This document shows positions 1 to 64,000 of a stretch of DNA of 64,000 nucleotides, piece by piece. The stretch is taken from positions 608,001 through 672,000 of the forward strand of contig CAVYKI010000003.1 of assembly GCA_963769025.1 (NCBI GenBank), written 5' to 3'. The stretch comes from an uncultured Verrucomicrobiae bacterium. Its GTDB lineage: Bacteria > Verrucomicrobiota > Verrucomicrobiia > Chthoniobacterales > Chthoniobacteraceae. A program made the position numbers and the translations under genes. The notes under the pieces were generated by a model. That model had not been told where the DNA came from and made no database searches. It saw only the letters and a program-made list of their open reading frames with translations. How positions within the stretch are numbered: position 1 is the stretch's first letter; each line of letters starts with the position of its first letter.

Positions 1-3000
1 GCCGCGGGAGGAAGCGGCCGCGGCGGCGGTCCGACTGCCTGGTCTCCCAGAGGCTCAAGGATTTTGCCGGGCACGGTGCCGGCGGACAGGCCGTCCCACG
101 GCGAAAGCCAGATGCGCGAAATGCGGTTTGGCCTGCCGGTGCCCGCGCCGGTGGACATCGGCGTGAGGGTGAAGCCGCCCACCTCGAGCGCCTCGGCGGC
201 TTCATCTTCCTTGAAGGGAATCTTTCCGATTTCGCTGCCGGCCATGAAGACGCGGAACGTTTTCGCGGGGCGATCCAGCACCACCGTGACGCGGATGTTG
301 CCGCCTGCGGCGTCGATTTTTTCCTCCACCTGGAAGCGTTTGCCCGCGCCGGCGAAACGGTTCAGCCGCACGGAGCCGGGATTGAAATACACATTCACGC
401 GCCCGCCGACGGAATAGACGGTGAAAGTGCGCTCGTCCTTGGAATTGAAGAGCTGGATGTTGAATGCCGGGGAGCGGCCGGTGTTGGCGATTTCGAAGTC
501 CAGCGCGTACGCGCCATCGTACGCGGGCCATTTGTGCGCGAGCATCGACTGGCTGCCGCGGGACGTGCCGGTGAGCGTGTAGCCGCCGTCGTGGTAACTC
601 CATGGCGGCTCGCCTTTCGACAGGACGTCCAATTGCTTCCGCGGGATGCCCGTGCGTCCGGGACTCGGGCCTTCATTCCAAAGCTCCGATCCGGTGGCCC
701 CGTCGGCGAGGCTGGCAGTGACTTCGGCGCCGAGGTAAAGGCTGCGCACGGCGGCGAGCGGGATGGCAAGTGCCGCGGCGAGGCCGGTCTTAAAAACGAG
801 CCGGTCGCCCGCGAGCGACACGACGTCGCCCGGCAACCAGTCGCCATTGCCGAGACGCACCGCGCCGGAGCCCGTGAGCGCCGCGCTTTCCGGCGATTCC
901 GCGGGCGGGGCAAAGTAAACGCCGGCGACGCGGGCGCGCGGGAACTCGATCGGCACCTTCGATGCGGCGATTTTCCAGCGCAGGATGTCCCCGCCGATCG
1001 GCGTGAGCACCTTGCCCTTCATCTGCGTTCCGTCGGTGAGCGTGAGGACATCCAGGCCCTTCGCGGAAGACTCGGGCTGGCCGGGCCGCGGCGGATACTC
1101 CAGCTCGCGCAACGCCGAGAGCGGCAGCGTGAGCTGCGAGCCGAAGCGCGTGGTGACCGTCATCGACCGGCCGTCACCGCTGAGCTTCGTGGCGGAAAAT
1201 TCGCTCCCGTTTTTCAACCGCAGCAACGCGACGGGCGCAGGAAGGTCCTTCGGCGCGGCGGCAGGCGCAAAGCGCACGTAGAGCGTCTTGTCCCGCGGCG
1301 CGGTGCCGCCCTCGTTGGCGAAGACGATCTCCCGGCCGGTGATGCGTTCGATCGATCCATTCATCGCGGCGGCGTTGCCTGCGAGCACCTGATCAGCCGC
1401 GGGCGCGGCGGGCTCCGCTCCCTTCTCGGGTTCCTTGCCGTCCCATGGCAGGATGCGCAGGCGCCCGAGTTCCATCGTCGCGCCGGACGTGAAAACATTC
1501 GGCGAGAACGTGAAATATCCGCCGGCCTTGCCCGCATCCGCCGGGCTCATCTTGGAAAGCTTCCACTCGGCGCGCTTGACGCCGTTGGCGTAAATCAGCG
1601 CCCGGCCAGCGACCCGATCCACCAGCAGCCGGTAGCGGATCGTCTCCGGTTTTTCACCCGCAAGCAGGCGCACGCCGCCCTGGAGCTGGGAGTTGTATTG
1701 GTTGTATCGCCGTCCGTCGTAGTGATTCCCGGTGATCTGCTGGGGACTGAACTGGACCATGAGCGCGCCGACCGAGGACTGGCTCACGCCGGTCGAAAAT
1801 AGCGTGATGCCGAAATGCTGGAGCTGCGGCGCAAAGGTAACATCGAAGGACAAATCGATCGGGTCGGGCATCTGCTCGAAATTGCGGCCGATCGGCCCAT
1901 TCGTGAGGCAGCGCAGCAATCCGTCCTTGAATTCCCAAACCCCCGAGCCGTTCCGCCCCGTGGACCAGCCCGAGAGGCCCATCGGCCCGTCGTACATCTG
2001 CGGAGCCTGGCTGTCGGAAAGCGTCGCGCACTGCGCCTGCTCCCTCGGGATTTCCAGACGCTGCCCGCCGGGCAAAGTGAGCGCGATTTTGCCATCCGCC
2101 ATGGTCAGCGCATCACCGCCAAACCAACTGCCATCGCGCAGCTGCAGGTGGACTTTCGTGACGCCGGGCGCGGCTTTCTCGCGCTCCGCAAAAATCAGGC
2201 TCCGGATTTCATTCTCCAGCAGTTCCACGTCCGGGACTCCTTCGCGTTTCAGGATGAGGCCCTTCGCCGGATCGAGGCCCTGGATTTGCCCGGTGAAACG
2301 GTTCCCGTCACGAAGCAACACGGCGTCCTTCTCGCTCTGTGCGCTGCCGCCGCCCGCACTCGTCGAACTGCGCGTCGCGGTGTTGGTGGTGGCCCGGAAA
2401 ACCACGGCTCCCGGCACGGCCTCCGGCGCATTTGCGGCGGCAAACTGGATCACCGGCGGCGCTTCCGGCGCGGCGCCCAGCTTTGCCTTGAGCTCGACGT
2501 CTTTTCCATCGCGCCGGACGGTGAGCTTCACCACCTGCTCCGGCCTCACTGCGCGGATCATTTCCCGCAATTGCGCCGAGTCCTTCGCGGCCTTGCCCTC
2601 GAAAGTCAGCACGCGATCCCCTTCCTTCACGCCCGCCTTCGCGGCGGGGGAATCTTCCAGGACGCTGAGGATTCCCACGCCGGCGGCTGTCGCTTTTGCA
2701 TCCGCATCGTCGGCCGGCGCGGCCACAGTCGTGTCGAGCGTCACGCCGAGATAACCCGGCTTCGCGGCGCCTGCCGCGAGCGGGTTCGGGACCAAAATGG
2801 ACGGGATGCCGGGGAAAAAGATCACCGGCGGCAGAGCGGCATTTGGCCTCGCTCCCGCCGCCTGTGCGACTGCGACACCCGCCTGGATCTGCGCACCACC
2901 GACCTGAAGCTGAAATTGCGCGCCGCCATTGAACTGGATCTGTCCGCCACCCTGGATCTGGATTTCCACCTTCGCCGCAGGCGGCGGCTGCACCGCCGGT

Positions 3001-3086
3001 GCGGGTGCAACCTCCGCTGCGAGTCCGGACGTGGCGAGTGACGCCAGCATGAGGAGGGCGTGGATGCGGGAATGTCTGGGTTTCAT
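1..3086 (-). CDS. Large secreted PDZ-domain protein, runs off the left edge (partial)
   Basis: Manual translation from ATG 3086: MKPRHSRIHALLMLASLATSGLAAE signal peptide; PDZ motif GYLGV...SVLEDSPAAKAGVKEGDRVLTFEG; repeated LRDGNRFTG / LRDGSWFGG / LGNGDWLPG beta modules. Absent from the ORF track, consistent with no stop inside the window. Confidence 0.7.
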   Translation of the reverse strand, partial: MKPRHSRIHALLMLASLATSGLAAEVAPAPAVQPPPAAKVEIQIQGGGQIQFNGGAQFQLQVGGAQIQAGVAVAQAAGARPNAALPPVIFFPGIPSILVPNPLAAGAAKPGYLGVTLDTTVAAPADDADAKATAAGVGILSVLEDSPAAKAGVKEGDRVLTFEGKAAKDSAQLREMIRAVRPEQVVKLTVRRDGKDVELKAKLGAAPEAPPVIQFAAANAPEAVPGAVVFRATTNTATRSSTSAGGGSAQSEKDAVLLRDGNRFTGQIQGLDPAKGLILKREGVPDVELLENEIRSLIFAEREKAAPGVTKVHLQLRDGSWFGGDALTMADGKIALTLPGGQRLEIPREQAQCATLSDSQAPQMYDGPMGLSGWSTGRNGSGVWEFKDGLLRCLTNGPIGRNFEQMPDPIDLSFDVTFAPQLQHFGITLFSTGVSQSSVGALMVQFSPQQITGNHYDGRRYNQYNSQLQGGVRLLAGEKPETIRYRLLVDRVAGRALIYANGVKRAEWKLSKMSPADAGKAGGYFTFSPNVFTSGATMELGRLRILPWDGKEPEKGAEPAAPAADQVLAGNAAAMNGSIERITGREIVFANEGGTAPRDKTLYVRFAPAAAPKDLPAPVALLRLKNGSEFSATKLSGDGRSMTVTTRFGSQLTLPLSALRELEYPPRPGQPESSAKGLDVLTLTDGTQMKGKVLTPIGGDILRWKIAASKVPIEFPRARVAGVYFAPPAESPESAALTGSGAVRLGNGDWLPGDVVSLAGDRLVFKTGLAAALAIPLAAVRSLYLGAEVTASLADGATGSELWNEGPSPGRTGIPRKQLDVLSKGEPPWSYHDGGYTLTGTSRGSQSMLAHKWPAYDGAYALDFEIANTGRSPAFNIQLFNSKDERTFTVYSVGGRVNVYFNPGSVRLNRFAGAGKRFQVEEKIDAAGGNIRVTVVLDRPAKTFRVFMAGSEIGKIPFKEDEAAEALEVGGFTLTPMSTGAGTGRPNRISRIWLSPWDGLSAGTVPGKILEPLGDQAVGPPPRPLPPA

Positions 3087-3176
3087 GGGGGCGATGCCGG
3101 GGATTGATGACCGGACAACAGGGGGCGGCGATCAGATTGCATGTTCACTTTGAATCCCGCACTTTGAAACCACGAA

Positions 3177-3563
3177 ATGAAGACCGACCTGATCCACCTC
3201 GCCGTGAACGGCACGCTCATGCGCGGACTCGAACTGAATGGAAATCTGCTCGCTGTCGGCGCGGAATTCGTCCGCGAAGACGCGACCGTGCCTGCCTATC
3301 GTCTGTTCTCGATCAACGACCGCCATCCAGGGATGTATCGCGTCCGCGAGGGCGGCGTCGCGGTCGCGGTGGAAGTGTGGGCCGTCCCGCCAGCCGGACT
3401 TGCCTCGGTGCTCCTGGCCGAGCCGCCGGGCCTCACGATTGGAAAGGTGCGGCTCGCGAGCGGCGCGGAGACGCTCGGTGTCCTCGCGGAGCCGATCCTC
3501 TGCGAAGGCCAGCGCGAGATCACTTCGCACGGCGGCTGGCGCGCCTACTGCGCCGCAAAATAA
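3177..3563 (+). CDS. Stand-alone allophanate hydrolase C-terminal-like / gamma-glutamylcyclotransferase-fold protein
   Basis: LAVNGTLMRGLELN...YRLF...PG...VEVW...EPPGLTIGKVRLASG...ITSHGGWRAY resembles the AtzF C-terminal domain. Confidence 0.8.
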   Translation: MKTDLIHLAVNGTLMRGLELNGNLLAVGAEFVREDATVPAYRLFSINDRHPGMYRVREGGVAVAVEVWAVPPAGLASVLLAEPPGLTIGKVRLASGAETLGVLAEPILCEGQREITSHGGWRAYCAAK

Positions 3564-3575
3564 CCGCGCAGTTCC

Positions 3576-4397
3576 TCAGCCGCCCCCGGTGACGCGGCGG
3601 ATGGACGGCATCTCCATCCCGGCGGCCGCGTAAAGAATCTGCCGCGCACGTGACAGCCGATCACGGAGCGCCACGCTGTCGGCGGCGACGATCTTCACGA
3701 TCCATCCGCCCGCTGGCAGCGAACTGCAGCCGACCCACGCGACGTCCGAATCATGAAGCGATCGCAGCGCATCCACCGGCGGCGAAAGCTCCGGAGCCAC
3801 GCACACGACGCTCGCGTAATACGCGGACTGGAATCGCGCGCGCAGGGCGCCCAGCGCACTTTCGCCAGGCACGAGCCGGAACCGCTCGCGAAGGACGTGC
3901 GTCGCGCCGACGGAAATATCGGTCGCAAATTGCAGCTCTTCATACGCGAAGACTTCGCCCGATGCCGTCCGCCCCGGCGCGATGCTCTCGCACCAGAGCA
4001 ACGTCGCACCTTCCGCCAAGCAAATGCGCGTGCGCTGCCGGTAGCGCGTGCGCCGTTGCGGGATGAGGTACTCCGGGAAGCAGTCGAGGCACCCGCCGCT
4101 CGCGACGGTGAATTCCTGCACGAGTTCCGCATGCCCGCCGGTCATCGCGTGCAGTCGGCTCGCACTCGGCGCGGTGAGCAGCAGCCGGGCGCCCGGCTCC
4201 ACATCCACATTCACATTCACACGGTCGCCGGAGAGAAACCCCGGCGACGGACTCGCGAGATTCACGACCAGCCAGCCCGCGTCGTGGTGCGGCTTGCTGA
4301 TGTGGAACGGCGCGGAAAACGACTGCCGCCTAAGCACGGTGCGGCCCGCGTCGTCCGGACACACGAGGAGTTCGAGATGGCCGTGCAGGCCGCTCAC
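3576..4397 (-). CDS. ureD: Urease accessory protein UreD
   Basis: [33 protein letters not shown] motifs; GTG start overlaps the ureG stop. Confidence 0.9.
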
Positions 4398-5005
4398 GGG
4401 GTGAAGAGAACCTCGCGGCGCAGCCAGGCGAGCAGTTCGTCCTTCCCCTTCCCCGAACGCAGATCGGCGAAGATGAACGGCCGCTCGCCGCGCTGGATTT
4501 TCGCGTCGCGTGCCATGACGCCGAGGTCGGCGCCGACATACGGTGCGAGTTCGATCTTGTTGATGAGCAGCAGATCGCTGTGGCGGATCGCGGGGCCGCC
4601 TTTGCGTGGGATTTTGTCCCCTTCGGCGACGTCGATGACGTAGATGAACGCATCCACCAGTTCCGGTGAAAACGTCGCGGAGAGATTGTCGCCGCCGCTT
4701 TCCACGAGGATGAGCCGCGCATCCGGGTGGCGGCGCTCGAGTTCCTCGATGGCGGCGACATTCATCGAGGTGTCGTCGCGGATCGCCGTGTGCGGGCAGC
4801 CGCCCGTCTCGACGCCGAGGATGCGATCCGCCGCGAGCGCCTCGCTGCGCGTGAGAAACTCGGCGTCCTCGCGCGTGTAGATGTCGTTCGTCACGACGGC
4901 CATGGAGAATTCGTCGCGCAGCCACTGGCAGAGCCGCAGGACGCACATTGTTTTGCCGGAGCCCACAGGGCCGCCGATTCCGATTCGCACAGGTCGTTTG
5001 TTCAT
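4394..5005 (-). CDS. ureG: Urease accessory GTPase UreG
   Basis: [34 protein letters not shown]. Confidence 0.97.
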
Positions 5006-5691
5006 GAGATGAAAAGCCGCTCGTCCGCAAACTCGTGGCGCATCGAGGCGATTTCGAGCAGCGGGTCGAAGGTTCCCGCTCCATCGCGTGTCACCGCGAG
5101 CGATGCGGCGATGGTCGCCTCCGCCCGCGCGAGCGCACCGCGGAGGACGCGCTGGCAGCCGTCCTGGCCGATGCGGATCAATTTCAAGGACGCGCTGCAC
5201 ACGCCGGCGACACTTTGGTAAAACCACGCCCCGAGCGCCGCGGAGATCGGGAATCCCTCGCCCGCCGCCTGCACCGCGCAGACCATGAGGTGATGCCCGT
5301 GCGCCTCGCCACGCGCGACCGCCGCGGCTAACTCCGCGTAGCGCGGCAGTTCATTCACCGCGCGCAACGCCGCAAGCCGCCGACGTCCGATGGTCACGCT
5401 CGCCTCGCGGGCTTCCTTCGCGAGCTTCCACGCGGATATCTCGCGATCCACGGCGCACAGGCCCGGCAGATCATCGGCGGATTCGTGAGCGAAGCGGAGA
5501 TACGGCAACTCCAGCGCGGCGAGCGCAGGGAGCAGGTGTTCCGCCACAAACAGGCGCAGCCCATTCTCGTCACGCACGCCCGCGAGCCGCGCGTATTCCT
5601 CAAAGCCCAGCGAGTGCGCATATGCCCCCGTGGGGAAGAGCGCGTCGCTCGTCTGGAGAAGCGCCGGCAGCCACGCGAAATCAGGATTCAT
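5002..5691 (-). CDS. ureF: Urease accessory protein UreF
   Basis: [17 protein letters not shown]-terminal [11 protein letters not shown]. Confidence 0.95.
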
Positions 5692-6109
5692 GGCCGTGAG
5701 TTTTCGCGAATGGGACAAACACCCGCTCGCAGGCGATGAACGGAATTTTCTCCCGCTCGAAAAGCTGCCGCAGCGCCGGATCATCCGGCACGCGGATGCA
5801 GTCGTCGGTGACCTGGATGGGGAAGTGCAGGTTTCCAATCGTCCACCCGAGCCGCGCGACAGGCGCCGCCTTCGCGATGAGCGCGACTTCCAGCACAGGC
5901 TCCGCCGTTTGCTCGATGCAATAAACGGCCGTCGGCGCGGCAAAAAACACCGCGCCATCCCCGAGCGGCCCGCTGAGGTCGAAACCAAACTCCTCGCCGT
6001 CCTCGGCAACTCCGCGCCAGCGGCGCTTCGCGAGCATCTGTCGCTCGGCGCGCAAAGCGATGCGAGGAAGCGACGGAACCTCGGCGAGCGCGGCGTGGAT
6101 GAGCGTCAT
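5681..6109 (-). CDS. ureE: Urease accessory protein UreE
   Basis: [22 protein letters not shown], His-containing tail; operon position. Confidence 0.88.
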
Positions 6110-6113
6110 GCGC

Positions 6114-7926
6114 TCAGAACAGGAAATACCGCTGCGCCATCGGGAGCACGCTCGCGGGCTCGCAGGTGAGCACGCGGCCGTCGGCGCGAACGGTGTAGGT
6201 CTCGGGATCGACCTCGATGTGCGGCGTGGCGTCGTTCCAGACGAGGTGCTTCTTCGTCACGTTGCGCGTTCCCTTCACGGCGACGAGGCGCTTGCCGAGC
6301 TTCAGCGAATCGAGTGCGCCGCTTTCCAATCCGGCACCGCTGACGAACGTGACACTGGTCGAAAATTTCGCGCGGCCGTGCGCCGCAAATTGCGGGCGGT
6401 AGAACATCGGCTGCGGCGTGGGGATGCTCGCGTTCGGGTCGCCCATGTTCGCCATCGCGATGAGGCCGCCTTTCAAAATCACCTCGGGCTTTACGCCGAA
6501 GAACGCGGGCTTCCACACGACGAGGTCGGCGAGTTTGCCGGGCTCGATGCTGCCGACTTCGTGCGCGATGCCGTGGGCGATGGCGGGATTGATCGTCGTC
6601 TTCGCGATGTAGCGCAGCGCGCGAAAGTTGTCGGCGGGGAAGTGGAACCGCCAAGGCGCCAAGACGCCAAGATGGGAAGATGTGGTGCCAACGACACTGC
6701 TGCCTTTCTCTTCCTTGGCGTCTTGGCGTCTTGGCGGTTCCAAAGTGCCAAACTGCACCTTCATCTTGTGCGCCGTCTGCCAGGTGCGCGTGATGACTTC
6801 GCCGATGCGGCCCATCGCCTGCGAATCGCTCGACATGATCGAGATCGCGCCGAGGTCGTGCAGCATGTCCTCGGCGGCGATGGTCTCGGGGCGGATGCGG
6901 CTCTCGGCGAACGCGACGTCCTCGGGGATCTTCGAGTCGAGGTGATGGCACACCATGAGCATGTCGAGATGCTCGGCGATGGTGTTCACGGTGAACGGCC
7001 GCGTCGGGTTTGTGGACGACGGCAGCACGTTCAGCTCGCCGCAGACGCGGATGATGTCCGGCGCGTGGCCCGCCGCCTGCGCCTTCGCTGTGGAAGGTGT
7101 GGATCGTGCGGCCCTTGAACGCGGCGAGCGTGGCTTCGAGGAAGCCGGCTTCGTTCAGCGTGTCGGTGTGGATGGCGACCTGCACGTCGAGTTCGTCCGC
7201 GACGCCGAGGCAGCAATCGATCGCCGCGGGCGTGGTGCCCCAGTCCTCGTGCAGCTTCAGGCCGATGACTCCCGCGCGCACCTGCTCGCGCAGCGGCTCG
7301 GGCGTGGAGCAGTTGCCTTTGCCGAGGAAGCCGATGTTCATCGGGTATTCGTCTGCGGCTTCGAGCATGCGGCGGATGTTCCAGATGCCGGGCGTGCAAG
7401 TCGTGGCATACGTGCCGTGCGCAGGGCCGGTGCCGCCGCCGATCATCGTGGTCACGCCGCTCGCGAGCGCGTGCTCGATTTGCTGCGGGCAGATGAAGTG
7501 GATGTGCGTGTCGATCGAGCCCGCCGTGACGATGCAGCCCTCGCCCGCGATGACCTCCGTCGCCGCTCCGATGATCATCGTGATCCCCTGCTGGATGCCG
7601 GGATTCCCCGCATGCCCGATGCCGACGATGCGCCCGCCCTTGATGCCGATGTCGGCTTTGATGATGCCCTGCACCGCGTCGAGAATCAGCGCATTCGTGA
7701 TGACGAGGTCGAGGCACTCCGCGTCGAGCGCCGTGGACGACTGGCCCATTCCGTCGCGGATGACTTTGCCGCCGCCAAATTTCACCTCATTCCCGTACCC
7801 GCCGCTCTCCGCGATGAGGTCGCGCTCGACCTCGATGAAAAGCTCCGTGTCCGCCAGTCGCACACGATCGCCTACCGTCGGCCCGAACATGTCTGCATAC
7901 TGGCGGCGGGTGAGCGTGAGTGGCAT
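6114..7926 (-). CDS. ureC: Urease alpha subunit; one frameshift near 7070 (probable sequencing indel) and an in-frame repeat-element insertion at 6643-6742
   Basis: [68 protein letters not shown] across two frames. Confidence 0.97.
6643..6742. repeat. Palindromic element copy 1 (29-bp arms, 42-bp spacer) inside ureC
   Basis: tggaaccgccaaggcgccaagacgccaag ... cttggcgtcttggcgtcttggcggttcca, one mismatch between arms. Confidence 0.95.
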
Positions 7927-7937
7927 GGCTATTTGGG

Positions 7938-8028
7938 TGAACCGCCAAGGCGCCAAGACGCCAGGAGATGCAGGCGACAGAAATTGTTTCCTCCTCCAGA
8001 CCTTGGCGTCTTTGCGTCTTGGCGGTCA
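7938..8028. repeat. Palindromic element copy 2, between ureC start and GxxExxY stop
   Basis: tgaaccgccaaggcgccaagacgccagg ... ccttggcgtctttgcgtcttggcggtca. Confidence 0.93.
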
Positions 8029-8035
8029 CTCATAT

Positions 8036-8455
8036 TCAGTTCGAGCAGATGACGCGTTTGATGCCGTCTTTGATGAGTGGGACATTAAAGTTAATGAGCA
8101 ATCCGAGGCACCGGCTGCTCAGTTTGAGGTAAGTCAGCATCTGTGCCTTGTGGACGGGGAGCAGGTTTTCGACGGCTTTCAGTTCTACGATGAGCTTGCC
8201 CTCGACCAAAATATCGAGGCGGAGACCTGCCTCGATTTTTACGCCATCGTAAAGCACCGGCAGAGCGACTTGCCGATCCACTTTCAAACCGCGCTTGATG
8301 AGTTCGTGCGCAAGGCAAACTTCATACACGCCTTCGAGCAAACCCGGCCCGAGTTCCGTGTGAACCTTGAACGCTGCATTCACCACGGCTTTTGCCAGCA
8401 CGTCCAACTCCTCTTCGGGCTCCTCCCTTGGCGTCTTGGCGTCTTGGCGGTTCAT
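8036..8455 (-). CDS. GxxExxY family PD-(D/E)xK nuclease-like protein
   Basis: VHTELGPGLLEGVYE (GxxExxY), RLDILVEGKLIVELKA, AQMLTYLK, GLLINF; visibly more AT-rich than neighbours; ATG overlaps the ureB TGA. Confidence 0.95.
   Translation of the reverse strand: MNRQDAKTPREEPEEELDVLAKAVVNAAFKVHTELGPGLLEGVYEVCLAHELIKRGLKVDRQVALPVLYDGVKIEAGLRLDILVEGKLIVELKAVENLLPVHKAQMLTYLKLSSRCLGLLINFNVPLIKDGIKRVICSN
8427..8454. repeat. Single repeat arm (copy 3) encoding the GxxExxY N-terminus
   Basis: cttggcgtcttggcgtcttggcggttca; minus strand reads [10 protein letters not shown]. Confidence 0.93.
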
Positions 8456-8766
8456 CAAAGTTTCCCGTTCACCTTCGCGTTGAGGCCAAAGACTTCGCGC
8501 GCACCGCTGAGCGCGACGAGTTCCACGTCACGCGTGTCGCCCGGCTCGAAGCGGACGGCGGTGCCGGCCGGAATGTTGAGGCGGAATCCGCGCGCGGCTG
8601 CGCGGTCGAAGGCGAGCGATTCATTCACCTCGTAGAAATGGAAGTGGCTGCCGATCTGGACTGGCCGGTCGCCGGTGTTGGCGACTCGCACGACTTTGGT
8701 CGCGAGCGTGAGATTCGCCGGGAGTCCCGCGGGATCGTCGGCGACGATGATTTCTCCGGGGATCAT
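8455..8766 (-). CDS. ureB: Urease beta subunit
   Basis: [39 protein letters not shown]. Confidence 0.97.
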
Positions 8767-8777
8767 CGCTGACAGGT

Positions 8778-8872
8778 TGAACCGCCAAGACGCCAAGGCG
8801 CCAAGATGGCAAAAATGCCAAAAGGCGTGCCGTTGCCCGAAAATCTTGGCGTCTTGGCGTCTTGGCGGTGAA
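8778..8872. repeat. Palindromic element copy 4, between ureA and ureB
   Basis: tgaaccgccaagacgccaaggcgccaagat ... atcttggcgtcttggcgtcttggcggtgaa. Confidence 0.95.
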
Positions 8873-8881
8873 AAATCATGT

Positions 8882-9184
8882 TTAGCGGATCGGATTGTGA
8901 ACCGTGACGAGTTTTGTGCCATCGGGGAACGTGGCCTCCACCTGCACCTCGTGGATCATTTCCGGGATGCCTTCCATCACGTCGGCGCGTGTGAGGATGG
9001 TCGTGCCGTGACTCATCAAGTCCACCACGGAGCGGCCATCGCGGGCGCCTTCCATGATCTCGTAGGAGATGATGGCGATGCTCTCGGGGTAGTTCAGCTT
9101 GAGGCCGCGTTTCTGGCGGCGGCGCGCGAGGTCGGCCGCGACGACGATGAGGAGCTTCTCGGTATCGCGCGGCGCAAGGTGCAT
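8882..9184 (-). CDS. ureA: Urease gamma subunit
   Basis: [36 protein letters not shown]. Confidence 0.97.
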
Positions 9185-9188
9185 CGAG

Positions 9189-9770
9189 TTAGAGGACGCC
9201 GAGCCCGATCAGGACCGCGACGGAAAGGATCGCGGCACCTGCTGCGCGGATGACGCGCTGCTGCGCAATGCGCTGAAGTGCGAGACCGCCGCTCACACCG
9301 AGGACGTGCAGAAGCGCGGTCGCGAGGTGGAAGCCCATCACCGTCTGAAACCCGGCGGCGTTTGCGGGAATCTCGCTGCCGTGTGCCTGGCCGTGAAACA
9401 GCGCGGCGACCGCGACCGCAGCGGCGCTCGCTCCGAGCGGAAGGCGCGCGGCGAAGGCAACCACTGCGCCCAGCCCGATGACGCTCGCGAGAATCGCCGG
9501 CTCCACGAACGGCAACCGGAGCCCGTTCATTCCCATCGCAGCTCCCGCGGCCATCGCGCCGACGAACGACAGCGGCAGCAGCCACAGCGCGCGCTTTCCG
9601 AGCTGCACCGCCCAGAGGCCGACGGCGACCATCGCCAGGATGTGGTCGAGCCCGGTGAAAGGATGCGCGAGGCCCCAGCCGATTCCGCCGACCTCCGCGC
9701 CATGCCCAGGATGGGCGTGGGCGAGCGTGGGGACGAGTGCAAGGGCAAGGGCGAGGCGGGCGTGTTTCAT
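9189..9770 (-). CDS. ureJ: HupE/UreJ nickel transporter
   Basis: [32 protein letters not shown]. Confidence 0.92.
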
Positions 9771-9875
9771 GCGGGCAGGTTTAAGCGAATTCGCGTGGAA
9801 ATGTGAACCACGAACACGTGCGACCGCAAAGATGCCGCGTGGCATGAAACGGCGCGGAGCAGAAGATCGGCGAGA

Positions 9876-10834
9876 TCATACGGTGAGATGCCGCTTCACC
9901 ACTTCATCGGTCAGCGCTGCGACAGGCCCGGACGCCACGACCGTGCCGCGATCCATGATCGCGAAGACGTCGGCAAGCTCGCTGCAAAAATCGAGATACT
10001 GCTCGACGAGCAGGATGCTCATCTTGGCTTCGCCGTGGAGCCGCTGGAGCGCGGAGCCGATCTCGTCTCCGAGCCTCGTTCCCTCGGGCTGCTGCCTGCG
10101 GAGCTGGTCGATGCATTCGGCGAACCGGTTGAACATCGCGGGATGTTTTTCGACGCCTTCGCGCAGCAGGACGGTGATGGTTTCGCTGACCTCCGCCAGC
10201 AGCGGCGAATCCGGGCGTTCCCTCGTTGCGATAGCGTCTTCAGCGACTGGTTGATCTCGGCAAGCAATGCCGGGCTCATTGTGGTGGCCGCCGCGGCGGA
10301 GGAGCTTAATGGCATCGCCGATCTGGTCGATGATGTTGGGCTGAATGCCTTCGGTCGGCTCGTCGAGGATGAGGATCTTCGGCTCGGTGAGCAGCGCGCG
10401 GCCGATGGCGAGCTGCTGCTGCTGGCCGCCGGAGAGCATGCCGCCTTTGCGCGGCAGGAATTCCTTCAGGATCGGGAAGAGGCTGAAGACGCGGTCGAGG
10501 CTGCCGTTCGATCTTTTTGCCGAGCGCGATGGCGCCGATGTGCAGGTTCTCCTCGACGGTGAGCTGCGGGAAGATGTCGCGCCCTTGCGGGACGTAGCCG
10601 ATGCCGGCGGCGGCGCGCGCCTCGGAGGAGAGCTTGGTGATGTCCTGGCCGTCGAGCGTGATGCGGCCGGCGCTCGGCTTCATCACGCCGGTGATGCTGC
10701 GCAGCGTGCGAGGTCTTGCCGACGCCGTTGCGGCCCATGAGGCAGAAGACCTTGTGGTCCGGCACCTCGAAATCAACGCCGCGCAGGATGCGGCTGCCGC
10801 CGATGGAGAGTTCGATGGATTCTACCTTCAGCAT
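9876..10834 (-). CDS. urtE: Urea ABC transporter ATPase UrtE (frameshifted; roughly 75-aa insertion)
   Basis: GRNGVGKT, YVPQGRDIFPQLTVEENL, LSGGQQQQLAIGRAL, LDEPTEGIQPNII, LLVEQYLDF. Confidence 0.88.
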
Positions 10835-10837
10835 GGT

Positions 10838-11621
10838 TCAGTGGGTGCGGGCCTTCCGGCCGAGATAGACTTCGATGCACGCGTTCGTCGTTCTGCACTT
10901 CATCGACCGGGCCTTCGCAGAGGACGCTGCCCTGGTGGAGCACGGTGACTTTGCGGCCCGGCGGCGATCTGCCGGACGAAGACCATGTCGTGCTCGATGA
11001 CGACGATGGTGTGCTTGCCGGCGAGGCAGAGGAGCAGTTCGCCGGTCTTGTGCGTTTCCTCGTCGGTCATGCCGGCGGCGGGTTCATCGACGAGGAGCAG
11101 CTTGGCGTTTTGCGCGAGGAGCATGCCGATCTCCAGCCACTGCTTCTGGCCGTGCGCGAGCGCGCCGGCCTTCCAGTCGCGCTGTTTCGTCGAGATTGAT
11201 CGTCTTGAGGATCTCGTCCATCCGGTCGCGTTCGGCGCTGTTCGGCTTGTGGAAGAGGCTCGCCCAGACGCCGCGGCTGCCCTCGAGGCTGAGCAGCAGA
11301 TTTTCCCAGACCGTGTGGTCGGTATAGACCGTGGGCGTCTGGAATTTCCGGCCGATGCCGAGCCGGTAGATCTGGTACTCGTTCATCCGCGTCACGTCGT
11401 GCGCGCCCTCGAATTCGATCGTGCCCGTGTCGGGCTTGGTGCGGCCGGTGATGAGATCGAGGAAGGTCGTCTTGCCCGCGCCGTTCGGCCCGATGACGGT
11501 GCGCAGTTCTCCCTCATCGAGGTAGAAGTTGAGGTTCGTGATGGCCTTGAAGCCGGCGAACGCCTTGTTCACGCCCTCGGCGGCGAGGAGAAATTGTTCG
11601 TTGGGTGGAATCGATCTTCAT
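10838..11621 (-). CDS. urtD: Urea ABC transporter ATPase UrtD (frameshifted)
   Basis: GPNGAGKTT, GIGRKFQTPTV, LVDEPAAGMT, VIEHDM, EVYLGR. Confidence 0.9.
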
Positions 11622-12768
11622 GGCTCCACGGCAGACTTGTCGGACAGGGCGGGTTCAGGCTCGCCGGCTTTTCGTCTGGCAAACACGCCGCGCAACTGCG
11701 CGGGCAGGCCGACGATTCCCTTGGGCATGAAGAGCACGACGAGGATGAACAGCACGCCGAGGATGATGAGCCAGTAGATCGGGATAGGCGCGCGTCGCCC
11801 AGCTCTTCAGCGCGTTCACGCTGATGGCGCCGATGATCGGGCCGACGAGCGTGCCGCGTCCGCCGACCGCGCACCAGACGACGGCTTCGAGCGATTTCTC
11901 CGGCGTCATCTCGCTCGGGTTGATGATGCCGACCTGCGGGACGTAGAGCGCGCCGCCGAGCGCTCGCGATGACGGCGCACGACGACGAAGATGAAGAGCT
12001 TGTAGTTCGCCGCGGCGTAGCCGGAGAAAAGCACGCGCGTTCTCGCGAGTCGCGGATGGCGCGCTGCACGAGGCCGAACTTCGTCGCGCGTGAGCCAGCG
12101 GCAGCAGCGCATAGACCGCGACGAGCAGCGACCGCCGTGGCGATGTAGAGGCCGCGCTGCGTCGCCGGCGTCGCGCATGTCGGCGCCGAGGACGCGCTTG
12201 AAATCGGTGAAGCCGTTGTTGCCGCCCATGGTCATGTCGTTGCGGAAGAACATGAGCGCCGCGCCGTAGGTGAGCGCCTGGGTGAGGATGGAGAAATAGA
12301 CGCCCTTGATCCGCGAGCGGAAGGCGAGGAAACCGAAGACCAGCGCGAGCAGCGCCGGGCACGAGCACGACCATGAGCAGCCGCGAAGCGGAAGGACGTA
12401 GAACGGCTTCCAGAACGTCGGCAGCAAGGTGTGCCCGAGGAAGACCATGAAGTCCGGCAGCAGGTTCGGATTGTTGCCGGACTTGAAGTACTGCCCGTCC
12501 TCCCCGATCATCAGCATGAGGTGCATGCCGAGCATGTAGCCGCCGAGGCTGAAAGAAGAGCGCCTGGCCGAGGCTGAGCAGGCCGGTGTAGCCCCAGAGC
12601 AGGTCGACGCGAGATCGCGAGCAGGCCGTAGCAGAGATATTTGCCCCAGAGGTTGATCGTGAAGTTGCTGACGACGCCCGCGGCATTCAGCGCGGGCAGG
12701 ACGACCACGAGAATCACGGCGATGATGGCCGCGATCAGGAGTTCGATTTTGGAAATATTGCGCTTCAT
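11618..12768 (-). CDS. urtC: Urea ABC transporter permease UrtC (frameshifted)
   Basis: [65 protein letters not shown]. Confidence 0.9.
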
Positions 12769-12784
12769 TTTTGGGTCGTGGCGC

Positions 12785-14535
12785 TCAGCCTTCGAGGCTG
12801 CGGCTCTTGGTGACGAAGAGTCCCGCCGGCCGCCATTGGAGGAAGAGGATGATGCCCACGAGGACGAGGATCTTTCCGAGCACGGGATTGCGCAGGATTT
12901 GCTGCAGGCTCTGGTCGACCACGCCGATGCCGAGCGCGCTGACGACCGTGCCGATGATGTTGCCCACGCCGCCGACGACCACGGTCATGAAGGAATCGAC
13001 GATGTAGTTCTGGCCGAGGCCCGGGCCGACATTGCCGATCTGGCGAGAGGAACGCGCCGGCGAGACCCGCGAGGCCGCTGCCGAAGGCGAAGGTGAGCAT
13101 GTTCACCCGCTCGGTGCGCACGCCCATGCAGGCGGCCATCTGGCGGTTTTGCATGACGGCGCGGATGAGCAGGCCGAGCGGAGTTTTCGTGAGCAGCAGC
13201 GCAGGTGCCGAAGATGATGAGGACGGCGAAGCCGATGACGAAGACGCGGTTCCAGCCGAAGATGACGTCGTTGACGGTCCAGTTGCCGCTGAGAGCCAGC
13301 GCGGGCTGAATAGACCTGCACGTTGTTCGCGCCGAAGATGAGGCGGAAGAGCTGCTGCAGGACGAGCGAGACGCCCCAGGTGGCGAGGAGCGATTCCAGC
13401 GGACGGCGGTAGAGGAAGCGGATGACGCCGCGCTCCAGCGCGATGCCGACGAGCGCCGCGCATGAGGAAGCTGAGCGGGCAGCGCGACGAGGAAGTAGCA
13501 GTCGAGCGCGCTGCCGGTGAGGTCCATGCCGCCGGGACGGTGAATCGGCATGCCGAAGGGCGAGAAGTGCACGAGCCCGGCGCCGAAGATGCCCTGCACG
13601 ACGTAGGTCGTGTAGGCGCCGACGGCGATCAGTTCGCCGTGCGCCATATTGATCACGCCCATGAGGCCGAAGGTGATGGCGAGGCCGATGGCGACGACGA
13701 GCAGGATGGAGCCGAGCGAGATCCGCGGAAGCCGGTGCCGATCGCGTTGACCATCTTGACGTGCGATTCGACCGACTTCAGCGCGGCTTGCGCGGCCGTG
13801 ACCACCTCCGGCTCGCCTTCGCTGTCCTTGATGAGCTGCTTGAGAAAGTCGCGGCTCGGAATGGAGCCGAGCGCCTTCAGCTCGTTCACCGCGGCGATCT
13901 GCTCGGCGGGCTCCTCGGCCTTGAGCTGGATGAGCGCGACCGCCTCGCGGTACGGCGCGCAGGACCTTGGCGTCCTTCTCGGTCTTCTCCGCGGCGTCGC
14001 AACGCGCGGGAGCTTCTCCACATCCTGGGCCATGCCGAGCGTGCTGATGGCCTGGATGCGCTTCTCGCGGTCCGGGTCGAGCGAGCGCGAGAAGATCGAG
14101 CACGCGTCTTCATCGCGCCGCGGAGATTCGGAGTCGTGCTCCGCAGTATCGACATCGGCCGCGACGAGCCGCAGCGGCTTTCCGTCCGCGTCCTGAGCAG
14201 AGGCTTGCCGTCATCCACGCGGAACGCCGCCTGCGCGTCCTCGCCGTCCTTTTCCCCGCCGAGCGTGACCGGGATTTTCTGCTGCCGTCGCGCCTTGTAA
14301 ATGAAAATGCGCGTCCTCCTTCCACGCGTCGAGCAGCGCGCGGATGATCGAGTCATCCGCCCGGCCGATGAGGCTGCTGATGAGCGCGACCTTCTTCTCG
14401 TCGTCCTCTTCGACGAATCGCCTGCGCGATGATCTGCCGGGGCGACTGCACCTGCGCACGCAGCGAGGGGCCGGCAAGCAGGACGAGCAGGGTGATGAAT
14501 TGCAGGGCACGCGATGCGGCCGCAGAAAATGTCAT
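12785..14535 (-). CDS. urtB: Urea ABC transporter permease UrtB with N-terminal helical extension (heavily frameshifted)
   Basis: [50 protein letters not shown]. Confidence 0.87.
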
Positions 14536-14548
14536 TGGGTTCGAGATG

Positions 14549-14581
14549 CGGGGCGGGTCCGTCATAGCGAACCCGCCCCGG
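14549..14581. terminator. GC-rich stem-loop between urtA and urtB (mRNA stabiliser or partial terminator)
   Basis: cggggcgggtccg-tcata-gcgaacccgccccgg inverted repeat directly after the binding-protein gene. Confidence 0.45.
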
Positions 14582-14628
14582 CGATTTCGTGGCACGCGGG
14601 CTGTGGCGCCCGCGCGTGGAATGTTCGC

Positions 14629-15941
14629 TTACTTCTTCTTCGGCTTGGCTTCCGCCGTCTTGCCTTCCTTCGGCTTGAAGGTGCCCTTGAGGAAGGGCTC
14701 GCCGTAGACGTTCTCGTACGTCTTCAGGATCTTGAACTGTCCGTCGGCCTTGGTTTCGCCGATGTAGACGTTCTTCGTCAGGTGATGGTTCTTCTGCGTG
14801 GTGACCTTGCCGCCGGGGCCGTCGAAGCTGATGCCGCTTTCAAGCGCGGCGACGACCTTGTCCACGTCGAAGCTCTTCGGCCTTCTCGACCGCGGCTTTC
14901 CAGAGGTAGACGCCGTCGTAGCTCAGCACCATCGGCGAGCAGGTCACGCGGCCTTCCTTCACGATGCCGGGGACCGTGCGTCGTCTTCAGCCAGGCCTGG
15001 AAGTCGGCGACGAACTTCTTGTTCGCCGGCGACTTGATCGACTGGAAGTAGGTCCAGCAGCCGAGCTGGCCGACGAGCTGCTTGGCCGGGCAGGCCGCGG
15101 AATTCATCTTCCGAGATCGAGAAGCGAAACGACCGGGCAGGTCTCGGCGGTGAGACCGGCGGCGGCGTATTCCTTGAAGAACGGCACGTTGGTGTCGCCG
15201 TTGAGCGTGCTGATGACGCAGGCCTTGCCGCCGGCGGCGAACTGTTTGATCTCCGCGACGATCTGCTGGTAGTCGGTGTGGCCGAAGGGCGTGTATTTGC
15301 CCGCGGAGATGATCTTGCCGGACTCGTCCTTCTTGAAGCCGCCGCCGATGTTTTCGAGCGGCACGCCCTTGCTCAGGAGATACTCGAGCAGCACGAGGTT
15401 CGTGGTCTGCGGATAGACGTAGTCGCTGCCGAGCAGGTAGAACTTCTTCTTGCCCTGCGCGAGGTAGTAGTCCACCGCCGGCGTGGCCTGCTGGTTCACG
15501 GCTTCGGCGGTGTAGAAGATGTTCTTGGAGAGCTTCTTCGCCCTCGTATTGCACGGGGTAGAAGAGCAGGCCGTTGTTCTTCTCGAACACGGGCAGCACG
15601 GACTTGCGGCACACCGAGGTCCAGCAGCCGAAGGTCACCGCGACCTTGTCCTGCTCGAGGAGCTGCTTCGCCTTTTCGGCGAAGAGCGGCCAGTTCGAGG
15701 CGCCGTCGACGACGACGGGCTCGATCTTCTTGCCCATCACGCCGCCCTTGGCGTTGATTTCGTCGAAGGTGAAGAGCAGGACGTCGCGGAGCGAAGTCTC
15801 CGAGATGGCCATGGTGCCGCTGAGGGAGTGGAGGACGCCGACCTTGACGGTGTCCTGCGCCGTGGCGACCTGCAGGGTCGCGGCGCAAAGGCCGGCGACG
15901 AGGATGGCAGGCCGGAGGGTGTTGGTTAGTTTGCTGAGCAT
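14629..15941 (-). CDS. urtA: Urea ABC transporter substrate-binding protein UrtA (frameshifted)
   Basis: [58 protein letters not shown]. Confidence 0.93.
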
Positions 15942-16122
15942 GTTGGTTGTTTTCGGGTTCGGTTGTTACGTGCGTGAGTCGTGAGGTTCGGGCGCTGGCG
16001 GCGCGAAGCAGCGCTCCGGAAATCCGGGGGCTGCGAAGCGTGCTGTTACTTTCTGCTCATGTCCTTTTCGCTCGTGGTTGGATTGGGTTTTTGGCGCCTG
16101 GTGGACGCTCGCCTCGCGGCTT

Positions 16123-16138
16123 AGCACGGTGCATGCCA
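16123..16138 (-). promoter_or_regulatory. Sigma54 (-24/-12) promoter for the urt-ure operon
   Basis: Minus strand TGGCATGCACCGTGCT (GG-N10-GC), about 180 bp upstream of urtA. Confidence 0.65.
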
Positions 16139-16523
16139 GCGCATTGTTCCGGGAGCTTTCCGAAGTCATCCGCGACGCGCTCAACAGATTGGAAAGCGCG
16201 GGAATTTTTTCTCGCGCCGCGTGAAACGGAGCGGACCTCCCCCACTTCGGCGGCTCCTCCCGAGTGAACAATATTTGTCGGTGTGGCTGATTCACCACAC
16301 ACCTCCCGGAGTGCTGGCGAAAACCCAGCACCTCCTCGCGAAGCTGCAATCCACAACCCGATCTCCGTCGGCTCCTACTGCGGCAGAGCGCCCTTCCAAG
16401 GCACCGCCCGGAATTTCAAGTTGAGCCCGGGCACCCATTCACCGAAGCAGTAGCTCATCCGCCGCCCATCGTTCCCTCCCGGGCATCGCCAAAAGGCGCG
16501 GGATAATTCCATCGCCATCACCC

Positions 16524-16997
16524 GTGCCCGGCCGCCGCACAATCCCACTCAAACGAATCGCGATGTGCTATCTCTTCGACGTGCTGCCCACGATTGGAAA
16601 AATTTGCGGCATCACCGGCCCGGCGACCAGCGAGGGCATCGACTTCAGTGCCACGCTCCGCGATCCCGCAAAGCCCGCGCGCAGCGAGATGATGTTCGCC
16701 TACCGCAACGTCCAGCGCGCCATCCGCGACGACCGATGGAAGCTCATCCGCTACCCGCAGGTGGACAGGACGCAGCTCTTCGACCTTCAGGCCGACCCGC
16801 AGGAAATCACGAACCTCGCCGACAAGCCCGAGCACGCCGCCAAGGTCGCCGAACTGACTGCACTCCTCGAGAAAGCGCAGCAACAGTTCGGAGACACCGC
16901 GCCGCTCAAGGTCGCCAGCCCCAAGCCCGCCGAGTGGACACCGCCGGCAAAACCCGCGAAGCGCGTGAAGCAAGCCGAGGTGCCGGGCAGCCAATAG
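16524..16997 (+). pseudogene. C-terminal fragment of a sulfatase
   Basis: DVLPTI...EGIDF...RAIRDDRWKLIRY...LFDLQADPQEITNLA; no N-terminal CxPxR domain seen upstream. Confidence 0.75.
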
Positions 16998-17072
16998 GAT
17001 GCCTGCCGCGAAGCGCGGGCCTCGCGCTTTTCACGACGCGCAGCTCCATCGCGCAACTCTCCGACACCCGCG

Positions 17073-17357
17073 CTAGGCCGGCACGCCGAAGCGGTGATTC
17101 GCCTCGGCCCGGTCGATGCCGAGCGACCGGCAAAGATGGTTGCCGGTGAGGATGCCGGCGGCGGTCTTGAGCATTTTGTCAAAGTCCGCCTTCGGCAATG
17201 CGGTGCCCTGGTGGAGCACCTCCTTGATCTTGAATCCGCGCTCGAGGAGCTGCGTGAGGAACTCCTCACACGTCACGGGATCGTCCGTCAGGTAGTGGTG
17301 CGACTGCTCGTGGCCGTGGAAGGGAATGGCATATTCGACTTTGTATTTTGCGAGCAT
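17073..17357 (-). CDS. Small hypothetical protein (94 aa)
   Basis: MLAKYKVEYAIPF...; protein-like composition and GC3 bias. Confidence 0.65.
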   Translation of the reverse strand: MLAKYKVEYAIPFHGHEQSHHYLTDDPVTCEEFLTQLLERGFKIKEVLHQGTALPKADFDKMLKTAAGILTGNHLCRSLGIDRAEANHRFGVPA

Positions 17358-17555
17358 GGGATTGGTGGGGTTGAGGTTTGATTTTGGCGCATCCACCGCC
17401 GGGGTCGCGAGCCTCTGCAAGGCCGTGCCGCAATCGGGGAGGATGTTCGGTTCATGGGGAGCCTTTCTTCCATAAAGGACCATACATTCGGGCACCGGTC
17501 GAGGCTGCGCGGCACTTGCCCAACGCTGGGCGAATCTTGCGCGGTCGCCGTCCTC

Positions 17556-18389
17556 TCAGCCTGTGCGCCATGCGGTGCGACGGAGAAATTGCCGGCCGCG
17601 CCGGGCGCCCTCGAGAATCTGCCCCGGTTCGCCGTGCCCGGCGATTTCCATCATGAGCGAGCCGCGAAAGTCGTGCTTTCGCAGGAGTCCGAGGACGTGT
17701 GGCCACGGGACCGCGCCCTGCCCTGGCGGAAGGTGGTCGTCGTGTTGCCCGTGGTTGTCGCTCGCGTGGAGCATGCAGAGATGGTGCGAGAGTTTCTGCA
17801 CCGCGGTGTCGAGCTCGCCGGCGAGGTGCGCGTGGCCGGTGTCCAGGCACACGCCCGCATCGGTGACGGACATCGCGCCGAGGATCCAGAGCATGTCGGC
17901 GGTGTTCCCGAAAAGGAGGTGCGGGAGCTTGTTTTCGAGCACGCAGCGGATGCCGAGCCGGTTGCAGTGCGCGGCGACTTCGCTCAGCGAATGGGCGACG
18001 TTCTCGAGCCGCTGCACGCGCTCGTCGCCGTGCGGGAGGCGGCCGCGTTCCGGGCCCGGATGAATCACAAAGTGCCGGACTCCGAGCACCGCCGCAGCCT
18101 CCGCGGCAGTGATCACTTCGCGGACGGACGCGGAGCGCTGTCCGGCGTCGAGCGAGCTGATGTCGATGTGCTCGGCAAATGGGGCATGGAAAGAGTAGGC
18201 ACTGATGCCGAGTGCATCGAGGCGCTCCGCGACCCGACGCACGCAGGCGATGTCATGGTAGTCGAGGTGCGCGGGGAACGAGCAAATCTCCACGAGGCTG
18301 AAGCCACCCGCGAGGATGGCATCAAGGCAGTCAAAGATGCTCTTCCGGTAGAAACAGCCGGTTGAGAGGCCGACGGGCCAGTCGCTCAT
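17556..18389 (-). CDS. Sugar phosphate isomerase/epimerase (AP-endonuclease-2 TIM barrel)
   Basis: SFHAPF, VIHPG, VLENK, CLDTGHA, LHASDN, DDHLPPGQG, LMMEI. Confidence 0.88.
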   Translation of the reverse strand: MSDWPVGLSTGCFYRKSIFDCLDAILAGGFSLVEICSFPAHLDYHDIACVRRVAERLDALGISAYSFHAPFAEHIDISSLDAGQRSASVREVITAAEAAAVLGVRHFVIHPGPERGRLPHGDERVQRLENVAHSLSEVAAHCNRLGIRCVLENKLPHLLFGNTADMLWILGAMSVTDAGVCLDTGHAHLAGELDTAVQKLSHHLCMLHASDNHGQHDDHLPPGQGAVPWPHVLGLLRKHDFRGSLMMEIAGHGEPGQILEGARRGRQFLRRTAWRTG

Positions 18390-19797
18390 GTTTTCTCCTT
18401 TCCAAGAGTGAACTGCGGAAACGCAGCAGGTTTTCGTTGCAGTGCTCGACAAAGCAGATGCCCTCCTCGCGGGCCGACGTGCAGTTGAAATCGACGAGGT
18501 CATCCACCCCGGCGAAGAAGAGACCCGCAAAGACGCGGGCGAAGAAATCGGCGCGCGTCGCGGGATCGTAGCCGCGCCATTGGTCGCCCCATCCGTGGTC
18601 GCGTTCGTATTTCGAGCGCAGCAGCCCGGCGATGTGCCGCGGATGCCATCCGAGCGCGAGCAGCACGCGAACGACGCGCTGCGCGCAGCCGGGCCGGAGC
18701 AGCAGGTCGTTGGGACGTTCGAGGATTGTGCGCGAGCATGGCGAGAGCGCCTCCAGCGGGAGCGTGTCGTACGTCTCGGGCCACAGCGCCGGGGCCTCGT
18801 GCTCGGTGGAGTAAAATTCCGCGTGAAACGCCGCCAGCCGCGAACGGCGGTAGGCCCCGACAAGCTGCTGCATCGGCAACGAGGCATCGGGGATCTTCGT
18901 CGTGGACGTCGCCGCCAGCGAGGCGGCGGCGGCCGGGTCGTGCCGGACCGCGAGCGCCTCCGCGACAGTGAGGCCGCCACTGGGGATGACCACGAAGGGC
19001 CGGATCCGGCGGACGAGCTCGTCGCCGATGTCGGCACGCTGCTGGTCGGGTTTCAGATAGACGCTGAACGGGACGCGGATCACGCGCGAGCAAAGCGGGT
19101 CGGCATACTCCGTGATGTCCACGGAGATCATCTCGCGGCCGTGCGGGCCGCGACCGGTCTCGATCGCGCCGAGTTCCACCGGGAGTTCGCACTTGGGCGC
19201 GGCGCGCCGCTTGATCTCGTGGGCGAGGAATTCGATCACCAGGCCGAGCCCGGCGAAGGCAGCCCCGAGTTCCGGGGTGACATGCTCGCCCGTCGGCGCG
19301 CACTCGGTCGCGTAGAGGCGCTTGAGCGAAGCGGAGACATGGCCGAGATCCGCGAGTTCCCTGAACGCCGCGCAGTCGCGGGTGATGCGCCACACGAGGT
19401 GGTAGCCGCGGCCGGTCATGAGCCTGAGCGGTTGAATGCCATGCGAACCGAGCACCTCCGCAGCCGCGGCAATCACCGACTCCTGAAGGGCGAAGATGCG
19501 TTCCTCGTTCAGGAACGGATACGCCGGATCGTCGAAATTCACGTACTCGGTGTCGAGGTGGCAGATGAGCGATTCGCGATCCCACAGCGAGCGGTTCAGC
19601 TCGACGCCACGGTCCATCCAGCTCCGCAACTCATCGACCGGCAGCGCCTCCCGGTGGCGTGATCCGTCCTCCGTGCCGACCGCGAGAAACACGGCAGGGC
19701 GCTCGTCGTGCGCGGCTTCCCCGAAGAATTCGCAAATCCGCGCGCGCACATTCTCGTCGCGGCAAAACGCGTGTCGGGCTTCGGGTGTGAAGTTCAT
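18331..19797 (-). CDS. Hypothetical protein with AEP primase-like motifs and a Cys-rich C-terminus
   Basis: HLDTEY, MTGRGYHLVW, SVD...RVIRVPFS; C-terminal SPC...NC...GIC...HC. Confidence 0.7.
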   Translation of the reverse strand: MNFTPEARHAFCRDENVRARICEFFGEAAHDERPAVFLAVGTEDGSRHREALPVDELRSWMDRGVELNRSLWDRESLICHLDTEYVNFDDPAYPFLNEERIFALQESVIAAAAEVLGSHGIQPLRLMTGRGYHLVWRITRDCAAFRELADLGHVSASLKRLYATECAPTGEHVTPELGAAFAGLGLVIEFLAHEIKRRAAPKCELPVELGAIETGRGPHGREMISVDITEYADPLCSRVIRVPFSVYLKPDQQRADIGDELVRRIRPFVVIPSGGLTVAEALAVRHDPAAAASLAATSTTKIPDASLPMQQLVGAYRRSRLAAFHAEFYSTEHEAPALWPETYDTLPLEALSPCSRTILERPNDLLLRPGCAQRVVRVLLALGWHPRHIAGLLRSKYERDHGWGDQWRGYDPATRADFFARVFAGLFFAGVDDLVDFNCTSAREEGICFVEHCNENLLRFRSSLLERRKHERLARRPLNRLFLPEEHL

Positions 19798-20032
19798 GGC
19801 TCGGTTTTCCCTGCGGGTGGCCGGGTTTTTCCGGCGCCCCAGGCGGGAGTTCTTCCCATTGAAATGTAGGCGCGCTGGTTTGCGGCGTCTTTGCGTTTCT
19901 TGCCCGAAAACGCCCGCAGCTTGGCGCACAAGATGCCCGCCCCTCGCGCTCCGGCGAAATCGGGAGCCGGCTCAGAATTTTGACAAGCGCCGTATTGCGT
20001 CGCTCGATAAACACGGCGATACTGGCTGCGCA

Positions 20033-21166
20033 ATGAACGATCTCGGCAACCCGATGCCCACCGCCAATCCCGCGAAGCCCAAGCCCGACACTTCGGCATG
20101 GAAGGCAATTGTCCTCAAATATCAGGAGCCCTCGCTGCCGCGTGCAATCTGGCAGCTGGTGAACACGCTCGGCCCCTACGCCTTTCTGTGGTACCTGATG
20201 TATTGGAGCCTCTCGGTCTCCTACTGGCTCACGGCCGCTTTCGCGATCCTCGCCGGAATGTTCCTCGTCCGCATCTTCATCATCTTCCACGACTGCGGGC
20301 ATGGCTCCTTCTTCAGATCGCGGCTCGCCAACGACGTTGTGGGTTTCATCACCGGAGTGCTGACGCTCACCCCGTACTACCACTGGCGCTGGGAGCATTC
20401 CATCCACCACGCCAGCGCGGGACACCTGGATCGCCGCGGCACGGGAGACGTCTGGACGATGACCGTGGAGGAATACCTGAGGTCGTCGCGCTGGAAGCGC
20501 TTCGCGTACCGGCTCGCGCGGAACCCGTTCGTGCTTTTCGGCATCGCGCCGATCTACCTGTTCGTGATCTCGCAGCGTTTTTACGTCTCCAAGGCCAGCC
20601 CGCGCGAACGCTGGTCGGTCCGCTGGATGAACCTCGCGGTCCTCGGCGTCGCCGTGGCGCTCAGCGCGGCATTTTCGATCGGCCACGGCTGGGCCGTCGG
20701 GATCACGGCCTACCTCCTCATTCATCTGACCATCGTCATGGTGGGCGGCGGCGTGGGCATCTGGATGTTCTACGTGCAGCACCAGTTTGAGGACGTTTAT
20801 TGGGAGCGGGAGGAGAACTGGGACTTCACGGCGGCCGCGCTCGAGGGCAGCTCCTTCTACAAGCTGCCGAAGATCCTCCAGTGGTTCTCGGGGAACATCG
20901 GATTCCATCACATCCACCACCTCAGCCCGAGGATTCCCAACTACAACCTCGAGCGGTGCCACAAGGCCGACCCGCTGTTCCAGGACGTGAAGGCGATCAC
21001 CTTTTTCTCGAGCCTCAAGTCGCTCACCTACCGCCTGTGGGACGAGCAAAAGCGGAAGCTGGTGGGCTTCGGTCACATCAGGCACCAGCCGAGAAAGCGC
21101 GACACCAGTCCGGCCGAGAAGCAGCCGGTCGAGACTCGCGGAGAGACATCCCCGAAGGAGCGCTGA
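20033..21166 (+). CDS. Membrane fatty acid desaturase (Bacillus Des-like)
   Basis: His boxes HDCGH, HSIHH, HHIHH; FYVQHQFE; PRIPNYNL. Confidence 0.92.
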   Translation: MNDLGNPMPTANPAKPKPDTSAWKAIVLKYQEPSLPRAIWQLVNTLGPYAFLWYLMYWSLSVSYWLTAAFAILAGMFLVRIFIIFHDCGHGSFFRSRLANDVVGFITGVLTLTPYYHWRWEHSIHHASAGHLDRRGTGDVWTMTVEEYLRSSRWKRFAYRLARNPFVLFGIAPIYLFVISQRFYVSKASPRERWSVRWMNLAVLGVAVALSAAFSIGHGWAVGITAYLLIHLTIVMVGGGVGIWMFYVQHQFEDVYWEREENWDFTAAALEGSSFYKLPKILQWFSGNIGFHHIHHLSPRIPNYNLERCHKADPLFQDVKAITFFSSLKSLTYRLWDEQKRKLVGFGHIRHQPRKRDTSPAEKQPVETRGETSPKER

Positions 21167-21265
21167 ACGGCTCGCTCCACGGATGGAGCTGGCGGGCAAC
21201 TGGCGGGGGATTATCGGCAAATGCGGAGATGCGCGGGATGCTGAACGGGCGTAGGCTTCCCTGCC

Positions 21266-21961
21266 ATGAAAACGAATGGTCTCTCCCTGGAGGCGCCCTT
21301 GCGCGACGGGGTGAATGCGAACGTGCAGATCCCGATTGGCGCGGTGACGCTGATGGGCGAATTGCAGATCCCCGAGGATGCCGCGGGGCTCGTGATTTTT
21401 GCACACGGGAGCGGCAGCAGCCGGCACAGCCCGCGAAACCAATACGTCGCCCGCGTGCTGCGGGAAGCCGGCACGGGGACGCTCCTTTTTGACCTGCTCA
21501 CGGCAGAGGAGGAAGCCATGGACGACCGCACCGGGGAATTGCGGTTCGACATTCGCTTCCTCGCCAGGCGGCTCGTAGCGGCCACGCGTTGCGTGAGCTC
21601 GTACGCAGAGGCGCAGCGGCTCCCTGTCGGCTATTTCGGATCCAGCACCGGTGGTGCGGCCGCGCTGATGGCCGCTGCGGAGCCCGGCTCCGAAGCGCAG
21701 GCGGTGGTGTCGCGCGGAGGGCGCCCGGACCTCGCGGGCGATGCGCTGCCGCTCGTCAAGGCGCCGACGCTCCTCATCGTCGGCGGGGACGACCGGGAAG
21801 TGCTGCAACTCAATGAGGAAGCCTACGTGCAGCTGCGCTGCGAAAGGCGGCTCGAAGTCGTGCCCCGGGCGACGCACCTCTTCGAGGAGGACGGCGCGCT
21901 CGAAAAAGTTGCGCGGCTCGCGGCCGCGTGGTTTCGGCAACACTTTGAGAAACGACGATGA
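21266..21961 (+). CDS. Dienelactone-hydrolase-like alpha/beta hydrolase
   Basis: FAHGSGSSRHSPRN, GYFGSSTG, VSRGGRPDLA, ATHLFEE. Confidence 0.88.
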   Translation: MKTNGLSLEAPLRDGVNANVQIPIGAVTLMGELQIPEDAAGLVIFAHGSGSSRHSPRNQYVARVLREAGTGTLLFDLLTAEEEAMDDRTGELRFDIRFLARRLVAATRCVSSYAEAQRLPVGYFGSSTGGAAALMAAAEPGSEAQAVVSRGGRPDLAGDALPLVKAPTLLIVGGDDREVLQLNEEAYVQLRCERRLEVVPRATHLFEEDGALEKVARLAAAWFRQHFEKRR

Positions 21962-22623
21962 ACGGGCGATTCCATGATCGCGTGGAGGCAGGCCGGTTGC
22001 TCGCGGAAAAGCTTGGCCAGTATGCGAACCGGCCCGGCGTGCTGGTGCTCGGGCTCCCGCGCGGCGGCGTGCCGGTCGCCGCGCAGGTGGCGCAGGAACT
22101 GAACGCACCGCTCGACGTTTTCGTGGTTCGCAAGCTCGGCACGCCCGGCAACGAGGAACTGGCGATGGGCGCCATCGCGACGGGCGGCGTCCGTGTGCTG
22201 AATCCGCAGGTCGTGGATTCGCTGCACATCCCGGACGGGGTCATCGACGGAGTCGAGGCGCGCGAGCAGCGCGAACTTCATCGCCGCGAGCAGGCCTATC
22301 GCGACGGTCGCCCGACGCCGGAGGTGGAAGGCAGGACTGTCATCGTGGTCGATGACGGCATTGCCACCGGTTCGACGATGTTCGCCGCCATCGCCGCGCT
22401 GCGGATGCTGAATGCCGGCCGCATCGTCGTGGCGGTGCCGACAGTCGCGGCCGACACCTTTGCAGCGATCGACCGGGAGGTGGACGAAATGGTGGCGGTG
22501 ATCGTCCCGGAAGATTTCCGGGGAGTCGGGCAATGGTATGAGGACTTCTCGCAAACGACCGACGAGGAGGTCCGCCAGATTTTGGCCGGGACCGAAACGC
22601 GGATTCGCGGCGCGAATCGATAA
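21958..22623 (+). CDS. Phosphoribosyltransferase family protein
   Basis: GLPRGGVPVA, VRKLG, VIVVDDGIATGST, VGQWYEDF. Confidence 0.9.
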   Translation: MNGRFHDRVEAGRLLAEKLGQYANRPGVLVLGLPRGGVPVAAQVAQELNAPLDVFVVRKLGTPGNEELAMGAIATGGVRVLNPQVVDSLHIPDGVIDGVEAREQRELHRREQAYRDGRPTPEVEGRTVIVVDDGIATGSTMFAAIAALRMLNAGRIVVAVPTVAADTFAAIDREVDEMVAVIVPEDFRGVGQWYEDFSQTTDEEVRQILAGTETRIRGANR

Positions 22624-22787
22624 AGCCACGGGCAGAAATGCGCTGGCAAGCCGTCCGCACTTTGGACCGGGGATGTGTGAGAACGGCCACGCCGGCTGGC
22701 CATTCTTGCGCACGGTGAACGCGTTCCCTCAGGCCGGCGCTCACGCGTTCCGCAGCTCTCCTCTGGCAAATGCTCCATCCGGCTGTT

Positions 22788-22803
22788 TGGCACTGACTTT
22801 GCT
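22788..22803 (+). promoter_or_regulatory. Sigma54 promoter of the guanidine-carboxylase operon
   Basis: TGGCACTGACTTTGCT matches the TGGCAC-N5-TTGC consensus. Confidence 0.8.
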
Positions 22804-23108
22804 AAGAGCCGTCGGCCATTCCCAACCGACCTCCATGCACGCCATTTTGATCCTCAATCCCGCTCCAAGTCTCCCGGACATCCGTCCGGAACGCAGCCCC
22901 TCCACCATGCTCATTGGCGCCCGGGGATGTTGAATTCCCGCTCCCGGCATTCCGCAGACACGCGGATCGATCTGAGGATTTCCTGCGCAAGGCCCACCCG
23001 GTTCATCGCCATGCCGACAAGCACGCCCGCCCCTCCGGAGCCGCGTTCGTCGCACTGAGCGCCCGGCCATTTTCCCTGAAACCCAACCAACAACCCAACA
23101 CGCCAACC

Positions 23109-24075
23109 ATGAAACTCAAATCCACCATCCTCGCGCTCTTCGTCGCCCTCGCGACGACGCTCAACGCGGCGACGCTCAAAATCGGCTACTCCGACTGGCC
23201 GGGCTTCACCGTGCTCGAAGTCGCCAAGCAGAAAGGCTGGTTCAAGGACGCCGGCCTCGATGTCGAGCTCGTGTGGTTCGACTACCTGCCCTCGCTGGAC
23301 GCATTCTCCGCGGGCAAGATCGACGCCGTCACGGCCGTCGGCACCGATGCGCTCGTGAACGGGGCGAACGGCGCGAAGAGCAAGATCATCGCGCTGCTCG
23401 ATTACAGCGACGGCTCGGACATGATCATCGGCGCGCCCGGCGTGAACTCGATCAAGGATTTGAAGGGCAAGAAGATCGGCATCGAGGTCACGCTCGTCGA
23501 GCACCTGCTCCTGCTGAAGGCGCTCGAGGCAAACGGCATGAAGCAATCCGACGTGGAACTCGTGAAGACCGCGACGAACGACACGCCGCAGACGCTCGCT
23601 TCCGGCAAGGTCGCCGCCATTGGCGCGTGGTATCCCGTCTCCGGCCAGGCGCTGAAACAGGTCGCCGGCTCGAAGAAACTCTTCACAAGCGCAGAGGCGA
23701 AAGGCCTCATCTTCGACGTGCTCGCGGTGAGCCCGACCAGCTTTGCCAAGAACAAGGAGGCATGGACCAAGATCGTGGGCATCTACTACAAGTGCGTGGA
23801 TTACCTGCAGGACCCGGCAGACCAAGGATGACGCCATCAAGATCATGGCGGCGAAGGTCGGCGCGGATGTCGCGGAGTACGCCACCAACGTCCCCGGCAC
23901 GCATTTCCTGACGCTCGCCGAGGCAAAGGCCGCGTTCAAAAAAGGCCCGGGGCTCGACTCGATCTACGGCTCGATCGCCGTGGGCAACAAATTCAACCTC
24001 GATAACAAGGTCTACAAGGTCTCGCAGAAGCCGGAGAGCTATCTGTTGCCGAGCGTCGTCGAAGGCCTGAAGTAA
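23109..24075 (+). CDS. ABC substrate-binding protein, SsuA/THI5-like, carboxylase-associated (frameshift near 23820)
   Basis: Signal peptide; LKIGYSDWPG, DYSDGSD, DLKGKKIG. Confidence 0.85.
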
Positions 24076-24092
24076 CCGGCACGGGCGAGGGC

Positions 24093-25165
24093 ATGGCGAA
24101 TCGCGACTGGCTGGGATTGAAGAGCGAACTGCCGCAGCGGCGGAAGTTCGCGCTCGTCATCCTGTCGTTCGCCGTGCCGCTCGCGCTGTGGTGTGCGGTG
24201 AGCTACGTGCCGTGGCTGTGGCATCCGCATGTCCGCGTCACCGCGCCGGGCGACGTGGACTATTTTGTCGAGGACATGGAGCTGCCGCGCGCGGACTTCC
24301 AGCAGGAGCTGGAAAAGGTCCGCGCGGCGGGCGGCACGTTGCCGGAGGGCATCCGCGTGAATCCCATCTACCTGCCCGCCGCCGCACAAGGTCGCCATCG
24401 CCTTCTACACCGCGTTCACCACGGAGCCACGCCTGCCAAATGAGCCGTGGCTGCACGAAAGCCTCGGGCACAGCATCCGCACGATCCTGTCTGGCGTTCC
24501 TGCTCTCCTCGCTCATCGGCGTGCCGCTCGGCATCCTCTGCGGCACGTACCGCTTTTTCTCGCGGCTGCAGGAGCCGTTCATCGAGTTCTTCCGTTACCT
24601 GCCCGCGCCGGCCTTCGGAGCGCTGTGCGTGGCGATCCTCGGCATCGATGACGGGCCGAAGATCGCGATCATTGTCATCGGCACGTTCTTCCAGCAGGTG
24701 CTCGTGATCGGCAACACCGTGCGCAAGGTCGATCCCGCGCTCATCGAAGCCGCGCAGACGCTCGGCGCGCGCGGCTGGCGGCTCGTGCGGCGCGTCGTCA
24801 TCCCGGCGTCGATCAGCGACATCTACACGGACATGCGCATCCTGCTCGGCTGGGCGTGGACTTACCTCATCGTCGCGGAAGTCGTCGGCACGATGTCGGG
24901 CATCACGTTCTTCATCAACCAGCAGGCGCGCTACCGGAACTTCGACAACGTCTATGCGGCGATCTTCATGATCGGCATCATCGGCCTCACGAGCGACATG
25001 CTGCTCGCGGCGCTGGGCAGGGTGATTTTTCCGTGGAAGCGGCGCGGCGGCGGCTCGGGGAAAACTCTCCTCGAATGGATGCGCGAGCCTGGCTCCGCGT
25101 TTTCAAAGCCAAAGCGCAAACCGGCGCTGGCTCCCGCGGCCGCGACGGAACTCCCGAAGGCCTGA
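24093..25165 (+). CDS. ABC permease, SsuC/TauC type (frameshifted)
   Basis: EFFRYLPAPAF, LIEAAQTLGA, GWAWTYLIVAE. Confidence 0.88.
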
Positions 25166-25168
25166 CCC

Positions 25169-26076
25169 ATGTCGCTCCACTCGCTCGAACTTCCCGATTA
25201 CCGCGAACAGGCGCCCGAGGTCGCCGCGCGCTTCGCGAAGATCCGCCAGCGCCCCGTCGTCCTGAGCGTGCGAGGCCTGCGCAAGGACTTCGGCGCGACC
25301 GGCAGCGCGCACACGGTCTTCGACAACGTCTCGCTCGACATCCACCGGCGCGAATTCATCACCGTCATCGGCCCGTCGCGGCTGCGGAAAATCGACCTTC
25401 ATCCGCATCGTCGCCGGGCTCGACGACGCGACCAGCGGCGAGATTCTGCTCGATGGCAAACCCATCCACGGCCCCGGCCCGGACCGCGGCATGGTCTTCC
25501 AGGGCTACACGCTCTTCCCGTGGCGCACGGTGAAGCAGAACGTGATGTTCGGCCTCGAAATGCGCGGCGAGGGCAGCTCCGCCGCCGAGTCCGAAGCCCG
25601 GCAGTGGCTCGACATGGTCGGCCTTTCGAAATTCGAGAACTCCTACCCGCACGAGCTGACCGGCGGCATGAAGCAGCGCGTCGCCATCGCCCGCGCGCTC
25701 GCGAACGAGCCGCGCATTCTGATCATGGACGAGCCCTTCGGCGCGCTCGACGCGCAGACCCGCGCGCAAGATGCAGAGCTACCTGCTGCAGATTTGGAAA
25801 AAGGTGAACGTCACCATCCTCTTCATCACCCACGACCTCGATGAGGCCGTGCTTCTCTCCGACCGCATCCTGGTGCTCGGCGTGAATCCCGGCGGCGTGC
25901 GCGAAGTCATCGAGAATCCCGTGCCTCGTCCGCGCAGCGCCGGGCAGATGCTCACGCCGGAGTTCCTCGCCGTGAAGCACCGGCTCGACGAACTCATCCA
26001 CGGCCCCGTCGCCGAACAGGAGGAGGAAAAGCTGCCTGTGATCAAACTGACTGACGCGGGCGACGAAGTGGAGTGA
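25169..26076 (+). CDS. ABC ATPase, SsuB/TauB type (frameshifted)
   Basis: GPS(G)[48 protein letters not shown]. Confidence 0.9.
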
Positions 26077-26088
26077 CCTTTCAATCGC

Positions 26089-26805
26089 ATGCCAACCGAA
26101 CCCATCCTCTTCGAAGAACTTCTCCCCGGCGGCGGCCTGTGGTCGTGGGTCCTGCGACGCCACACCACGCTCCGGCTCACGGACCTCGAAGGCGGCGCAA
26201 ACGTCGGCCTCATGGCCTGGAACGCCGACGCGCCGTCCGACCGTCTGAACATCCCCGACACGCTCAAGGCGCAATACACCGCAAAGCTCACTCGCGGCCA
26301 CGTGCTGATGAGCGACATGGGCCGCGCGCTGCTTTCAATCACCGCCGACACCTGCGGCTGGCACGACCCGCTCGGCGGCCACGGAAACGCGGCGCTCGTG
26401 CGTGCGAAATACGGGGAGAACGATTACCAAAAGGCCCGCAACGACTGGCATCGCAACGCGCACGACAATTTCCTCATCGAGCTCGGCAAGCATGGCCTCG
26501 GCGCGCGCGACCTCGTGGCGAATGTGAATTTCTTCAGCCGCCTCGACGCGGACGACGGGGGCCGGCTCGCGTTTCACGCCGGAAACTCGAAGGCCGGCAC
26601 GACCGTCGATCTGCGCGCGGAGATGAACGTGCTCGTCGTCCTGAACACCTGCCAGCACCCGCTCGATCCGAATCCAAGCTACGCGCCAAAGCCGATCCAA
26701 CTCACGCTGCTCAAGACGCCGCCGCCGGGCGCGGACGACTACTGCCGCAATTTTCGCGGCGAGAACCAACGCAGCTTCATCCTCACCGAACGCTACTTCG
26801 CATGA
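26089..26805 (+). CDS. cgdA: Carboxyguanidine deiminase subunit A (DUF1989, urea carboxylase-associated protein)
   Basis: [45 protein letters not shown]. Confidence 0.87.
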
Positions 26806-27450
26806 GCACCCTCATCTACACCGAGAGCGCACTCGACCCCGCCGACGCGATCTACGATTTCACGCTCCCCGCCGGCGACGGCTGGATGCACGAAATCAAG
26901 CGCGGGCAGACTTTCCGCATCGTCGATCTCGAAGGCAATCAGGCCGCGGACACGCTCTTCTACAACGCGCACGACATGAGCGACCGCTACACCGCGCAGG
27001 ACACGATCCGCGCGCAGTCGGCGATCTATCTCACGACTGGCACGAAGCTCATGTCGGGCGAAGGCAACGTGCTGCTGACCATCACCGCCGACACATGCGG
27101 GCGGCACGACACGCTCGGCGGCGCCTGCGCGACGGAGAGCAACCAGGTCCGCTACGCGCTGGACAAACGCTGGATGCACGCCTGCCGCGACACCTTCATG
27201 CTGCAGGTGCATGCGCTGGGGCCGCGGCGCGTCGAAGGCGGACATCACGCACAACATCAACTTTTTCATGAACGTGCCCGTGACGCCCGACGGCGGGCTG
27301 TCCTTCGCCGACGGCGTGAGCGCGGGTGGCCGGTACGTGGAGATGCGCGCGGAGATGGACGTGATCGCGCTCATCTCGAATTGCCCGCAGCTCAACAATC
27401 CCTGCAACGCCTATAACCCGACGCCCGTGCGGCTGCTCATCTGGAACTGA
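26802..27450 (+). CDS. cgdB: Carboxyguanidine deiminase subunit B (frameshift near 27210)
   Basis: [52 protein letters not shown]. Confidence 0.9.
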
Positions 27451-27456
27451 ACCGGA

Positions 27457-30400
27457 ATGTTTACGAAAGTCCTCATCGCCAATCGCGGCGAAATCGCCTG
27501 CCGCATCATCCGCACACTGCGAACGCTCGGCGTCGCATCCGTCGCGGTGTATTCCGAGGCGGATCGGCACGCGATGCACGTGAACCTGGCGGATGAAGCC
27601 GTGTGCATCGGCCCGGCACCGGCGCGGGAGAGCTATCTGAATGCGGACGCGCATCCTCGAAGCCGCGCGGCAGACTGGCGCGCAGGCGGTCCATCCCGGC
27701 TACGGATTCCTCAGCGAGAACGCGGACTTCGCCGAGGCGTGCGAAGGCGCGGGGATCGCGTTCATCGGGCCGACGGCGGAGCAGATCCGGCGCTTCGGGC
27801 TGAAGCACACGTCCCGCGAGATCGCGGCGAAATGCGGCGTGCCGCTGCTGCCGGGCACCGGCCTGCTGGCGACAGTCGAGGAGGCCGTCGTCGAGGCGGA
27901 GCGCATCGGTTTTCCGGTGATGCTGAAGAGCACGGCGGGCGGCGGCGGCATCGGCATGCAGCTCTGCGCACACTGCGGACGAGCTGCGCGAGAAATTCGA
28001 GACGGTGCGCAGTCTCGGGCGAAGACAACTTCAAGGACGACGGGCTGTTTCTCGAAAAGTTCGTCGACCGTCGCCCGGCATGTCGAGGTGCAGATCTTCG
28101 GCGATGGCCGCGGCAACGTGATCGCGCTCGGCGAGCGCGATTGCTCGACGCAGCGGCGCAATCAGAAGGTCATCGAGGAAACTCCCGCGCCGGGCCTCAG
28201 CGAGGAACAGCGCGCCGCGCTGTGCGAGTCGGCGGTGCGGCTCGGACGCGAGGTCGGCTACCGCTCGGCGGGCACGGTCGAGTTCGTCTTCGATGCGCAG
28301 GCGGGCGCCTTCTATTTCCTCGAGGTGAACACGCGCCTGCAGGTCGAGCACGGCGTCACCGAGATGGTCACCGGGACTCGATCTCGTCGAGTGGATGCTG
28401 CGCCTCGCCGCCGGCGAGCCGCCGGATTTCGCGAGCCACCGGCACGAACCGCGCGGCAGCTCGATCCAGGTCCGCATCTACGCGGAAGACCCCGGCAAAA
28501 ACTTCCAGCCCAGCTCCGGTCTGCTCACCGAGGTCAGCTTTCCCGAGAACGCGCGGTGCGATCACTGGATCGAGGCCGGCACGGAGGTATCGCCATTTTA
28601 CGATCCGCTGCTCGCCAAGCTGATCGTCCACGCCGACACGCGCGACGCGGCGATCTCGGCAGCTCGGCGAAGCGCTCGCGGCGACACGCATCGAGGGCAT
28701 CGAGACCAATCGCGATTACCTCGCGGCAGGTCGTCGCGAGCGCGGCGTTTCGCGAAGGCGACGTCTTCACCGGCATTCCTGCGCGACTTCCCCTATCGCC
28801 CGCGGACCATCGAGGTGCTCGACGGCGGGCACGCAGACGACCGTGCAGGATTACCCCGGCCGGCTCGGCTACTGGGCGGTCGGCGTGCCGCCGTGCGGGC
28901 CGATGGATTCGCTCTCGTTCCGTCTCGGCAACCGGCTGCTGAACAATCTCGAAGGACGCCGCCGGTCTGGAGATGACGATGACCGGCCCGACGCTGCGCT
29001 TCAACGTGCCGACGACCATCTGCCTCACCGGCGCAGACATGCGCGCGAAGCTCGACGGGCAGCCGGTGCCGTACTGGCAGCCGGTCGAAGGTGAAGCCGG
29101 ACAGACGCTCGCGATCGGCGCGGTGGATGGCCCCGGCGCGCGGACGTATCTCACGGTCGCGCGGCGGATTCGATGTGCCGCAGTATCTCGGCAGTCGCGC
29201 TCGACCTTCACGCTCGGAAAATTCGGCGGCCACGCCGGGCGCGCGCTGCGCGCGGGCGATGTGCTGAAATTGCGCTATCCCGACGCGCCCGAGGTCGAAG
29301 GACTGAGCCTGCCGCTCGAACTCGAGCCGCACCTCACGCACGAATGGGAAATCGGCGTGCTCTACGGCCCGCACGGCGCGCCGGATTTTTTCACCCGCGA
29401 AGACATCGCGACGTTCTTCGCGACCGAGTGGAAGGTGCATTACAACTCCGCACGCACCGGCGTGCGGCTCATCGGGCCGAAGCCGCAGTGGGCGCGCACG
29501 CGACGGCGGCGAGGCCGGGCTGCACCCATCGAACATCCACGACAACGCCTACGCCGTCGGCGCGATCGATTTCACCGGCGACATGCCGATCATCCTCGGG
29601 CCCGATGGACCGAGCCTCGGCGGATTCGTCTGCCCGGCGGTGATCGTGCAGGCGGAGCTTTGGAAAGTTGGACAGCTCAAGCCCGGCGACACCGTGCGCT
29701 TTCTGCCGTTGAGCGCCGAGGCCGCCGCGGACTTGCGACGGCTCCAGGATGCCGAGATCGCACAGCTCGCAGCGCAGCCCCACGCCGCGCCCAGAACCCA
29801 TCGCCATTCCCGCCGATGCCGCGCTCCGTCGCGACCCGGCGCGCGACGGTCTGCCGGCGATGATCTTCCGCCCGCAGGGCGACGATTACCTGCTCGTCGA
29901 ATACGGGCCGATCGTCCTCGATTTCGAACTCCGCTTCCGCGTCCACGCGCTGATGACGTGGCTGGAGCAGCAGCACATCGCCCGGCATCATCGATCTCAC
30001 GCCCGGCATCCGCTCGCTGCAGATCCACTTCGACGCACGCAAGCTGTCGCGCGCGCGGAACTGCTCGACGCTTCTCGACCCGCGGCGAAGCCGAACTGCC
30101 GCCACTCGACGACGCTCGAAGTGCCGACGCGCATCGTGCATCTGCCGCTCTCGTGGGACGACCCCGCGACGCAGCTCGCGATCGAAAAGTACATGGCCAG
30201 CGGTGCGCCCGGATGCGCCGTGGTGCCCGAGCAACATCGAATTCATCCGCCGCATCAACGGGCTCGACTCCATCGAGGACGTGAAGCGGATCGTCTTCGA
30301 CGCGAGCTACCTCGTCCTCGGCCTCGGCGATGTCTATCTCGGCGCGCCGGTCGCCACGCCGCTCGATCCGCGGCACCGGCTCGTGACGACGAAATACAAT

Positions 30401-31078
30401 CCCGCGCGCACGTGGACGCCGGAGAATGCCGTCGGCATCGGCGGCGCGTACATGTGCGTCTACGGCATGGAAGGGCCGGGCGGATACCAGTTCGTCGGCC
30501 GCACGATCCAGATGTGGAATCGCTGGCGCGCCACCGCCGATTTCGACGGCAAGCCGTGGCTGCTGCGGTTCTTCGACCAGATCCGCTTTTACCCGGTCAC
30601 CGCCGACGAGCTGCTGCACCTGCGCGAGGACTTCCCGCAAGGCCGCCATAAGGTGCGCATCGAGGAGACGACCTTCCGCCTGCGCGACTACCACCAGTTC
30701 CTGCACTCCATCGAAGGCGATGCCTCGGCCTTTAAGGCGAAGCGCGAGGCCGCCTTCGCGGCAGAGCGCGAACGCTGGCATCAGGCCGGCCTCGATGCCG
30801 TTCCCGCCGAGCCGGAGCCGGAAGTGATCGAGGAACAGCTCAGCATCCCGCCCGGCGTGAGCGTGGCGCGCGCACCGCTGCCCGCAAACGTGTGGCAGGT
30901 GCTGGTGCAGCCGGGCGCACGCGTGGCGGCGGGCGACAAGCTCGTCGTGCTCGAAGCGATGAAGATGGAAATCGCCGTGACCGCACCCGAGTCTGGCGTC
31001 GTGACCGAAATCCTCTGCACGCCCGGCAAGCAGGTATCTCCCGGCCAGGCGCTCTGCCTCATCGAAAGCGGTCAGTGA
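27457..31078 (+). CDS. uca: Urea/guanidine carboxylase, biotin-dependent (several frameshifts)
   Basis: [71 protein letters not shown] biotin site. Confidence 0.93.
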
Positions 31079-31206
31079 CGCTTTGCATGGCACGCGTCCG
31101 CCGTCGCATGACCTGAGCTCGCGGCGAGGCGGAACATCAGGACTCTGCATTTGCGCCCCAGTCCCCGGGTTGATTGAATCAGCCGTCATTCCCCTGCCCT
31201 CGCCCC

Positions 31207-32445
31207 ATGAACCCGCTCCCCATGCTCGCAGCGCTTGCCGTTTGCACCGTCGCCGGAACCGCAGCGGAGCCGTTTCGTAAAACGCTCATCAGCACGCGCG
31301 ACAATGTGCGCGTGGATGAAGTGACCATCAGCGGCAAGGAGGTGACGCCCAAGCAGCCCGGTTGGTCGGTGAAGAAGCTGACGCTCCACGGCGGCAAGCA
31401 GGAGGGCGTGGATGTCATCGTCGTGGACAACGGCGCGCTGCAATTCACGGTGATCCCGACGCGCGGGATGGGCGTGCTTTCGGTCACGCGGGGCGACGTG
31501 CGGCTCGGCTGGGATTCGCCGGTGAAGGAGGTCGTGCATCCGCGGCACATCAACCTGCAAAGCCGCGGCGGGCTCGGTTGGCTCGATGGGTTCAACGAAT
31601 GGATGGTGCGCTGCGGACTCGAGAGCAACGGCCATCCCGGCACGGACAAGTTCATCAACAACGTCGGCGACGAGGCGACGATGGACCTGACGCTGCACGG
31701 CAAGATCCAGAACATCCCTGCGAGCGAAGTGGAGGTGGTCGTGGATCGCGAGCCGCCGCATCGCATCCGGATCCGCGGGCGCGTGGACGAGCGGATGTTC
31801 TACGGTCCGAAGCTGGAACTGCAGACGGAGATATCGACGGAGCCCGGCGCGGGCGCGTTCCGCATTTCGGACACGATCACGAACCGCGGCGCGGAGGAGC
31901 AGGAGTTTGAAATCATCTACCACGCCAACTACGGCCCCCCGCTGCTGGAGGAAGGTTCGACCTTTCTCGCACCCGTCGCGAAAGTCACGCCGTTCAACGA
32001 GCACGCCGCGAAGGAGGTTGCAAATTACGCACGCTACGCCGGACCCACGGCCGGGTTTGTCGAGCAGGTTTATTGCATCCGCCCGCTGGCGGACAAAGAC
32101 GGACGGACGCTCATCGCGCTGCAAAACAAGGCGGGCGACCGCGCGGTCTCGATGAGTTTTTCGGTGAAGGAATTGCCCTATGTATCGCTGTGGAAAAACA
32201 CCAATGCCGTGGACGAGGGCTACGTGACCGGATTGGAGCCCGGCACGAATTTCCCGAACAACCGACGCATCGAACGCAAGCTCGGCCGCGTGCCGAAACT
32301 CGCGCCCGGCGCGAGCCACATCGCCACGATCGACTTCGCGGTTCTCACCAGCGCGGAAGAGACGCGGCAGCTCGCCGAGCGCATTGCCGCGATTCAATCC
32401 ACCGCGAAGCCGGTGCTCGAACAGCAACCTGAAAAGAAGGACTAA
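31207..32445 (+). CDS. Secreted aldose 1-epimerase-like protein (DUF4432)
   Basis: [44 protein letters not shown]. Confidence 0.85.
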
Positions 32446-32448
32446 CGA

Positions 32449-33334
32449 GTGGCCGTGAACGCCCCCACCCCCAGGATTCTCTCCTGCGGCGAAGTGCTGT
32501 GGGATCTGTTTCCCGAAGGCGCGCGCTTTGGCGGCGCACCGGCGAACTTCGCCTGCCATGCGGCGATCCTCGAGCGGCGCGGTATCGATGCTGAGCGCGG
32601 TAGGCGAGGATGCTCGCGGCGACGAGGCGCTCGCGATTCTGAACGGCTTTGGCATCGACACGTCTCTCGTGCAGCGCATCGCCGATGCGCCCACGGGCAG
32701 CGTCGGCGTCAGCGTGGATGCGGCGGGCAAGCCTACGTTTGAAATTCACGCCGGCTCGGCATGGGATCGCATCGCGTGGACGGACGTGCTCGATGCGCGC
32801 GTCGCGGAAGTGGACGCGGTTTGCTTCGGCACGCTCGGGCAACGCGGCGCGACCTCGCGCGCGACGATCCGCCGTGCCCTCACGCTCGCGAAGGCGCGCG
32901 GCATTCTCCGCGTGCTCGATGTGAATCTGCGGAGGCCGTTCCACGATGCCGCGCTCATCCGCGAATCCATCGCCCTGGCGGACGTGCTGAAACTGAGCGA
33001 CGACGAACTTCCCGAAGTCGCCCGGGCCAGTGACATCGCGCTGGATCCGGAACCCGCGACCACGCCGCGGGCCTTGCTCACGCGTTTCGGCCTCGACCTC
33101 GTCGTCATGACGCGCGGCGCGCACGGCGCCCTCCTCGTGTCCGCCGCGGACACGGTCGATCAGCCGGGCATCCCGACGAAGATCGTGGACACCGTCGGCG
33201 CCGGCGATGCGTTCACCGCCGCGCTTGTCCTCGGCCTGCTGCGCGGCGAGCCTTGGGGAGTCATGCTCCGCAAGGCCTGCGAAACCGCAGCCGCCGTCTG
33301 CGCACAATCCGGTGCGGTCCCGTTGATTCGCTGA
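32449..33334 (+). CDS. PfkB family carbohydrate kinase (frameshift near 32575)
   Basis: GEVLWD, GGAPANFA, DVNLR, LKLSDDE, VDTVGAGDAF. Confidence 0.9.
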
Positions 33335-33485
33335 GTACGGGAGACCCGGTTTCCACTTCGCGTGGTTCGCGAATCGCGCCGGCAGGAGAGCCTTTCCGCT
33401 GAAATCCATCTGGCATTGGCGGGGCGGTTGACTCAATCCTGCGGGCCTTGCGGCGCTGTCGCCTTCAACCCCTACCCCCTCGACG

Positions 33486-34461
33486 ATGAAAACATTCCTC
33501 CTCGCAATCCTCGCATGCGCGCTCGGCTTTCTGACAGCTTGTGACAAACCGGCTGACATGGGCGCTCCAGGTGACTCGAAGTCCGCGACGAAAGGCACGA
33601 TCGGCGTTTCGCTGCTCACGCTGGACAATCCGTTTTTCAAGGTCATCGGCGACAACATCGACGGCCGAGGGAAAGAAGCGCGGCTACGACGTGATCGTGG
33701 TGAGCGGCGACAAGGACGTCGCGAAGCAGAGCAACCAGATCAAGGATTTCATCGTGAAGAAGGTGAGCGCGATCGTGCTCAGCCCGTGCGATTCGAAGTC
33801 CATCGTGCCGGTGATCCAGGAGGCGAACGCGGCGGGCATCCCGGTCTTCACCGTGGACATCCCGTGCAACGAACCGGGCGTGAAAATCGTGACGCAGGTC
33901 GCGACGGACAACTACGGCGGCGGCAAGGAAGCGGCCGCGGCGATGATCGAGGCGCTGGGCGAGGCGGGCGGAAAGGTTGCCGTGCTGCATTTCAAACAGG
34001 CCGAGTCGTGCCAGCTCCGCGTGAAGGGATTCCGCGAGGTCATCGACGCGCACAACGCCAGCGGGAAGGCGAAGATCGACATCGTGACCGAACTGGAGAG
34101 CGGCGGCGCGAAGGACGTAGGCTACAAGGCGGCTGAGGACGCGCTCCAGGCGCAGCCGGACTTGCGCGGCATCTTTGCCATCAACGATCCCGCGGCGCTC
34201 GGTGCGCGTGCGGCGCTGGAAAAGGCGGGCAAGGCGCAGCAGGTCGTGATCGTCGGGTTCGACGGCCAGCCCGAGGGCAAGCAGGCGATCAAGGACGGGA
34301 AGATCTACGCCGACCCGATTCAGTTTCCCGACAGGATGGGCGTGCAGATCGTGGATGCGATCATCCGCCACTCGAAGGGCGAGGAACTGCCGCCGCAGAT
34401 GCTCATTCCGACGAAGCTGTATCGCCAGGCGGACGCGAGGAAGGATCCGGAACTCAAGTAG
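33486..34461 (+). CDS. Sugar ABC substrate-binding lipoprotein, RbsB-like (frameshift near 33660)
   Basis: Lipobox LTAC; LDNPFF, GIPVFTVD, TDNYGGG, IFAIND, VGFDG. Confidence 0.9.
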
Positions 34462-34468
34462 CACGGTC

Positions 34469-35324
34469 ATGGCGCAACCGGACAATTTCCTCCACGAACT
34501 CACCGGCTCGATGTCGCAGGGCGCGGCGGGCAATCCGACCGTGGCGATGATCGAGGCGGCGTTTGCGCACCACGGGCTGCACTGGCGTTACATTAACATG
34601 GAGGTGACGCCGGAAGACCTCGGCGCAGCTGTGCGTGGCGCGAAGGCGATGGGCTTTCGCGGGTTCAATTGCAGCCTGCCGCACAAGGTCACGGTGATCC
34701 CGCACCTCGACGGGCTCGGCGAATCCGCGGCGGTGATGGGCGCGGTGAATTGCGTGGTGCGCCGCGGCGAAAAATTCATCGGCGAGAATACCGACGGGAA
34801 GGGTTTCCTGAAATCGCTGGAGGCGGCGATCGATCCGAAAGGGAAGTCGGTCGTGCTCTTCGGCGCGGGCGGCGCGGCGCGCGCGATCGCGGTGGAACTC
34901 GGCCTCGCGGGCACCAAGACGGATCACCATCGTGAACCGCTCCGAGACGCGCGGCGCGGAACTGGTCACACTTTTGCGTGACCGGCTGAAGCTCGACACC
35001 GAACTGGTCGTGTGGACCGGGGACTATGCGGTGCCGGCGGGAACGGACATCGTCATCAACGGCACGGCGATCGGCCTTTACGCGCCCGAGGCGCGGCTCG
35101 CGCTGGACCTGAATTCGCTCAAGCCCGGCATGGTCGTGGCGGACGTGGTCTTCAGCCCGGTCCGCACACGATTCCTCGACGACGCCGCAGCGCGCGGCTG
35201 CCGTGCGATCGACGGGCTGGGCATGCTCGTGAACCAGGGCATCGTAGGCATGCAATACTGGACGGGCATCACTCCCGACGCGGACGTGATGCGCCGCGCG
35301 CTCGAATCCGCAATGGGTGTATGA
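34469..35324 (+). CDS. aroE: Shikimate dehydrogenase family protein (frameshift near 34920)
   Basis: GFNCSLPHK, GAVNC, GENTDGKGF, GAGGAARA, DGLGMLVNQG. Confidence 0.85.
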
Positions 35325-36811
35325 GCGCCGCGGTGCCGCTCATCGAGATGCGCGGGATCGTCAAGTCGTTCCCCGGCGTGAAGGCGCTGCGCGGGGTGCA
35401 GCTGAGCCTCGGCGCCGGCGAGGTGCTCGCCTTGCTCGGTGAAAATGGCGCAGGCAAGAGCACGCTGATGAAGGTGCTCGGCGGCGCGTATCGCGCGGAT
35501 GCCGGCACGATCCGCATCGGCGGGCAGGAGGTGAATTTTCACTCGCCGCAGGATTCGCGTGCCGCGGGCGTGGCGGTGATCTACCAGGAGTTCAACCTCA
35601 TCCCCGGCCTCACGGCGTGTGAGAACATTTTCCTCGGCCAGGAGCTGACGCGCGCGGGGTTCGTCCAGCGCGGGCTCGAGCGGCAGCGGGCGGCGGAACT
35701 GTTTGCGAGGCTCGGCGTGAAGATCGATCTCGATACGCCGTGCCGCCAGCTCACGACCGCGCAACAGCAGCTCGTGGAAATCGCGAAGGCGCTCGCGTTT
35801 GATGCGCGCATCATCGTGATGGACGAGCCGAGCGCGGCGCTGACCAGCAATGAAGTCGAGCGGCTCTTCGCCATCATCCGCGACCTCAAAAAGCACGGCA
35901 TCGGCGTCATCTACATCAGCCACCGGCTGGACGAGATTTTCGCCATCGCCGATCGCGTGACGTTCCTGCGCGACGGCGAAAATGTCGGCGAGCGCGCCAT
36001 CGGGCAGCTCACACGCGGGCAGATGATCGAGCTGATGGTCGGGCGCGAGCTGAAGGACGAGTTCCCGCGGCGCGAAGTCGCCATCGGCCCGCCACGGTTG
36101 GAGGTCCGCGGGCTGTGCCGCGGGCGCGCGGTCCGCGATGTGTCGTTTCACGTGCGCCGGGGCGAGATCCTCGCGCTCACGGGGCTCGTCGGGGCGGGGC
36201 GCACGGAAACGGTGCGGCTCATCTTCGGTGCCGACCGCCGCGATGCAGGGGAGATCCGGCTCGACGGCAATCCGCTCACGCTCCGCGATCCGCGCGAGGC
36301 CATCGCCGCGGGCATCGGCCTGCTCACGGAGGATCGCAAGCTGCAGGGTCTCGTCCTCGGACATTCCGTGCGCGAAAATTTCGGCCTGCCGAATCTCACG
36401 TGGCTTTCACGGAACGGGTTCGTCCAGCGTCGGCGCGAGCGGGAGGAATTCGGGCGCTACGTGGACCTCATCCGGATCAAGATCCCGAGCCAGGAGCAGC
36501 TCGTGCGTAACCTTTCCGGCGGCAACCAGCAGAAGGTCGTCCTGGCAAAGTGGCTCGCGCGCAATTGCTCCGTGCTCATCTTCGACGAGCCGACCCGCGG
36601 CATCGATGTCGGCGCGAAATACGAAATCTACCTGCTGATGAACGAGCTCGCCGCGCAAGGGAAGGCGATCGTGATGATCAGTTCCGAGATGCCGGAAGTC
36701 CTCGGCATGGCCGACCGCATCCTCGTGATGCACGACGGCCGCGTGACGGGCGAAATCTCCAGCGCACGGCAGGCGACGCAGGAGCAAATCATGCACCTCG
36801 CAGTCGCATAA
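35321..36811 (+). CDS. Sugar ABC ATPase, RbsA-like
   Basis: GENGAGKST, DEPSAAL, YISHRL, LSGGNQQKV, DEPTRGIDVGAK. Confidence 0.95.
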   Translation: MSAAVPLIEMRGIVKSFPGVKALRGVQLSLGAGEVLALLGENGAGKSTLMKVLGGAYRADAGTIRIGGQEVNFHSPQDSRAAGVAVIYQEFNLIPGLTACENIFLGQELTRAGFVQRGLERQRAAELFARLGVKIDLDTPCRQLTTAQQQLVEIAKALAFDARIIVMDEPSAALTSNEVERLFAIIRDLKKHGIGVIYISHRLDEIFAIADRVTFLRDGENVGERAIGQLTRGQMIELMVGRELKDEFPRREVAIGPPRLEVRGLCRGRAVRDVSFHVRRGEILALTGLVGAGRTETVRLIFGADRRDAGEIRLDGNPLTLRDPREAIAAGIGLLTEDRKLQGLVLGHSVRENFGLPNLTWLSRNGFVQRRREREEFGRYVDLIRIKIPSQEQLVRNLSGGNQQKVVLAKWLARNCSVLIFDEPTRGIDVGAKYEIYLLMNELAAQGKAIVMISSEMPEVLGMADRILVMHDGRVTGEISSARQATQEQIMHLAVA

Positions 36812-36815
36812 TCCG

Positions 36816-38150
36816 ATGATGCGCAAACTCGCCCATTTCTTCTCGGAGTACGGAATGCTGTTCGTGCTCGTGCTGTTGTGCGCATTTTTCAGCGTTGCGA
36901 CCTACAGCGACCAGTCGCCGACCGGCGACGTCGCCGCCAAACAGCTCGCCGCGTCCATCCATCAGCGATTTGGAAACGCGTCGCGGGTCCTGATCGTCGC
37001 AGGCAGCCAGCCGGACGACGCTGCATTCGCGAAGAAGCTCCACGCTGAACTGCTCCCTACCGTTCACCTCGTCGTTTCCGTGCAGGGCGAACCGAAGGAC
37101 GCCCGCGACGCGCTGCAGAAGCTCGCCGCCGAGGGTGGGAAGCTCGACGTGATTGCCTGCACGCAGGCCGCGGCGGCATGGCTCGTCTTTGCGGATCTGA
37201 AAGGCGACTTCCCGACGCTCGGCGATCCGCAAGTCATCAGGCCGACGAGCTACAAGTGGCCCAATTTTCTGAAGTCCGAAAACCTGCTGAACATCGCGAA
37301 TCAGATCGCCGTGATCGCGATTGTCGCGATCGGCATGACGCTCGTGATCATCACCGCCGGGATCGATTTGTCCGTCGGCAGCCTCATCGCGCTCTCGGCC
37401 GTGCTTGGCGCGCTGTTCATCCGCGACTTCGCCGGCGCGGTGCATGCGTCCACGACGGGCATGGTGCTCGCGTGCGTGGCGGCGGTGATTTGCTGCGGGC
37501 TGGTCGGCGCGTTTTCCGGCGGAATGATCACGCTGTTCGGGATTCCGCCGTTCATCGTCACGCTCGCGATGATGCTCGTGGCCAGCGGCCTCGCCTATCT
37601 CCTCGCGCAGGGGCAATCCGTTTACCAGGTGCCCGAGTCATTCGTGTGGCTCGGGCGCGGCGCGGAGGTGTTCAGCATCCCGAACGCCGTGCTGCTCATG
37701 CTCGTCCTTTACGCCATCGCGCACGTGCTCATGTCGCGCATGAAGCTTGGGCGCTACATCTATGCCGTCGGCGGCAACCGCGAGGCCGCGCGCCTTTCCG
37801 GCGTGCCGGTGCGGCGCGTGCTCATGTTTGCATATGTCGCGAGCGGAGTGCTCGCCGGTCTCGGCGGCGTGATCATGGCTTCGCAGCTCAAGAGCGGCTC
37901 ACCGACGTACGGGAACATGTATGAGCTGTATGTGATCGCGGCGGTCGTGGTCGGCGGCACGAGCCTGAGCGGCGGCGAGGGCAGGATGCTCGGCACGCTC
38001 ATCGGCGCATTCACCATCGCCGTGATCCAGAACGGGATGAACCTTACCAACGTCGAGAGCTACACGCAGAAGGTCGTCCTCGGCCTCGTCATCCTCGCCG
38101 CCGTCCTGCTCGACACGCTGCGCCACCGCGGTTGGCGGCGGGCGGAATAG
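36816..38150 (+). CDS. Sugar ABC permease, RbsC-like, with an extra soluble domain
   Basis: GIDLSVGS, IPPFIVTL, GRYIYAVGGNREAARLSG, YELYVIAAVVVGGTSL. Confidence 0.92.
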   Translation: MMRKLAHFFSEYGMLFVLVLLCAFFSVATYSDQSPTGDVAAKQLAASIHQRFGNASRVLIVAGSQPDDAAFAKKLHAELLPTVHLVVSVQGEPKDARDALQKLAAEGGKLDVIACTQAAAAWLVFADLKGDFPTLGDPQVIRPTSYKWPNFLKSENLLNIANQIAVIAIVAIGMTLVIITAGIDLSVGSLIALSAVLGALFIRDFAGAVHASTTGMVLACVAAVICCGLVGAFSGGMITLFGIPPFIVTLAMMLVASGLAYLLAQGQSVYQVPESFVWLGRGAEVFSIPNAVLLMLVLYAIAHVLMSRMKLGRYIYAVGGNREAARLSGVPVRRVLMFAYVASGVLAGLGGVIMASQLKSGSPTYGNMYELYVIAAVVVGGTSLSGGEGRMLGTLIGAFTIAVIQNGMNLTNVESYTQKVVLGLVILAAVLLDTLRHRGWRRAE

Positions 38151-38194
38151 CGCCACGACGCTGCGCACCGTGGCGGGCGCGGGAAAAGCGCGTC

Positions 38195-39196
38195 TCAGGC
38201 CCGGCCCGGTTGCGTCACTCCGTTCACGACATTTTCCAGCGGCTCGCCGCGCACGGCCGCGAGTGCGATGCGGGCGGAGGTCGCGCGCATTTCGAGTTTC
38301 GATTCCACGCTGCAGAACGCGGCGTGGCAGGTGACGATGAGATTCGGCGCGGCGGCTTCCTCCGTGGTCTTCAGCGGCTCATCCTCGACCACGTCCAGGC
38401 CGGCTCCGGCGATCCGTCCCTCGCGCAGCGCGGCGAGGATGGCGGTCTTTTTGATCACCGCCCCGCGCGCCGTGTTCACCACGAATGCGCCCGGCTTCAT
38501 CAGCGCCAGTTCGCGCTCCGCGATCAGGTGGCGCGTCTCGTCCGTCAGCGGGCAATGGAGCGACAGCACGTCGGACGTCGCGAGCAGTGTGTCGAGCGTC
38601 CGCACGCGCGTGAGGCCCACGGCCTTGTCCGCGCCATTCGGGAGATACGGATCGTGGAAGACGACCTTGAATCCCAGCGCCTTTGCGCGCAGCGCCGCCG
38701 CGGTGCCGATGCGACCGAGCCCGACGACGCCGAACGTCAGCTCGCGCAGCCGCCGAAGCCTTGGCTCCACGCGGATGACCCAGCCGAGCTGCTTTGCCTC
38801 GCGGTCCAGCGGGAAAAGCTGGCGGCACAGCGCCATCGTCAGCGCGATGGCGTGGTCCGCGACCTCCTCGGTGCCGTAGTCCGGCACGTTGCACACCGCG
38901 ATGCCGCGCGCGCGCGCCGCGGCGATGTCCACGGAGTCAAAGCCCACGCCGTTCCGGATGAGCGCGCGGCAATTCCACAGCCGCGCGATGCCCGCCGAGG
39001 TGATAGGCGTGTTGTGCCACACGATCAGCGCATCCGCCCCGCAGATTTCGTCCGTGAAATCCGCATCGCTCCCGCACAGGTAGCGCCGGACTTCCGCGGC
39101 TTCGCCGATCACCGCCCGCTCCGCCGCGGATTCCGGATCGCCGAGCGGCGACTTGGCCCAGTCAATGATTCCGACGAGCGGCTTCTGCGAGGTCAT
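38195..39196 (-). CDS. D-2-hydroxyacid dehydrogenase (CtBP-like)
   Basis: GVGFDSVD, NVPDYGTEEVADH, GLGRIG, LHCPL, NTARG, LDVVEDEP, TCHAAF. Confidence 0.92.
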   Translation of the reverse strand: MTSQKPLVGIIDWAKSPLGDPESAAERAVIGEAAEVRRYLCGSDADFTDEICGADALIVWHNTPITSAGIARLWNCRALIRNGVGFDSVDIAAARARGIAVCNVPDYGTEEVADHAIALTMALCRQLFPLDREAKQLGWVIRVEPRLRRLRELTFGVVGLGRIGTAAALRAKALGFKVVFHDPYLPNGADKAVGLTRVRTLDTLLATSDVLSLHCPLTDETRHLIAERELALMKPGAFVVNTARGAVIKKTAILAALREGRIAGAGLDVVEDEPLKTTEEAAAPNLIVTCHAAFCSVESKLEMRATSARIALAAVRGEPLENVVNGVTQPGRA

Positions 39197-39239
39197 GGGT
39201 TTTGGGAATGGGGCTGCGAGGGCAGGCAGGGGCATCGGG

Positions 39240-39800
39240 CGACCCTCGTACCCGTCGTGAGACGATAGAAAAAGAATTCTTTCGCCCCGCTCGTGAAGTC
39301 GATGCCGTCCGCGCCGGGCTTGGGATTTTCCGGCATCGGGTCCTTGCAGGGGAATTCGTAGCGATAGCCGTCGAGCGCGGCGGCGACCTTTTTCAAATCC
39401 TCGGCCCACGCACCGGGGCGGCGAGCAAGGCGGCGGCGAAGGTGAGGCGAATGACGGGGAGGCGGAGTCGGCTCTCGGCAGGGGAAGGTTCAGTGCGGCG
39501 ATCCGAATTTCAACTTCCCGCTGGCTTCTCCGCGGCACCACTCAGCGGGCTTGCGGGGATCTCCACGTGTTCCGGTAACGTCGTAGTTGCCCTCCTCGAC
39601 ATCCGCCGCAAACACCGCCGGCTTGCGTCGCGTCGCGGCCGGGCTTTTCAGGAACCCAAAGCCGCGTCTCGCATCGTATGCCGTCTGCGGTGCGACGCGC
39701 GTGTAGCCCGGCTGCGCCTTGCCCGGGCTGAAATCAAGCTTCCATTCGGCGGCTTCCACCGCCGCGCAGGTGATGAGGAATGCACCGGTGATGACCAAGC
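39240..39800 (-). pseudogene. Mosaic of gene fragments, including a rhamnogalacturonan-acetylesterase-like N-terminus
   Basis: AAEWKLDFSPG...GYTRV...YDARRGFGF...FAADVEEGNYDVT, then an abrupt loss of similarity. Confidence 0.45.
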
Positions 39801-39882
39801 CGCGTTGCAGCCGCCGTCCGGAGGTGAGGAAGGGTCGGGATGTCACTCGTGTTCGCAGCAATTGTTTTTTGCCTGCCGTCGC

Positions 39883-40504
39883 CTACAGCTCCGCGATCTT
39901 CACGTTCCGATACTCGCACTTCATCTCGACGCCGCCGTGGATCTGCAGTCCGAGCGGGGCCGCGCCGGAAAATTTCGCATCGGTGTACTCCGGATGCCTT
40001 CTTTCCATTGATCCAGCACGTGAAAGTGTCGCCCTTGGCCTGGATTCGGAAAGTGTTCCACTCGCCCTCGGGTTTCATGAGCGTCTTCGCTTCCTTGGCC
40101 TGGCCGGCCTCGGGATATCTGGCTTTGCCGCCCGTGTAGAAGGATCCCGACATGTCCACCCGCAGGCTGCCCGAAACGCCGAGCTGGAGCTGAATCTTCG
40201 GATTCCGCATCTCGAGGCCGGTATCCACCCCGCGGTCGGTCGTGGCCTTCCAGCGCACGTCGAACTCGATGACGAAGTCCTTGTACTCTTTCTCGGTCCA
40301 GAGGTAGTTGCCCTTCTTCGCCGCGTCGTTCTCGCCGATGAGGACGCCATCCTCGACGCGCCAGAATGCCTTCGAGTCCGCGGCCTTGAAGCCGGCGAGA
40401 TCCTTGCCATTGAAAAGCGGTGCGAGCTTCGGCTCGTCAGCAGGACTGGCGACTGTGGCTGCGAGGGAAACGATCAGGGCGAGAGAGAGGGGGCGAAGGT
40501 TCAT
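39883..40504 (-). CDS. DUF1080 (3-keto-disaccharide hydrolase-like) secreted protein (frameshift near 40000)
   Basis: PLFNGKDLAG, WRVEDGVLIG, YKDFVIEFD, GEWNTFRI, WING. Confidence 0.85.
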
Positions 40505-40617
40505 GCGAAGTACACTTCCGCTTCCCACAGCTCGGGAGAAGCTCATTTTCACCCAATATCAAATCGCCGCGAAGAGCGGCGTTTCGCCGGCAGCGCACTG
40601 CGTCGGCTTCACGGATC

Positions 40618-42096
40618 TCAGGTGCCGCAAAAGGTGCGGCAGGCCGGAGTGCCTGGAGGCGGCGGGTTCAGCAGTTCGGCGGGCTGGCCGGTTTCGTCGT
40701 AGGGTTTGGACAGCGCGGCATGGAGGCGTTCCAGCGGTGCGAGGTCGTTCGTGTTGGCGGCGGCGAGGGCGGCTTCCACTTCGTGATTGCGGGGAATCAC
40801 CGCGGGGTTGTGCGCGTTCATGAGCGCGAGCACTTCGTTCCAAGGCTGTGGCTGACGGGCGAGGCGCGCGGCCCAGCTTTGCTGCCATGCGGCGAACGCG
40901 GCGTCCGCAGGAAGATCGGGCGCGGCGGTGGCGGGCGGGCGCAGATTGCGGAAGGTGTGGGTGTAGTCGGCGCGGGCTTCGTGCATCGCGCGCAGGAGTT
41001 CCTCGGCGAGGGCACCGTCGTCCGCTTCCTCGGTGAAAAGGCCGAGCTTTCCGCGCATCGCAGCGAGCCAGTGGCGGCGATAGCGGCCCTCGAAGGACTC
41101 GAGCGCCTCGTTCGCGCGGGCCACGGCGGTTTCCGGATCGGGATGCAGGATCGGCAGCAGCGCCTCGGCGAGGCGGGCGAGATTCCACGCGGCGATTTGC
41201 GGCTGCTGCGCGAAGGCGTACCGGCCGTAGCGATCGATGGAGCTGAACACGGTCGCCGGGTCGTAGGCATCGACGAACGCGCAGGGGCCGTAGTCGATCG
41301 TCTCGCCGGAGAGCGCCATGTTGTCGGTGTTCATCACGCCGTGCACGAAGCCGACGCGCATCCATTGCGCGATGAGCGAGGCCTGGCTTTCGAGCGCTGC
41401 GTCGAGGAGCGCGAGTGCCGGGTGTTCGGAATCCGCGCGGTCGGGAAAGTGGCGTCGGAGCGTGTGGTCGGCGAGCACGCGCAGGGACTCGATGTCGCCG
41501 AGCGCGGCGAAGAATTCGAACGTGCCGACGCGGATGTGGCTGGCGGCGACGCGGGTGAGGATCGCGCCGGGGAGCGTCTGCTCGCGGAAGACCGGTTCGC
41601 CGGTGGCGGCCACGGCGAGGCTGCGCGTGGTCGGGATGCCGAGCGCGTGCATGGCCTCGCTGATGAGATATTCGCGCAGCATCGGGCCGAGGGCCGCCCG
41701 GCCGTCGCCGCGGCGCGAATAGGGCGTCGGGCCCGCGCCTTTCAACTGGATGTCGAAGCGATCACCCGAGGGCGTCACGTGTTCACCGAGCAGGATGGCG
41801 CGGCCGTCGCCGAGGCGCGTGAGGTTCCCGTACTGGTGCCCGGCGTAGGCCTGCGCGATGGGTTCGGCTCCGGGGAAAATTTCATTCCCGGTGAAGGAGG
41901 CAGCCGCGTCCGGGCCGTCGAAGGCCGCGGGGTCGAGCCCGAGCGCTCGGGCGAGCGGACGGTTGAAAATGACGAGTCGCGGCGCGGCGACCGGCGTCGG
42001 GTTCACCCGCGTGTGGAATGCCTGCGGCAGGCGTGCGTAGGAATTGTCGAAGCGCCAGCCGGCGTCGGCGGAGACAGGTGCGGAGGTCGTGGACAT
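40618..42096 (-). CDS. selO: Protein adenylyltransferase SelO/YdiU
   Basis: YAGHQYG, LGDGRA, QLKGAGPTPYSRRGDGRA, GFVHGVMNTDN, IDYGP, C-terminal TFCGT. Confidence 0.96.
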   Translation of the reverse strand: MSTTSAPVSADAGWRFDNSYARLPQAFHTRVNPTPVAAPRLVIFNRPLARALGLDPAAFDGPDAAASFTGNEIFPGAEPIAQAYAGHQYGNLTRLGDGRAILLGEHVTPSGDRFDIQLKGAGPTPYSRRGDGRAALGPMLREYLISEAMHALGIPTTRSLAVAATGEPVFREQTLPGAILTRVAASHIRVGTFEFFAALGDIESLRVLADHTLRRHFPDRADSEHPALALLDAALESQASLIAQWMRVGFVHGVMNTDNMALSGETIDYGPCAFVDAYDPATVFSSIDRYGRYAFAQQPQIAAWNLARLAEALLPILHPDPETAVARANEALESFEGRYRRHWLAAMRGKLGLFTEEADDGALAEELLRAMHEARADYTHTFRNLRPPATAAPDLPADAAFAAWQQSWAARLARQPQPWNEVLALMNAHNPAVIPRNHEVEAALAAANTNDLAPLERLHAALSKPYDETGQPAELLNPPPPGTPACRTFCGT

Positions 42097-42287
42097 GGAA
42101 GCGAGCGGGCCAACCAATCATGGATTCGGCGGAAAGACAGCCGCGGCGTTCGGGGAAGCCATTTTCTGGGGGGGCGGAGAGAACGGCACCTTCATGCCTC
42201 CGCTGAGTCTGTCCCCAGAAACAAGAGCGCGCTCCTCCCGTGTGCGGGCCTTGCCTTCCGTCGCCGGAGACGGTGACATCGCCCGCC

Positions 42288-43055
42288 ATGCAACTGAACC
42301 TCGATGGACAGAAGGTCGCCGTCATCGGCGCGGGGCGCGGCATCGGCCGCGCGATTGCCGAGGGCTTCGTGGCGGAGCGGTGCGAGGTGTGGACGTTCGA
42401 CCGCGACCCGGATGCGGCGCCGTTCGGCCATGCGAACGTCACCGGCGACGTGACGCGCTACGAGGAGGTGCGCGCATTTGCCGAGCGCACCGGCGAGGTG
42501 GATCACGTCGTGTTTTCGGTCGGCGCCGGCTCGGGGAAATTCGGGTTCCCATTTTGGAACCTGGAACCCGCGGACTGGGCGCGCGTGCTGGAGATCAACC
42601 TCATCGGCGCGGTGAACACGGCGCATGCCTTCGCGCCGAAGCTCATTGCGCGCGGCAAGGGCTCGATGCTGTTTCTCGTCTCCGTCGCGGGCCAGATCGG
42701 TTCGCAGACCGACCCGCCGTACAGCGCGGCAAAGGCGGGCCTCATCAATTTCACGCAGTGCGCGGCGAAGGATCTCGCGCCGCACGGCATCCGCGTGAAT
42801 GCGCTCTCGCCGGGCATGGTGAAGACGGACCTGAACCAAGCCGTCTGGCAGGCCGGGCAGGCGAATCTCCCACCATCCGCGCGGCAGGATTACGCAGTCT
42901 GGGCCGAGGAAAAAATCCGCAAGGTGTCACCGCTCGGACGCTGGCAGACGCCGCCGGAATTCGCCGCGATGGCCGTTTTCCTCGCCTCCGATCACGCGAA
43001 AAACATCACCGGCCAGACCCTCAATATCGACGGCGGCCAGGTGATGCACGCCTAG
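42288..43055 (+). CDS. SDR family oxidoreductase
   Basis: GAGRGIG, YSAAK, IRVNALSPG, ITGQTLNIDGG. Confidence 0.93.
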   Translation: MQLNLDGQKVAVIGAGRGIGRAIAEGFVAERCEVWTFDRDPDAAPFGHANVTGDVTRYEEVRAFAERTGEVDHVVFSVGAGSGKFGFPFWNLEPADWARVLEINLIGAVNTAHAFAPKLIARGKGSMLFLVSVAGQIGSQTDPPYSAAKAGLINFTQCAAKDLAPHGIRVNALSPGMVKTDLNQAVWQAGQANLPPSARQDYAVWAEEKIRKVSPLGRWQTPPEFAAMAVFLASDHAKNITGQTLNIDGGQVMHA

Positions 43056-43140
43056 CGGATTGGACCGCTTTTTTGGGTTGCATGAACATGACTGGTTTTA
43101 GAGCCTTGGCGCCGCAGGAACTTAACCGGGAAACCAAACC

Positions 43141-44859
43141 ATGAAAACTTCGCGCATCCTCCTTGCATCCATCCACCTCTTTGCGGCGTTCGCCGTCATC
43201 GCCCACGCCGATGACGGTTTTATTTTTTCCACCACGGGGGATGGCCTGAGATGGCGGGCGCCTGTCACGTGGCCCTCGGTTCACCTGCGCATCACCGGCG
43301 ACAAGATTGCTCCTTTCGAGCAAACCGTCGGTTCATCGAGCCAGTTTTCGGTGCCTCTCAGCGGACCGGGCGGGCCAGCCCTGCCGGACGGGGTTTACAA
43401 GTGGGAAGTGGTCGGGCAGCCGGTGATGAGCCCGGCATTGGCCCAGAGCCTCTCCGCCGCCCGAAAAGCGGGCAACGACGCCGCAGCCGCGAGCATTCTG
43501 GCTGCCGCAAACCTGCCCCAAGGCGTCCGGACCTCCGGGGCGTTCAGTGTCCTCAACGGGAAGCTCGTGCCAGCCGACGCGGAGGAGCCTGCCGCCCAGC
43601 AAGCCGCGGCGCCCGCCGGGAATCTTGCCCAAAGCGGTCCGCTCATTCCTCTCTCCGGCGTCGTAGCGCCGGATTCGGTGACCAATGACGACCTGATCGT
43701 GATTGGCAGCCTCGCGGTCGGTCAAGATGCCATAAATGGCGAAAACTTCGGATTCGACACTTTCCGCCTGAAGGAAAACAACCTGCGCATCCATTTTGAC
43801 GACACGAGCAACACCGCCTCGTTTCCCGCCAACGACTGGAGAATTGTCATCAACGACACCACCAACGGAGGTGGCAGTTTTTTCGCCATCGAGGACTCCA
43901 CTGCCAACCGGACGCCCTTTAAAATCGAGGCGGGCGCCAAAACCAATGCCCTCGTCGTCGACGACGCCAGTCGTGTGGGCATTGGCACTGGCACCCCTGT
44001 GGTGAACCTGCACATCGTCACTGGCAATACTCCGACCGCACGGCTGGATCAGGACGGCTCCTCCGGGTTTACGCCGCAGGTTTGGGACATGGCTGGCAAT
44101 GAAACCAATTTCTTCATCCGTGACGTCACCAACGGTTCGAGGCTGCCCTTCCGGATCCGCCCCAACGCGCCGACGAGCAGCATCGATATCGCCGGTAGCG
44201 GCAACGTGGGCTTGGGAACGTCCGCTCCGGCGACAAGACTCCACCTGCAGTCGACTAACACTGACATCGCACTCCGCATCCAGCAGACCGCTGGGACCGT
44301 TCCTTCGAGTTGGGATTTTACCAACAACTCAGCAACGGGACGCCTGAATATCACCGACGACACGACATCCATGCGGATCCCCTTCAAGATGGGCCCCGGT
44401 GCGCCCAATAATCTGTTTCGGATCGGCATTCCCGCCGTGAACACCGTGGAAGTGAACGGCACCCTGACCGTGAATGGGACCTTCAACAACCTGTCGAGCC
44501 GTGAGTTCAAGAATATCGTGCCGGGCGTCGATAGCGCTTCGGTTTTGGAAAAAATCGCCAGCCTGCCGCTTTTCACATGGTCGTACAAGGATAGCAATGG
44601 GGAGCGCCACTTCGGCCCCGTGGCCGAGGATTTCTATGCGCATTTCCAGCTCGGGACGGATGAGAAACACATCTCGCCAAACGACATGGCGGGAGTCGCG
44701 CTGGGCGCGATCAAGGGCCTCCATGAGCAGCTCCGGGAGCGGGATGCCCAGATCAAGACCCTGCGCCAGAAGAGCGACACGCTCGAACAGCAGATGAAGG
44801 CGCTGACCGAAGCGGTCGAAGCATTGAAGGTGGGAAGCCCTACGAAAGCCTCGCCCTAA
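43141..44859 (+). CDS. Secreted fibre-like protein with a C-terminal peptidase S74 intramolecular chaperone and coiled coil
   Basis: Signal peptide; VGIGTGTP...LH and VGLGTSAP...LH repeats; SSREFKN...W.Y...HFGPVAEDF; heptad tail. Confidence 0.85.
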   Translation: MKTSRILLASIHLFAAFAVIAHADDGFIFSTTGDGLRWRAPVTWPSVHLRITGDKIAPFEQTVGSSSQFSVPLSGPGGPALPDGVYKWEVVGQPVMSPALAQSLSAARKAGNDAAAASILAAANLPQGVRTSGAFSVLNGKLVPADAEEPAAQQAAAPAGNLAQSGPLIPLSGVVAPDSVTNDDLIVIGSLAVGQDAINGENFGFDTFRLKENNLRIHFDDTSNTASFPANDWRIVINDTTNGGGSFFAIEDSTANRTPFKIEAGAKTNALVVDDASRVGIGTGTPVVNLHIVTGNTPTARLDQDGSSGFTPQVWDMAGNETNFFIRDVTNGSRLPFRIRPNAPTSSIDIAGSGNVGLGTSAPATRLHLQSTNTDIALRIQQTAGTVPSSWDFTNNSATGRLNITDDTTSMRIPFKMGPGAPNNLFRIGIPAVNTVEVNGTLTVNGTFNNLSSREFKNIVPGVDSASVLEKIASLPLFTWSYKDSNGERHFGPVAEDFYAHFQLGTDEKHISPNDMAGVALGAIKGLHEQLRERDAQIKTLRQKSDTLEQQMKALTEAVEALKVGSPTKASP

Positions 44860-44875
44860 AGCGGCGTTCGCGCTG

Positions 44876-47800
44876 ATGATCGCGCATGGAAAGTGGGAAT
44901 GCGGCGTGCATTTGCTGACGGGCGTCGCGCTCGCCTGGCTGGGAGCGGGACAGCTGGGCGCGCAGAACGCGGTCGATCCGATCCTCGGCTCGATCCGGCA
45001 GCTCGAGGATAAGAGCGATCCCAAGTGCCATGCCACCGCATCGCGGCTGGAGAACTTCATGTTCGGAACGCCGCTCACCGACGCGGTGCGTTTCCAGAAA
45101 AACGGGTATCTGAAGGAGTTCATCCGCGGCGCATGGGCACGGGCTTCGGAGCTTGCCCGCGAGCAGAATGCGACGGAAATCGACGCGGCGGTGATGACGA
45201 AGGCCTTCGCCTCCGAACCGGAAGTCGTGGAGGAAAAAGGCGAGTTCGTGGTCAAGACCTCGCCGGCTCCGATCCGCATTGGTTCGCGTGACAAGCGCCA
45301 GTATTCCAGCGTGGCTTACGCGCTTCGCGCCATCCTGGCGGTCCAGCAGGAGGCTTCGCTGAGCGAAGGCCGCCTGTCGCTCGTGCCGCTCAAGCCGGAG
45401 GCCGTCGCGGCGCTCAAGGAGCGGGCCGACATCTATGTGCTCGCTTTGCTCAATCTCGCCGATCGCCATGCGCGAAAGGAAGTTCGCTTTGAGATCGGCC
45501 CCGGGGACATGGAGCAAGGCTGGAAGGAACTCGGCCTGACGGGCACTCCCGCGCCAAAGTCCGGCCCGTCGAAGACCGGCAAGGATTCGCTGCTGCGGGC
45601 CGTCATCACCCAGAAAGTCGCATCCTTTGCGGCTTACAATCAGGTTTCCAACGAGCTGTTTGTGCGGAACCTCCAGGTCTATTTTGCCAAGCGGCGGTGG
45701 CCGGAAACGGCGGAGCAGGGAAAGCAGGTGAAGGATTTTTTTGTAAATGCAGTCGTGGGTTTTGGCGCTGCACTCTACGAAGCGGCCCAGGAGCGTGCGC
45801 GGACCCGGGGCGACACCCTGGTGAGGGAGGAGGATGTCTTCGACGCAGTGCAGCGTTTCACGCCCTATAGCGTCAACGAATACGAGGATGTGGTCTTTTT
45901 CCCACGCTTGGAAAAGGAGCGGCTGACGATCGAGGCGTACGACTTGGATTCATTCCGGGACAGCGGGTTCCACTGGACCTATCTCGGTTTCGCGCTCGAT
46001 GACATGGGAGGCAAACTGGCGATCGATGCGGATCCCTTCGCGGCTGAATTGCTCTCCGAGTCCATCGCGCAGTTCGGAGTGCTGCTGCTTCGGATGGCCG
46101 GCCAGGTCGCGATCGATGCCTCGCAGGAGAGGCTCTCGATTTCCGCCTTTGAGTCCGCGATGACCGAGATGCAGCGGCGCATCGTTCTGCACGGCGAGGC
46201 GCCGCTCCGGAAACCCAAGGAAGTGGCAATCGCGTCTTCTGCGACGCCGCGCGAATCGTCCACGGGGGCCAGGTTTTTTTCCGACGTCACGACTGAGGCT
46301 GGGATCCAGTTCGAGCACCGTTCCTCGGATTGGCTCTCGCGTCTCCTGAGAGGCTATCTGACGAAGCCGGACGGGAAAGGAGTCATCACAATCCCGCCGG
46401 CCTTTGGAGGTGCCGGACTTGCCGCCGAGGACATCGACAACGACGGCGACATCGACCTGATCGTTCTCAGCGGAGCCGGCAACCGCCTTTACCTGAACGA
46501 TGGAAAGGGCGTCTTCACCGATGCGACCGCGACCTCAGGGCTCGACTGGCGCCGTCCGGACGGTCACCCCGGCGAGCCGCGCCAGCCGATCATTGCCGAC
46601 TTTGACAATGACGGCATCCAGGACGTGCTCATCACCTACGTGGACGATGCCCACCGGCTTTATATGGGGCTTGGGAATGGCCGGTTCAAGGACGTCACCG
46701 ATGGGTGCGCCCTCGGCGGCCAAGGCGTGGTGGGCGGCCCGGTCACCGTGCTCGACGTGGACAAGGATGGCCTGCTGGATATCTACCTCGGTTACTTCGG
46801 CGATTATCCCCGCGGGGTGCTGCCGACGCTCGCGCGGCGCAACCGGAATGGCTTGCCGAACAAATTGTTCCGAAATCTCGGGGGCATGCGCTTTGAAGAC
46901 ATTTCCGAAAAAAGCGGGACGGCCGACCGGGGCTGGGCGCAGTCGGTCGGGCATACCGACTTCGATGGGGACGGATGGCAGGACATCATCGTGGGAAATG
47001 ATTTCGGGGTGAACGTGTACTACCGGAACCGGCACGACGGCACCTTTGAGGATGTCGCCGAAAAAATGGGTGCCTCCAAGCCGTCCTTTACCATGGGAAT
47101 CGGCATCGCGGATCTGAACCGGGATGGCATCCCTGACATCTACATCGCCAACATCGTGACGATGAACAAGGATCAGAAATATGTCCTGCCCACCGAGGAC
47201 ACGGTCCAGACGTTCGACCTGCGCAAGCTGGCGAACATGCGCGTGGTGGAAGCCAACGACCTCTTCATCTCGACGCGCGGCGCAAGCGGGCTTCCCCGTT
47301 ACGAACTCTCGAATCTGGTGGACCGGGGCTATTCCTCCACGGGGTGGTCGTGGGGCGCGGATTTCTTCGATTTCGACCACGATGGCGACGAGGATCTCTA
47401 CGTGCTCAACGGCATGAACGACTTCAACGTCTATGGCCGGGAAAACCCCTATTACACGGACCCGCACAGCGATCAGAAAGTAGCGGTCACCTTCCCGCCC
47501 AGTCAGCGGGAAAAGAATGTGCTTTTCATCAACGACGCCGGCCGGTTCCAGGACGCGAGCGATCAGAGCGGGCTCGACATCCTTTCCAACTCCAGGAGCG
47601 CCGCCTACTTCGACTTTGACGGGGATGGCGACCTCGATATCGCCATCAACAACTATCACGGACCGGCGGTCCTGTTTCGCAATAACACCAATTCCAGAGC
47701 CGGTTCATGGCTGAGCATCCGCCTCACCGGCGACCCCAAGCGGGGAGTCTCCCGCGACGCGATCGGCGCCACCGTCCTCGTCAGCGGCGAAAAACTGAAG

Positions 47801-48013
47801 AACATCTGGCGCGAAGTCCACACGACCACCGGCTATCTCACCGGGCACCCGAAGGAGCAGCATTTTGGCGTCGGCCACGAGAAGGCGCTCTCCGCCGAAG
47901 TGCGCTGGCCCGACGGTCAGGTGCAGCGCTTTGCCGACGTGAAACCCGGGATGCGCTACCGGTTGGTTCAAGGCCAGAAACTCGAGGCCTCGACACCGGA
48001 CGATCCGCGTTGA
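44876..48013 (+). CDS. CRTAC1-like FG-GAP/ASPIC-UnbV protein with an N-terminal helical (histone-fold-like) region
   Basis: Repeated D-x-D-N/G-D-G-x-x-D Ca-binding blades; DAIGATV...HFGVG...EVRWPDG ASPIC tail. Confidence 0.88.
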   Translation: MIAHGKWECGVHLLTGVALAWLGAGQLGAQNAVDPILGSIRQLEDKSDPKCHATASRLENFMFGTPLTDAVRFQKNGYLKEFIRGAWARASELAREQNATEIDAAVMTKAFASEPEVVEEKGEFVVKTSPAPIRIGSRDKRQYSSVAYALRAILAVQQEASLSEGRLSLVPLKPEAVAALKERADIYVLALLNLADRHARKEVRFEIGPGDMEQGWKELGLTGTPAPKSGPSKTGKDSLLRAVITQKVASFAAYNQVSNELFVRNLQVYFAKRRWPETAEQGKQVKDFFVNAVVGFGAALYEAAQERARTRGDTLVREEDVFDAVQRFTPYSVNEYEDVVFFPRLEKERLTIEAYDLDSFRDSGFHWTYLGFALDDMGGKLAIDADPFAAELLSESIAQFGVLLLRMAGQVAIDASQERLSISAFESAMTEMQRRIVLHGEAPLRKPKEVAIASSATPRESSTGARFFSDVTTEAGIQFEHRSSDWLSRLLRGYLTKPDGKGVITIPPAFGGAGLAAEDIDNDGDIDLIVLSGAGNRLYLNDGKGVFTDATATSGLDWRRPDGHPGEPRQPIIADFDNDGIQDVLITYVDDAHRLYMGLGNGRFKDVTDGCALGGQGVVGGPVTVLDVDKDGLLDIYLGYFGDYPRGVLPTLARRNRNGLPNKLFRNLGGMRFEDISEKSGTADRGWAQSVGHTDFDGDGWQDIIVGNDFGVNVYYRNRHDGTFEDVAEKMGASKPSFTMGIGIADLNRDGIPDIYIANIVTMNKDQKYVLPTEDTVQTFDLRKLANMRVVEANDLFISTRGASGLPRYELSNLVDRGYSSTGWSWGADFFDFDHDGDEDLYVLNGMNDFNVYGRENPYYTDPHSDQKVAVTFPPSQREKNVLFINDAGRFQDASDQSGLDILSNSRSAAYFDFDGDGDLDIAINNYHGPAVLFRNNTNSRAGSWLSIRLTGDPKRGVSRDAIGATVLVSGEKLKNIWREVHTTTGYLTGHPKEQHFGVGHEKALSAEVRWPDGQVQRFADVKPGMRYRLVQGQKLEASTPDDPR

Positions 48014-48174
48014 TCCTCTCCCGCAAACATCGCGTCGCGGAGCGTTGACGAGCCCGCCGCCGCGATCCGGACCCAGTCAAAATCGAGGATCAGCGTGCAC
48101 GGTTCATCGATGGAAATGCCGCCGGCGTCGGGGGATTCGGCGCGTTGGTCCGGCGAGCACGCACGCCCGTCCGA

Positions 48175-49053
48175 TCAGCGCTTTTCGTAGAGCAGGAAAA
48201 GCCCCGAGTGATCCACCTCGCCGTGGCCTTCCTCGTGGACGAATTTTTCCCACTGCGCGCGGCAGTTGTCCAAGGTCGGCGACTTGAACCCGAGCGACTC
48301 CGCGAGTTCGCAAATGAGGCGCACGTCCTTCAGTTGCAGCGAGGAGCGTCCGCCGGGGGCGAAATCCCGCCGCGCCATGCGGTCGCCGTGCAGGTTGAGG
48401 ATGCGGCTTTCTGCAAACCCGCCGAGCAGCGCCTCGCGCACCTTCGCGGCATCGAGGCCCGCGAGTTCCGCGAGCCGCAGCGCCTGCGCGACGGCGTCAA
48501 TCGTCTGCGCGACGATGAGTTGGTTCGCGAGTTTCGTCACCTGCCCCGAGCCGGCTGGGCCAAGGTGCGTGATGCGCTTTCCGACCGTCTGCAAAATCGG
48601 CAGGGCGCGCTGAAATGCCGCTTCGGTGCCACCGGCCATGATGGTGAGGTCGCCCGCCTCCGCGCCGACCTGACCGCCGGAGACCGGGGCATCCACCCAC
48701 GTGACGCGACGCGCAAACTCCTTCGTCTCCGGCACGCCAGTCGTGCCGAAATCGATGATCATCGCGCACGGGCTGAGTCCTTCGATGAGACCGCCGTCGC
48801 CGAAGACGACCTTCTGCACGACATCGGTCGTCGTGAGGTTGATGCAGATCACACCGTCGCCGACTTCGCACGCGAGTTCCGGAAGCGTCGCCGCGCGCTT
48901 CATGCCGAGCGCGACCGCAGCCTCCGCGGACGCGTCGCTGCGATTCCACACCACGACGTCGGCTCCGACCGCGTGCAGATGCCGCGCCATCGCACGGCCC
49001 ATGTTGCCGAGCCCGGCGAATCCGATCTTGTGTCCTGAAAGTGGCTTGCCCAT
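48175..49053 (-). CDS. Beta-hydroxyacid dehydrogenase (tartronate semialdehyde reductase / 3-HIBADH family)
   Basis: GLGNMG, DAPVSGG, GSGQVTKLANQ, GGFAESRIL, LKD. Confidence 0.92.
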   Translation of the reverse strand: MGKPLSGHKIGFAGLGNMGRAMARHLHAVGADVVVWNRSDASAEAAVALGMKRAATLPELACEVGDGVICINLTTTDVVQKVVFGDGGLIEGLSPCAMIIDFGTTGVPETKEFARRVTWVDAPVSGGQVGAEAGDLTIMAGGTEAAFQRALPILQTVGKRITHLGPAGSGQVTKLANQLIVAQTIDAVAQALRLAELAGLDAAKVREALLGGFAESRILNLHGDRMARRDFAPGGRSSLQLKDVRLICELAESLGFKSPTLDNCRAQWEKFVHEEGHGEVDHSGLFLLYEKR

Positions 49054-49116
49054 GAGCAGGCGCGCAGTCCACACCGGGACCGCACGCATTGCAAATCACG
49101 TTCCCTCGACCCACGC

Positions 49117-50103
49117 ATGAAAGTCATCATCACCGGCGGCGGCGGCTTCCTCGGCTCGCAGCTCTGCCGGAAACTCATCGAACGCGGCGCGCTCACCGGC
49201 CCCTCCGGCTCCGCGGAGAAAATCGACGAGATCGTGCTGCTGGATGCCGTCTTCCCCCGCCCTTCCATCGATCCCCGCGTGCGGCAAATGAAGGGTGACA
49301 TCAGCAATCGCGACACCGTCTTTTCCGCCATCGGCACCGACGCCGCGACGGCGATCTTCCACCTCGCGTCCATGGTCAGCGGCGAATGCGAAGAGCGTTT
49401 CGACGACGCCCTGCGCGTGAATCTCGACGGCGGACGCAACGTCTTCGAGGCCGCCCGCGCGGCGGCCGGACGTCCGCGCGTGGTCTTCGCCAGCAGCATC
49501 GCGTGCTTCGGCGGCGAGGCCATGCAGGACCCGAACACCGATCGCACGAAGCTCGCGCCGCAGACCACCTACGGCATGACCAAGGCCATCTGCGAACTCA
49601 TGCTGAACGACCACTCGCGCAAAGGTCACTTTGACGGACGCTCCGCGCGGCTGCCGACCGTGATCATCCGCCCCGGCAAGCCAAATGCCGCCGCGTCGGG
49701 CTGGGCCAGCGGGATGTTCCGCGAGCCGCTCAATGGCGAGCCGTGCCTGCTGCCCGTGCGCCGCGAGCAATGCCATCCGATGACCGGCTACCGCACCGTC
49801 ATCGAATCGCTCATCGCGCTGCACGAGGTGCCCGCCGATCGCTTCCGCGACGACCGCGCCATCGGCCTTCCCGCACACCGCGTCACGCCGCAGCTCGCCG
49901 AGTCCGTCCTTCGCGAAGTCGCCGAGGAACGCGGCCTGAGCCTCGGGCCGATCAAGGATGCCTTCGACGCCCGCATCCAGGGCATCGTGGACAACTGGCC
50001 CGTCGCCGTGGACGGCTCGCGCGCCATCGCGCTCGGCCTCCCGTCACCGCCTCCGCTGAAAGACATCGTCGGGCAATATCTCGAGGACTTCGGGAAACGG
50101 TAA
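49117..50103 (+). CDS. Extended SDR, D-erythronate dehydrogenase (DenD)-like
   Basis: TGGGGFLG, HLASMVSGECE, YGMTK, RLPTVIIRPGKPNAAAS, REPL. Confidence 0.8.
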   Translation: MKVIITGGGGFLGSQLCRKLIERGALTGPSGSAEKIDEIVLLDAVFPRPSIDPRVRQMKGDISNRDTVFSAIGTDAATAIFHLASMVSGECEERFDDALRVNLDGGRNVFEAARAAAGRPRVVFASSIACFGGEAMQDPNTDRTKLAPQTTYGMTKAICELMLNDHSRKGHFDGRSARLPTVIIRPGKPNAAASGWASGMFREPLNGEPCLLPVRREQCHPMTGYRTVIESLIALHEVPADRFRDDRAIGLPAHRVTPQLAESVLREVAEERGLSLGPIKDAFDARIQGIVDNWPVAVDGSRAIALGLPSPPPLKDIVGQYLEDFGKR

Positions 50104-50202
50104 CGTTCCTCCCGGAGCCGGCGCAACGCGGGGGCGGACTCACGCGATGGACGAAGTTTTTAATTCCCGCGCGGTGGCAAAATGGTGCATTGGAGAGGAC
50201 CG

Positions 50203-51363
50203 ATGCGGATTTTCGTCCCCACAGAAACCGACCCCTCCGAACGCCGGGTGGCGATCGTCCCGGTCACCGTGCCGAAACTCGTCGCGCTGGGCGCGCAGGT
50301 GGAAATCGAAGCGGGGCTTGGCGAGCGCATCCATTTTTCCGACGAAGAGTACCGCCTGGCAGGTGCCACTGTCGTCACCGACCGCCGGCAGGGCCTCGCT
50401 TCCGCGGACATGGTGCTGCGGCTCGGCAAGCCCGCAGCCACCGAGCTCTCGTCGCTCAGGCGAGGCTGCCTCCACATCAGCTTTCTCGATCCATTCACGG
50501 ATGTGGAAATCGTGCGAAGTCTCGCTGCGGCCGGCGCGAGCGCGATTTGCATGGAGATGATCCCGCGCTCGACGATCGCGCAGAAGATGGACGCGCTGAG
50601 TTCGCAGGCGAGCCTCGGCGGCTACGTGGCGGTGCTGCTCGGGGCGAACCGGCTCGACCGCATTTTCCCGATGATGATGACGCCCGCCGGGACGATCCCG
50701 CCGGCGAAGGTTTTCATCATCGGCGTCGGCGTCGCCGGCCTCCAGGCCATCGCCACCGCGAAGCGGCTCGGCGCGGTGGTCGAGGCGTTCGACACACGGC
50801 CCGTCGTCGAGGAGCAGGTGAAATCGCTCGGCGCGAAATTTGTGAAAGTGGACCTCGGCGACACTGGGCAGACGGCGCAGGGCTACGCGAAGGAACTGAC
50901 GCCCGAGCAGCTCGCGAAACAGCGCGAGGTCATGGAGCTGCGTTGCGCGCAGGCGGACCTCGTCATCACCACCGCGCAGGTCTTCGGCCGCAAGGCGCCG
51001 GTCATTTTGACAACCGCCGTGGTGGAGAAAATGAAGCCCGGCAGCATCGTCGTGGACATGGCGGTGGAGACGGGCGGCAACGTCGAGTGCTCGCGCCTCG
51101 ACGAGGAAGTCGTCGTGAAAGGCGTGCGGGTGCTCGGCTACCGGAACCTCGCAGGGCGCGTCGCCCGCGCGGCGAGCTCGATGTATTCCAGCAATCTCGC
51201 GAACCTCGTGGAGCACTTCTGGGATCGTGAGGCGAAAAGCTTCCGCCTCGATCCGGCGAACGAAATCCTGAAGGACTGCCTCGTCACGCACGGCGGCGCC
51301 ATCGTGAACGAACGCCTCCGCGCACTCTCCAGTTCACAGCCCGCAGCCGCCATTTCCCCATGA
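50203..51363 (+). CDS. pntA: NAD(P) transhydrogenase alpha subunit, part 1
   Basis: ERRVA, PRSTIAQKMDALSSQ, MMTPAGT, GVGVAGLQAIATAKRLGA, GGNVE. Confidence 0.95.
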   Translation: MRIFVPTETDPSERRVAIVPVTVPKLVALGAQVEIEAGLGERIHFSDEEYRLAGATVVTDRRQGLASADMVLRLGKPAATELSSLRRGCLHISFLDPFTDVEIVRSLAAAGASAICMEMIPRSTIAQKMDALSSQASLGGYVAVLLGANRLDRIFPMMMTPAGTIPPAKVFIIGVGVAGLQAIATAKRLGAVVEAFDTRPVVEEQVKSLGAKFVKVDLGDTGQTAQGYAKELTPEQLAKQREVMELRCAQADLVITTAQVFGRKAPVILTTAVVEKMKPGSIVVDMAVETGGNVECSRLDEEVVVKGVRVLGYRNLAGRVARAASSMYSSNLANLVEHFWDREAKSFRLDPANEILKDCLVTHGGAIVNERLRALSSSQPAAAISP

Positions 51364-51665
51364 ACTCGCTCATGTCCGGCCTCTACGTCTTCGCCCTCTC
51401 GGCGTTTCTCGGCTACCTCGTGATCTCGCGCGTGCCGCCGCTGCTGCACACGCCGCTGATGTCCGCGACGAACGCGATCTCCGGCATCTCGCTCGTCGGC
51501 TCGCTCGTCACCGCAGGCGGAGACCACGGCGTGCTCAGCACGGTGCTCGGCGTGACGGCGGTCGCTGCCGCGACGATCAATGTCGTGGGCGGATTCTGGA
51601 TCACCGAGCGGATGCTTCGGTTCTTCCGGCGAAAGGAAACGCCACCGGCGAAGCAGAAGGAGTAG
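51360..51665 (+). CDS. pntA: NAD(P) transhydrogenase alpha subunit, part 2
   Basis: LHTPLMSATNAISG, NVVGGFWITERML. Confidence 0.95.
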   Translation: MNSLMSGLYVFALSAFLGYLVISRVPPLLHTPLMSATNAISGISLVGSLVTAGGDHGVLSTVLGVTAVAAATINVVGGFWITERMLRFFRRKETPPAKQKE

Positions 51666-51672
51666 GCGCGCC

Positions 51673-53046
51673 ATGCACGATTACTTCGTCGAGTTCAGCT
51701 ACCTGTTCGCGTCGGTCTTCTTCATCATCGGGCTGAAGAGCCTGAGCCACCCAGACACCGCGCGCCGCGGGATGCACCTCGCGGAGATCGGCATGCTGCT
51801 GGCGATCATCGGCACGCTGCTGCACAAGGACATCATCTCCTACGAGTGGATCGTCGTCGGCCTGGTCATCGGCGGAACCATCGGCGGAATTCTCGCGCAG
51901 CGCGTGGCCATGACTGCGCTGCCGCAGCTCACCGCGCTCTCGCACGCCTTCGGCGCGCTCGCGGCCACGCTCGTCGGCATCGCCGAGTACGCCCGTCACG
52001 GCGCGGACATCGGGGCGCCGAAGATGATCGCCATCGGCATCGAGGTGCTGCTCGGAGCGCTGACGACCACCGGGAGCGTCATCGCGGCCGCGAAGCTGCA
52101 CGAGCTCATGCGCGGCCAGCCGATCACTTTCAAAGGCCAGAACTATGTGAACCTCGGCATCCTCGCAGTCGCGCTCGGCGCGCTCGTGGTCCTGCTCTTC
52201 AGTCCCGGCGCGGCGTTCGCCTTTTACCTCATGCTGGCGCTCGCGCTGATCTTCGGGCTCATGCTCGTGCTGCCCATTGCCGCCGCGGACATGCCGGTCG
52301 TCATGTCGCTGCTGAACGCCTACGCCGGCCTCGCCGCGACCGCGACCGGCTTCGCCATTTCAAACAACGTGCTGATCATCGCGGGCACGCTCAACGGCTT
52401 CTCCGGCTTCATCCTCTCCGTGCTCATGTGCCGCGCGATGAACCGCTCCATCACCAACGTCATCTTCGGCGCATTCGGAAGCGCCACCGGCGCCGCGACC
52501 GCATTCGCAGGCGGCGAGGCCCGCGAAATCAATCTCGAGGACGCCGCGACGCAGCTCGCGTACGCGCGGCAGGTCGTCTTCGTCCCCGGCTACGGCATGG
52601 CCACCGCGCAGGCGCAGCACGTCGTCCGCGAGCTGGCGTCCGTTTTGGAAGAGCGCGGCGTGACGGTGAAATATGCGATCCATCCCGTCGCCGGCCGCAT
52701 GCCGGGCCACATGAACGTGCTGCTCGCCGAGGCCGACGTGCCATATTCGCAGCTCTACGAACTCGAGCAGATCAACTCCGACTTTCCCAACACCGATGTC
52801 GCCATGGTCATCGGCGCCAACGACGTGGTGAACCCCGACGCCCGCGACAATCCCGGCAGCCCCATCGCCGGCATGCCGATCCTCGACGTGGATCGCGCGC
52901 GCTCCGTCATCGTGCTCAAGCGCGGAAAGGGAAAGGGCTTCGCCGGAATCGAGAACCCGCTCTTTTTCAAGCCGAACACCGGGATGCTCTACGGCGACGC
53001 GAAGGGCTCGCTCAGCAAGCTCGTGCAAGCTGTCGAGCAGGCGTAG
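51673..53046 (+). CDS. pntB: NAD(P) transhydrogenase beta subunit
   Basis: ADMPVV, VPGYGMA, IHPVAGRMPGHMNVLLAEA, GANDVVNP. Confidence 0.96.
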   Translation: MHDYFVEFSYLFASVFFIIGLKSLSHPDTARRGMHLAEIGMLLAIIGTLLHKDIISYEWIVVGLVIGGTIGGILAQRVAMTALPQLTALSHAFGALAATLVGIAEYARHGADIGAPKMIAIGIEVLLGALTTTGSVIAAAKLHELMRGQPITFKGQNYVNLGILAVALGALVVLLFSPGAAFAFYLMLALALIFGLMLVLPIAAADMPVVMSLLNAYAGLAATATGFAISNNVLIIAGTLNGFSGFILSVLMCRAMNRSITNVIFGAFGSATGAATAFAGGEAREINLEDAATQLAYARQVVFVPGYGMATAQAQHVVRELASVLEERGVTVKYAIHPVAGRMPGHMNVLLAEADVPYSQLYELEQINSDFPNTDVAMVIGANDVVNPDARDNPGSPIAGMPILDVDRARSVIVLKRGKGKGFAGIENPLFFKPNTGMLYGDAKGSLSKLVQAVEQA

Positions 53047-53064
53047 TCCGCAACGAGCGCGCGC

Positions 53065-53858
53065 TTAGGTTCCGCGGTAGGAAGCGAGCACCTCCGTGCG
53101 GGTCCACCGCTGGAAGAGGCCGCGGCTGTCCACGGGATGAAAAGGCAGCACGTCCGAGTAGCCGGGAATGATCACCTGCACGACAGGAAACCCGATTTCG
53201 GGATCGGTCAGGTCCACGACGATGAAGTCCTTTCCCAGCGTCTCGCAGATGTCGCGGGCGTGGATCGATGGTCGGGACGACCATGCGGTTGCGAAGCACG
53301 GTGATGTGCGCGCGCCGCTCGAAAATCTCGTGCGCGGCGTGGATGATCGCTTCCTCGATGTTGTTTCCCGTCGCCTTGCCGTTCGGGCCACCGATGAGTC
53401 GCACGTATTCCAGCGGCACCTTCAGCGTCCGCTCCTGGATCAGCGAGTAGCCGTCCACCCAATGAAACGCATCGTCGAGTGCGCGGATGCGATCGAGGAC
53501 CGGAGGCGTCGCAGTGGCGATGTGGCCGAGCAGGGATGCGATCGGCAGCGCGTCCGGCACCTCGTGCTCGCGTGCGCCGAGGTAGCCGGGCAGTTCACCG
53601 GTCGCGCGTGCGGTGAGCCATTCCGCGCCCTCGGCGAGCGCGCCGGCGGTGCTGCACGCGGGCGTGACGCCTTTGCGCATGGAGCGGAAGTCGAGTGCCT
53701 TCGATGAACATCGCCGTCCAGTGCAGATGCTCGGAGAGCGTTTCCTCGTGCAGCCAGAAGTCGTGCCGCGGACGGATGAGGGCGTCGAGCCGCGCGATGG
53801 TCTCGGCGGGATCGACGCAGCGATCGTGCGCGAGCTTGAGGCGGGACTGGAGCTTCAT
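53065..53858 (-). pseudogene. YcaO-like protein, internally deleted and frameshifted
   Basis: KG...ALAEGAE, NGKATGNNIEEAIIHAAHEIFERR, then a jump to VVDLTDPEIGFPVVQVIIPG. Confidence 0.75.
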
Positions 53859-54091
53859 TTGGAAAAGTCCCGATGGATCGCATCGGCTGCTGCGAGTCCT
53901 TCGGCCACGCAATGGCTCACGGACGCGCCGCCATTCACGAGAGCGCCGGCGGTGTAGATGCGGGCGGCGTGGCCGGAAACCGCTGCACGGACGCCGTCCT
54001 CGACCTGAAGTTCCATCGCCTCGATGACGAGTCCCACGGGCAGCACCGTTTCCGTGTGCAACTCCGCATGACGGATGCGCACTCCGCGCAA
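53855..54091 (-). pseudogene. C-terminal fragment of an FAD-dependent (GltD-like) oxidoreductase
   Basis: IYTAGALVNGGASVSHCVAEGLAAADAIH. Confidence 0.55.
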
Positions 54092-54398
54092 CTCACCTTT
54101 CTGATCTCTCTCATGGCGATGAGGAAGAATGGCGAGAGAAACATGGGGGCGGCCTGATCGGAATACGACCGCCTAAGGCCCGGCACTGTGCGGGCCAGCG
54201 CTCATGCAGGCTGCTGCCAAATCAAGCATCGCAGCAGCATTTGCAACCGGACTGCACGCGGCAAAATCCCAACTTGGCACCCAACGCCACACGCCGTCCG
54301 AAATCCGCCACGACGTGATTCTCCCAACCCGCGCTTCCCCTCACGACGTCGGAGGCTTTTCACCTTCCTGCCCGAGGCGATCTCCGCTAGTGGCAGGA

Positions 54399-55800
54399 AT
54401 GCCGGACAGCACCGCTCCGAAACCCGCGCTCAGCCAGACCATCGGGGGCTGGCAGATCCTGTTTTACGGCCTCGGCTCCATGCTCGGCGCGGGCATCTAC
54501 GCGCTCATCGGCAAGGCGGCGGCGGGGCTCGGCAACGCGACGTGGCTCGCCTTTCTGATGGCGATGATCGGCGCGATGCTCACCGGCCTTTCGTATGCGT
54601 GCGTGGGCGGACGCTATGCGAAGGCCGGCGGCGCGGCCTACGTCACGCAGCGCGGCCTGCGCAAGCCGCTGCTCAGCTACGTGGTCGGCATCGCGGTGAT
54701 GATGAGCGGCCTCACCAGCATGGCCACCGGCTCGCAGGCGATCGTCGGGCAGTTCAGGGAACTCTTCGGCGTGGCACTCGATGACACGACGAACAAGCTG
54801 CTCTCCATCGGCATCGTCTTTCTCGTCGGCTGCGTGATCTACCGCGGCATCCGCGAGAGCATGTGGCTGAACATCGTCTGCACCGTCATCGAGGCGGCCG
54901 GCCTGCTTTTCATCATCGCCGTCGGCGTGCGCTACTGGGGCGGCGTGAACTACCTCGAATCGCCCGGCGACACCGCTGGCCGGCGGCGCGGGATCGGGCA
55001 TCACGCTCGCGCTCGTCATGCAGGGCGCGGTGCTCACGTTCTATTCGTTCATCGGGTTCGAGGACATCCTCAACGTCAGCGAGGAGGTGAAGAATCCCTC
55101 GCGCAACGTGCCCTTCGGCCTCATCGGCGCGATGATCCTCGCCACCGTGCATCTACATGGCCGTCGCCATCACCGCCGTCTCCGTCGTGCCGTGGCAGGA
55201 GCTGGCGAAAAGCGACGGCGCCGCTCATGGAGGTGGCCCGGCGTGCGGCGCCGTGGTTCGTCGGCATCAAGCCCGTCTATCGGCTTCATCACCATCTTCG
55301 CCATCGGCAACACCGCGCTGCTCAACTACCTCATGGGCTCGCGCCTGCTCTACGGCATGAGCCGCCAGGGCCTGCTGCCCGCCGTGCTCGCGAAGATCCA
55401 TCCGAAGCGCCACTCGCCGCACGTCGCCGTCGCCGTGCTCTTCGGCATCGTCTCGCTGCTCATCCTCAGCGGCGGCGTGAAGCAGCTCGCGGAATCCACC
55501 GTGCTGCTGCTGCTCTCGGTCTTCACGGTCGTGAATGTCTCGCTCGTCGTGCTCAAGCGCCGCCCCGGCGAGCCGCGCGGCGGATTCGAGCCGCCGCATG
55601 ATCGTGCCCGTGCTCGGCGCGCTGGTCTGCGCCTCGCTCATCGTCGTCCGCGTGCAAAGTCGCGCATCACCAGCGCCGACACCGCGCAGCGCACCGCGCC
55701 GCTCATCGCCGGCGCGATCATCCTCGATCAGCCTCGTGCTCTACACGGTGCTCAAGCCGAAGACCCAGGTCGCCGATCCCAGCCTCCGGCGGACGGATGG
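54399..55800 (+). CDS. APC family amino acid permease (frameshifted; end approximate)
   Basis: GSMLGAGIY, AGGAAYV, FYSFIGFED, EEVKNP, SRLLYGMSRQGLLP. Confidence 0.87.
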
Positions 55801-55874
55801 GAATCGCAACCTAGACCGCTCGCATTGTCCGGTTAGCGTGAGTGCCAGACTTCACCCACGTCCCCGTCCACTCC

Positions 55875-56997
55875 ATGAATCCCTCTCCCCGCCTCCTCGC
55901 CGCCACGTCACTGCTCCTCACCGCGCCGGCTTTCGCGCAGCAGCGCGTCAGCCGGCCGGCAGATGCCGTCATCGTCCGCAACACCGCGGAACTGCGCGCC
56001 GCGCTGCAAGCGCTCAAGCCCGCGACCATTTTGAAAATCGCGCCGGGCGAATACCCCGGCGGCCACTCGGTGCAGGGCGTCGAGCGGCTCACCGTCGAGG
56101 CGCTCGATCCGAAGAACCCGCCGCACTTCAAGGGCGGGAACACGGCGTGGCAGTTCTCGCGCTGCGACGGGCTCACGCTGCGCGACGTGCGCGTGAGCGG
56201 ACAGCAGGCGCAACGGCATCAACCTCGACGACGGCGGCCAGCTCGACCGGCCGGTGAAAGGCATCACCGTCGAGCGCGTCGAGATCTCCGACATCGGGCC
56301 GCGCGGAAACCATGACGGCATCAAAGGCTCCGGCCTCACCGGCCTGACGATCCGCGACTGCACCATCGCCGGCTGGGGCGGCCAGGGGATCGATCTCGTC
56401 GGCTGCCACCAGTCGCTCATCACCGGCTGCCGGTTCATCGGGAAACCCGGCTTCACCGCGACCGCGGGCGTCCAGCTCAAGGGCGGCACGTCCGGCGTCA
56501 TCGTGGAAAAGTGCCGCTTCACCGATGCCGGCGAGCGCCCCGTGAACGTCGGCGGCTCCACCGGCATGGCGTACTTTCGCCCGCAGGGCGCGAAGCACGA
56601 GGCCAGCCGCATCATCGTCCGCGAAAACATCATCGAAGGCGGGCTGTGCGCCGCCGCGTTCGTCGGCGTGGATGGCGCGGAGTTCACGGGCAACACGATC
56701 CTGTTTCCCACGAAATGGATCTTCCGCATCCTCCAGGAGACGACCGCGGAGGGCTTCGCGCCGTGCCGCAATGTGCTCGTGAAAGGCAACCGCATCGTCT
56801 TCCGCCGCGCGCAGGTGCAGACGGACATCAACATCGGCGGCGGCACCGAGCCCGCGACGTTCCGTTTTGAAGGCAACCACTGGTTTGCCGAGGACCGCCC
56901 CGGCGCGTCGAAGCCGCAGCTCCCCGTCGCGGAGAAGGACGGCATCCACGGCACCGATCCGCGCCAGGCTGCTGCGGCTCCACCTCGGCGGCAGTGA
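55875..56997 (+). CDS. Secreted right-handed parallel beta-helix protein (frameshift near 56205)
   Basis: Signal peptide; LKIAPGEY, NHDGIK, GQGIDLVGCH, GVQLKGG repeats. Confidence 0.8.
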
Positions 56998-57141
56998 GGG
57001 ATCCGCAAGTTTGGAAATACTTCAGCGGCGCACTCGGTCGCACGCGATCCGCGCTTGGCGTCCAAGATGTAGCGGCCGGAAATTTATAGTCCTTGTGTTG
57101 CAAACGGCGCGTCGCGGTAATGCGAAACCGCACAACACCAA

Positions 57142-57558
57142 ATGCATACAAAACAACTGGCCGCCCTTCCGAATGCCCCCGAACTCCGCTTCCGCGGCAT
57201 CCTGAAACTCTTCGTGGCGATTGCCGCGTTCCTGGCCGTTCTGAGTCCTGGCGACATTTTCGCTCAGAGCATGGTGAAGAAATTCGTGATCATCACTTCG
57301 GACGCGTGCAACGGGGAATTTTCCTGGACCAGTGAGGCTCAGGCCATACGGGATCTGAAGGGCGAGTGCGCCAAGAGTGCGGCCCGGAAAAAGGACGCGA
57401 TGGCCCGCCAACTCGGGACCTCATATCTCCTTTTCCAAGGAGGTGAATTGGATGCTGATTCGCACATGCGCACCTTCAAAGGCGTCAGCAAAGAGACACG
57501 CTACAAGGCGCTGCAGGGTCGATGGCTTACGAGTCATTATTACTACGTAAAAAGGTAA
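57142..57558 (+). CDS. Orphan hypothetical protein, lower GC
   Basis: 138-aa ORF with a hydrophobic N-terminal segment in a more AT-rich patch. Confidence 0.5.
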   Translation: MHTKQLAALPNAPELRFRGILKLFVAIAAFLAVLSPGDIFAQSMVKKFVIITSDACNGEFSWTSEAQAIRDLKGECAKSAARKKDAMARQLGTSYLLFQGGELDADSHMRTFKGVSKETRYKALQGRWLTSHYYYVKR

Positions 57559-57685
57559 TCGGGAGTGCCTGCGCCAGCGATCCTGGCAGCTCCGAGATTC
57601 CAGCCAGTCACGTGCTCAGGCGGCGGCGTTCCTCAAGGTACGCGCGCACGAATGACTCCAGCGGCTGGTCTGTGCGCACGAGGCG

Positions 57686-58489
57686 GTGCAGTTCACCCCC
57701 GACCTCATGCCGGGCGACATCATCGGCACCGACGTGCTGGAGACGAATTCCGCCACCGGCGAAAAGGAGTTCCGCTTCATCCGCGGCCCCATCTTCTGCA
57801 ACCTGCTCCTCGCCGACGAAATCAACCGCACGCCGCCGAAAACGCAGGCCGCGCTGCTCGAGGCGATGCAGGAGAAAATGGTCACCGCCGGCAACACCTC
57901 CTACACGCTCGAGGAGCCGTTCTTCGTGCTCGCGACGCAAAATCCCATCGAGCAGGAAGGCACCTACCCGCTCCCCGAGGCGCAGCTCGACCGCTTCATG
58001 TTCAACATCTGGGTGGACTACCCGCTGCCGCACGAGGAGGAGGAAATCCTCCGCGCCACGACCGGCGGCGCCCGCGTCGAGCCGAAGCCCGTGCTCACGC
58101 AAGCCGACGTCCTCCAGCTCCAATCCGTCGTCCGCAAAGTCCCGGTCTCCGATCACGTCATCAAATACGTCACCCGCCTCGTCGGCGCGACACGCCCGCA
58201 GAGCGAAGGTGCGCCGGAAGTCACCAAGACCTACGTGAGCACCGGCGCCGGCCCCCGCGCCGGCCAGTATTTGATTTTGGCGGCAAAGGCCATGGCCATC
58301 CTCGAAGGCCGCATCCATGTGAGTTGCGCCGACATCCGCCGCGCCGCGCCGCCCGTGCTGCGCCACCGCATCCTCACGAATTTCGCCGCCGACTCCGAGG
58401 GCCTCACGCCGCTGTCGATCGTGAAGAAGCTCATCGAGCAAGTCCCCGAGCCCGGCGCGGAAGCCTACGTCACCGCCGCCGCGAAATGA
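57686..58489 (+). pseudogene. moxR: MoxR AAA+ ATPase, 5' truncated (no Walker A)
   Basis: Similarity starts at [55 protein letters not shown]. Confidence 0.8.
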
Positions 58490-58526
58490 GGCTGGCTCGA
58501 CTTCGTGGCGAAACGTCCGGGCCGCC

Positions 58527-59499
58527 TCACTTCACGAGCCAAAGGCGCGCCACGCCGCCCGGCTGAAAACCGGCGGCTGCGCCATCGAGCGTGAGGGTGA
58601 CCTTGCCGAGATTGCCCGCCATTTTCGCCACCAGCACGCTGCCTGTGACCGGCGCTGCTGGTCGGCTTGCGATCCACTCCGGCGGGAGCGACACGGACCT
58701 TCTGCCCGGCCTTCAACTGACGCGCGATTTCGCCGCTCTCCTGGAAAAGCGTGAGGTCCAGTGCGCCGCCCTCGATCCTGTCCACGTAGCCCGGCGCGCC
58801 TTCCTCGGCGATGCGCTTCGCGTGAAGCGCCTTCTGCGCGTCCTGAAATTTGAGCAGGCTCGCGTCGTCGAGAAACACGTTCCAACACATCTGCACCTTG
58901 CCCTTTCCGACGCCGTGGGTCTCGGTGCGGAGTTTGTCGCCGACCTTGATGTCCGCAAACTTCGCAGGCTGCCCGTCCTTCCAATACTTCGTCTCCGCAT
59001 CGGTCGAAATGACGATGCCCTTTTCGCGGACGTAGCTCTTGTCGGCGTTCGCCTGCGTGACAGTGAGCGCGCCCGAGCCCGCGTCGATCGCATCCACGTG
59101 GAAGTACTCCTTGTGGCCGTTCATCATGTTCATCTGGTCCTGGATGTAGGTCAGCCACGTCCACTCGCCGTTCGCGGCTTCATGCATGCGGAAAATCGCG
59201 CGGGCGCCGATGCGGAAATCCTGCAAATCGCCGAACGACGCGTGATGCAGCAGTTCCGCGTAAGGCAGCACCGTAAAACTCATCACCTCGTCGGTGCCTT
59301 CCTTGCGAAACTTCCCCGTGCGCGTTGCGAGGTCGACGCTGATCAGCTCACCCCAGATCCGCCGCATCGCATCCGTGGGGACGATGACTTTGCCGGGGCT
59401 GATTTTCAGCACGGGCTTCGCCGGAGCCGCCGGATCAGCGGCGAGGAGGAGTGTCGGAAAGAGCGCGAACGCGGTGAGGAGTGAGGTGATCGTTTTCAT
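58527..59499 (-). CDS. Secreted hypothetical protein with repeated beta modules (frameshift near 58660)
   Basis: Signal peptide MKTITSLLTAFALFPTLLLAAD; DLQDFRIG / FADIKVGD / QLKAGQKV repeats. Confidence 0.7.
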
Positions 59500-59743
59500 G
59501 GAGAAAGGCGGCGGTGAAATCGCCGGGGAAGCGGGGCAAAGCAAGAACAAGCGAGGCGGGAATGTGGAGTGGGATTATCCGGGACCCGGAGCCGGAAAGG
59601 GTGATCCGCGCACGCCACCGCACCGTGATGTGTGGCTCCAATCGCAACGGTTCCATCCGAGGCGGTGATCGAAAAACGGGGACGCCCAGCCGCTCGACGC
59701 GCTGGACGCGATCGCCGCCGCACGGTAAACGCAACGCGCATCC

Positions 59744-60319
59744 ATGCCTGACCGCCTGCCAGAAAAAATCCTCGAACGCACCATCTTCGCCAGCCGCTGG
59801 CTGCAGGCGCCGCTTTACCTCGGTCTCATCGCGGCGCTCGGCGTCTACGTTTACCAGTTTTTTGTCGAGCTTTGGCACATCATCGCCGTGGTTCTCCACT
59901 TCACGCACGGCGGCATCGATCCGCTGGCAGGGGTCGATCCCTCGACGAAGATCATGCTCGGCGTGCTGGGGCTGATCGATGTGGTGATGATCGCGAATCT
60001 TCTCATCATGGTCATCATCGGCGGCTACGAGACGTTCGTCTCGCGACTGCATCTCGACGACCACGCCGACCAGCCCGAATGGCTCAGCCATGTGAACGCC
60101 GGCGTGCTCAAGGTGAAACTCGCCACGGCGCTCATCAGCATTTCCTCCATCCATCTGCTGAAGACCTTCATCGAAGTCCGGGCGCCGGGCATCACGATCA
60201 ACGACTCATCGGTCATGTGGCAGGTGATCATCCATGTGGTCTTCCTCTTCTCGGCGATCCTGCTCGCGTGGACGGATCGCGTGATGCTCGCCGGATTGAA
60301 GTCCACGGCAAAGCACTAG
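59744..60319 (+). CDS. yqhA: YqhA / UPF0114 membrane protein
   Basis: SRWLQAPLYLGL, LIDVVMIANL, GGYETFVS, LKVKL, ISSIHLLKTF. Confidence 0.92.
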   Translation: MPDRLPEKILERTIFASRWLQAPLYLGLIAALGVYVYQFFVELWHIIAVVLHFTHGGIDPLAGVDPSTKIMLGVLGLIDVVMIANLLIMVIIGGYETFVSRLHLDDHADQPEWLSHVNAGVLKVKLATALISISSIHLLKTFIEVRAPGITINDSSVMWQVIIHVVFLFSAILLAWTDRVMLAGLKSTAKH

Positions 60320-60333
60320 CCCCGCGGGCCGCT

Positions 60334-61686
60334 CTACTCCACGGGTGGCCAGACGACGAGCACCGGGCGCCGGCTGCTTTGCAGGACGGCGAGCGAGACG
60401 GAGCCGAGCGCCTTGGCGGTGAAGCCCGGACGCGTGTGGCTGCCGATGCAGATGATGTCGGCGCCAAAGCGTTCCGCAGCCGCGCAGATCGCCGCGGCGG
60501 TTTCCTGGTGCTCGGTCACTTCCACCTCTGTCGTGATGCCGCGCGCCTCGTCTGCGTGCGGCGTGAGGGCGCGCAATTTCGCCTCAACCTCGGCCTGCGA
60601 GGCAATCGCGCTTCCGATGGTGGCGCCATGCGCGGCGGGCTCGACATTATGCACCAGTCGCACGGTGCCGCCGGGGGCGGTGATTCCGTATGCGTAGCGG
60701 GCGGCGAAACCGTGCGGCTGACCGATGTCCACCGCGACGAGCACGCGCGGACATTCGCGCACCCGCGGCCCGGTCACCGGTGTGGCGGCGGGCGTGGGCA
60801 CGCAAGCCACGCTCATCGACGCATGGCGGAGGATGCCTCGCGAGACCGAGCCATGCCGCAGCCGGCTGAGTCCGTTCCATTGATGGGTGCCGATCACAAC
60901 GAGATCGGCCTGCGCCTCAACCGCCATCTCCAGAAGCGGCGCATCGGCACGACCGGCGTTGCCGCGCACGCAGACGCGAACATTTTCCCCTCCGAGCAGG
61001 CGGGTGACTTTTTCCTGCACATCCCGCTCGAGCATCCGCTGAATCTCAGGAGGATTCTCGCAGAGCCCCACGGGGCCGGTGATGCCGAGCCGGTCGGCTT
61101 CGTCCGCGGGCCAATCCACGTGCCCCGCGATGATTTCGCACGGCCCGATCTCCCGCAGCTCCGCGACCCAACGCAGCGCGGCATCGGAACTGGCGCTGAA
61201 ATCCGTACCGACAAAAACTTTCAGCGTCCGCGATCCGCCCGCCCATTCCACGAAGGGCGCTGCATCGCGCACGACGAGCGTCGGCACGGATGACGACCCT
61301 GCGATTCGCGCGGAGGCGCTGCCCAACAGCAGTCGCGCAGCCCAGCTCGATCCCTTGGTGGATGCACCCACGACGACGAACTGCGCGCCTTGCCGTGCGG
61401 CAAACTCCGCGACGCCATCATCCGGCACACCGCGCAGCAGCTTTTCCTCGAAGATCAGGCCGAGGCCACGGAGACGTTCCGCGTGCTCGGCGAGCGGCGG
61501 ACGGTCGTCGTTCATCAGGCGGTTGCGCATGTGCTCGGGAAACTCGCCGCGCTCGTCCACACTGTGTGCAAGGATGAACGGAACGCCGAGGCGTCGCGCG
61601 AGTGCGTGGGCGACGGCGGCCGCCCCGTCGGCATTTTCAGAAAAGTCGGTGCCGCAGACGATGGGGCTGGCTGGGGTGGCTTTCAT
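60334..61686 (-). CDS. Universal stress protein (three USP domains)
   Basis: VCGTDFS / VGTDFS / LVAVD; LLGSAS / HGSVS / LGSVS...PVLVV. Confidence 0.9.
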   Translation of the reverse strand: MKATPASPIVCGTDFSENADGAAAVAHALARRLGVPFILAHSVDERGEFPEHMRNRLMNDDRPPLAEHAERLRGLGLIFEEKLLRGVPDDGVAEFAARQGAQFVVVGASTKGSSWAARLLLGSASARIAGSSSVPTLVVRDAAPFVEWAGGSRTLKVFVGTDFSASSDAALRWVAELREIGPCEIIAGHVDWPADEADRLGITGPVGLCENPPEIQRMLERDVQEKVTRLLGGENVRVCVRGNAGRADAPLLEMAVEAQADLVVIGTHQWNGLSRLRHGSVSRGILRHASMSVACVPTPAATPVTGPRVRECPRVLVAVDIGQPHGFAARYAYGITAPGGTVRLVHNVEPAAHGATIGSAIASQAEVEAKLRALTPHADEARGITTEVEVTEHQETAAAICAAAERFGADIICIGSHTRPGFTAKALGSVSLAVLQSSRRPVLVVWPPVE

Positions 61687-62657
61687 ATGTGCTCGGTTGG
61701 CAGATCGGCTTTTGTTGCAGGATTTGCAGACCGCGTGCGCGCCCTGCGGGCATGCACGAGCGATGCAATAATCGAAGTCGCGAGGATGAGGGCGACCACG
61801 CCGAGAGCCGGCAGCGTTTCGATTTTCAAAGCGGTATGGCCGAGCAGCATTTTCACGCCGATGAAGCTGAGCACCGCGCCGAGCCCGAGCTTGAGGTAGT
61901 GGAACATCCCCATCATGCCGCCGAGCACGAAGTAGAGGGAGCGCAGGCCCATGATCGCGAAGACGTTTGAAGTGTAGATGATGAAGGGGTCGAGCGTCAC
62001 CGCGAAGATGGCGGGGATGGAATCCACGGCGAAGATCACATCGGTCACCTCCACGCAGACGAGCACGACCATGAGCGGCGTGGCCATGAGCCGCCCATTG
62101 ATGCGGACGACCAGCTTGTCGTCGTGGTGCCCGCTGCTCACTGGCACGAATTTGCGGAACCATCGCACGATCGGGTTATGCTCGGGATGCACTTCCTCGT
62201 CCTTTTTGAAAATCATCTTCAGCCCGGTGAAAATAAGGAACGCGCCGAAGATATAGAGGATCCAGTGGAAGCGGCTGATGAGCGCGACGCCCGCGAATAT
62301 CATTATCACCCGCATGACGAGCGCCCCGAGGATGCCCCAGAAAAGGACCTTGTGCTGCCACTGCGGAGGCACCGCAAAGTACGAGAAAATGAGCGCGAAG
62401 ATGAAGACGTTATCCGCGCTCAGCGAATACTCGATGAGGTAGCCGGTGAAGAATTCGAGCGCCTTTTGCGGGCCGCTGAAATACCAGACGCCCGCATTGA
62501 AGCACATCGCAAGCGTGACCCAGACGCCGGTCCATCCGAGCGCCTCCTTGAAGCCGACGACATGCGCCTTGCGGTGAAAGACGCCGAGATCCAGCGCCAT
62601 CATCGCGATGACGAACAGCGTGAAGCCGCCCCAGAGCCAAAGCGGGTCCACCGTCAT
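61683..62657 (-). CDS. terC: TerC/Alx family membrane protein
   Basis: GYLIEYSLSADN, VLFWGILGALVMR, DVIFAVDSIPAI, SNVFAIMGLRSLYF. Confidence 0.93.
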   Translation of the reverse strand: MTVDPLWLWGGFTLFVIAMMALDLGVFHRKAHVVGFKEALGWTGVWVTLAMCFNAGVWYFSGPQKALEFFTGYLIEYSLSADNVFIFALIFSYFAVPPQWQHKVLFWGILGALVMRVIMIFAGVALISRFHWILYIFGAFLIFTGLKMIFKKDEEVHPEHNPIVRWFRKFVPVSSGHHDDKLVVRINGRLMATPLMVVLVCVEVTDVIFAVDSIPAIFAVTLDPFIIYTSNVFAIMGLRSLYFVLGGMMGMFHYLKLGLGAVLSFIGVKMLLGHTALKIETLPALGVVALILATSIIASLVHARRARTRSANPATKADLPTEHI

Positions 62658-62760
62658 TCAGTTTTCCTGCCCCGCCGCGTGCACACGCGAGGAAACGTCC
62701 TCCGGTGTTTGCGCCAGCACCGATTCGAAAATGTGGGTTCGTCGCATGGCGCGAATGGTT

Positions 62761-63156
62761 TCAGGCATCCGTCCGCCGGGTCGGCGTCTCTGCGCTGCCG
62801 GCTTTGCGCGCCTTGAAAAGTCCGATCAGCATCGCGATGGATGCGGCCAGCATCAGCGTGATGAGACTCGCCGCGAATTGCTTTTCCGCCTGGCCACCGG
62901 CCACCGCGATCCACCCCGCGCTGGCCCGCCAGACAAAGACGGCCGCCAGCAGGCCGGTGGTCGTCATCGCCGCGGGAAGGCTCCAGCGGGCGCCACGCGC
63001 GCCCATCACGCCCCACAGGATGGAGAGCGCTCCGAACGTGCCGCCGGACATCAGCGCCGTCTTCGCCTTCTCCGGATTCGACAGAAACCCCGCCAACCCC
63101 ATGAGTATCAGGAAGCCGCCGTAAAAAACCAGATAGCCAGCCGTCCTGGCGTTCAT
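62761..63156 (-). CDS. TMEM14-like small membrane protein
   Basis: YGGFLILMGLAGF...KTALMSGG; four hydrophobic segments. Confidence 0.7.
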   Translation of the reverse strand: MNARTAGYLVFYGGFLILMGLAGFLSNPEKAKTALMSGGTFGALSILWGVMGARGARWSLPAAMTTTGLLAAVFVWRASAGWIAVAGGQAEKQFAASLITLMLAASIAMLIGLFKARKAGSAETPTRRTDA

Positions 63157-63488
63157 TGCCGCTTCTCCCCCGGCGCCAACGTGCGCCGCTTGTCCACCCG
63201 CCGGGTTTTCCGCTTTCGAAGCTGGCGGGCAAGTTTGTCGCTCACCTTGTCTATCGCGGCGTAAAGGTCGCCGTCCACGTCGGTGGCGTGGATGTCCGGA
63301 CCGGCAATGGCGAGGTGGACCTTCACGCAAAACCTCCCACCGGCGACCGCGCTCTCGTCATGCACGAGGACTACATGCGCTGCGAGGATGCTGCTGGCGA
63401 TGTCCTCGAGACGCATGATTTTCTCCGCGACATAGGCGTGAATGGCGCCGCTGAGGCGGACGTTGCGTGGACTGAGATGGATTTGCAT
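63153..63488 (-). CDS. hpf: Ribosome hibernation factor HPF/RaiA (short form)
   Basis: YVAEKI, DLYAAIDKVSDKLARQLRKRK. Confidence 0.9.
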   Translation of the reverse strand: MQIHLSPRNVRLSGAIHAYVAEKIMRLEDIASSILAAHVVLVHDESAVAGGRFCVKVHLAIAGPDIHATDVDGDLYAAIDKVSDKLARQLRKRKTRRVDKRRTLAPGEKRQ

Positions 63489-63513
63489 GCCGGGTGGATT
63501 TCGAGGGTTTCAG

Positions 63514-64000
63514 CTATTCGCGCCGACCTGTGAGGAGCGGCAGCAGATGTGCAAGGAAGTACACCAGCGAGGTAACGAATGCGGCGACGTAAGTCCATGC
63601 CGCTGCGTCGAGCACCTTGCGGACGCCGAGCGCCTCATCGGCAGTGCCCACGAAGCCCATGCCGCTTAGGATCGCCTTGGCGCGGCGCGAGGCGTCGAAT
63701 TCCACCGGCAGGGTGACGAGGTTGAACAGCATGATGATGCCCCAGGCCACGGCCATGATCATCAGTCCGGTGTAGCCGGAGACGAGGCCGGTCATCATGC
63801 CCAGCAAGGGCAGCCACATCACGATCTGGCTGGCAAAATTCGTGGCGCCCACGGCGGCCATGCGCCATTGCAGCGGCGCATAGGCGATCTGGTGCTGGAT
63901 GGCGTGACCGCATTCGTGCGCCGCGACTCCCAGCGCGGCCGCGGAATCGCCGTGGTAATTCTGCGACGAGAGCACGAGCCGCTTGTGCGTCGGATCGTAG
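63514..64000 (-). CDS. Zinc metallopeptidase, YugP-like (partial)
   Basis: YDP, AAHECGHAIQH, TLPVEFDASRRA, AAAWTYVA. Confidence 0.92.
   Translation of the reverse strand, partial: YDPTHKRLVLSSQNYHGDSAAALGVAAHECGHAIQHQIAYAPLQWRMAAVGATNFASQIVMWLPLLGMMTGLVSGYTGLMIMAVAWGIIMLFNLVTLPVEFDASRRAKAILSGMGFVGTADEALGVRKVLDAAAWTYVAAFVTSLVYFLAHLLPLLTGRRE

What the first reader, a model, noticed from the sequence alone, without database searches (positions are those of the whole stretch)
6643..8872. GxxExxY nuclease with a cognate palindromic repeat family invading a urease operon: candidate REPIN/MITE-like mobile system
Seen: seven arms of about 28 bp built from three tandem 8-mers (AAC-CGCCAAGR x3) within 2.2 kb, and no other copy found by eye in the 64 kb. 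They form three complete hairpin elements (6643-6742, 7938-8028, 8778-8872) plus a lone arm at 8427-8454. The arms at 7938 and 8427-8454 are inverted relative to each other and bracket the whole GxxExxY gene like terminal inverted repeats. The gene is AT-richer than its neighbours and splits the usually adjacent ureB and ureC. Known: GxxExxY proteins belong to the PD-(D/E)xK superfamily with no established function; RAYT/REPIN pairs have a similar enzyme-plus-local-repeat layout but use an HUH enzyme. Inference: an autonomous unit of about 520 bp plus non-autonomous copies of about 95 bp, spread by or recognised by this nuclease.
Basis: partly seen in the sequence, partly recalled or inferred. 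Interest (0 to 1): 0.85.

Follow-up and report, generated by a model that had tools for sequence, protein, structure and literature searches.

The report
Nuclease-linked hairpins colonising a urease operon
A small uncharacterised DNA-cutting enzyme gene and three matching hairpin repeats sit inside a urease operon, one of them in frame inside the enzyme's main subunit, and related bacteria show such hairpins being gained, swapped and flipped at the same spots, which points to a selfish repeat family tied to this nuclease.

Summary
Confirmed: seven arms, three hairpins and an intact GxxExxY gene. Empty alleles exist at all three operon positions. Inverted arms frame most GxxExxY genes of the genus (44 of 72 vs 2 of 144 swapped pairs), and arm sequence tracks protein sequence across different sites (rho 0.67). 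The nuclease is under purifying selection. It is not a plain copy-paste MITE: no target duplication seen, unrelated loops, the same sites re-occupied by different repeat families, loops found flipped, no RNA-strand pairing bias. Against: only 8 of 123 arm loci hold the gene, and the genome's commonest octamer family has no cognate gene in the assembly. Best reading (0.5): a DNA-level selfish family whose nuclease recognises its arms. Activity is untested. Nine paper searches found no description; this scan reported the cassette before on other genomes.

The parts
6114..7926 (-). ureC (urease alpha subunit); one extra base near 7067-7069 breaks the frame in this assembly, probably an assembly indel
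   Evidence: extra base against 3 relatives and against other organisms' contigs; pheS is also split in this assembly
6643..6742 (.). Hairpin 1 (arms 6643-6671 and 6714-6742, 42-nt loop), in frame inside ureC; adds 26-30 residues in the loop matching residues about 389-395 of the solved urease chain 1a5m_C
7929..8033 (-). 34-codon ATG-started mini-ORF that starts 2 nt after the nuclease stop, reads through hairpin 2 and stops 2 nt before the ureC start
   Evidence: no null test was obtained
7938..8028 (.). Hairpin 2, 3' end of the cassette; its loop fits the orthologous loop of G024 better inverted than colinear
8036..8455 (-). GxxExxY gene, 139 aa, PD-(D/E)xK nuclease fold, D81-E91-K93 invariant, Q105-x3-Y109 motif; start overlaps the ureB stop
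8427..8454 (-). Left arm of the cassette, translated as the nuclease's low-confidence N-terminus
8455..8766 (-). ureB
8763..8879 (-). 38-codon ATG-started mini-ORF that reads through hairpin 3; its stop overlaps the ureB start
   Evidence: same layout with unrelated loops in L304 and G111
8778..8872 (.). Hairpin 3 in the ureA-ureB junction
8882..9184 (-). ureA

Best explanation
This is a selfish, DNA-level gene-plus-hairpin family. The full form is a GxxExxY nuclease gene between two inverted arms of three tandem 8-10-mers; gene-less hairpins are its derivatives. SHOWN by comparison: cassette and hairpins are gained and lost at exact sites; arm type follows protein type; hairpins persist where they do least harm (operon junctions with a reading frame through them, tolerant protein loops); loops flip; one repeat family replaces another at the same site. 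INFERRED: the nuclease binds its own arm family in extruded hairpin or cruciform DNA and nicks it. Repair by recombination or gene conversion then copies the element into empty alleles or existing stem-loops, homogenises nearby arms (all four elements here share one unit) and inverts loops. It would thus spread by cut-and-repair at stem-loops rather than by copy-paste with target duplication.
For: Arms frame 44 of 72 GxxExxY rows from 70 genus loci vs 2 of 144 swapped pairs. Protein-core identity vs arm similarity, one row per site: rho 0.67, n=52, p=0.001; genus only rho 0.49, n=10, p=0.035; metagenome only rho 0.34, n=38, p=0.0005. Dispersed arms are richer in genomes holding the cognate gene for 2 of 3 families (p 0.003 and 0.004), with 6 of 6 wrong-family controls not significant. 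dN/dS about 0.05-0.1 in 4 of 6 pairs (one saturated, one near-identical); catalytic D81/E91/K93 invariant in 100 homologues. Cassette state changes at least 6 times on a 29-row urease tree, monophyly rejected, p-AU 1e-75; empty G022 is sister to filled G007/G016 and keeps the tight ancestral junction. G103 is an internal-deletion derivative. In metG, 12 of 17 comparable genes carry a repeat in one loop, from 6 unit types; octamer carriers are not a clade (p-AU 3e-69); G018 is 97-98% identical to G002 in the flanks yet carries this window's family. Loops inverted in 8 of 13 paralogous copies in G013. G.U 51 vs A.C 48 on the mRNA strand.
Against: Only 8 of 123 arm loci (5 of the 80 with 1.5-kb flanks) hold the gene. 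The genome's commonest octamer family (38 arms) has no cognate gene in this 83%-complete assembly, and G003 (95% complete) has 71 such arms without one found. For this window's own family the genome-level association is not significant (p=0.10); genomes are related, so these p-values overstate. Four-helix-bundle genes, which are not nucleases, show similar repeat flanks (3 of 3 here). The recent burst in G013 is a larger composite with other palindromes, and some copies sit inside GTAG-type REP pairs in a genome that has a Y1 transposase, so other enzymes may move them. Co-variation can arise from gene and arms simply travelling together. One ancient gain plus many losses is not excluded: ure-site nucleases may be one clade (p-AU 0.23). 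Loop flips can come from replication template switching or from assembly. The metagenome homologues were seeded partly with the arm-encoded N-terminal peptide.
Confidence: 0.5

Rival explanations
1. Passive hitch-hiking: the hairpins arise and are kept symmetric by replication slippage and template switching, are moved by other enzymes (RAYT, IS transposases) or by homologous recombination in conserved flanks, and the nuclease is cargo with another job (defence, repair, toxin).
Against: Arm type follows protein type across unrelated sites; two arm families are richer where the cognate gene is present; double-domain GxxExxY forms lack arms (scores 7-9), so packaging is clade-specific.
Confidence: 0.27
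2. Free-standing homing endonuclease: each nuclease clade cuts the empty allele of its own site (here ureB-ureC) and the arms only cushion the insertion.
For: Clades match sites (pheS-pheT 9 rows, 97/95; ureB-ureC 4 rows); patchy precise presence/absence and decayed copies; small PD-(D/E)xK homing enzymes exist (I-Ssp6803I, PMC3384342 passages).
Against: 131 homologues fell into 75 different sites, with 60-74% identical proteins at unrelated sites sharing arm type, not target; gene-less hairpins recur at sites no nuclease occupies (metG, ureC).
Confidence: 0.13
3. RNA-level element like an rRNA intervening sequence: the arms pair in mRNA as RNase III or stability signals and serve regulation of the operon.
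For: Same arm-ORF-arm layout as IVS (PMC4990558 abstract); stable stems; reading frames run through hairpins 2 and 3.
Against: No G.U excess on the mRNA strand, 51 vs 48 in 55 stems from 75 sites; the window's hairpins fold as well or better on the antisense strand; in-frame inserts keep frame without removal; no joint that removes exactly a hairpin was listed in 4 runs, though these hold only relatives.
Confidence: 0.1

Closest known systems
REPIN / RAYT systems (Bertels & Rainey 2011, PMC3116915; passages read)
   Same: One enzyme gene per repeat flavour, repeat cluster beside the gene, dispersed doublets forming hairpins, long co-evolution of enzyme and repeat.
   Different: Enzyme here is PD-(D/E)xK, not HUH/Y1; arms are tandem 8-10-mers without a GTAG tag and not palindromic by themselves; the gene lies inside the arms and occupies many sites; copy number is low (12 arms).
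Rickettsia palindromic elements (as summarised in PMC10969869 and PMC3733652; passages)
   Same: Palindromic DNA inserted in frame in loops of housekeeping proteins (here UreC, MetRS, and urea carboxylase in two relatives).
   Different: RPEs encode a conserved peptide and have no known enzyme; here only arm-coded residues are shared, loops are unrelated, and a candidate enzyme exists.
ORF-bearing 23S rRNA intervening sequences (PMC4990558; abstract and outline only)
   Same: Small ORF in the loop of a long stem; lateral spread.
   Different: Located in mRNA operons and coding loops, not rRNA; ORF is a nuclease; no sign of RNA-level selection on pairing.
Heptamer repeats of Beggiatoaceae, Xanthomonas and Nostoc (PMC4679880, PMC4692102; passages); STRR of cyanobacteria (recalled)
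   Same: Short tandem units, often as convergent pairs, in operon junctions and sometimes in ORFs; patchy spread across phyla; no mechanism known.
   Different: The passages read name no associated enzyme; here 8-mers are tied to a nuclease family and 7-mer arrays compete for the same sites.
PD-(D/E)xK homing endonuclease I-Ssp6803I and Hjc resolvases (PMC3384342 passages)
   Same: Small restriction-fold nucleases acting on long pseudo-palindromes or four-way junctions; Hjc appears in the fold search (Z 6.3, rmsd 3.4, 87 aligned).
   Different: No intron host; closest folds are Cas4/RecB-type (SSO0001 Z 7.8, rmsd 3.1, 99 aligned); middling Z shows the superfamily only.

Membership tests
GxxExxY / PDDEXK_3 (TIGR04256, PF13366) | HMM score above curated cut-off | tested here: met
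   147 vs 35 bits; 142 vs 22 bits
PD-(D/E)xK nuclease superfamily | Fold and D...E-x-K active site | tested here: met
   pLDDT 90 model; top matches Cas4 SSO0001 and restriction-like folds; D81, E91, K93 invariant in 100 sequences
PD-(D/E)xK nuclease superfamily | Nuclease activity | not testable with these tools
   needs biochemistry
REPIN/RAYT | Adjacent enzyme is an HUH/Y1 transposase | tested here: not met
   adjacent gene is PD-(D/E)xK; the genome's one Y1 match is on another contig
REPIN/RAYT | Repeat doublets forming hairpins, clustered beside a cognate enzyme gene | tested here: met
   7 of 12 arms within 2.2 kb; co-variation
REPIN/RAYT | GTAG-type tag beside a short palindromic REP | tested here: not met
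   arms are tandem 8-mers without such a tag
MITE | Terminal inverted repeats | tested here: met
MITE | Target-site duplication | tested here: inconclusive
   none evident at ureC, ureB-ureC or metG junctions; a 5-nt direct repeat flanks the ureA-ureB insert; only genus-level relatives were available
MITE | Copies alike over their whole length | tested here: not met
   loops of the four G000 hairpins differ in length (20-42 nt) and share only weak likeness
RPE-like in-frame insertions | Palindrome inserted in frame in conserved proteins, absent from orthologues | tested here: met
   ureC 14 of 14 relatives lack it; metG
RPE-like in-frame insertions | Host protein stays active | not testable with these tools
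   loop position known; ureC also has a probable assembly frameshift
23S rRNA IVS | Located in rRNA and removed by RNase III | tested here: not met
   located in a protein-coding operon; no RNA-strand bias
Homing endonuclease | Patchy presence at one exact site with intact empty alleles | tested here: met
Homing endonuclease | Cuts the empty allele | not testable with these tools
   needs biochemistry

The most novel reading that the evidence does not exclude
GxxExxY proteins are the enzymes of an undescribed class of mobile DNA: a minimal Cas4/RecB-type nuclease that recognises tandem-unit arms in cruciform DNA and drives insertion, replacement and inversion at stem-loops without target duplication. 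It would be the first mechanism for the short tandem 7-10-mer inverted repeats scattered over many phyla, and a recurring source of new loop sequence in essential proteins.
Probability: 0.35. Interest if true: 0.92.

Novelty: new variant of a known kind. Interest (0 to 1): 0.76.

Why it matters
GxxExxY is a very large family (at least 7,997 homologues in one capped search) listed with unknown function (PMC3424549 table). Short tandem inverted repeats of bacteria have no known means of spread (PMC4679880 abstract). This locus joins the two questions and gives exact substrates: cognate and non-cognate arms, empty and filled alleles, invariant catalytic residues. A 139-residue enzyme that acts on a 28-bp arm pair would be one of the smallest DNA-rearranging systems. 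The in-frame copies show repeats rewriting the same loop of MetRS and urease several times independently.

Tried and rejected
Known RNA family: Rfam gave only the ureC-antisense family RF02514 and a sub-threshold miRNA hit on hairpin 1. Splicing or excision: reads of this strain were not found (best share 0.18); 4 runs laid held relatives only; joints across the cassette carried 4-5 other letters and are relatives' empty alleles. Phage carriage: no relative in viral contigs or 50,697 phage records; 8 of 72,556 plasmid records. Solved relatives by sequence: none. Single-sequence fold was poor (pLDDT 47.5) and was replaced. Other cargo behind unpaired arms: 52 of 214 candidate frames were scanned; hits were ordinary neighbours, no recurrent second cargo; apparent in-frame spans in other phyla were not confirmed as real genes. 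RNA-level pairing selection: no bias. Loop identity among G000 hairpins: weak, some p 0.004-0.03 that purine/pyrimidine skew may explain. A homodimer prediction was never obtained, so oligomeric state is open. A null test for the mini-ORFs was not obtained, so their significance is open. Paper searches found no link between GxxExxY and repeats; the library lacks most subscription papers and no supplements were read.

Full report
What is there. The window holds ureA-ureB-ureC on the minus strand. A 139-aa GxxExxY gene (8036-8455) lies between ureB and ureC; it passes TIGR04256 and PF13366 and has 54.5% GC against 62.7-65.3% for the ure genes. Seven arms of three 8-mers form hairpins 6643-6742, 7938-8028 and 8778-8872 plus a single arm 8427-8454; they are the only such arms in the 64 kb and fold with z -5.9 to -9.9. 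Named near homologues come from Chthoniobacteraceae and other Verrucomicrobiota, which suggests the host group.

Hairpin 1 lies in frame inside ureC: the segment is 61 residues here and 31-35 in 14 of 14 relatives, in the loop at residues about 389-395 of solved urease chain 1a5m_C. A second copy lies in frame in metG on the same contig. Hairpins 2 and 3 are each crossed by an ATG-started frame (34 and 38 codons) that begins at the upstream stop and ends at the downstream start; the same layout occurs with unrelated loops in G024, G111 and L304 but not at every junction seen, and I have no null test for it. ureC has one extra base near 7067-7069. pheS is split too, so an assembly indel is likely, but a dead ureC is not excluded.

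Genome context. Twelve arms match the family pattern, seven of them here, control pattern 0. An unbiased scan listed 27 hairpins with tandem 7- or 8-mer arms of several families. The commonest octamer family has 38-40 arms, yet the assembly (83% complete) holds a single GxxExxY gene. Three four-helix-bundle genes also have tandem-repeat flanks. One Y1 transposase is present.

Empty and filled sites. ureA-ureB: tight in 11 of 11 parsed relatives. ureB-ureC, 13 parsed: cassette in 4, tight junction in 7, heptamer repeats in 2. Across the order, 30 loci added four more cassettes at ureB-ureC in simple arm-gene-arm form, one internal-deletion derivative (G103: left-arm stub joined to the gene's last codons, right arm kept), and a cassette with other arms at ureA-ureB. 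On a 29-row UreB/UreC tree the cassette state changes at least 6 times and carriers are not a clade (p-AU 1e-75); empty G022 is sister to filled G007/G016 and has the ancestral tight junction. The nucleases from this site may still be one clade (p-AU 0.23), so one old gain with many precise losses, or repeated homing, both fit. Contigs of related organisms in 4 public runs show the empty junction and, in one contig, a different octamer array in the same ureC loop. pheS-pheT behaves alike: cassette in 9 of 28 loci, each with complementary left and right arms of its own unit, tight junction in 9.

Replacement and flipping. In metG, 24 of 26 loci were parsed and 7 with a different loop type were set aside. 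Of 17 comparable genes, 5 carry octamer hairpins with the same boundaries, 3 heptamer hairpins, 4 single heptamer arrays, 5 nothing. G003's left arm is a chimera of two octamer types. A tree of the flanks rejects a clade of octamer carriers (p-AU 3e-69) and of the two carriers of this window's unit (8e-10); G018 is 97-98% identical to G002 in the flanks but carries this window's family. The loop of hairpin 2 aligns to its orthologue in G024 better inverted (p 0.0015) than colinear (p 0.08), one of 20 comparisons, while gene, arms and flanks align colinearly. In G013, 8 of 13 paralogous copies of another family have the loop inverted relative to shared flanks. Assembly could cause some flips.

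Link between enzyme and arms. Among 72 HMM rows from 70 genus loci, 44 had an upstream/downstream inverted match scoring 15 or more, against 2 of 144 swapped pairs; double-domain forms lacked it. A tree of 62 proteins (7 loci with double-domain or fused forms left out) groups them by arm type and by site. With the arm-encoded N-terminus removed and one row per site, protein identity and arm similarity correlate: rho 0.67, 52 of 75 sites having a called arm; rho 0.49 for 10 genus rows and 0.34 for 38 metagenome rows. The link is to a family of related 8-mers; this window's exact unit also flanks proteins 49-60% identical. After removing arms next to the gene, two of three arm families are richer in genomes with the cognate gene (p 0.003, 0.004), this window's family is not (p 0.10), and six wrong-family controls are not significant; the 30 genomes are kin. 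The exact arm occurs in at least 123 places in genomes of about nine phyla by record title, with the gene inside in 8.

The enzyme. dN/dS between G000 and G024 is 0.08/1.7. D81, E91, K93 and Y109 are invariant and Q105 nearly so in 100 homologues; reading Q-x3-Y as the RecB/Cas4-type motif is recalled knowledge. The model (pLDDT 90) matches Cas4 SSO0001 best in Foldseek (E 0.0017) and restriction-like folds at Z up to 8, which shows the superfamily, not a function.

DNA or RNA. In 55 stems from 75 sites, transitions gave 51 G.U and 48 A.C pairs on the mRNA strand. Selection on RNA pairing predicts a G.U excess; symmetry kept at the DNA level predicts none.

Mechanism. Shown: presence/absence at exact sites, derivation of a gene-less form, family replacement, loop inversion, enzyme-arm co-variation, purifying selection. 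Inferred: the nuclease nicks its own arms in hairpin or cruciform DNA and repair copies, converts or flips the element; existing stem-loops are preferred targets (some copies sit inside REP pairs). I give this 0.5, passive hitch-hiking 0.27, site-specific homing 0.13 and an RNA role 0.1.

What is known. It works like REPIN/RAYT and like Rickettsia palindromic elements but fails the membership tests for REPIN, MITE and IVS. Papers seen: passages of PMC3116915, PMC10969869, PMC3733652, PMC4692102, PMC3384342, PMC3424549 and bioRxiv 2021.01.26.428298; passages, abstract and section 15 of PMC4679880; abstract of PMC4990558; no supplements, which may bear on the novelty claim. 'GxxExxY' occurs in 3 papers of the library, 2 listed, neither about repeats by title and abstract start; I read the passage in one. 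Eight further searches found no link. This scan has reported the cassette in other genomes many times, including in-frame copies and overlapping stop/start chains; those are unchecked notes, not support. A search of those notes for loop inversion plus same-site replacement returned nothing.

Verdict. Real, not ordinary, not found in print. Interest 0.76; new variant of a known kind (enzyme plus cognate hairpin repeats, with an unrelated enzyme), with a 0.35 chance of being a new class of mobile DNA.

Noticed in passing
window 7067-7069: One extra base shifts the ureC frame; the urea-transporter genes at about 9900-14200 also look frameshifted, as expected of an indel-rich assembly.
   Followed up: partly
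G000 C3:993416-993487 (L071): Same hairpin family in frame in metG; the loop is a hot spot for six repeat types in the genus.
   Followed up: yes
L002, L003, L004: All three four-helix-bundle (TIGR02436) genes of the genome have tandem 7-8-mer flanks, two with inverted partners downstream.
   Followed up: partly
L466, L467 (G020, G008): This window's hairpin family in frame in a gene that reads like urea carboxylase (name recalled from the sequence, not searched), about 9 kb from ureC.
   Followed up: partly
L465, L469 (G001, G024): Same family between two urea ABC-transporter genes upstream of ure, where G000 has a tight junction.
   Followed up: partly
L435-L453 (G013): Recent burst of an about 230-bp composite repeat with near-identical 37-bp arms, a 64-67-nt loop in either orientation, and a tandem array right behind the cognate GxxExxY gene (L448).
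   Followed up: partly
L470, L474, G000 C12:425686: Octamer hairpins nested in the loop of GTAG-type REP pairs.
   Followed up: partly
L284, L274, L289-L293: Double-domain or fused GxxExxY proteins (about 270-390 aa open frames) that lack arms; possibly domesticated.
   Followed up: no
window 7470-7762 (+): Rfam RF02514 (5_ureB_sRNA) match antisense to the ureC 5' part, 77.5 bits; probably coding-sequence similarity.
   Followed up: no
window 3177-3563 (+): 128-aa ORF that reads like an allophanate-hydrolase C-terminal / gamma-glutamylcyclotransferase-like protein next to the ure cluster (recalled resemblance, not searched).
   Followed up: no

Follow-up and report, generated by a model that had tools for sequence, protein, structure and literature searches.

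An in-frame hairpin insert in a permissive loop of the urease alpha subunit of an uncultured Verrucomicrobiota bacterium, with arms shared with a GxxExxY gene

How does the gene of a conserved metalloenzyme come to hold a palindrome of 100 bp inside its coding sequence, and what becomes of the protein? The question is raised by the urease operon of the 64,000-nucleotide stretch of DNA analysed here (the window; 65% G+C), for which an initial annotation had described a palindromic element lying in frame in the urease alpha subunit, UreC, with a linker of 38 residues in place of about 9. This description is borne out by the 29-nt arms of the element and by its stop-free translation. The insert is real, recent and in frame, it lies in a permissive loop of UreC, and similar inserts occur in scattered relatives; its arms tie it to a widespread gene cassette of unknown function. 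We think it probable, if far from settled, that the element is a hairpin without an open reading frame (ORF), that it belongs to a family linked to GxxExxY genes, and that it was acquired recently and in frame and is read through in a variable loop of the enzyme.

The urease genes lie on the minus strand of the window in the order hupE/ureJ, ureA, ureB, a GxxExxY gene, ureC, ureE, ureF, ureG and ureD (Table 1), and the urtA-E genes are found upstream of this cluster, at about 9.9-16 kb.

Table 1. Positions of the urease-operon features discussed in the text (window coordinates)
Feature	Position	Strand	Basis or remark
hupE/ureJ	9192-9845	minus	family match
ureA (urease gamma subunit)	8882..9184	minus	family match
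third complete hairpin copy	8778..8872	.	ureA-ureB spacer; 27-nt arms, 96% complementary, 35-nt loop
ureB (urease beta subunit)	8455..8766	minus	family match
single arm copy	8427..8454	minus	5' end of GxxExxY gene
GxxExxY gene, 139 aa	8036..8455	minus	TIGR04256 (2.5e-43), PF13366
second complete hairpin copy	7938..8029	.	between GxxExxY gene and ureC start codon
ureC (urease alpha subunit)	6114..7926	minus	two frames, 7926..7069 and 7064..6114; NCBIfam NF009686 matches both halves; alignment with P0003
surplus base in ureC (frameshift)	7065..7069	minus	UreC relatives P0003, P0002 and P0001 read GAGGGHAPDII there
hairpin element inside ureC	6643..6742	minus	arms 6643-6671 and 6714-6742, loop 6672-6713

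A repeat search shows the ureC element to be an inverted repeat of 100 bp, with 29-nt arms that are 97% complementary and 42 nt between them; it is the longest inverted repeat of hairpin type in the 64 kb. Each arm is built from a GGAAC head followed by three tandem octamers that form one direct-repeat family. A 20-nt motif of the arm occurs 7 times in the window, where 0.02 occurrences are expected and none of 100 shuffled sequences reaches 7, and all 14 matches to a 15-nt core of the arm fall within 6649-8867. The repeat is restricted to the urease operon within the 64-kb window, as three complete hairpins and one single arm; besides the ureC element there are three copies, one of which overlaps the start of the GxxExxY gene, and the concentration of copies amounts to three or four in 2.3 kb. 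Folded as RNA, the region is predicted to form one long stem (-70.5 kcal/mol, z -8.1, with 0 of 200 shuffles as good), and folded as single-stranded DNA it gives -42.9 kcal/mol (z -7.9). Both arms of the ureC copy carry the variant head GGAACC and not TGAACC. Likeness among the copies is limited to the arms, the loops being unrelated from copy to copy, and no consistent target-site duplication is found at the flanks of the three complete copies; for these two reasons ordinary transposition is without support. The sequence CACTT on both sides of the ureC copy was considered as such a duplication and set aside as a chance occurrence, nothing comparable being present at the other two copies.

The minus strand from 6746 to 6633 translates without a stop into 38 residues, in the frame of the C-terminal UreC ORF (6114..7028), and the two arms give the peptides PPRRQDAK and LGVLAPWR, as had been annotated. 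Since each of the three frames of the minus strand runs open through the element, the lack of a stop carries little weight; it is a length that is a multiple of three that counts. Measured from G to DNFR, the linker has 38 residues in the window, whereas across many phyla its length lies between 4 and 25 residues and is most often 9 (32 of the 65 readable loci, from 80 loci taken). With a net length change that is a multiple of three, the ribosome would read through the element, which would add about 26-30 mostly hydrophilic residues to the protein as a flexible excursion. That the repeat was mis-joined into ureC by the assembly is scarcely credible. Although the assembly contains many indels and repeats are hard to assemble, the flanks of the element continue the ureC frame exactly, and the same type of insert is present at the same codon in proteins from independent sources (ncbi, jgi, ena).

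The earlier statement that the linker contains no stop or frameshift is correct for the linker itself; however, it missed a single surplus base 323 nt upstream of the element, in the glycine-rich GAGGGHAP codons. Because of this base ureC was predicted as two pieces, and the source protein set has a C-terminal ORF of 304 residues (P0124). The two halves match positions 2-280 and 295-569 of NF009686 in different frames, and no full-length match in one frame was obtained. Furthermore, the urtABCDE genes show at least 11 frame changes by our own count of pieces (at least three each in UrtA and UrtB, and at least two each in UrtC, UrtD and UrtE). A possible explanation is that the whole urea-utilisation locus is decaying, that the frameshift of ureC is real, and that the hairpin is neutral debris in a gene that is itself dead or dying, in which case it would be silent on tolerance. 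Besides the frame changes in ureC and the urt genes, the crowding of repeat copies in the operon would agree with this, as would the uneven spread of the breaks, the genes in the 22-kb stretch between 31 and 53 kb appearing whole; with breaks so uneven, real decay of the urea locus could hold. However, the window's UreC is 97% identical to that of an intact relative, P0003, with no lesion other than the frameshift, and ureA, B, D, E, F, G and hupE/ureJ are whole, with full-length family matches. Genes unrelated to urea, encoding an amino-acid permease and a MoxR-type ATPase, are split as well, the urt pieces remain 75-85% identical to a relative from another family, and other assemblies contain intact UreC proteins that bear the insert. 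Damage that consists only of indels, in a contig as long as 1.38 Mb, is the usual signature of consensus error in long-read assemblies and favours this reading. The likeliest source of the ureC frameshift is therefore an indel made by an error-prone assembly, and we regard decay of the locus as rather unlikely.

The history of the insert was followed in the best 120 UreC matches among proteins of at least 533 residues, a set in which disrupted or out-of-frame alleles could not appear. All of them belong to Verrucomicrobiota, several bearing the name Chthoniobacter or Chthoniobacteraceae. The loop, counted after a conserved Leu, has fewer than 14 residues in 99 proteins, 14-24 residues in 11 and at least 25 residues in 10. 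The closest UreC found, P0003, is 97% identical to that of the window over 553 columns with the loop removed, and it is the sister of the window's protein (support 96 in FastTree and 98 in IQ-TREE). Its loop is the 10-residue PSPDTAHAAA and constitutes an empty site in a very close relative; at this level of identity the insert of the window must be recent. Compared with P0003, the loop of the window has been replaced as a whole by a string of 36 residues, with a net gain of 26. On our favoured account, the hairpin would have been acquired in a loop of variable length just past the helix that follows the Ni-ligand motif of UreC.

Among the other long-looped proteins, P0001 and P0002 have arm peptides identical to those of the window and loops that are weakly similar, and the three proteins lie in three different parts of the tree. 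In each of the three, the arms are antisense-compatible at the peptide level (0 of 300 shuffles each). The inserts of P0011, P0012, P0036, P0037 (with three near-copies) and P0028 are similar in length and layout, and the antisense compatibility of their halves is no longer significant; they look like older, decayed copies. Alignment of the relatives, which the initial annotation had proposed, thus reveals the same or decayed inserts in full-length proteins from other assemblies, and the long loops of orthologues, which might have had nothing to do with the repeat, proved to be related to it. Within the 120 proteins, palindrome-type inserts occur at this loop and nowhere else. Beyond this set, one locus (L023) has at the same loop a palindrome-like insert that is of another family, and long loops are present at the same UreC site in other phyla. 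When the C-terminal UreC ORF was compared with genome contigs, the sole close relative among the matches listed (at least 599 stretches) was L001, which has a short loop.

The long loops require seven changes on the FastTree tree of 121 rows, at least four of which are forced by well-supported branches, and monophyly of the long alleles is rejected by the AU test (p 5e-05, lnL difference 333.7). The latter was performed with IQ-TREE on 53 of the 121 rows, which span the clades and include all 8 distinct long alleles, the three near-copies of P0037 being left out; the group tested was named after inspection of the first tree, which weakens the formal p-value and not the pattern. The residues before DNFR are FPA in all distinct long alleles except P0001, which has LPS (n=8), and in no short allele. 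Simple independent insertion does not explain such a common junction among polyphyletic long alleles. Three readings of it remain: a single origin, after which alleles exchanged the loop by short-tract recombination; hairpins of different families inserted at one and the same nucleotide position; or selection for the FPA or LPS residues once the loop has become long.

The first of these can be extended to an account of the whole insert, in which a loop cassette of single origin passes between related Verrucomicrobia as gene conversion or homologous recombination over short tracts copies it from one ureC allele to another, a nuclease possibly assisting in a homing-like manner. Its arms would be refreshed by conversion from copies elsewhere in the genome, and each further case would need no fresh insertion. 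The shared junction, the identical arm peptides in three distant parts of the tree and the whole replacement of the loop relative to the sister protein all agree with this, and the nearly invariant flanks of the loop would permit recombination. However, outside the loop the window and P0003 differ at roughly 17 places, which are evenly spread, with no cluster by the loop. P0028 has arms of a different, unrelated family and nevertheless the same FPA junction, and the mid-length alleles P0059 and P0082 retain HAAA, as in the short alleles of their clade. Moreover, the arm families in urease spacers differ from genome to genome, which suggests local insertion. Co-conversion of the ureC loop together with the upstream GxxExxY gene was also considered and was rejected, since over the 400 residues from the spacer to the loop the similarity to P0003 is no different from that of the remaining protein. 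We therefore hold the spread of a single cassette to be possible and clearly the weaker account beside recent acquisition of a hairpin. As for the earlier suggestion that the element moves, the pattern of presence and absence allows it; however, short-tract recombination between ureC alleles fits that pattern equally well.

Is the added segment tolerated by the enzyme? P0036 and P0037, which belong to one well-supported clade, are identical at 558 of 601 positions overall and, by our own count, at about 18 of 35 within the insert, and both are in frame. An insert that has diverged so far and is still in frame points to long retention under weak constraint and agrees with a segment that is translated yet little constrained. 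An AlphaFold model of the insert-bearing P0002, computed with 102 sequences, had a mean pLDDT of 85.3 and a pTM of 0.91; a run with 80 near-identical sequences (mean pLDDT 52.9) was set aside. For residues 391-420 of the model the means of ten-residue blocks are 61, 52 and 52, between flanking blocks of 92 and 86, and past residue 420 the confidence returns to 86-97. The model superposes on Klebsiella aerogenes UreC with a TM score of 0.94 and an rmsd of 2.6. In this model, of the kind that the initial annotation had proposed as a check, P0002 is confidently predicted to retain the fold of urease, and the insert departs from it as an excursion of low confidence. By sequence, the insert site falls between residues 389 and 396 of the K. 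aerogenes UreC chain, and it appears to lie outside the three UreD-contact switch regions of the urease activation complex, as these are given in the part of PMC10121161 available to us.

The loop ranges from 4 to 38 residues across the sets, and full-length UreC proteins bearing the insert come from several independent sources (ncbi, jgi, ena). The loop is presumably on the surface of the protein, and it would seem that the insert is translated and that the enzyme still works. The annotation's tolerated insertion of about 29 residues is accordingly upheld in part: the empty site of P0003, the intact relatives with the insert, the variable loop and the retained fold of the model speak for it, whereas the frameshift of ureC and the broken urt operon had been missed, and relative to the sister allele the whole loop differs. 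We expect the peptide to be tolerated and not useful. A functional hairpin or peptide, that is, an RNA structure that governs how the ure mRNA is processed or how stable it is, or a peptide with an effect on urease assembly or maturation, could be argued from the very stable stem, from the same variant head in both arms of the ureC copy, by which pairing is kept, from hairpins at no fewer than three of the junctions between operon genes in both the window and the gammaproteobacterial locus L015, and from inserts that stay in frame within the clade of P0036 and P0037. However, with the insert absent from most relatives (99 of 120 are short-looped), with the palindrome lost in older copies, and with an insert that evolves far faster than the remaining protein, a function seems quite improbable. 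In addition, the peptide has no confident structure in the model, and a search of 5500-9500 with Rfam gave no intron family and nothing beyond one sub-threshold chance match.

The arms of the element lead to the GxxExxY gene, which stands in the spacer upstream of ureC and whose ATG overlaps the stop codon of ureB. The single arm copy makes up the first 10 codons of this gene and differs from the arms in ureC by 1 mismatch in 20. The peptide encoded by the arm, or a close variant of it, forms the N-terminus in 105 of 119 GxxExxY relatives, and its mirror image stands at the C-terminus in 25 of the 119. These relatives are 63-92% identical to the protein of the window, which is high for a comparison across phyla; the named ones belong to Verrucomicrobiota, cyanobacteria (Fischerella, Hapalosiphon), Acidobacteriota and Kiritimatiellia. 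In Nostoc sp. FACHB-152 (L063), a GxxExxY gene is located in the ureB-ureC spacer between inverted arms of 36 nt, 443 nt apart and of like build. The locus L015, from a gammaproteobacterial MAG, has the arm motif of the window between ureC and ureE and between ureF and ureG, and its ureA-ureB spacer has a related, partly nested variant of the arm. Hairpins with arms of other short tandem units adjoin urease genes in L001, L006 and L007, and a hairpin of another short tandem unit is translated just upstream of ureC in the case of P0005. We envisage a hairpin family in which each arm would consist of a short head and two or three tandem octamers, followed by the mirror image, and whose arms also bracket GxxExxY genes.

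The copy in ureC has only a 42-nt loop and lacks the GxxExxY ORF, whereas an ORF-bearing copy is found 1.3 kb upstream in the same operon. Since the arm sequence is the N-terminus in 105 of the 119 relatives, from several phyla, the 100-bp element may be read as an ORF-less hairpin that was derived from the GxxExxY cassette or mobilised along with it. The GxxExxY protein resembles PD-(D/E)XK enzymes and may have a role in moving the hairpins; the Pfam family PDDEXK_3 is given as of unknown function, with many transfers, in PMC3424549. A bolder version of our account would make the octamer-armed hairpins and the bracketed GxxExxY genes a single mobile system that crosses phyla, in which the nuclease-like protein drives the copying of hairpins into preferred sites and the ureC loop serves as a target, precise to the codon and preserving the phase, that separate lineages have had hit or converted time and again. 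We consider this unlikely, more so than decay of the locus; if it were true, the system would represent a homing-like element inside a conserved enzyme that is translated instead of being spliced.

GxxExxY proteins occur in intervening sequences of 23S rRNA. The cassette of the window and such intervening sequences, with ORFs of the four-helix-bundle (S23p) or GxxExxY type, are alike in that a small ORF lies within inverted repeats that form a long stem. However, the cassette here is in a protein-coding operon, without rRNA context, and its ORF-less version lies in a coding sequence, so that the message would be broken if the element were excised and the ends left unligated. An intein or a self-splicing intron can be dismissed. 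An intein would need more length than the ureC insert offers, Pfam gives no match to the 38-residue peptide, and no Rfam intron was detected in the region searched.

The closest parallel is the Rickettsia palindromic elements (RPE), which the portion of PMC10969869 at hand describes as in-frame inserts of about 150 bp in many genes, with a peptide thought to be compatible with the fold. Like these elements as described there, the ureC element is a multi-copy palindromic repeat that lies in frame in a conserved gene, adds a peptide and keeps the ORF, and in common with RPE it has several copies, a location within a conserved gene, to which it brings neither a stop nor a frame change itself, and an orthologue with an empty site. 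In contrast to RPE, its host belongs to Verrucomicrobiota and has 65% G+C, its size is 100 bp as against the about 150 bp given in that portion, and its arms consist of tandem octamers with loops unrelated among the copies. Furthermore, only one copy in 64 kb is inside a gene, the arms are tied to GxxExxY genes, and a single UreC loop has been hit, or has been inherited, in scattered lineages. The ureC element thus appears to work like an RPE without being one by sequence family, from which its build, host and context would set it apart.

MITEs and REP/BIME sequences are short non-coding inverted repeats that lie mostly between genes, now and then within one, and fold into hairpins in the spacers of operons, as outlined in the sections of PMC10969869 and PMC3733652 on which we draw. 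Judged by these sections, the repeats of the window resemble them as short inverted-repeat hairpins in operon spacers and at times within a gene, and the ureC element shares terminal inverted repeats with MITEs. However, it is not a textbook MITE, given its unrelated loops and the lack of a consistent target-site duplication. It has no fixed duplication, no similarity among copies over their full length and no transposase, the only linked ORF being that of GxxExxY, and no transposase or RAYT family was matched by those ORFs of the window that were scanned against Pfam or NCBIfam. Assignment to REP/RAYT was rejected for the arm head, which is TGAAC or GGAAC and not GTAG or CGTC, and for the lack of a Y1 transposase among the ORFs scanned in the window. 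PARCELs, in the extract of PMC2996958 available, are coding sequences with dyad symmetry and sporadic spread, found as tandem 25-residue domains in proteins of unknown function. Going by that extract, the ureC element shares with them a dyad-symmetric coding sequence and a sporadic distribution; in contrast to it, they are not single inserts in a conserved enzyme. In the literature searched, with most subscription journals outside, we found no description of octamer-armed hairpins, of their tie to GxxExxY or of inserts in this loop of urease.

The initial annotation had also suggested looking for peptides of the element in other conserved proteins; two peptide searches, both weak, found none. 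The sole match of the 38-residue peptide by phmmer against 1.84 billion representatives was P0123 (E 3e-05), which was discarded as a carrier, being an animal-type repeat protein that agrees in low-complexity letters only. A word-index search with a 42-residue stretch returned only the ORF of the window itself and missed even P0002, which shares the arms, so this result is not evidence of absence. A blastn comparison of the element with plasmids gave no match.

Selfish DNA in protein genes, so far reported mainly from Rickettsia, is with this insert extended to free-living Verrucomicrobia and also to an enzyme that is well studied. The relatives provide a natural series of ureases in which one loop carries 25-39 extra residues, and such a series can help in asking how much added sequence a metalloenzyme loop can absorb. 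The link between the arms and GxxExxY suggests, for a very large family without an assigned function, a testable role in the formation or movement of hairpin repeats. In practice, annotators should be warned that such hairpins, combined with indel-prone assemblies, split conserved genes. A separate observation concerns the message: in the mRNA the element would form a perfect stem of 29 bp, at which the transcript could be cut or ribosomes could stall, a feature that counts against our favoured account.

In a Competibacter metagenome-assembled genome (L023), the UreC site corresponding to that of the window's insert carries a 22-residue loop whose coding DNA is a palindrome-like, G/C-rich repeat from a family other than the window's. 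In P0005, a relative from a sister clade, the UreC prediction begins (N-terminal 45 residues) within a hairpin that has arms of a variant family and is translated immediately upstream of the true UreC start; it is the counterpart of the window copy at 7938-8029.

Hairpins were also found near the urease genes of other bacteria. In a gammaproteobacterial metagenome-assembled genome (L015), they occupy three urease spacers (8059-8228, 10306-10570 and 11742-11956), with the window's arm motif in two of the three, a related arm variant in the third, and nesting in some. Those of three other Verrucomicrobia (see the table) have arms of tandem heptamers or octamers, with differing sequences.

Features of the window and of other urease loci
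Feature	Locus	Position	Strand	Remark
ORF, 128 residues	window	3177-3563	+	adjoins urease cluster
ureC frameshift, one surplus base	window	7065-7069		codons of glycine-rich GAGGGHAP motif
Amino-acid permease	window	54177-55833		apparently frameshifted
MoxR-type AAA ATPase	window	57559-58563		apparently frameshifted
Hairpin near urease genes	L001	4254-4372		other Verrucomicrobia
Hairpin near urease genes	L006	15803-16039		other Verrucomicrobia
Hairpin near urease genes	L007	8105-8199		other Verrucomicrobia

The stop codon of ureB overlaps the start codon of the GxxExxY gene (TGATG, window 8453-8457), and thus the GxxExxY cassette directly abuts ureB. In Nostoc sp. FACHB-152 (L063 8578-9092), a GxxExxY gene lies in the ureB-ureC interval on the opposite strand, flanked by 36-nt inverted arms consisting of short tandem units.

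Owing to the surplus base, ureC of the window is in two frames. Antisense to its 5' part, the Rfam family 5_ureB_sRNA (RF02514) matches the plus strand at 7470-7762 with 77.5 bits, which probably reflects coding-sequence conservation only. Every gene of the urea transporter (urtA-E, 9876-16000) is broken into two to four frames, with at least 11 frame changes by our own count; despite these, the fragments retain 75-85% identity to relatives. Since the permease and the ATPase also appear frameshifted, the breaks extend beyond the urea genes. Relative to its profile, UrtE has an additional segment, about 85 residues long, which falls between positions 179 and 180 (about 10022-10300, minus strand) and for which a Pfam search gave no match. 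The ORF beside the urease cluster matched solely the allophanate hydrolase C-terminal domain (PF21986).
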